A DNA stretch of 24,000 bases from Planctomycetes bacterium GWC2_45_44 (GTDB lineage Bacteria > Planctomycetota > Phycisphaerae > Sedimentisphaerales > UBA12454), in the NCBI GenBank assembly GCA_001824555.1, contig MHXU01000137.1:25439-49438 (forward strand). Direction: 5' to 3'. The notes beneath the pieces were generated by a model that ran no database searches, was not told where the DNA came from, and saw only the letters and a list, made by a program, of their open reading frames with translations. Below, piece by piece: positions 1 to 24,000 of this stretch (the stretch's first letter is position 1; each line of letters opens with the position of its first letter). Position numbers and translations under genes: made by a program.

Positions 1-758
1 CCAGCCTCAAGTATCGTAACCTCAATCATAATCTGTTGAGGCTGCACGTCAATTTGCTTAATCATCTGTTCTATTTTGTCTAATCTGTCGGGAAAATCAA
101 AAACAACTATCGTATCTCTCATCGCGTTGGAATTGCCGCCTGACCCGGCTTCGGTATCCGATGATGCCGCTGTTGTCGAAGCGACTCTGCCGACTAAACT
201 CATTATCGGCGTTATAAGCGTTTTTACTTCCTCGGCGTTAAGATAATAAAGAGAATAAACTCTGCTCGTTAGTCTGGTGGAATCATTCGAGTATTTGGCG
301 TATTCTTCGGTAGTGTAAATCCGTATAAAATTGCCGTCTATTTCGTAGTGATAACCCGGGCCGAGAATAGCGTTCAAAGCCTGCTCAAATGAAACATTAT
401 AAAGGCTCGTAACATTAAGTTTTCCGTTGACGTTCGCCGACGGGATAATGTTCTTTTGATACTTCGCTGCCAAAAACCGAAGAGCGTCTCTTATTGACAT
501 ATCCTTGCGGAAACTTATCGACTGCGCCGACTGGTCGCTGAAAAATTCTTCAGCCTGAACCGTTTGATTGGCTTCGCCGATTATAACGCCGCTGTCGGCC
601 TGCTCCAAAAGAACGGGCTTTTCCTCGAACGGAGGCAGAGAATTAGATTCCGCTCCGACGACGACAATCGCCCCGACGGCCAGCAGCATAACCGCGCATA
701 AAACAATAATATTTTTCCCGCCTGCCGATATTTTTCTGGTTTTATTTTTCCGTTTCAT
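1..758 (-). CDS. Secretin (PilQ/GspD family), N-terminal part; gene continues beyond position 1
   Basis: Absent from the supplied track because there is no stop in the window. I translated the minus strand from the ATG at 758-756. The product starts MKRKNKTRKISAGGKNIIVLCAVMLLAVGA. It contains SISFRKDMSIRDALRFLAAKYQKNIIPSANVNGKLNVTSLYNVSFEQALNAILGPGYHYEIDGNFIRIYTTEE (STN/N0-like secretin N-domain), then YSLYYLNAEEVKTLITP (N1-like), then VQPQQIMIEVTILEA (entry to the secretin core). AAGGAG sits 7 nt upstream of the ATG. The gene directly follows the pilMNOP-like genes. Confidence 0.8.
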   Translation of the reverse strand, partial: MKRKNKTRKISAGGKNIIVLCAVMLLAVGAIVVVGAESNSLPPFEEKPVLLEQADSGVIIGEANQTVQAEEFFSDQSAQSISFRKDMSIRDALRFLAAKYQKNIIPSANVNGKLNVTSLYNVSFEQALNAILGPGYHYEIDGNFIRIYTTEEYAKYSNDSTRLTSRVYSLYYLNAEEVKTLITPIMSLVGRVASTTAASSDTEAGSGGNSNAMRDTIVVFDFPDRLDKIEQMIKQIDVQPQQIMIEVTILEA

Positions 759-761
759 TTT

Positions 762-1367
762 TTACTCCTTATTATCCTGACCTGGCGAGGATTCAGGTAT
801 CCTTTTCGTTATAATCGCGCCATTGCATTCGAGTTCGACTTTGTTGTTATAAATTTTTACAACTTTGAACTCATAATTCTGTTCGTGAAATACAAATCTG
901 AAACTCTGCCCTTCTTCCAGCAGCTTGTCTTCGATAAAAGCCTGCGGCTTTTTGTCGTTGACAATCGCGACAAGCTCCATCGCGTTCACAGCGGCCGATG
1001 CTGAACTTATATTCTGCGAATCATTGCCCGGCTGCGTCATTTCGCTCGAAGTCGCCGAGCCGAATTCCTTAAAAAGTTTCGCGTCGAAGAAATCGTTCGC
1101 CAGAATATTATGTCTTTCCGGAACAACCGGCAAATCTACAAACACCACGCCGTTTCCTGCCGACACAGCCGAAGCTGCCGCCAAAACATTCGCCTGCGAA
1201 ACTGCCAACGCCGCCTGCGGCTTGCCTTTGCCCATAAAAAGCCTAAGCCACAAAATACCCATAACCGCCAGCAGAGCCGCGGCGAATATCAGCTTCTTTC
1301 GCTGCGCGGTATTCTTCGCGGCGACTGCTCTTTTTCGGTCAACATTTTTTTGCGGAGCGGGTCTCAC
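762..1367 (-). CDS. PilP/GspC-like pilus/secretion assembly protein
   Basis: 201-aa ORF with a GTG start overlapping the upstream TAG by 1 nt (TAGTG). It has a basic N-terminus and one hydrophobic helix (LIFAAALLAVMGILWLRLF). The C-terminal beta-domain MELVAIVNDKKPQAFIEDKLLEEGQSFRF...VVKIYNNKVELECNG resembles the PilP/GspC HR domain. It lies between the pilO-like gene and the secretin. Confidence 0.6.
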   Translation of the reverse strand: MRPAPQKNVDRKRAVAAKNTAQRKKLIFAAALLAVMGILWLRLFMGKGKPQAALAVSQANVLAAASAVSAGNGVVFVDLPVVPERHNILANDFFDAKLFKEFGSATSSEMTQPGNDSQNISSASAAVNAMELVAIVNDKKPQAFIEDKLLEEGQSFRFVFHEQNYEFKVVKIYNNKVELECNGAIITKRIPESSPGQDNKE

Positions 1368-1903
1368 TATTTATTCCTGTAAAATATATTTGTTTTCGCC
1401 TGCATAACCAAACTGCCGTCAAACTTATCGCTGCCCGTCATCAAAACTTCTTCTATCTGAATAACTCTCTGAAAACCTTCCAGTGCCTTGAAGAACTTAA
1501 AAATATGCACTAACTTGCCCTGACAGCGTATATAAACAGGTATCTTTACAAGTTCCCCGGCCTGCGTTTCTTCGCCGGGCTGAACCACAAGCTCCTCAAG
1601 CCCCTGCTTCTTCATCACCGAAGCGAGACTTTGCAGAAATTCGCCGTGCGCCCTGCCCAAAGGAATCTTCGCGTCAAAGTCGCCGACACGCTGCGTCAGC
1701 GTCTCAATTTCCTTGGTTATCTGCGGCAAAGTTTCCAAACGAGAGCCGATAGCGGAATTCTCCGTAAGCAAAACAATGTTTTCTGCCTTGAGAATTCGAG
1801 CTTTCTTATTCAGCGGCATATATTGAAAAAACACAAACGCCGCCGCCATCGCCACAACGGCAACCGACATAACAATTTGTTTTTGTTCCAGTTTCGGAGT
1901 CAT
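1367..1903 (-). CDS. pilO: Type IV pilus assembly protein PilO-like
   Basis: 178 aa with a single N-terminal TM helix (VMSVAVVAMAAAFVFFQY). This is followed by a coiled-coil segment and a C-terminal alpha/beta domain (VKIPVYIRCQGKLVHIFKFFKALEGFQRVIQIEEVLM) typical of PilO/GspM. It lies after pilN and is tightly packed (3-nt gap). Confidence 0.7.
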   Translation of the reverse strand: MTPKLEQKQIVMSVAVVAMAAAFVFFQYMPLNKKARILKAENIVLLTENSAIGSRLETLPQITKEIETLTQRVGDFDAKIPLGRAHGEFLQSLASVMKKQGLEELVVQPGEETQAGELVKIPVYIRCQGKLVHIFKFFKALEGFQRVIQIEEVLMTGSDKFDGSLVMQAKTNIFYRNK

Positions 1904-1905
1904 AT

Positions 1906-2547
1906 CTACTGCTTCAAAATGTAATTCGACAAATAACAGGTCAATTCAAACTCACACATCTGCCGTTCTCCGACAGGAATATTTCTTGAAAAACCGGGTA
2001 TAACCTGAAAAAAATAATCCGACATCTCAAGCATATTTATCGTTTCAGCAACCTGCGCCGCGTCGGAGGCCAGACCGCTGATAACAATTTTAAACCTTAC
2101 CTTATTATCAAAAGTTTTCGATTGAGCCGAATCGGCCGAATAAATCTTAATTTCGCTTTTCGAGTTATCCTGCGACGGCAAAGGCTCGGCCTTTATTTCG
2201 AGCTTTCTCAAAACCACTCCGCCTGTCAGCAGATGCGATATTTCGGCCAGAACATTCGAAACCGCCATATTCGATTTAACGCTGTCTAACATCCGCTGTT
2301 TCGCCTGCATCTGCTCAAACTGATTTTGAGCGTCGTCATATTCCGTCTGCCCGCGCGTCTGAATAAGTCTGGCGTTTTGCAGCGTCGCGTTTTTCGCTTT
2401 TACAGCGGCCACTCTGCCGTTGGCGAAAACGCTCCACACTATCATCACAAGCATAATAAGCCCTATCGCTATATAAAACTCACGATGCTTGCGCTGCTCT
2501 GCGCGTCCGTGTTTATACCAATCGGGCAGAAAATCAATTTCTCTCAT
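1906..2547 (-). CDS. pilN: Type IV pilus assembly protein PilN-like
   Basis: 213 aa. The N-terminal MREIDFLPDWYK...R motif matches the INLLP-type PilN/fimbrial-assembly signature. A TM helix follows (FYIAIGLIMLVMIVWSVF), then a coiled coil. It overlaps the pilM stop by 14 nt. Confidence 0.7.
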   Translation of the reverse strand: MREIDFLPDWYKHGRAEQRKHREFYIAIGLIMLVMIVWSVFANGRVAAVKAKNATLQNARLIQTRGQTEYDDAQNQFEQMQAKQRMLDSVKSNMAVSNVLAEISHLLTGGVVLRKLEIKAEPLPSQDNSKSEIKIYSADSAQSKTFDNKVRFKIVISGLASDAAQVAETINMLEMSDYFFQVIPGFSRNIPVGERQMCEFELTCYLSNYILKQ

Positions 2548-3667
2548 GATTCACCGCCCTTTCATTTATGCCCATACCCTTAAGGCAAAGTCCGGTAGCC
2601 ACCGCCCACTCACACAGCATAGCTCTTTTGTCCGCGGGGAAATCAACCCCTGAAAGGTCAAACCCGCGCAACGGCTCGGTTACTTCTATATCAATCCCAA
2701 GATGGCGTTTCAGAGCGTTTATAAGCGTCTGCTCATAAGCCTCCCCGCCGGCAAAAACAACCTGATTAGGCCTCTGCCCCCTGAATGTTACCGAATAATA
2801 TCTAAAGCAAAGCGATATCTCTCTGGCCAGCTCGTCGATTACAGAGTACATACTGTCAATAACTATCTGACGGGTCGCCGGCTCGATTTCCTGCGATTCG
2901 GTTTCGCTCCGCAGCTTGCTTCGCAAATGAATAGCGTCGTCGATTCCTATCCCTAATCGCGAAGAAACCTGTTTGTTTATCTGCTCCGAGGCGATATCTA
3001 TCTGCTTGGCGAAAATTATTTCGCCCGCCTTGCCGATTATCATTGTCGTATAACTTGAACCTACTTCGACAAAAACATTTGCCTTTTCCTGGTCGGCAAC
3101 TCTCCGCAGAGACCTTTGCAGACTTCTGAACAGTGCGCAAGGCACGGTATCAATCGCCACAGACGTAAGGCCTGCTTCCTCGAGCATTTCTATATGGTTT
3201 TTGAGAGCCTCTTTCTCTATCGCGAAAAGAATTATTTCATTCTTAACTTCTTCGCCCTGCTTGATGCTTCCAGCCGAGAAAAACCGTATCTCGTGCGTAT
3301 CCGCCTTTAGACCTATCCGGTCAATCGTGCCGGTTTTAAGAGCCTTTTCAATTTCCTGGTCTTCAAACACGTCGAGCCGGAGACTCTTAATTATCAGCTT
3401 TGAACTCGGCAGACACGAAACGACTTCCCTCTTTTGAAATCGTCCCTTCGCCAAAATCTCTTTTATGGCTGCGACGGTAGCGTCTCTTGCCGAATGCTCG
3501 TCGTCGCAGACCTCCGAGCTAAGCTGAACTTCATCGGCGGCAATCACAGCCATCTTCTCTGACCTGCTCTGGAGCTGAAGCATCTTCACGGCGCTGCTGC
3601 TCACGTCCAGACCGATTGGGCTGGTATTTGTTTTTAAAAACTCAAATATATTTTTAATCTCAAACAT
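2534..3667 (-). CDS. pilM: Type IV pilus assembly protein PilM (actin-like ATPase fold)
   Basis: 377 aa. It has GLDVSSSAVKMLQL near the N-terminus (compare the GLDIGSxxIK motif of PilM). It also has internal VFVEVGSSYTTMIIGKAGEIIFAKQIDIAS and C-terminal VVFAGGEA / WAVATGLCLK motifs of the FtsA/PilM actin-like family. Confidence 0.85.
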   Translation of the reverse strand: MFEIKNIFEFLKTNTSPIGLDVSSSAVKMLQLQSRSEKMAVIAADEVQLSSEVCDDEHSARDATVAAIKEILAKGRFQKREVVSCLPSSKLIIKSLRLDVFEDQEIEKALKTGTIDRIGLKADTHEIRFFSAGSIKQGEEVKNEIILFAIEKEALKNHIEMLEEAGLTSVAIDTVPCALFRSLQRSLRRVADQEKANVFVEVGSSYTTMIIGKAGEIIFAKQIDIASEQINKQVSSRLGIGIDDAIHLRSKLRSETESQEIEPATRQIVIDSMYSVIDELAREISLCFRYYSVTFRGQRPNQVVFAGGEAYEQTLINALKRHLGIDIEVTEPLRGFDLSGVDFPADKRAMLCEWAVATGLCLKGMGINERAVNHERN

Positions 3668-3679
3668 ATTTTCAATCTT

Positions 3680-4168
3680 TTATTCTATGCTTATATATCC
3701 CGTTACCGATTCAATCTTTACTTTCATCGTGCCGCCCTGGGCTGTCAGAACAATCTCTCCATTGTTGACGCTGGGTGTTCCGAGATAATCAAAACTAATC
3801 GTATCGCCCGTGCCGAATGTCGTGCTTGTAATATCAACCTTATCAAGCCTGCTGTCGGATGCAAAAGTAACAGCGTAATTTTGTCCGACGCGAACCGGAT
3901 GTGCTATCGTCGCACCGGCAGTTTGTATGCAGTAGCTTTCCGCCGTCGTGTCGAAGACGACCTGATAGTTTTTGCCCGTGCTTATCGCCATACTCTTTGC
4001 GTATTCCAAATCCGAAGCAATCATATTCGCCGCCGCGCTCAACTGCACGCTCGCCGCCGAGGTGTACATCGGTATCGCAATCGCCGCGAGAATGCCGACG
4101 ATGATTACAACAATCATCACTTCAACCAGCGTGAACGCAGGCGTTCGATTTTTCATATTTTTCATCAT
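3680..4168 (-). CDS. Minor (pseudo)pilin, GspH/FimT-like, prepilin-type N-terminus
   Basis: 162 aa. The N-terminus MMKNMKNRTPA|FTLVEVMIVVIIVGILAAIAIPMY is a class III signal with Glu5; residue -1 is Ala rather than Gly. The following LSAAANMIASDLEYAKSMAISTGKNYQVVFD resembles the GspH/FimT family. Confidence 0.75.
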   Translation of the reverse strand: MMKNMKNRTPAFTLVEVMIVVIIVGILAAIAIPMYTSAASVQLSAAANMIASDLEYAKSMAISTGKNYQVVFDTTAESYCIQTAGATIAHPVRVGQNYAVTFASDSRLDKVDITSTTFGTGDTISFDYLGTPSVNNGEIVLTAQGGTMKVKIESVTGYISIE

Positions 4169-4328
4169 TTCCGCTCTTTAAACACAGTAAATCCGCGGTA
4201 ATTCCTTATATTGTTTCGTCTTATGTGAACTTGGGCTTAACCGCGTAAAAGTATGTTTTTGAATGAATGACTATGATGGTATGTTATTATCGGGCGTTGA
4301 GGGTGTTATTCTCGAAGATGACCGATAA

Positions 4329-4640
4329 TAAAAAAAAATCTAATTGCTAAATTCTAAATCCTAAACAATATCAAAACACAAACACCAATACTCAAAACAA
4401 CGAATTTAGCAACACTTTAGCCGACTGTAGTGCCGATATTTAGCCCTGAAAGGGCAAAATATATCAGCCCAGGGCAACGCCCTGGGTACGCTGTCCGCCA
4501 AAACACAAAGCCCTGAAAGGGCGAAATAATGCCGAATGCTGCAAATGGCTAAAGTGTTGCGAATTTACAAGTTTTGGTAATTTGAATTTTGGTTATTTGG
4601 ATTTGTTTAGAATTTAGATATTAGGATTTCGGATTTTTTT
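4329..4640. repeat. Composite imperfect palindrome: A-rich low-complexity left arm, GC-rich multi-hairpin core, T-rich right arm
   Basis: The left arm (aaaaaaaaatctaattgctaaattctaaatcctaaacaatatcaaaacacaaacacc...) and right arm (...ggtaatttgaattttggttatttggatttgtttagaatttagatattaggatttcggattttttt) are imperfect reverse complements. The core carries three GC hairpins: GCCC-TGAAA-GGGC twice and CCCAGGGC-AAC-GCCCTGGG. It sits between the PilX-like gene stop and the GspH-like gene. Confidence 0.75.
4409..4560. mobile_element. MITE-like non-autonomous element (14-bp perfect terminal inverted repeats, 7-bp flanking direct repeat)
   Basis: The TIRs are GCAACACTTTAGCC (4409-4422) and GGCTAAAGTGTTGC (4547-4560). 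GAATTTA lies immediately outside both ends (4402-4408 and 4561-4567), consistent with a target-site duplication. The 152-bp body has no ORF, only stacked hairpins. Confidence 0.5.
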
Positions 4641-6340
4641 TAGTTCCTTACTATTGACTTATAAAACGCCCCTGCCGCAGGCGACCAGCGGTCTTTTACG
4701 CCGCTCGGCCAATGCCACACCGCCGCCTTCAATGGAGCGGCGTTGATTGTCGTCGAGCAGCCTCCCGTATTCATATACCAGCAGCCGACAAGGTCAGTGC
4801 CAGCAGGCGAACCGCCGGTATAAAGTTCCCAAATTTCAACCGACGAAAGTCCCTTTTTCCAGACTTTCACGCTGTCTATTCTGCCGTTAAAGTATCTGCC
4901 CGTCATTTCGGAATTTTCGCCGATATAAACCGATGCCGAGTTTGTGCTGATGCTGCCGATGGCGTCCTGATAATTATCCAATACTCCATCGACATAAAGA
5001 TACATTCTGATGCCCGTATAAACACCCGCGACGTGATGCCACAGACCGTCATTAACGCTTCTTATGCCTATCAATATCGGATTGCTCGTACCGCTGCACG
5101 AAAACTCCATCCGGCCGGTATTTGAATATCTCTGCAGTCGCCAGCTTGAATCGCCCTTTGTAATTACCGCCTGATATGCTTTGTCGAAGGTGTTCACTCT
5201 TATCCACGCCGCGACTGTGATTTTGCTTGTAATATTCAGATTTGCCGCGTTTCCTATGTCTATGTAATCGCCGCTGCCGTCAAAATTTATGGCGCCGTCC
5301 AATTTACCGTCCGCGCCCGCACAATCTCCGTTTATAACACCATCATAGTGATTGCTGGAATAATCCGGCAAAATATATCGTATCCCGTCATCGACAATAA
5401 GCGAGCCGGTTATCGCTGTTGACTGATTTAGAACCGGCATTTCTATTCTGCCATCGACAAAAACAAGCCCGTCAATCGTTATCCTCGCGCCTTCTTTCAA
5501 TATAAGATTCCCGCTCACATAAATCGCCGGAGCGTTCTTCTTGGCGGTTATGATATTATTTGTGCCTGTAATCGTCAAATCGCCGTTCACCGCAAGACAG
5601 CCGTTAATAACGACATCGCTTATGATTTTCAAATCGCCGTTTCTGTAATAAACGACAGGCGTTCCACTTAATGTTACGTTGTTCAGACTGCTGCTGCCTA
5701 TGGGTTGCGTTGCAAAATTTGAAGTGAGCAGCGCATAAGTAATCGTCGGCCTGCTAAGAAGTGTTGTAAGGGCTGTTTTAGCGTTCAGTCTTCCTGTCGC
5801 GGCCGTACCTGTCAGCGCGTCAGCAAAGCAATCGCCATTAATAATTCCATCGTTTTCAAGGCTGTCGCTGCAATAAACATCGCCGTTCACGACCACGTTG
5901 GAATTATAATTAAATTGACAGCCGGTATTCGTCCAAAACGCCACCGCAGGGTCAAGACGAAGTTTCGCCGTCAAACTATTGGTTGCAAATTTTGAGCCGT
6001 TTTGCATTCTGTACGCGTCGGATTTGATTTGAAAATCAAGTTCGGAAGTTTTTGTTACATTCACATCATAATAATCCGAACCTGTGCTAAGTTGCTGTAC
6101 TAAATACACATTCGGCTCACCGGCCAAATCGTGCGGACACATAACAAGTCCCCTGCCGTGTGCAAGACCGGAATCAGCCAAATAGTCCATATCCGCCTTC
6201 ATTTCCATATTCTGGCCGAACGCAAGCTCCGCATCGCCGCGCACGATAAACCCAAGCCCGACAATCGTTATCACCCCAACAAGTATCAGCACAATAATCA
6301 GCACCATTCCTTTGGCATTATTATGACATTTACATTTCAT
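4640..6340 (-). CDS. Large minor pilin/pseudopilin: PilX_N/GspK-like N-terminus + beta-helix-like repeat region + C-terminal LamG (concanavalin-A-like lectin) domain
   Basis: 566 aa. The N-terminus KGMVLIIVLILVGVITIVGLGFIVRGDAELAFGQN is PilX_N/GspK style, with no Glu5. The central region has NGD/ING-rich repeats (VVVNGDVYCSDSLENDGIINGDCFAD, INGCLAVNGDLTITGTNNIITA, VSGNLILKEGARITIDGLVFVDGRIEM). The C-terminus has LDGAINFDGSGDYIDIGN...ITVAAWIRVNTF...GLWHHVAGVYTGIRMYLYVDGVL...VYIGEN...RYFNGRIDSVKVWKKGLSSVEI, the Laminin_G_3 pattern. Confidence 0.8.
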   Translation of the reverse strand: MKCKCHNNAKGMVLIIVLILVGVITIVGLGFIVRGDAELAFGQNMEMKADMDYLADSGLAHGRGLVMCPHDLAGEPNVYLVQQLSTGSDYYDVNVTKTSELDFQIKSDAYRMQNGSKFATNSLTAKLRLDPAVAFWTNTGCQFNYNSNVVVNGDVYCSDSLENDGIINGDCFADALTGTAATGRLNAKTALTTLLSRPTITYALLTSNFATQPIGSSSLNNVTLSGTPVVYYRNGDLKIISDVVINGCLAVNGDLTITGTNNIITAKKNAPAIYVSGNLILKEGARITIDGLVFVDGRIEMPVLNQSTAITGSLIVDDGIRYILPDYSSNHYDGVINGDCAGADGKLDGAINFDGSGDYIDIGNAANLNITSKITVAAWIRVNTFDKAYQAVITKGDSSWRLQRYSNTGRMEFSCSGTSNPILIGIRSVNDGLWHHVAGVYTGIRMYLYVDGVLDNYQDAIGSISTNSASVYIGENSEMTGRYFNGRIDSVKVWKKGLSSVEIWELYTGGSPAGTDLVGCWYMNTGGCSTTINAAPLKAAVWHWPSGVKDRWSPAAGAFYKSIVRN

Positions 6341-6349
6341 TAAATCCCA

Positions 6350-6446
6350 TCGGCCGTTAGTTTTGTAGGGTGGGCTTTAGCCCACGCGGTTTTTCTGTCA
6401 TTCCCGCGCAGGCGGGAATCCAGCATAAAACAGTTTCGGCCGTTAG
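6350..6446. mobile_element. Putative 75-bp insertion (two palindromic units) flanked by an 11-bp direct duplication, splitting a hairpin module
   Basis: TCGGCCGTTAG occurs at 6350-6360 and again at 6436-6446. The 75 bp between them contains GTAGGGTGGGCTTTAGCCCACG and GTCATTCCCGCGCAGGCGGGAATC. Deleting one repeat copy plus the insert restores cccATCGGCC-GTTA-GGCCGATtccaca. That is the same stem as the intact module at 8735-8752. Confidence 0.55.
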
Positions 6447-6494
6447 GCCGATTCCACAGTTTTTCACTTTTCACTTTTAGTTTTTAACTCTTTT
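6436..6494 (+). repeat. Hairpin-TTCCACA-tandem array module (copy M1, right half)
   Basis: TCGGCC GTTA GGCCGA (6436-6451) is followed by TTCCACA, then gtttttcacttttcacttttagtttttaactctttt. Positions 6450-6494 are identical to 7301-7345 (45/45). The module ends on the stop codon of the 6493..7155 gene. Confidence 0.85.
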
Positions 6495-7155
6495 ACATAT
6501 CGTCATCGCTCGAAATAATCGCTGTTCCGCTGCTGTTAAGCAGATACCCCCCCTGCGCACGCAAAAACGCCGAGCACTGATAATTTTGAGTAACTCCTTT
6601 TTGCTGAACGCCGAAAAACAAATTGAGCTTTTTGGAAAAAGGAGCCGCCGCATCAGTCGTAAATGTTACATAACTGCAATTCGTAATAAGCGTAATATAA
6701 CTCGGCACACAGCCGGCTTTCATCGCATCTTTTGTAGTGCTTATGCCTATTGCCGCAAGCGTAAGGCCGGACAATGCCGCTACTCCCGTCGGCTTAAACG
6801 ACAAAAACCGGATTTCGCTGCCGCTTTCCGTTTCGATATAGACTAATTCGCCCGGATTGATTTTATTATCGCCGTTGTCGTCCGCCCGCCAGATTGCGAC
6901 TTCTGTGCCGGAATTATAACAAATCAGCTTGCAGTTTTTGACTAATTCGCCCAATCGGATTGTTGTGTATCTGATTCTGCTCTGGATTTCTGATGTATCA
7001 TCGGCAGAGTCATTTGCCGAGCCGAGCGCAAAGGCCAGCGTAGCGATCGCGGCAAGAATAATGCCCGTAACCGTCATCGCCATTATCATTTCCGCAAGCG
7101 TAAAACCGTTATTTTTTATTATCTGTTTCACTGATAACCGTTTTTTTAAATCCAT
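6493..7155 (-). CDS. Minor pilin, PilW/GspJ-like, prepilin-type N-terminus
   Basis: 220 aa. The N-terminus is MDLKKRLSVKQIIKNNG|FTLAEMIMAMTVTGIILAAIATLAFAL (G-1, F+1, E+5). Its size and position (third pilin gene) fit a PilW/GspJ-class subunit. Confidence 0.75.
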   Translation of the reverse strand: MDLKKRLSVKQIIKNNGFTLAEMIMAMTVTGIILAAIATLAFALGSANDSADDTSEIQSRIRYTTIRLGELVKNCKLICYNSGTEVAIWRADDNGDNKINPGELVYIETESGSEIRFLSFKPTGVAALSGLTLAAIGISTTKDAMKAGCVPSYITLITNCSYVTFTTDAAAPFSKKLNLFFGVQQKGVTQNYQCSAFLRAQGGYLLNSSGTAIISSDDDM

Positions 7156-7207
7156 CGGCTTCAGCCGATTCCAAAATTATTCATTATTCACTATTCATTA
7201 TTCATTT
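7145..7207 (+). repeat. Hairpin-TCCAAAA-heptamer array module (copy M2) overlapping the start codon of the 6493..7155 gene
   Basis: The layout is TTTAAATCC, then ATCGGC TTCA GCCGAT (7154-7169), then TCCAAAA, then (ATTCATT/ATTCACT)x4. The minus-strand ATG (7155-7153) has its A and U inside the stem. Confidence 0.8.
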
Positions 7208-7220
7208 GCTTTTCAGCTTT

Positions 7221-7273
7221 GTAGGGTGGGATCTTCCTGTCCTCCGTAGCTTTAGCGAAGGGGGAAGCCCACG
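7221..7273. repeat. Extended GTAGGGTGGG...GCCCACG palindromic unit flanked by CAGCTTT direct repeats
   Basis: The sequence is gtagggtgggatcttcctgtcctccgtagctttagcgaagggggaagcccacg. Outer arms GTGGG/CCCAC and CTTCC/GGAAG pair. It is an expanded version of the 6365-6386 unit (GTGGGC TTTA GCCCAC). CAGCTTT occurs at 7214-7220 and 7274-7280. Confidence 0.55.
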
Positions 7274-7277
7274 CAGC

Positions 7278-7345
7278 TTTAAAATCTCATCGCCGAAGGC
7301 GATTCCACAGTTTTTCACTTTTCACTTTTAGTTTTTAACTCTTTT
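7278..7345 (+). repeat. Hairpin-TCCACA-tandem array module (copy M3)
   Basis: The layout is TTTAAAATCTC, then ATCGCC GAA GGCGAT (7289-7303), then TCCACA, then the same 45-bp tail as M1. It ends on the stop codon of the 7345.. gene. Confidence 0.85.
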
Positions 7346-7785
7346 TATTTGCTTTTTAACCTTACAATCTCCGCAAGTTTCGTACCGTCCTGATAAACGC
7401 TAACCGTTATCTTTATAAAATTCGGACTGCCATAACTGCTCTGCTGCGGCATATAAACATAAACACAGGAGGCCGTTCTACTTAATGAAGCGTACATTGA
7501 ATCTGTTAAATCTATCCCTGCCGCCGATTTGATATGCCCTTTGGATTCTGTATAGCTGCCGTAACTTGAAACAATCGAGCTAAAATCCGTCGCGATGATT
7601 TGTTCCATCAGGTCAGCGGCGAGCTTGGCGGCAAGCGTCTGATTATACCCCTGCTGCTGCACCGCCGCGCTCGATGCGAACGGCAGGAGCAATCCCGCCA
7701 CCGCTATCGTAAAGACCACAAGCGCAAGCATCGCCTCTGCAAGTGTAAAACCACTATGGCAACCTCTAAAAATACACCTTGTCAT
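7345..7785 (-). CDS. Minor pilin, PilV/GspI-like, prepilin-type N-terminus (start uncertain: ATG 7785 or GTG 7848)
   Basis: The mature end is ...CHSG|FTLAEAMLALVVFTIAVAGLLLPF, PilV-like. The track ORF starts at GTG 7848 and gives an atypical 33-aa leader whose codons 10-28 are a palindromic repeat unit. ATG 7785 gives a normal 12-aa leader (MTRCIFRGCHSG). Neither start has a clear SD. Confidence 0.7.
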   Translation of the reverse strand: MTRCIFRGCHSGFTLAEAMLALVVFTIAVAGLLLPFASSAAVQQQGYNQTLAAKLAADLMEQIIATDFSSIVSSYGSYTESKGHIKSAAGIDLTDSMYASLSRTASCVYVYMPQQSSYGSPNFIKITVSVYQDGTKLAEIVRLKSK

Positions 7786-7819
7786 TGCGAGCGTAGCGAA
7801 GCAATCTCGTTTTTTAGAG
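7764..7819. repeat. Palindromic unit (GTCATTGCGAGCGTAGCGAAGCAATC) nested in a 9-bp inverted repeat, inside the 5' end of the PilV-like ORF
   Basis: CTCTAAAAA (7764-7772) pairs with TTTTTAGAG (7811-7819). These arms enclose GTCATTGC...GCAATC (7781-7806). The termini match the units at 6397-6420 and 17608-17634. Confidence 0.7.
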
Positions 7820-7884
7820 CTACCCTTATATTTTGTAAATTTCTTCACTGATAACCGATAACTGATAACTGCGTTTCTGTTTTT

Positions 7885-7923
7885 AAAAAAAACGGCTGGT
7901 CAGCCCCGAAAGACCGACCAGCC
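7885..7923 (-). terminator. Rho-independent terminator after the major pilin gene
   Basis: The minus strand reads GGCTGGTCggtctttcggggctGACCAGCC followed by TTTTTTTT (plus-strand A-run 7885-7892). The stem is an 8-bp GC-rich stem (7894-7901 with 7916-7923). It lies 42 nt downstream of the pilin stop. Confidence 0.85.
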
Positions 7924-7964
7924 TGTATTGTCTTTTTCGATTCTATCGAAACTTCATCGTCAGA

Positions 7965-8417
7965 TTAGTAAGCAGCGTGGGCAGCCGTGTCGTTGGCGTT
8001 AAACGCGCCGGTAGAGGTATTGAAATACCAGCCCTTGCCATCGATAGTAGGAGCAACCACACCTTCTACTACAGTTGCCGCGTCCGCTCCGGTAACATAC
8101 GGATTCTTCGGTATCGCCTGCAGGTAAGGACCAACAGCTCCTGATGTGCCGACTGCGACTGTCGCACCGGCAATGCTCGTAACGCCGGTTAACGCAGCGG
8201 TGAAATCTGCTGTTCCAGCTCCCGGCAACGCGCCATTGTGCTGAATCTTATAAAGTTGAATCTGCGAACGAACAGTCTGCAGATTGCTTGTAAGACTCGA
8301 CAGGTTGGCCTGTTCGCTGGCATCGCTGAACTGCGGTATGACAATCGCGGCCAGAATGCCCAAAATAACCACGACGATCAAAATTTCGACCAATGTAAAA
8401 CCATTTCTTTTTTTCAT
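7965..8417 (-). CDS. Major pilin/pseudopilin, GspG/PilA-like
   Basis: 150 aa. The N-terminus is MKKRNG|FTLVEILIVVVILGILAAIVIPQF, a canonical prepilin signal. LQTVRSQIQLYKIQHNGALPG resembles the GspG motif ...LDLYKLDNGRYP. AAGGAG lies 8 nt upstream of the ATG. It is the first gene of the locus and is followed by a strong terminator, which is typical for a highly expressed major subunit. Confidence 0.85.
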   Translation of the reverse strand: MKKRNGFTLVEILIVVVILGILAAIVIPQFSDASEQANLSSLTSNLQTVRSQIQLYKIQHNGALPGAGTADFTAALTGVTSIAGATVAVGTSGAVGPYLQAIPKNPYVTGADAATVVEGVVAPTIDGKGWYFNTSTGAFNANDTAAHAAY

Positions 8418-8724
8418 TTTTCTTGCTCCTTATAAGGAATTTACTGTTTTTTTGTCAATTTATTCTAAACTGGTATCGGCTAACCGGTACGCCCGCTTAA
8501 CCCGCACACCACATTGGCAACAAAATCATTTATAAAACCATTTTACGTCCCATAACATAAAGGCGGCATCAACCGCCCTTTTGCGGCGATTGAATATGCC
8601 GGTGAAAGCATAAGAAATGATTTTGGAATATGCAAAAATTGCGCGAACTTTTTCACATTTTTTTTTAACGCCCGATAATACCACGACGACGTAATCAGAG
8701 CCGCGACAGTAATGGAGCGGTCAA

Positions 8725-8797
8725 TTAAACTCTCATCGGCCATCAGGCCGATTCCACAACTTTGTGCCTATGTGCCTTTGCTACTTTGTGCCTTCAC
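8725..8797 (+). repeat. Hairpin-TCCACA-tandem array module (copy M4)
   Basis: The layout is TTAAACTCTC, then ATCGGCC ATCA GGCCGAT (8735-8752), then TCCACA, then actttgtgcctatgtgcctttgctactttgtgccttcac (about 4 degenerate TTTGTGCC units). Confidence 0.8.
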
Positions 8798-8826
8798 AAT
8801 AAAAACCGAATTATTTACTCCTTAAT

Positions 8827-8923
8827 AAAACTTGCAAAAACCACATCAAAAACCATCAAAATCCCCGAAAACCCACGCAATTCGCAGTTAAAATCGTCAA
8901 AACCCGTCAAAAATTTGCAAAAA
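8827..8923. promoter_or_regulatory. Array of helically phased A-tracts (predicted intrinsically curved DNA)
   Basis: A4-A5 runs start at 8827, 8836, 8848, 8858, 8868, 8890, 8899, 8909 and 8919. That is 92 bp over 9 helical turns, about 10.2 bp per turn. The degenerate unit is CAAAAMCCNN. The array lies in the divergent pilin/rny intergenic region. Confidence 0.7.
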
Positions 8924-9091
8924 CTTTCAATTTTTTGCAATTTACTTGCAGACCTTTAATATCTACAAGTGGTTTTTTGATGCTAAATAAGGTTTTTCCG
9001 CAAAATTGCCCTAAAAAAAATGGAAAATTTGCGCAAGTTTTCAAAAAAATTCTTTTTTTATAAACTTATATAAAAATTTTTGACCTTGATT

Positions 9092-9120
9092 TTGCCGATA
9101 AGACAATGTACAGTTAATAT
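9092..9120 (+). promoter_or_regulatory. Candidate sigma70-type promoter (TTGCCG-17-TAATAT) with A/T-rich upstream element
   Basis: The -35 is TTGCCG (9092-9097), the spacer is 17 nt, and the -10 is TAATAT (9115-9120). It is preceded by aaaaaaattctttttttataaacttatataaaaattt. It faces rny, about 430 nt upstream of the rny ATG. Confidence 0.4.
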
Positions 9121-9546
9121 GTGGTTTGCGATTTGCCGACTGTGCAGTCCGCAGCGGACGTTCGCAAAGGCAGGGACGAAAGTCCTTTTTAGTGTTGTTA
9201 AAGTTACAAAAACACTGTGAGCCGGCTTCTCGGCGTTAGAGGTTTCTCAAGTCGAGAGGTTTTGTGAGTTAAAAGGCAACATCGGTGACTAAGAAAAGTG
9301 AAATCTATCTAAAAAACTATGAATTTGGAAGCAGTGAAACTCAAAAAATCAAAAATATCAGAGCCGGGCATATTGTCTGCGGGGGTTCGTAAGAAACCTA
9401 TCTAAACAGGGAAAACCTGAAAATCTGAATTTTTGAAATGGATTTCAACTTTTTTCATCTCTTGTAACTTTTCACCTCTGCCTTGCGCTGTCTGTTTTCG
9501 CAAATCAATTCTTGATAGTAGACAACGTATAGGAAAGGTTTGAAAA

Positions 9547-11127
9547 ATGGATATTTTAGCTTTAACCGGCAATGCCGCCATTGCCGGAATCGTCATCGGG
9601 GGGATTGTTTTGGGTGTAGTACTGGCATTTGTTGCCGGTAAAATTATCGCAACAATAAAGACAACCAATCTCAAAAAAGACCTGCAAAAACAAATCGAAG
9701 AGGCAAAACAGCAGGCGGAAAATATCATCAGGGCTGCCAATCTTGACGCAACCGCTGAAACACTGAAAAAAAGAGAGATATTTACCGCGGAAGCCAACCA
9801 GGCAAAGGCTGAAATTCGCGAAGCGGAAAGAAGATTAACCAAACACGAAGACGCTATCGAAAGACAAAACGACCAAATCGCCCAGCGTGAAAAACACCTT
9901 CAGCAGACCGAGCAGAACTTAAAAAATCGTGTCAGCCAGCTTGACGAACGCGAAAAAGAAATCGGCGTTACAATCGCTCAACAGAAAAACCAGCTCCTCA
10001 AAATTACCGCGATGAACGCCGAGGAAGCCCGACAACTGCTGCTCAAAAAGCTCGAAGACGAATGTGAGCAGGAAATGAGCGTAATTATCCAGCGTAAAAC
10101 CGAAGAAATGCTGGAAGCGGCTGAAGACAAGGGCAGAGAAATTATCAGCTCGGCCATTCAGCGATACGCCGCCGACCAGACCTGCGAAGTAACCGTCTCG
10201 ACAATCGACATTCCAAGCGACGATATGAAAGGCAGAATCATCGGCAGAGAGGGCAGAAACATTCGAGCGTTTGAAAAAGCGACCGGCGTTGATGTCGTCG
10301 TCGATGACACGCCCGGCGTTATCGTAATCAGCGGGTTCAACCCCGTAAGAAGAGAAGTCGCCAGACTTTCGATGGAAAGGCTCATTCAGGACGGCAGAAT
10401 TCATCCGAGCAGAATCGAAGAACTCGTCGCGCAGACCAAAAAAGACGTAATTCAGAAAATTATGCAGGTCGGCAAAGAAGCCACGGTCGAGGTGGACGTT
10501 CGCGGCCTTAACAATAAAATTATTATGGAAATCGGAACGCTCAATTATAGAACGAGCTATGGCCAAAACGTCCTGCGGCACAGCGTAGAAGTCGCATTTC
10601 TGGCGCAGGTGATGGCAGACGAGCTTGGGTTAGACGGCTCAATCGCCAGAAGAGCAGGCCTGCTGCACGATATCGGCAAGGCGATGGACCACGAAATCGA
10701 AGGCGGCCACCCTGCAATCGGCGCAAACTTCCTCAAGAGATACAACGAGTCGCCGATAATCCTTAACGCAGTCGAAGCACACCACGGCGACATAGCGGCG
10801 GATAACCCATATTCACCTTTAATAGCCGCCGCTGACGCAATCAGCGCATCACGGCCGGGCGCAAGAAGAGAAACGCTCGAACGCTATATCAAGCGGCTCG
10901 AAAAACTCGAAGAAATCGCCAACACGTTCAAAGGCGTTGAAAGCTGCTACGCGATTCAGGCGGGCAGAGAAATTCGCGTTATCGTCAACGCCAATAATGT
11001 TGACGATGAAAACGCCAACAAGACGGCAAGAGACATCGCCAAGAAGATAGAAGAAGAAATGACCTATCCGGGCGAAATCAAGGTTACGCTGCTGCGTGAA
11101 GTTCGCTGTGTCGAATACGCAAGATAG
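9547..11127 (+). CDS. rny: Ribonuclease Y
   Basis: 526 aa. It has an N-terminal TM helix ([21 protein letters not shown]) and a long coiled coil. A KH domain follows ([33 protein letters not shown]). An HD domain follows that ([20 protein letters not shown]...[10 protein letters not shown]...AVEAHHGD). The RBS is AGGAAAGG. Confidence 0.95.
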
Positions 11128-11149
11128 CAGCCACAGGACACAGAAAAAA

Positions 11150-12001
11150 ATGAAATTGAATATCTTATGTATCGGCGATGTGGTCGGCAGACCCGGCAAA
11201 CGGATTATCGCGGATAATCTGCACTCGATTATCAGGGATAACGAAATCGACTGCGTTATTGCAAACGCCGAGAACGCCGCAGGCGGCAGCGGTCTTACGC
11301 CGCAGATTTATCACAAACTAATCAAATATGGCGTTAATCTTATCAGCCTCGGCGACCACGTCTTCAAAAAGAAAGATATTATTTCGGTTCTCGAGAGCAA
11401 TGACAATATCGCCAGGCCGGCAAATCTTTCGGCTTACGCGGCTGGCAGAGGTTTTGCGATGTATAAAACCGCCAAAGGCGCGACTGTCGCGGTTGTGCCG
11501 CTAATCGGCAGAATTTTTATGAAACCGGCAGACAGCCCCTACGACTGCATTGACTCGATGCTCGGCAAACTCAAAAATCAGGCGGATATTATCATCGTCG
11601 ATATGCACGCAGAAGCCACCAGCGAAAAAGTTTCGATGGGTTATTATTTAGACGGCAGAGTTTCGTGCGTATTCGGGACGCACACGCACATCGCCACCGC
11701 GGACGAAAAAATCCTGCCGAAAGGCACAGCTTATATAACAGATGTCGGAATGACCGGAGCGCATTATTCGGTGCTCGGCAGAAAAATCGAATCGGTTTTG
11801 AAAAATTTCAGAACGCAGATGCCCTGCCCGTTTGAAATCGCGACGGAAGATGTCAGGCTCAACGGCATTATAGTTACCATCGACGACGGCACAAAAAAGG
11901 CCGAGAAAATCAGCCGATTTGAATTTAAAGGCATAGCCGGCGACAGCGCGAATTACGACAGCGACGACGGCAAACCCGAATACGCAAACGGATTCGAATA
12001 A
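11150..12001 (+). CDS. ymdB: YmdB-family metallophosphoesterase (2',3'-cyclic-nucleotide 2'-phosphodiesterase-like)
   Basis: It starts MKLNILCIGDVVGRPG and contains ANAENAAGGSGLT...GDH...DMHAEATSEK...GTHTHIATADEKIL, the signature of the TIGR00282/YmdB family. It lies directly downstream of rny, as in Bacillus. I chose the ATG at 11150 because the track start at 11096 overlaps the end of rny. Confidence 0.9.
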   Translation: MKLNILCIGDVVGRPGKRIIADNLHSIIRDNEIDCVIANAENAAGGSGLTPQIYHKLIKYGVNLISLGDHVFKKKDIISVLESNDNIARPANLSAYAAGRGFAMYKTAKGATVAVVPLIGRIFMKPADSPYDCIDSMLGKLKNQADIIIVDMHAEATSEKVSMGYYLDGRVSCVFGTHTHIATADEKILPKGTAYITDVGMTGAHYSVLGRKIESVLKNFRTQMPCPFEIATEDVRLNGIIVTIDDGTKKAEKISRFEFKGIAGDSANYDSDDGKPEYANGFE

Positions 12002-12003
12002 CT

Positions 12004-12143
12004 CTAAATCAAATATCAAAATGTAAAAATCAAAATGACAAATCAAAAATAAAAAATAGTCTGCCGCCCGTCGAGAGCCTCTGGGTCGAACGAAAGGCAA
12101 TCCATAATTTTGATATTTAATTTTTGATTTTTGATATATTTTG
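12004..12143 (+). repeat. Low-complexity palindrome with GC core and ATCCATA motif (module copy M7, two-armed)
   Basis: The left arm is ctaaatcaaatatcaaaatgtaaaaatcaaaatgacaaatcaaaaataaaaaat. The core is agtCTGCCgcccgtcgagagcctctgggtcgaacgaaaGGCAatccata. The right arm is attttgatatttaatttttgatttttgatatatttt. It lies between ymdB and xseA. Confidence 0.65.
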
Positions 12144-12148
12144 AAACT

Positions 12149-13393
12149 ATGGAACAAAGTTTATTTGACAAGCCAAACAGCAACAAAAAGACTGATATCT
12201 TAACCATCAGCCAGATTACGTTTATTATCAAGACGGCTTTGGAAAACACCCTGCCCGGCAAAATCACCATAACAGGCCAGATAAGCGGTTTTAAGCAGCA
12301 TTCGAGCGGGCATTGCTACTTCGACCTCAAAGACGCAAACGCCGTTCTGCCGTGCGTGATGTGGAAGAGCGATTTTGCCAAACTCAAATTCAAACCTGAA
12401 AACGGTCTTGCGATTGTCTCGACCGGCCATATTGACGTTTATCCGCCGCAGGGGAAATACCAGTTTTACGCTGATTCGATGAGTCCTGCCGGCGTGGGAG
12501 CTTTGCAGCTCGCGTTTGAGCAGTTGAAAAATAAACTCGCCGCCGAGGGTCTTTTCGACGACGAGCATAAAAAACCGCTGCCTGATTATCCATTTAGAAT
12601 CGGCATACTCACGAGCAAGTCCGGCGCCGCGCTGCACGATATAACCGACAGTATTTTCAACCGCTGGCCTGTCGCGGAATTGTTTTTTTATGACGTGCCT
12701 GTTCAGGGCGATGGGGCTGCCGAGAAAATCGCCGCAGCAATCAAAGATGTCAACAAACGCAACAGCAAATTAAATTTAGACGTTATTATCGTCGGCAGAG
12801 GCGGCGGGTCGATGGAAGATTTATGGGCGTTCAACGAGGAAGCCGTCGCAAGAGCGATATTCAATTCCAAAATTCCGGTCATCAGCGCGGTCGGCCACGA
12901 AGTTGATTTTACGATTGCCGATTTTGTCGCCGATGCCCGCGCATCAACACCGACGAAGGCCGGCGTAATTGCCGTGCCGGATATTAAAGAGGTTTTGGCG
13001 GCACTCGAATCGGCGGACAGAAGAATCAAAACCAACGCAATTTCGCTTTTTGAATTGTGCGGGCAGCGACTGAAAACAATTCTTGCCGCGGCGATGTTCC
13101 GTAACCCCCTGCTGATTGTTCAAAATAGAGAGCAGTTGCTCGATGGTATTGAAAATAATTTAGCTCAAAAGGCCGACAGATTTTTTGCCGGCATCAAACT
13201 GCGTATTGAGACGCTGGGGGCAAAACTTACCGCCTGCAATCCGAAAAGCGTTCTGAATCGTGGCTACTCCATTACAAAAAACGCCGCCACCGGCGAAATT
13301 ATTAAAAACATTGAAGAAATCAATATAAATGATACTATAATAACCGAACTTAAAGACGAAAAACGAATCGAAAGCAGGATAACAGGAAAATAG
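12149..13393 (+). CDS. xseA: Exodeoxyribonuclease VII large subunit
   Basis: It has an OB-fold N-terminus (ISQITFIIKTALENTLPGKITITGQISGFKQHSSGHCYFDLKDANAVLPCVMWKS). The catalytic core contains IGILTSKSGAALHDI...VIIVGRGGGSMEDLWAFNEE...PVISAVGHEVDFTIADFVADARASTPT. I preferred ATG 12149 over the TTG at 12131. Confidence 0.93.
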   Translation: MEQSLFDKPNSNKKTDILTISQITFIIKTALENTLPGKITITGQISGFKQHSSGHCYFDLKDANAVLPCVMWKSDFAKLKFKPENGLAIVSTGHIDVYPPQGKYQFYADSMSPAGVGALQLAFEQLKNKLAAEGLFDDEHKKPLPDYPFRIGILTSKSGAALHDITDSIFNRWPVAELFFYDVPVQGDGAAEKIAAAIKDVNKRNSKLNLDVIIVGRGGGSMEDLWAFNEEAVARAIFNSKIPVISAVGHEVDFTIADFVADARASTPTKAGVIAVPDIKEVLAALESADRRIKTNAISLFELCGQRLKTILAAAMFRNPLLIVQNREQLLDGIENNLAQKADRFFAGIKLRIETLGAKLTACNPKSVLNRGYSITKNAATGEIIKNIEEININDTIITELKDEKRIESRITGK

Positions 13394-13403
13394 AAAGAAA
13401 AGA

Positions 13404-13610
13404 ATGGCCGAAAAAGATATTGACATAAACGGTCTTTCGTTCGAGCAGGCGATTAAGAAGTTGACCGACATAGTCGGCAAAATCGAAAATGGCTCGATTT
13501 CGCTTGAGCAGAGCATCTCGCAATACGAGCAGGGAATGTCACTGATTAAACACTGCCGGGGCATTCTGCAAAAGGCCGAGAAGAAAATCGAAGAAATATC
13601 GAAAAAATAG
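13404..13610 (+). CDS. xseB: Exodeoxyribonuclease VII small subunit
   Basis: 68 aa. LSFEQAIKKLTDIVGKIENGSISLEQSISQYEQGMSLIKHCRGILQKAEKKIE is the canonical XseB helical hairpin. It starts 10 nt after xseA. Confidence 0.93.
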   Translation: MAEKDIDINGLSFEQAIKKLTDIVGKIENGSISLEQSISQYEQGMSLIKHCRGILQKAEKKIEEISKK

Positions 13611-13620
13611 GGGATAGGGT

Positions 13621-13690
13621 ATAAAAAAGTTCTGCCGACAGGCAGTTCCTTAATTTTTATTTTTGATTTTTTATTTTTGATTTTCTTCCG
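13621..13690 (+). terminator. Module copy M6: hairpin-TTCCTTA-T-rich tandem array; probable xseB terminator
   Basis: CTGCC GACA GGCAG (13632-13645) is followed by TTCCTTA, then (TTTTTATTTTTGA)x2 and ttttc. It starts 11 nt after the xseB stop. Confidence 0.55.
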
Positions 13691-13692
13691 AT

Positions 13693-13776
13693 GCGAGCGT
13701 GGCGGAACTGGCAGACGCGCAAGGTTTAGGTCCTTGTGTCCGAAAGGGCTTGTGGGTTCGACTCCCTCCGCTCGCA
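13693..13776 (+). tRNA. tRNA-Leu (anticodon UAG), type II with long variable arm
   Basis: The acceptor stem is GCGAGCG/CGCTCGC with discriminator A. The anticodon stem is CAAGG/CCTTG with loop TTTAGGT, giving anticodon TAG. There is a long variable arm (tgtccgaaagggct) and a T-loop GGGTTCGACTCCC. The T stem has one U-U mismatch. No encoded CCA. Confidence 0.9.
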
Positions 13777-13805
13777 TTGACTTATAAAACAAAATAGCGT
13801 AAAAT
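13777..13805 (+). promoter_or_regulatory. Near-consensus sigma70-type promoter (TTGACT-17-TAAAAT)
   Basis: The -35 is TTGACT (13777-13782), the spacer is 17 nt, and the -10 is TAAAAT (13800-13805). It is about 55 nt upstream of the LysM gene ATG. Confidence 0.5.
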
Positions 13806-13860
13806 GCCGGGTAGAATCCGGAAAACAATCTCGGAACGTTTTTTTTGAAAGAAGCTGAAA

Positions 13861-14346
13861 ATGAAACAATTAGTCTTATTGGCGGTTATCGCAATAGTCG
13901 CTGCCGGAGCAGGATTCGCAGGCGGCATAATGATGGCAAACTCAAAGAACAAAGTAATAATTGCCGATATGCAGGCGAAAATGCAGAAGTCAGAAACAGA
14001 GTCGCAGGAAAGAATTCGCGGCTACGACGCTATTGTAAGTCGCTTAAACGGCGAACTGCAACTGGCGAAAATGGAAATTGAAGCTCTTAAAACCCCAGCC
14101 CCCGCGGCAGAGGAACTACCAATTCCCGCAATAGGGAATGAAAACGCATCCGCCGTATCAGCGGATAGTTCCGTTTCAGGCGATGCAAAATCATATACTA
14201 TACAAAACGGCGACAGCCTTTGGAGCATCGCTCAAAAGCAGCTCGGCAACGGCAGCCGATTTAAGGAAATACTCAAACTGAATCCAAAGATTTCAGCCAA
14301 GGGCAATCTTGTCGTCGGCAGTAAATTGAATATCCCCGCAAAATAA
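13861..14346 (+). CDS. LysM domain-containing membrane-anchored protein
   Basis: 161 aa. It has an N-terminal TM helix (LVLLAVIAIVAAGAGFAGGIMM) and a coiled-coil segment. The C-terminal LysM domain is YTIQNGDSLWSIAQKQLGNGSRFKEILKLNPKISAKGNLVVGSKLNIP. Confidence 0.85.
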   Translation: MKQLVLLAVIAIVAAGAGFAGGIMMANSKNKVIIADMQAKMQKSETESQERIRGYDAIVSRLNGELQLAKMEIEALKTPAPAAEELPIPAIGNENASAVSADSSVSGDAKSYTIQNGDSLWSIAQKQLGNGSRFKEILKLNPKISAKGNLVVGSKLNIPAK

Positions 14347-14385
14347 CCTCGCCGCCTTTGCCGCGGGGATTATTTAAGAGACAGT

Positions 14386-15795
14386 ATGTTTAAGTTAATA
14401 ATGAGAAAAATATCATTACTGATATTTTCAGTGAGTCTTGTGCTGGTTGCCGGTTGTAATACCCCGAAAGAACAACTGCTGATGTTTGACGGACATTTTG
14501 AAGCGTCTAATTATCAGGCCGCGGCGGCATACGCGGAAAAAAATATCAAAAACAAAACAAACCCCGCACGCGAAGACCTGCTCTGGACGCTCCAGGCGGC
14601 AGCGGCAAAAAGAGCTTTAAAAGATTATGCCGGCAGCACAGGCGAATTCGACAAAGCTGAAGAATTTCTCAAATTCTACGACCTTCGCTTTTCAGCGGCG
14701 GATGATATGGCCGCGGTGGCCGTCAACGATAACGTTGTTCCATACAAAGGGCAGGAATACGACGGCGTAATGGCAAATGTGTATAAAGCCCTGAATTTTC
14801 TGGCACAGGGCAATTACGATTTGGCCAAAGTGGAATTCAATCGAGCGTTAGACCGGCAGAGAAGAACGAAAGAACACTTTGAAAAAGAAATCGCCAAAAC
14901 AAGGGAAAGCATCCAAAAGGCACAATACGGCAGCCTTGTGAACGACCCCAATACGCAAAGAACTATTCAGGACAGATACCCCCAGTTGTACGAGTACGAG
15001 CCTTACATGGATTACATCAATCCGTTCGTAACATATTTAGCGTCTATATATTTCAACGCGACCGGCGACATCTCAACGGCTCGCAATCTGCTGAAAGAAA
15101 CCGTCGGGCTTGTGCCGGAAAATAAAAGTATAGCAAACGAGTTCGAGGAAACGGAAGCGGCTATTTTCACAGGCCGGACAATCAAAAATACCGTATGGGT
15201 TATTTTTGAAAACGGACTGGGGCCGAGGAAGGAAGAATTCAGAATCGACCTGCCGCTGTTTATAGTAACCGATAGAGTGCAGTACGCCGGTATCGCGCTG
15301 CCGAGACTTGAATATAGAGACATCGCGTTTCCGTATCTGCTGATTGATGCTAACGGCGTACAATACAGCACAACCGTCGTCGGCAGTATGGATAGAGTCA
15401 TAAGCTCCGAATTCAAAAAAGATTACGAAGGCATTTTGGCAAGGGCGATAATTTCAACAGCGGGCAAGACGCTGACACAGTACGCACTAACCAACCAGTA
15501 CGATGAAGATAACCGCAGATCAGAAGACGGAGCTTATATCGGTTCGATTATGGTAGCCTTATATTCGTTCCTCACAAACGCCGCCGATGTGCGAATCTGG
15601 ACGGCTCTGCCGAAGGAGTTTCAGACCGCAAGATTGCAAATGCCGCAGAATAAAGCACTTAAGATAACGGCTGTGAACGGCGAAACATTTGACATTCGCC
15701 TGCCGGACTGCGATAATGTATTGGTCTATATTAAAATCACACAAAGGGGTTCGCCGCCGATTTGCGATGTGATTCCCTTTGGAAAGAAATTATAA
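14386..15795 (+). CDS. Lipoprotein with TPR-like N-terminal region, unknown function (possibly COG3014-type)
   Basis: 469 aa. The signal peptide has a lipobox (LVLVAGC|N). The N-terminal helical repeats are YQAAAAYAEKNI..., YKALNFLAQGNYDLAKVEFNRALD and IYFNATGDISTARNLLKE. It is the first of three consecutive lipoprotein genes. The family assignment is from memory of gene neighbourhoods, not from a search. Confidence 0.75.
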   Translation: MFKLIMRKISLLIFSVSLVLVAGCNTPKEQLLMFDGHFEASNYQAAAAYAEKNIKNKTNPAREDLLWTLQAAAAKRALKDYAGSTGEFDKAEEFLKFYDLRFSAADDMAAVAVNDNVVPYKGQEYDGVMANVYKALNFLAQGNYDLAKVEFNRALDRQRRTKEHFEKEIAKTRESIQKAQYGSLVNDPNTQRTIQDRYPQLYEYEPYMDYINPFVTYLASIYFNATGDISTARNLLKETVGLVPENKSIANEFEETEAAIFTGRTIKNTVWVIFENGLGPRKEEFRIDLPLFIVTDRVQYAGIALPRLEYRDIAFPYLLIDANGVQYSTTVVGSMDRVISSEFKKDYEGILARAIISTAGKTLTQYALTNQYDEDNRRSEDGAYIGSIMVALYSFLTNAADVRIWTALPKEFQTARLQMPQNKALKITAVNGETFDIRLPDCDNVLVYIKITQRGSPPICDVIPFGKKL

Positions 15796-15801
15796 GGACT
15801 T

Positions 15802-16248
15802 ATGAATATGAAAAAGTGTTTGCTGATGATGTTTTTTGCCGGTTCGGTTTTTGTTTTTGCAGGCTGCTATAAGCCTCACGACAAGCGCGTCAGCGTCGCG
15901 GCGGGTGTCAGAAGCGATACCATCGAGAACAACATTATAACTCGTCCGTTTATCGGGGCGTACAGTCTGCTTGCCGGCGAGGGCATAGACATTAAAGATG
16001 TCAGAAGCTGGCGAAACACCGCGGGAATAATGGAGGTTCAGGTTTCCGGCCACAATCGAGCCGTCTATACCAAACAATTTGAATACAGAGTCGAATGGCT
16101 CAACGATAAGGGTATGCGAATAGAGGCTCAACAGACAGTCTGGCTACGTGTCTCGGCAAAGGCGATGTCCGATTTCAGCTTCACTGCCACGGCGCCGTCA
16201 AGAGATGCCGTTGACTTCAAAATTAACACAAGAAAAGCGAAAGGATAA
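15802..16248 (+). CDS. YcfL-like (DUF1425) lipoprotein
   Basis: 148 aa with lipobox FVFAGC|Y. The C-terminal pattern FEYRVEWLNDKGMRIEAQQTVWLRVSAKAMSDFSFTATAPSRDAVDFKINTR parallels E. coli YcfL (YRFYWYDARG...HKVRLYL). Confidence 0.65.
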   Translation: MNMKKCLLMMFFAGSVFVFAGCYKPHDKRVSVAAGVRSDTIENNIITRPFIGAYSLLAGEGIDIKDVRSWRNTAGIMEVQVSGHNRAVYTKQFEYRVEWLNDKGMRIEAQQTVWLRVSAKAMSDFSFTATAPSRDAVDFKINTRKAKG

Positions 16249-16252
16249 AACT

Positions 16253-16864
16253 ATGAAAAAACTGACACTGTTATTTATCGCGATGACTTTTGCAGTTGGC
16301 TGCGAAAAGGTTACGAAAATCGACACCACAAACGACGCGGGCAAACAGGTTATGGCTCTGGATTACAGAGACTTCGACCAGGCCGCCAGCGAAATGATTC
16401 AATCGCTGCTTAGCTCCGGCGTTTTAGCCAGACAGGATGGCGGCAAATATGTTCTGACCACAGGCGTTATCACAAACGACACTATGCAGAGAATCGACAC
16501 CGATTTGCTCTCGGCTAAAATCGAAGAAGATATCTCCAACAGCGGACAGGTCGTTATGACATCGGCAGTCGGCGGCAAAGACAGCAACCGCGATTCTATG
16601 GTCAACGATTTGAGAGATGTTCGCGATTCGGCCAAAGGCGACGAATTCAAACAGGACACAATGCCGAGCAAAGGCACGCTCATCGCCCCGGATTTGAGCC
16701 TGTCAGGCAAAATATATCAGAATAATCTTCGCTACGATAAAAAGAATCAGCAGGTCGAATACTACTTCCAGTTGAAAATAACCGACCTGAAAAGCGGTCT
16801 GCGGTTCTGGCAAAAAGAAGTTTTAATCGGCAAACGCGGCAGTAATAAAACCGTCGCGTGGTAA
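16253..16864 (+). CDS. LpoB/COG3417-family lipoprotein (penicillin-binding protein activator LpoB-like fold)
   Basis: I chose ATG 16253 (MKKLTLLFIAMTFAVGC|EK lipobox, AAGGA upstream). The track start at 16148 overlaps the previous gene. DYRDFDQAASEMIQSLL...VLTTGVITNDTMQRIDTDLLSAKIEEDISNSGQVVMTS...LSGKIYQ...YYFQLKITDLKSGLRFWQKE follows the LpoB pattern (YDWNGAMQPMVSKML...LLVDSVNNRTNG...LQMQLMLVQTGEIIWSG). Confidence 0.65.
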   Translation: MKKLTLLFIAMTFAVGCEKVTKIDTTNDAGKQVMALDYRDFDQAASEMIQSLLSSGVLARQDGGKYVLTTGVITNDTMQRIDTDLLSAKIEEDISNSGQVVMTSAVGGKDSNRDSMVNDLRDVRDSAKGDEFKQDTMPSKGTLIAPDLSLSGKIYQNNLRYDKKNQQVEYYFQLKITDLKSGLRFWQKEVLIGKRGSNKTVAW

Positions 16865-16881
16865 ATATCAGGATAAATAAA

Positions 16882-17589
16882 ATGAAAACGATAAAATACA
16901 TATTGGCGGTTATAGTTTTAATTGCTGCAATGTCCCTGGCAACAACAGATGCTATCGCTCGCAGCCACCACGGCCACGGTCATTCGTCTTTTAGTATTGG
17001 AATCTACGACGGTGGCTGGGGATTCGGCTACGGCTACGGCCACCATGGCCCTCATTATTGGGGAGCCTATGGTTACCCCTATTATCCCTACTACGATTAT
17101 CCTGTGGTGATCGAAAGGCCTGTTGTAATCGCTCAACCGGCGCCCGTAATAGTGCAGCAAGCCGCTCCTGTTCAGGTCTATGTCTCTCCGGTGGAAAGAT
17201 TGGCGGATGGCAGAGTGAAGGGCGAAGTTGCCAGCAGTCAAGCTGCTGTCCAAACTACTGCGGCAAGCGGCCAAACTACCGTAATCTGGATTAAAAACGA
17301 TAATGGTTCACAAACGCCTGTAACGCTTCGGCAGCAGGGTACAGGCTATATCGGGCCGCAAAACGAATACTATTCAACACTGCCGACCGAAGAACAATTG
17401 AAGCCTGTGTATGGTTTGAAGTCTAATGCGCCCCCGGCCAATACGGTTACCATTCTGTTAAACAACAGTGACGGCACAAAGACTCCGATTACTCTGAAAA
17501 AGGAAGGCACGAACTATATCGGGCCCGCCGGCGAAATCTATGCCGCCCTGCCAACCGAAGAACAATTAAAGCAAATCTACGGCAAATAA
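16882..17589 (+). CDS. Secreted protein: His/Gly/Tyr/Pro-rich low-complexity region + two ~47-aa tandem repeats; function unknown
   Basis: The start is ATG 16882 (MKTIKYILAVIVLIAAMSLATTDAIA signal peptide). A low-complexity stretch follows: SHHGHGHSSFSIGIYDGGWGFGYGYGHHGPHYWGAYGYPYYPYYDYP. The two repeats are TTVIWIKNDNGSQTPVTLRQQGTGYIGPQNEYYSTLPTEEQLKPVYG and TVTILLNNSDGTKTPITLKKEGTNYIGPAGEIYAALPTEEQLKQIYG. It lies 17 nt after the LpoB-like gene. Confidence 0.8.
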   Translation: MKTIKYILAVIVLIAAMSLATTDAIARSHHGHGHSSFSIGIYDGGWGFGYGYGHHGPHYWGAYGYPYYPYYDYPVVIERPVVIAQPAPVIVQQAAPVQVYVSPVERLADGRVKGEVASSQAAVQTTAASGQTTVIWIKNDNGSQTPVTLRQQGTGYIGPQNEYYSTLPTEEQLKPVYGLKSNAPPANTVTILLNNSDGTKTPITLKKEGTNYIGPAGEIYAALPTEEQLKQIYGK

Positions 17590-17607
17590 AAAAACGCAGT
17601 TTTGGGT

Positions 17608-17634
17608 GTCATTTCGACGCGAAGCGGAGAAATC
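17608..17634. repeat. GTCATT...AATC palindromic unit
   Basis: The sequence is GTCATTTCgaCGCgaaGCGgaGAAATC. The outer stem is ATTTC/GAAAT and the inner stem is CGC-GAA-GCG. The termini match the units at 6397-6420 and 7781-7806. Confidence 0.7.
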
Positions 17635-17636
17635 TA

Positions 17637-17705
17637 TTTAAAATCTTCTTCGCCGCAGGCGAGTTCCATATTTTTTATTTTTGATATTTTATTTTTGATT
17701 TTCTT
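17637..17705 (+). terminator. Module copy M5: hairpin-GTTCCATA-T-rich tandem array between convergent genes
   Basis: The layout is TTTAAAATCTTCT, then TCGCC GCA GGCGA (17650-17662), then GTTCCATA, then ttttttatttttgatattttatttttgattttc. The left flank is nearly identical to M3 (tttaaaatctcatcgcc). It probably terminates the 16882..17589 transcript. Confidence 0.55.
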
Positions 17706-19082
17706 TTAATGTTCCACCGGCTCGCCGAGTATTGCTTTGATTTCGGCAAGCTGCTTATCGAGTACGTCCTTTGTTTTTGCTTCGATATTCAGTCTCAAAA
17801 ACGGTTCGGTATTGCTTGCCCTGCAGTTGAACCACCAGTCCTTAAACTGAATTGTTATGCCGTCAAGGTCGTCGGCCTCGCCCTGACTGAATTTTTTGCT
17901 CAATTCCTTCATCATCGCGTCTTTGTCTTCGACGGCAAAATTGATTTCGCCGCTGGAGAAGTACCGCTTCAAAGGTTTGACAAGTTCGCTCATCGGCTGC
18001 GACGCTCTGCTCAAAATGTTTATTAAATGGACGAGCGTTATAAATCCGGAATCTGCGAAGAAATTATCGCGATAGTAAAAATGCCCGCTCAATTCGCCGC
18101 CGAAAATCGCTCTTGCGGTTCGCAGCGTCTTTTTCATAAACGAATGTCCGACTCTTTCGCGTCTCGGCAGACCGCCGTATTTTAAAACTTCTTCACGAAC
18201 AACCCAACTGCTCCGCAGGTCATAAACTATTGCGGCGCCTGGATTTTTTTCGAGAAAATACTGCGCCAAAAGAGCGGTCATAATATCGCATCCGATAGTC
18301 TGACCGGTTTCATCAACCACAACTAATCTGTCGGCATCGCCATCAAAACATATTCCGACATCAGCCTTGCGTTTTTTCACTGTAGCCTTAAGCTGTGCCA
18401 GATTACTCTCGACAAGCGGATTTGGCTCGTGCTTAAACGTGCCGTCGTGTTCAAAGTTCAGCCTGATAATCTCGATACCCAAATCCTCAAAAATAAGCGG
18501 AACCATTTTGCCGGCCATTCCGTTTGACGCGTCAATAACCATTTTCAGGGGCTTTACTTTCGCATCAAGAAATTTCAGAATGTGCTGTTTGTAAGCCTCG
18601 GTAAGGTCGTATTTTTCAATCGCCCCGTCCATAACCCCGTGCGTATGAAGCAGCGCGGTGGCGATGTGCTTTATTTCCTTAAGGCCGGTGTCCTGTCCGA
18701 CAGGCTTGGCCTCAAGACCGGAAATTTTGAAGCCGTTATATTGTGCCGGATTATGCGAGGCGGTAACCTGAACGCCGCCGCAGGTGCCGAGATGATTTAT
18801 CGCGAAATAAATCTGCGGCGTGTCAATCATTCCGATATCTATTACGTTTGCTCCCGCCGCGTTCATACCGGCTATCAGCGCATCGGACAAACCAGTGCTG
18901 TGTGTCCGCATATCTCGACCTACACATAAACTCTGACGATTGGCCAAACCACGCTCGTAACCGCGCAAAAGCGACCTTAAAAATGACGCAGTCGCGTTGC
19001 CGATTTTCCACGCGGCATCTTCGTTTAACTGGTCAGGATAAAGTCCTCGAATGTCATAAGCCTTGAAAATTTTCGGGTCCAT
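17706..19082 (-). CDS. Phosphomannomutase/phosphoglucomutase (alpha-D-phosphohexomutase family)
   Basis: 458 aa. It has MDPKIFKAYDIRG and the active-site loop GGVQVTASHNPAQYNGFK. The Mg site is ICFDGDADRLVVVD, the sugar-binding loop is GGELSGH, and the phosphate-binding C-terminus is FNCRASNTEPFLRLNIEA. Confidence 0.93.
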   Translation of the reverse strand: MDPKIFKAYDIRGLYPDQLNEDAAWKIGNATASFLRSLLRGYERGLANRQSLCVGRDMRTHSTGLSDALIAGMNAAGANVIDIGMIDTPQIYFAINHLGTCGGVQVTASHNPAQYNGFKISGLEAKPVGQDTGLKEIKHIATALLHTHGVMDGAIEKYDLTEAYKQHILKFLDAKVKPLKMVIDASNGMAGKMVPLIFEDLGIEIIRLNFEHDGTFKHEPNPLVESNLAQLKATVKKRKADVGICFDGDADRLVVVDETGQTIGCDIMTALLAQYFLEKNPGAAIVYDLRSSWVVREEVLKYGGLPRRERVGHSFMKKTLRTARAIFGGELSGHFYYRDNFFADSGFITLVHLINILSRASQPMSELVKPLKRYFSSGEINFAVEDKDAMMKELSKKFSQGEADDLDGITIQFKDWWFNCRASNTEPFLRLNIEAKTKDVLDKQLAEIKAILGEPVEH

Positions 19083-19201
19083 TCTGCAAACTCCATAAAA
19101 TTATATACTGTTGCCGGAATTGTACTTACGCCCCCGCGGCAGGTCAAATGAAAATATCATAATACCAAAAGTTTTGGCTATTGGCCGGCGGTTATGATAG
19201 A

Positions 19202-20248
19202 ATGCTCCGCCTTATGGATAAAGATTTAAAGAATAAAACGCTGTCGGAACTTGAACAAATAACCGCGAAATTCGGCGTAAAGCCGTATATCGCCAAATAT
19301 ATCTTCACGTTTATTCATCAGAAAGATGCCGCAGACATAAACAGCCTGACCACCTTGAGCAAGGATTTACGAGCATCGCTGACAGAAGCGGGGTATTTCA
19401 TTTCGCAGCTTAAAATCGTCGAAAAACTCTCCGACCCGGACGGCACGGAAAAATATCTCTTTCAAACCGCCGACGGCCAGAATATCGAATCCGTTCTGCT
19501 CGACGAAAGAGAGCGAAAAACAATATGCCTGTCAACACAAATCGGCTGCCGGCTCGGCTGCAAATTCTGCGCAACCGGCTATCTGAAATTCAAACGCTCG
19601 CTGACCGCAGGTGAAATCATCGACCAGGTCAATACAATTTCCAAAGACGCCAAATGCAAAATAAACAACATCGTCTTTATGGGAATGGGCGAACCATTTG
19701 AAAATTACGATGAGACATTAAAAGCTGTGCGGATTTTAGCGCACCCATTCGGCAAAAACATCGGCATTCGCAGGCAAACAATTTCGACAGTCGGAATTCC
19801 GGCAGGCATAAAGAAACTCGCCGATGAGGACATTCATCCGCGTCTGGCTGTTTCGCTGCACGCGCCTGACGACGAGTTGAGAAAACAAATCGTCCCTGCC
19901 GCCAATAAATATCCGATGAGCGAAATTTTAAACGCGCTAAAATTATACAACCAAAAAACCAGCCGGAGAATAACCATTGAATACTGCCTGATTGACGGAA
20001 TAAACGACAGCAGCGAATGCGCGAAGAAATTAGCCGCCATTCTGTCGCCTCTCGACACAAGCATAAATCTGATTGAGTACAATCCGCACCCCGGCTGCGA
20101 TTTTGCCCCGGCAAACCGCGAGAAAATAAGACTCTTTAAGGATATTCTGACGCAGCGGGGCTTTGAAACAATAATTAGGTTTCGCCGCGGCACAAGTATA
20201 AAAGCCGCTTGCGGTCAGCTCGGCGCAGACAGATTAAAGGAAAAATAA
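19202..20248 (+). CDS. rlmN: 23S rRNA/tRNA (adenine-C2)-methyltransferase RlmN (radical SAM)
   Basis: The N-terminus is LSELEQITAKFGVKPYIAKYIFTFIH. The radical-SAM cluster is CLSTQIGCRLGCKFCATG. GMGEP and the C-terminal IKAACGQL are also present. The start is ambiguous (TTG 19181, ATG 19202, ATG 19214). Confidence 0.92.
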   Translation: MLRLMDKDLKNKTLSELEQITAKFGVKPYIAKYIFTFIHQKDAADINSLTTLSKDLRASLTEAGYFISQLKIVEKLSDPDGTEKYLFQTADGQNIESVLLDERERKTICLSTQIGCRLGCKFCATGYLKFKRSLTAGEIIDQVNTISKDAKCKINNIVFMGMGEPFENYDETLKAVRILAHPFGKNIGIRRQTISTVGIPAGIKKLADEDIHPRLAVSLHAPDDELRKQIVPAANKYPMSEILNALKLYNQKTSRRITIEYCLIDGINDSSECAKKLAAILSPLDTSINLIEYNPHPGCDFAPANREKIRLFKDILTQRGFETIIRFRRGTSIKAACGQLGADRLKEK

Positions 20249-20251
20249 AAT

Positions 20252-20908
20252 ATGACAACACTCCCCAAAGGCATTATCTTCGATATGGACGGCGTTTTGC
20301 TCGATTCCGAGCCGCTTATCACCAGGGCAGCGATACAGATGTTCGCCGAACTCGGTCTGAAAGTTCAGCCGGATGACTTTCACCCGTTCACCGGCACAGG
20401 CGAAGACCGCTTCCTCGGCGGCGTCGCGGAAAAATATAATTTCCCATTCGATGCCGAAACCAATAAAAGCCGCACTTACGATATTTACCTCGAAATTATC
20501 AAAGGCAAATTGAATCCGCTGAACGGCGTAAGAGATTTCATCGCAAAATGCCGGGCGGCAGGCAAAAAACTCGCCGTCGCCTCAAGCGCGGACAGACGCA
20601 AGGTGATGGGCAATCTTGCCGAGATAAAAATTCCAGCCGATACTTTTGATGTGGTTGTAACGGGCAACGATATTGTGCATAAAAAACCCGCGCCGGATAT
20701 TTTTCTGCTGGCGGCAAAACGAATCAGCCTCGACCCGAAAGACTGTTTAGTCGTCGAAGACGCTCCCAGCGGAATAGCCGCGGCAAAAGCCGCAGGCTGC
20801 AAATGCCTCGGCATTATGTCCAGCTTTACGCAGGACAGACTTTCCGGCGCAGACTGGTTTGCACAGGATTTGGCAAACGTGCCGGCCGATGCAATACAGT
20901 GGCAATAA
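20252..20908 (+). CDS. HAD-IA family hydrolase (beta-phosphoglucomutase/phosphatase-like)
   Basis: 218 aa. Motif I is IIFDMDGVLLDSEP, motif II is LAVASSA, and motifs III/IV are KKPAPDIF...VVEDAPSGIAAAKAAG. It starts 3 nt after rlmN. Confidence 0.88.
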   Translation: MTTLPKGIIFDMDGVLLDSEPLITRAAIQMFAELGLKVQPDDFHPFTGTGEDRFLGGVAEKYNFPFDAETNKSRTYDIYLEIIKGKLNPLNGVRDFIAKCRAAGKKLAVASSADRRKVMGNLAEIKIPADTFDVVVTGNDIVHKKPAPDIFLLAAKRISLDPKDCLVVEDAPSGIAAAKAAGCKCLGIMSSFTQDRLSGADWFAQDLANVPADAIQWQ

Positions 20909-21124
20909 ACATAGTTTAATCCCCACAAGACAGTTGTAGGTGTTTTCCCCGACAGAGAAAACATACATATCCCTGACATACACAAATTGAAATTGTGTTA
21001 TCATAAACGCCAATTCTTATTGTAATCTGTTTCCAAACAGGAACATAAGAAAAGCAGACTCTGTGAGTCCCCAAAAAATCGAAATTAAAAAAAACAAATA
21101 AACACTTTTTAAGGAGATTTAAAA

Positions 21125-21280
21125 ATGTTGCGAAGAATTCTGATAGTCATCGTTATAGTTGGTCTTGCGGTAACTTTCGGCTGCAAAAAAACAACTACAG
21201 ACACAACCACCAAGAAGACAGTAACCACGACCAAGGAAGTCGAAAAGGCAATTCCGCCGGTAGAAGAAACGCCAAAATAA
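21125..21280 (+). CDS. Small putative lipoprotein (51 aa), Thr/Lys-rich
   Basis: It is below the track length cutoff. AAGGAG lies 8 nt upstream of the ATG. The product is MLRRILIVIVIVGLAVTFGC|KKTTTDTTTKKTVTTTKEVEKAIPPVEETPK, a signal peptide plus lipobox. A hairpin lies 28 nt downstream. Confidence 0.5.
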   Translation: MLRRILIVIVIVGLAVTFGCKKTTTDTTTKKTVTTTKEVEKAIPPVEETPK

Positions 21281-21299
21281 GAAACACAAATAAGCTTAC

Positions 21300-21332
21300 A
21301 AAAAAAAGCTCCTCTGTCCCCAGCAGAGGAGC
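21300..21332 (-). terminator. Rho-independent terminator (minus strand; hairpin shared with the convergent small + strand gene)
   Basis: The stem is GCTCCTCTG (21308-21316) with CAGAGGAGC (21324-21332) and a 7-nt loop. On the minus strand it is followed by T8 (plus-strand A-run 21300-21307). It is downstream of the 21415..22173 gene. Confidence 0.7.
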
Positions 21333-21414
21333 TAAAATTAAACCTTCCCGGCTTGCCGGCTGGACCACCCAGCCCCCTTTCAACCTTCAAACCGGGCTGA
21401 AGACTTAATGGCCA

Positions 21415-22173
21415 TTAAGTACAACAGGGTTGCGCATCAAAGGCGCAATATCCCATTTCTTCACCGAGCTGTTTTATTCGTCGCCAGACTTTCTCATCCT
21501 GAACAACGTCCAGCGCAATCGGATACAAAATATTATCCTCCTGGAAAATATGCTCTCTTACAATCGGCACAATCGCGCAGGACAGAGCGTTGACCTGAAT
21601 TTTGAATTGCTCCGGCTCAAAATGTTTAAAGTTATTTACCGCCGTGGTCAGATTGCCGACCATATTTTTTATACGCCAGTGCGCCTTTTGCAGAACAATG
21701 CAAATGCTCCTGCAGGGATATTTTTCCAGAACCGGAAAAATAAGGTCGTCTTCCCGCTGGTCGTGAACGTCAATAGACTGCAAATGCGCCGCAACGTGTT
21801 CAAGCCTGCGAAACTCGCTGCTCAATTCGGTTAGATTTTCGGCATCCTGAATTTCCACATTGGCCTCGGCGAGGTCTGCCAAAAAACAATCGAACATTTC
21901 GTGTTCCGCCAGAATCAGTCTGACGGGATGATTGGCCGGCAAATTCGCCCGAAGCAGCGCGAACTGGTCGCCAAGAATTGAAGCGAAAGCGTACACAAGC
22001 ATTCGAAGCTCGTTGAGCGACATACCCGTGCCAAGCAGATACTTTTGAGCTTTGCTTATGTCGCTTAATCTAAGAGTTGCCAAAAGCTGACGTGACTGAC
22101 TTCTAACCTTTGTCGGGTCCTCACCATCCCGAACGCGCCCCAGTATATCCGCAAGTTTTCGTGCCTTTTCCAT
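21415..22173 (-). CDS. DUF438 + hemerythrin-like (HHE cation-binding) domain protein
   Basis: I chose ATG 22173 (GGAGG 8 nt upstream); the track extension to 22350 has no support. The N-terminus MEKARKLADILGRVRDGEDPTKVRSQSRQLL...ISKAQKYLLGTGMSLNEL is DUF438-like. NHPVRLILAEHEMF, HDQREDDLIFPVLEKY and VREHIFQEDNILYPIA are hemerythrin-type His/Glu motifs. Confidence 0.7.
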   Translation of the reverse strand: MEKARKLADILGRVRDGEDPTKVRSQSRQLLATLRLSDISKAQKYLLGTGMSLNELRMLVYAFASILGDQFALLRANLPANHPVRLILAEHEMFDCFLADLAEANVEIQDAENLTELSSEFRRLEHVAAHLQSIDVHDQREDDLIFPVLEKYPCRSICIVLQKAHWRIKNMVGNLTTAVNNFKHFEPEQFKIQVNALSCAIVPIVREHIFQEDNILYPIALDVVQDEKVWRRIKQLGEEMGYCAFDAQPCCT

Positions 22174-22393
22174 AGTCGTGCCTCCTTTTCTACAAAACCG
22201 GCGATGAAACAAATCATCGCCCTTTATGCGGTTAACACGCACTTGTACTTTATATGCTAATATACGAACGAACCGGATAATGTTTCGCGGAAAAATTAAA
22301 AAAGCGCATATTTTTTTCAAAATTGTGCTAACCGGCGTTAAAACAGGCAAAATAGGCGATGCCAGAGGGTTGGACAGGGTTCGCGCCCTGCCG

Positions 22394-23218
22394 CTAATAG
22401 CCTGGACCCCAAAATTCCGGCTTGCTGTCGGCGTTTGGAAGTGTCAGTTCCGGCCAGAACATATAGCTGCTGCCGATGTAATTTAACGGCACAAATTCGG
22501 TTTCTACGGCACAGGCGATACCTCTGACATTATCTATATGCCCGTCAACAAACATTACATTCATCGCGCCGTTGTGATAAAACCCGCTTGTCAACCTGTG
22601 GTGGCCGGCCAAAGCTAAATTCAACGCTTTAGTCTCCTTGCATCTGGCGTCATAAATTCTGCCCGCATAACTTGTCTCTGCCATAAGCATACAAGCCGAG
22701 GGCTGGCTGATTTGTGTGGATTTATAGCCGCCCGCCGGGCCGAGTTTTATTTCCACTGATGTCGCCGTCGCAACCTGGTAACAGCCGTTCGGAGCGAAAC
22801 TTGTCATACCGGCTGCGTGGGGAGAAGGCGGGCCATAACCAAGCGGGTGCGGGTCTTTGTCCTGCGGACAGAAAAATACCTCGGACAAATTTTGGGTCGG
22901 GTCTGCCGAAACCTGTTTGCCGACATAGGGCAGAAGCAGAATATGCCACAACTGCGTTCGCAACTGCTTATTAGGCGGCATCGTGCCATAAGGGTCGTGC
23001 GCCATTATTATCCTGTCCTGACAATCGACTGCATAAGCGCTCATTGCAAGTGAAATCTGACTCATTCGTTTTGCACAGATAATTCGCTTCGCGTTGTCTC
23101 GAGTTTTAATCAGAGCAGGCAGTAAAATCGCCAGCAGCATCGCAATAATTGAAATGACAACAAGTAATTCAACCAGCGTAAAAGCTTTGCGACGGAAATT
23201 TTGAATTACACTATTCAT
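22394..23218 (-). CDS. Prepilin-type N-terminal cleavage/methylation domain protein of the H-X9-DG family
   Basis: 274 aa. The N-terminus is MNSVIQNFRRKA|FTLVELLVVISIIAMLLAILLPAL. The C-terminus has HNGAMNVMFVDGH, which is H, 9 residues, then DG. This family is abundant in Planctomycetota, Lentisphaerota and Verrucomicrobiota. Confidence 0.85.
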   Translation of the reverse strand: MNSVIQNFRRKAFTLVELLVVISIIAMLLAILLPALIKTRDNAKRIICAKRMSQISLAMSAYAVDCQDRIIMAHDPYGTMPPNKQLRTQLWHILLLPYVGKQVSADPTQNLSEVFFCPQDKDPHPLGYGPPSPHAAGMTSFAPNGCYQVATATSVEIKLGPAGGYKSTQISQPSACMLMAETSYAGRIYDARCKETKALNLALAGHHRLTSGFYHNGAMNVMFVDGHIDNVRGIACAVETEFVPLNYIGSSYMFWPELTLPNADSKPEFWGPGY

Positions 23219-23240
23219 TATTCACTATTCATTATTCATT
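23213..23240. repeat. Heptamer tandem array (ATTCATT ATTCACT ATTCATT ATTCATT), identical to 7179-7206
   Basis: It is a 28/28 nt identical copy of the array in module M2. It fills the whole ccsA to H-X9-DG intergenic gap. It contains the H-X9-DG gene start codon (23218-23216). Confidence 0.85.
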
Positions 23241-24000
23241 ACATAGCGTAATTATGCAGACCGACAAAAATCCTCGACAGGTTCACCCACAGCAGCGTTA
23301 CGACAATAAACGCAAACCCCGTAAAAATCCAAATACTGTTAATCTTCGCGTATTTCACGCCGGTCATATAGCTTTGATGAAAATATGCCAGATATACAAG
23401 CCACGTTACCAGAGCCCACATTTCTTTCGGGTCCCAGCTCCAATAGTCTCCCCAGGCCAGCTTTGCCCAGAAACACCCAAGCACAAGCCCAAGCGTCAAC
23501 AGCGGAAACCCCAGACAAACTAATTTATAAGCTGAAAACTCATAATCGTTATTCGCTTTTGTAATCAGCCCCGCCCCCGCCTGACAGACGGCCTTGGTCA
23601 TTATGATATAGGCAAGCATATAAACCGCGACGTGCGGCACGAACAGCGGACTTTGCAGCGACGGCGAAAGATTCTGCGCCGCTGCGCTGAAAACAAATCC
23701 CGCCGGAAAAAGAACTATTATTCCGAGGAGCATATCCACAGCTTCACCGTCAATTTTGAGCAGCTTTTTACACAGCACGCTCAACGGAAAAACCATCATT
23801 CCCAAAAACAAAAACACCTCAAAAAGATTTTGCAGCGGAAAATGCCCGACGCTAAATCCCCGATAAACGCCGGATATGAGCGAAACCGCAAAACCAAGCG
23901 TATAAACAAACCACGCGGCTTTTCTGTGCCGCAGCTTATAAATCGCAAAAGCCAGCAAATACATCATCATCGTTTGATATATAAGCAAATGCTGAATTGT
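23239..24000 (-). CDS. ccsA: Cytochrome c biogenesis protein CcsA/ResC-like (heme-handling WWD protein); 5' end probably beyond the window
   Basis: It is a polytopic membrane protein with the Trp-rich signature WAKLAWGDYWSWDPKEMWALVTWLVYLAYFH and conserved His residues. The reading frame is still open at position 24000. Confidence 0.8.
   Translation of the reverse strand, partial: TIQHLLIYQTMMMYLLAFAIYKLRHRKAAWFVYTLGFAVSLISGVYRGFSVGHFPLQNLFEVFLFLGMMVFPLSVLCKKLLKIDGEAVDMLLGIIVLFPAGFVFSAAAQNLSPSLQSPLFVPHVAVYMLAYIIMTKAVCQAGAGLITKANNDYEFSAYKLVCLGFPLLTLGLVLGCFWAKLAWGDYWSWDPKEMWALVTWLVYLAYFHQSYMTGVKYAKINSIWIFTGFAFIVVTLLWVNLSRIFVGLHNYAM

Follow-up and report, generated by a model that had tools for sequence, protein, structure and literature searches.

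A modular family of non-coding hairpin repeats tied to gene 3′ ends in a group of uncultured Phycisphaerae

According to Di Nocera et al. (2013, PMC3733652), REPs are found for the most part behind coding regions, where the ORFs are unidirectional or convergent, and are transcribed; by definition, one end of the palindrome bears an unpaired tetranucleotide, GTAG or CGTC. The repeats described here, designated M, resemble REPs and BIMEs as short GC-rich palindromes that occur in many copies almost only in intergenic DNA, mostly downstream of coding regions, and that form mosaics with other short motifs. Their stems are kept by compensatory changes, they probably are transcribed and may influence termination or the stability of mRNA, and they are gained and lost between strains. 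The REP arrangement of a 20–40 bp palindrome in many intergenic copies, mainly behind ORFs in unidirectional or convergent contexts, is recognizable, with a palindrome that here is short (15–18 nt). In contrast to REPs and BIMEs, the M repeats possess a stem of only 6–7 bp with a heptamer array on one side, GGAAT and G(A)GATTTTAAA are conserved as their unpaired flanks, with no GTAG/CGTC tag, they are oriented according to the upstream gene (53 to 11), and no linked RAYT gene was present among the genes called in ~40 kb of the source contig. Neither GTAG/CTAC nor CGTC/GACG adjoins the stem in the consensus of 84 copies.

Three further systems bear comparison. STRRs are said to have been described by Mazel and colleagues in 1990 as tandem heptanucleotide repeats in the intergenic DNA of heterocyst-forming cyanobacteria. 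The M arrays likewise are short tandem arrays of 7-nt units, of several types per genome, that are situated between genes, but they derive from a different phylum and consist of different units. To our knowledge, STRR arrays have not been described as attached to conserved hairpins or as starting at stop codons. Intrinsic terminators can be made two-way by an upstream A-rich stretch. The M repeats share with terminators a GC hairpin followed by a U run, placed just past the stop codon and oriented as the gene is. However, the U run is short (~4) and starts 3–4 nt after the stem, most copies fail a terminator scan, the flanks are conserved in sequence across loci, and copies also lie within operons and differ from strain to strain. 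BOX elements of Streptococcus pneumoniae comprise modules of 45–60 nt in >100 dispersed copies. As in BOX, the M repeats are modular intergenic repeats, dispersed in >100 copies, with one module in variable tandem number and a predicted RNA fold, but the two have no sequence relation, the tandem unit of M repeats measures 7 nt, and one array type can be exchanged for another.

The hairpin family and its members in the window

The M-type repeats are a genuine modular family of short, mosaic, non-coding elements with a structurally constrained hairpin. The window, which is the whole 24,000-nt stretch of DNA analyzed, contained all seven stretches (M1–M7) that a preliminary description had singled out, with the sequence that it gave, and its proposal of such a family was borne out by the copies recovered with a covariance model and by the complementarity of the stem. 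The core is a GC hairpin of 6–7 bp, AUCGSC-loop-GSCGAU, with a palindrome of 15–18 nt between two very strongly conserved unpaired flanks, on the GGAAT side and the GAGATTTT side. The consensus of the 84 copies is TTAAAATC(T)C-ATCGSC-loop-GSCGAT-TCCACAA. M1–M4 have ATCGSC-loop-GSCGAT-TCC in common. The pattern ATCGSC-N3-6-GSCGATTCC matched three times in the window (M2, M3 and M4), always on the + strand, compared to 0.00 matches expected from 100 shuffles. At least 119 stretches in metagenome contigs fit the hairpin pattern, true members being recognizable from their flanks and tails. The covariance model was trained on 37 copies that included M1–M5, and these training members scored 49.1 (M3), 44.6 (M2), 44.6 (M4), 33.4 (M1) and 32.1 (M5) bits. 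M6, which was left out of training, was marginal with 23.6 bits (E 0.13), and the model scan of the window did not detect M7. Metagenome contigs of relatives yielded 72 further copies at E < 1e-3.

The single freely varying stem pair was G-C in 42, C-G in 36 and another combination in one of 79 distinct copies and therefore was complementary in 78/79, which is not a demand of the search pattern. Overall, 98.3% of stem cells were paired in a metagenome sample in which stem variation is under-sampled because the collecting pattern fixes most stem positions. Near-identical stretches of 40–60 nt recur at unrelated loci and in different genomes; within the window, M1 and M3 have 46 identical bases in common and M5 and M6 share 44 nt at 93%. 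Hairpin stability is low (−6.6 to about −13 kcal/mol), the z-scores of single-copy folds are unremarkable (−0.6 to −2.9), and the arrays are unpaired in predicted folds. Mismatch counts did not tell the folding strand apart (G-U 3 versus A-C 3). At the Rfam gathering threshold the whole window returned only tRNA and Acido-Lenti-1, and at E ≤ 1 the stretch 4100–9600 returned only Acido-Lenti-1, so that M repeats matched no Rfam family even at permissive thresholds. The preliminary description likewise had not matched them to a described REP/BIME/Correia-type family. The family is new to catalogues and is restricted to a lineage of uncultured Phycisphaerae, a narrow Sedimentisphaerales-like clade. 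The members and associated features in the window are as follows.

4325–4642, minus strand: larger two-armed element with the layout of M7, starting at the LamG stop codon, with A-rich/T-rich heptamer arms of ~90 nt
6341–6435, minus strand: spacer from the M1 hairpin to the LamG start, with modules TTCCCGC-GCAG-GCGGGAA and a GTAG-tagged GGGTGGGC-TTTA-GCCCAC hairpin
within 6341–6435, minus strand: second copy of TAACGGCCGA plus TGGGATTTA, immediately before the LamG ATG at 6340
6436–6492, minus strand: M1, in which array AAGAGTTAAAAACTAAAAGTGAAAAGTGAAAAAC abuts the TAA of pseudopilin p3 (6493–6495), then TGTGGAAT and the hairpin
6451–6436, minus strand: M1 hairpin TCGGCC-TAAC-GGCCGA, terminator-like on the minus strand
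7140–7212, minus strand: M2, with array (AATGAAT/AGTGAAT)n, TTTGGAAT, hairpin ATCGGC-TGAA-GCCGAT and GGATTTAAAAAAAC
7213–7274, minus strand: GTAG-tagged REP-like hairpin GCGTGGGC...CCCACCCTAC that separates M2 from M3 and contains a nested insert of 37 nt
7275–7344, minus strand: M3, in which the array abuts the TAA of pseudopilin p2 (7345–7347), then TGTGGAAT, hairpin ATCGCC-TTC-GGCGAT and GAGATTTTAAAGC
7847–7877, minus strand: hairpin-less array (CAGTTAT)n (array proper 7847–7871) before pseudopilin p2
8721–8797, minus strand: M4, with GGCACAAA-type array, TTGTGGAAT, hairpin ATCGGCC-TGAT-GGCCGAT, GAGAGTTTAATTGA and module CCGCTCCATTACTGTCGCGGCTCTGAT
12002–12148, plus strand: M7, two-armed, with an A-rich (AAATCAA)n array after the ymdB stop, a GC core with a nested module, and an inverted T-rich array
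13617–13690, no strand assigned: M6, a marginal member, with hairpin CTGCC-GACA-GGCAG between xseB and a tRNA gene and a T-rich array on the + strand
17635–17705, minus strand: M5, in which array (AAAATCA/AAAATAT)n abuts the phosphoglucomutase TAA (17706–17708), then ATGGAAC, hairpin TCGCC-TGC-GGCGA and AGAAGATTTTAAATA
23199–23241, minus strand: hairpin-less array that fills the spacer behind the stop codon at 23239–23241

Genuine GTAG-tagged hairpins occupy the same spacers as M repeats, as separate modules. The hairpin at 7213–7274 is uninterrupted at the equivalent place in relatives L205 and L206, in which the module pair of the 6341–6435 spacer also is found behind M-type hairpins. M5 is located between convergent genes and is followed by a REP-like hairpin at 17606–17632. 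M7 folds as a single long hairpin (−30.7 kcal/mol, z −3.9), and the larger element at 4325–4642 carries the Acido-Lenti-1 motif at its apex (4442–4486) and a U9 tail (−108.7 kcal/mol, z −9.4).

Orientation and position follow the 3′ end of the upstream gene

Where M repeats lie and which way they point depends on the 3′ terminus of the gene upstream, not on the chromosome strand. Among the 72 copies, which are on unrelated contigs, 64 cases could be resolved: in 53 the ORF on the array side ran towards the element, and in 11 it ran away from it (p = 1e-7); when a gene was present within 100 nt of the array side, 29 read towards it and two away. The modal gap between the stop codon and the end of the model was 17–31 nt. 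M1, M3 and M5 begin straight after minus-strand stop codons, as does one more copy just outside the window. Gene contexts were unidirectional (28), convergent (14) or divergent (4), and for 16 copies a co-directional gene starts <100 nt away. The orientation flips with the genes: L090 carries copies at 5023 (+) and 8130 (−) and L191 at 2906 (−) and 5446 (+), and in all four cases a gene runs into the array side. Eleven of the 64 copies (17%) follow no gene. These include M4, which occupies the 1.1-kb divergent region between pilin and rny and into which no called gene reads, and M6, which is an exception to the gene-orientation rule and is terminator-like on the minus strand.

The preliminary description viewed the common direction of all seven copies as strand polarity. 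The co-orientation holds within the window, where it arises because M1, M3 and M5 follow minus-strand genes and M2 is in tandem behind M3, with M4 behind no called gene, but the polarity does not, since it is the gene that copies track elsewhere. As orientation follows the neighboring gene, the appropriate working reading is the reverse complement of the strand used in that description. In gene direction the order is stop codon, A-rich array, GGAAT, hairpin and GAGAUUUUAAA. More fully, the stop codon is followed by a purine/A-rich array of 30–45 nt with 7-nt period, (U)GNGGAAU, the hairpin and G(A)GAUUUUAAA, after which there often is a second hairpin from another repeat family. A subsidiary suggestion, that the elements appear on the pilus mRNA as an A-rich tract plus hairpin, thus is the relevant reading, whereas a terminator role on the + strand was not supported. 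A scan for intrinsic terminators (GC-rich stem of ≥5 bp, loop of 3–8 nt, ≥5 T in eight bases from 0–2 nt after the stem) called none of M1–M7 on the + strand; on the minus strand it called M1 and M6 alone, and M2–M5 were called on neither. Most copies have a suitable stem and loop and fail because the U run begins 3–4 nt past the stem.

Arrays are a separate module and copies turn over between close strains

The arrays constitute a separate module that is able to exist alone and to grow in place. A period of 7 or 14 nt was evident in 63/82 arrays (77%) compared to ~14 expected, and ~ten tail types recurred across copies and genomes. It had been proposed that each copy possesses a private tandem unit. 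Instead, M1 and M3 carry an identical array, the TTTTGAT type is common to M5, M6 and M7, 29 nt at 23212–23240 are 100% identical to the M2 array, and the array types of M3, M4 and M7 also are present in other contigs. Nor do the flank, hairpin, TTCCAYA and array invariably form one unit, as hairpin-free arrays were found in the window (7847–7871 and 23212–23240) and in operon spacers of relatives; this independent occurrence of the arrays is an outcome that the preliminary description itself had listed as telling against its proposal. The array at 7847–7877 is conserved in L205 and L208, and its CAGTTAT unit also makes up the rny-ymdB and ymdB-xseA spacers of L006; the latter spacer is 17 nt in L205 and has grown to (CAGTTAT)n in L006. 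GTGGAAT, the last unit ahead of the hairpin, keeps the register of the array.

Closely related strains differ through gain, loss, duplication and re-tailing of copies. In the orthologous pilus operon, L208 lacks the elements, L206 has a single one, and both L205 and the window have several, and the pilus operons of strains that are ~95% identical in DNA display both presence/absence of copies and array swapping. M2 and M7 are missing from a strain with 95–97% DNA identity. M2 is a second copy in tandem behind M3 that L205 lacks at the corresponding site, and M7 is missing in L205, where the spacer is 17 nt, and in L006. The M3 orthologue in L206 has the same hairpin and a different array, and the M4 orthologue in L205 has an identical hairpin with a (CAGTAGN)n array. 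The L006 spacer orthologous to M6 has a stem that differs yet is complementary (TCGCC-GAA-GGCGA). No target-site duplication was detected when filled and empty sites were compared between p3 and LamG (window and L205 versus L206 and L208) or between ymdB and xseA (window versus L205 and L006), the whole spacer being replaced in each case. Terminal inverted repeats, which are a criterion for MITEs, were not seen at the compared sites, and no transposase domain was present among the genes called in ~40 kb of the source contig. The 10-nt repeat TAACGGCCGA that flanks the M1 insert was considered as a duplication and rejected: it belongs to the hairpin, and L205 has a different junction.

Competing explanations and significance

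The M repeats probably, if by no means certainly, are REP/BIME-like mosaic repeats of mRNA tails whose hairpin acts as a weak terminator or protects the 3′ end. The element would be transcribed into the 3′ UTR or intercistronic RNA, where the hairpin and short U run may form a weak or leaky terminator or a barrier against 3′ exonucleases, and the unstructured array may serve as a spacer behind the terminating ribosome. The repeats could spread via recombination, duplication or an unknown transposition route, copies surviving chiefly at those sites and in those orientations that do no harm. The conservation of the flanks exceeds the need of a plain hairpin and points to sequence-specific recognition, which the REP-like reading does not name.

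It is rather unlikely that the hairpins are the house-style intrinsic terminators of the clade, alike through a shared requirement of RNA polymerase/NusA instead of common descent or mobility. Gene-oriented copies straight after stop codons, the maintained stem complementarity, a conserved U4 run after the stem, the 14 copies between convergent genes, the minus-strand terminator calls for M1 and M6, and the xseB tail of L006 that keeps a hairpin with a different stem all fit this explanation. However, textbook terminators with stems of 10–13 bp and U8 exist in the same genome, at the pilin gene (7923–7894) and at 21333–21307, and the M hairpins fall short of that definition. The 16 copies with a co-directional gene start <100 nt away also are unfavorable, and a pilus operon without copies in L208 and with several in L205 is hard to square with efficient termination. 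Moreover, near-identity over 40–60 nt at unrelated loci and in different genomes argues for copying and not convergence.

An improbable alternative places function in the heptamer arrays: a protein with sequence-specific affinity for RNA or DNA would dock on them, the hairpin would be the anchor, and the ~ten types would mark different sets of genes. It draws on the strong 7-nt period (63/82 arrays), the limited repertoire of types that recurs between genomes, the exchange of types on a constant hairpin, and the GTGGAAT unit in array register, but has no known candidate protein; orthologous sites of close strains bear different arrays, which is unexpected for a gene-specific address, and arrays also grow in place like microsatellites. 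There is a very slight chance that the hairpin flanked by GGAAT and GAGAUUUUAAA is a docking or recombination site at which an unknown dedicated enzyme writes or exchanges heptad cassettes whose types are post-transcriptional address labels of mRNA tails. This is compatible with the data because arrays are swapped on an unchanged hairpin between ~95% identical strains, heptads and flank are in register, and the flanks are over-conserved; if true, it would be a templated, exchangeable system of 3′-UTR tagging. Finally, a DNA element set by replication direction independently of genes, such as a single-stranded-DNA mover like IS200/IS605 or REP-RAYT, would suit the single direction of all copies in 40 kb of the source contig, the co-orientation in most contigs with ≥2 copies and the 17% of copies behind no gene, but is highly doubtful given that co-oriented genes account for the co-orientation, that elements flip within ~3 kb where genes differ (L090 and L191), that a fixed stop-codon distance of 17–31 nt is unexpected under a replication-linked rule, and that the GTAG/CGTC tag is absent.

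The family by itself opens no long-standing question. It gives a phylum whose intergenic repeats are hardly described a well-defined repeat for which a covariance model is ready, and unites a REP-like hairpin with heptanucleotide arrays of the cyanobacterial STRR type, which usually are seen apart. Because one operon occurs in versions that have no, one or several copies and exchanged arrays, it provides natural experiments that could reveal effects on operon expression. In annotation, the repeats can be used as a marker for gene 3′ ends in these MAGs. Spacers of this type often are miscalled as ORFs or as extended N-termini, which here was the case for two pseudopilin genes.

Hairpin and array elements in the window and its relatives

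An uncultured Phycisphaerae (Sedimentisphaerales-like) bacterium from Rifle groundwater is the source of the 68-kb contig to which the window belongs. The same contig is carried by GCA_003528255.1, in which the apparent differences are runs of N, and a presence/absence polymorphism of M4 in that assembly was rejected because it reflects these assembly gaps. The genes of the window are arranged as follows.

Minus strand: type II secretion/type IV pilus-like operon (secretin, PilO/N/M, GspH, LamG protein, pseudopilins p3 and p2, major pilin)
Plus strand: rny, ymdB, xseA, xseB, a tRNA gene and cell-envelope genes
Minus strand, beyond the plus-strand cell-envelope genes: phosphoglucomutase

The seven hairpin and array stretches, M1 to M7, all were present where the preliminary description placed them. 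M2, M3 and M4 fit the pattern ATCGSC-N3-6-GSCGATTCC, which occurred three times in the window versus none in 100 shuffled sequences. The M1 hairpin is the same, with other repeat modules placed between it and the next gene start. M1 and M3 have 46 identical bases in common, and for M5 and M6 the common stretch is 44 nt at 93%. An Rfam search of the elements produced no match even at E ≤ 1. The original observation is real and statistically solid.

Public metagenomes were scanned with the pattern AAATC-N1-2-ATCGSC-N3-6-GSCGATTCC, yielding at least 119 fitting stretches. Chance matches were located in GC-rich coding sequence; true members were unmistakable from the flank TTTAAAATC(T)C, the hairpin, TCCNCAA and an AT-rich periodic tail. 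A covariance model built from an alignment (A3) of 37 copies, with M1 to M5 among the training sequences, found M1 to M5 in the window and M6 marginally (E 0.13), and did not detect the two-armed M7. In 16 kb of flanking sequence on the contig of the window, the model identified two additional copies, one good and the other degenerate. L006, the closest species representative, yielded two copies, and 72 were found at E < 1e-3 among the matches listed for metagenome loci; almost nothing was detected across ~650 kb of rny loci in Phycisphaerae that are more distant. In loci that were unselected for the element (the window, L006, and contigs L205, L206 and L208 with orthologous pilus operons) the density was ~1 copy per 6 kb; hundreds of copies per genome therefore is an extrapolation and not a count. 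No description of the family was found in literature on REP in Phycisphaerae, STRR, or REPIN/RAYT in Planctomycetes.

The stem is constrained. Among the matches listed, 98.3% of stem cells were paired in 79 distinct copies, and the sole stem position left free on both sides by the pattern was G-C in 42 copies, C-G in 36 and unpaired in one. The observed stem covariation score was reached by no shuffle, and none of the 20 pattern matches with non-complementary S positions resembled family members. The divergent members M5, M6 and those at loci L022 and L028 have other stems in which complementarity still is kept. Loops varied freely. The proposal that selection acts on structure rather than on sequence holds, with the caveat that the other stem positions were fixed by the sampling pattern. 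Folding energies of single-copy hairpins were small (-6.6 to about -13 kcal/mol) with z-scores of -0.6 to -2.9 which are not unusual compared to shuffles and, taken alone, are not evidence. The arrays, A-rich tracts of 7-nt period, remained unpaired in these predicted folds. Counts of G-U versus A-C mismatches, used as a test of which strand is folded, were three and three and favor neither.

Orientation with respect to flanking genes

ORFs were called in every locus and the flanking genes were scored on each side of each copy. Among resolved cases, the gene on the array side reads towards the element in 53 and away from it in 11 (p = 1e-7); within 100 nt the values were 29 and 2. The stop codon most often was situated 17-31 nt past the model end, so that the gap between model end and stop codon is filled by the array. 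On the side opposite the array, genes led away in 35 cases versus 19. The contexts comprised 28 unidirectional, 14 convergent and 4 divergent gene pairs. L090 and L191 each contain neighboring genes of different direction, and the elements there switch orientation with the genes over about 3 kb of a single contig; both orientations also occur on one 159-kb contig (L164, L202). Four copies begin directly after a stop codon.

6493-6495, minus strand: TAA, followed by M1
7345-7347, minus strand: TAA, followed by M3
17706-17708, minus strand: TAA, followed by M5
Right of the window: ribBA stop codon, followed by an extra copy

Orientation thus is linked to genes, and the meaningful reading is the reverse complement of that presented previously: stop codon, A-rich array, (T)GNGGAAT, hairpin, G(A)GATTTTAAA. 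Within the window all seven stretches do share one direction, as stated, but the strand polarity independent of genes that this was taken to reveal is unsupported. Of the five copies clearly detected by the model, three (M1, M3 and M5) come immediately after minus-strand genes, M2 is a second copy in tandem behind M3, and M4 has no called gene ahead of it, which accounts for the uniformity. In M7, the left arm conforms to the gene-tail rule with respect to plus-strand ymdB. M4 and M6 are real exceptions, a category that makes up 17% of the wider sample. M4 might form the end of a transcript that is not annotated, as its array side is immediately adjoined by a non-coding block of ~250 nt (8806-9061) in the divergent pilin-rny region. 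This block has a TTGCAAAA-like 10-nt periodicity; L102, L117 and L191 contain copies with 75-82% similarity, and similar text is present in L006 (500-700).

Additional observations concern gene boundaries. Listed starts of ORFs 6493-7155 and 7345-7848 probably are too far upstream, the extensions entering repeat modules. The p3 orthologues are 207 amino acids, which suggests a GTG start near 7131, and p2 was called as 146 amino acids (start 7785) in one assembly and 167 in another. In L210 (18637-18830) a degenerate copy lies behind a minus-strand tRNA gene and directly before a HAD hydrolase gene whose called start falls inside the copy. Upstream of rny, a stretch at 9128-9255 without an Rfam match is 77% conserved in L011 (9393-9524) within a spacer that otherwise is not conserved, and is a possible leader or small RNA.

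Turnover between strains and recurrence of arrays

Three orthologous operons were reached through p3 orthologues, and their spacers differ in element content.

Spacer content in the window and in orthologous pilus operons
p2-p3, L208: genes abut
p2-p3, L206: one element with the exact M3 hairpin, the same following REP-like hairpin and a TTGAAAA/TTGAAGA array
p2-p3, L205: M3 as in the window, without M2
p2-p3, window: M3, REP-like hairpin with nested insert, M2
p3-LamG, L208: 14 nt
p3-LamG, L206: 34 nt of (AGGGTAT)n
p3-LamG, window: 152 nt, M1 complex
p3-LamG, L205 (6763-7251): 489 nt, two copies and a duplicated p3 3′ end

The last ~18 nt of p3 in L205, here a 94%-identical strain, including the stop codon, were duplicated together with the array and hairpin; therefore at least some copies arise by local tandem duplication. 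The orthologue of M4 in L205 has an identical hairpin and downstream module with a (CAGTAGN)n array. M7 is absent from L205, which is 95-97% identical in DNA, and from L006. Neither target-site duplications nor terminal inverted repeats were found in the orthologous spacers compared. A target-site duplication around the M1 insert was rejected as the junction differs in L205, and the insert thus is better seen as a mosaic of modules.

The arrays had been considered private to each copy. This was not borne out, as about ten types recur between copies and genomes: GTGAAAA (with a AGTTAAAAACTAAAA lead-in in M1 and M3), GAATAAT, TTGAAGA, AAATCAA, ACAGAAG, CAGTAGN, GGCACAAA, TTATCAG, ACAAATT and CAACGTCGAA. 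Among 82 distinct array flanks the best self-match was at 7 nt in 45 and at 14 nt in 18, with about 14 expected, and period-7 arrays were enriched in relatives' loci compared to unrelated controls. Arrays also occur without a hairpin.

23212-23240: array identical to that of M2
7847-7871: array
rny-ymdB spacers of L006, L007 and L013: arrays
p3-LamG spacers of L206 and L208: arrays

In L205 the ymdB-xseA spacer measures 17 nt; L006 has this text expanded to (CAGTTAT)n, which shows that an array can grow in place. A role for arrays as stop codons in all three frames was rejected as too weak: 29 of 78 arrays had stops in every frame versus about 20 in shuffles, and several array types had none.

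Nature of the element and accompanying modules

The position, context statistics, mosaic clustering with other short hairpins and strain turnover of the element match descriptions of REP/BIME sequences. REPs are reported to be transcribed and to be found mostly after coding regions, in spacers between unidirectional and convergent genes (PMC3733652). Several hairpins that accompany M elements are GTAG-tagged. The M core has no GTAG or CGTC tag, unlike members of the tagged REP super-families, and membership in these therefore fails.

The proposal that the copies are plus-strand intrinsic terminators is unsupported. Compared to intrinsic terminators they are substandard, with a U run of about four bases that begins 3-4 nt after the stem, and of the M copies only M1 and M6 are picked up in a standard scan, both on the minus strand; textbook terminators exist in the same genome, for example after the pilin gene. 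A promoter (TTGTGG as -35; ATTTTA or TTTAAA as -10) was rejected: differences of up to 5 nt in loop and stem length leave the spacing unfixed, and the key bases A2 and T6 are missing from the -10 candidates. Overall, the headline interpretation of the preliminary description is not supported, and its side remark that the pilus mRNA carries an A-rich tract plus hairpin is the better description. We infer that a REP/BIME-like repeat of this type would ride in mRNA tails and between cistrons, where the hairpin would be at most a leaky terminator or a 3′-end protecting hairpin and the array would serve as an unstructured spacer. Anatomy, gene-linked orientation, stem constraint and turnover are themselves established here. 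Strain comparison indicates that the pilus operon functions with none or several elements.

The GTAG-tagged REP-like hairpin, TTTGTAGGGTGGGC-TTTA-GCCCACGCGG, is present at 6363-6390, at 7218-7277 and in many metagenome loci, and often follows an M element in other contigs. Nested within the copy at 7218-7277 is a 37-nt insert, which L205 and L206 lack. Gene callers push ORFs into three recurrent short modules.

7782-7808, read on the minus strand: CATTGCGAGCGTAGCGAAGCAATC, supplying the likely ATG of p2
17606-17632, read on the minus strand: GTCATTTCGACGCGAAGCGGAGAAATC
8690-8718, read on the minus strand: CCGCTCCATTACTGTCGCGGCTCTGAT

M7 is predicted to fold as one long hairpin (-30.7 kcal/mol, z -3.9). 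The LamG-GspH spacer (4325-4642, minus strand) forms a single predicted hairpin of 318 nt (-108.7 kcal/mol, z -9.4) that starts at the stop codon, ends with a U9 tail and has heptamer arrays as its arms. These predicted folds show that arrays can pair with inverted copies of themselves. The apex of the LamG-GspH hairpin is the Rfam Acido-Lenti-1 motif (4442-4486), listed in the literature as a candidate RNA only. As an 85% copy of this apex occurs in L088 (1257-1344), the Acido-Lenti-1 'sRNA' motif may be a repeat module in its own right.
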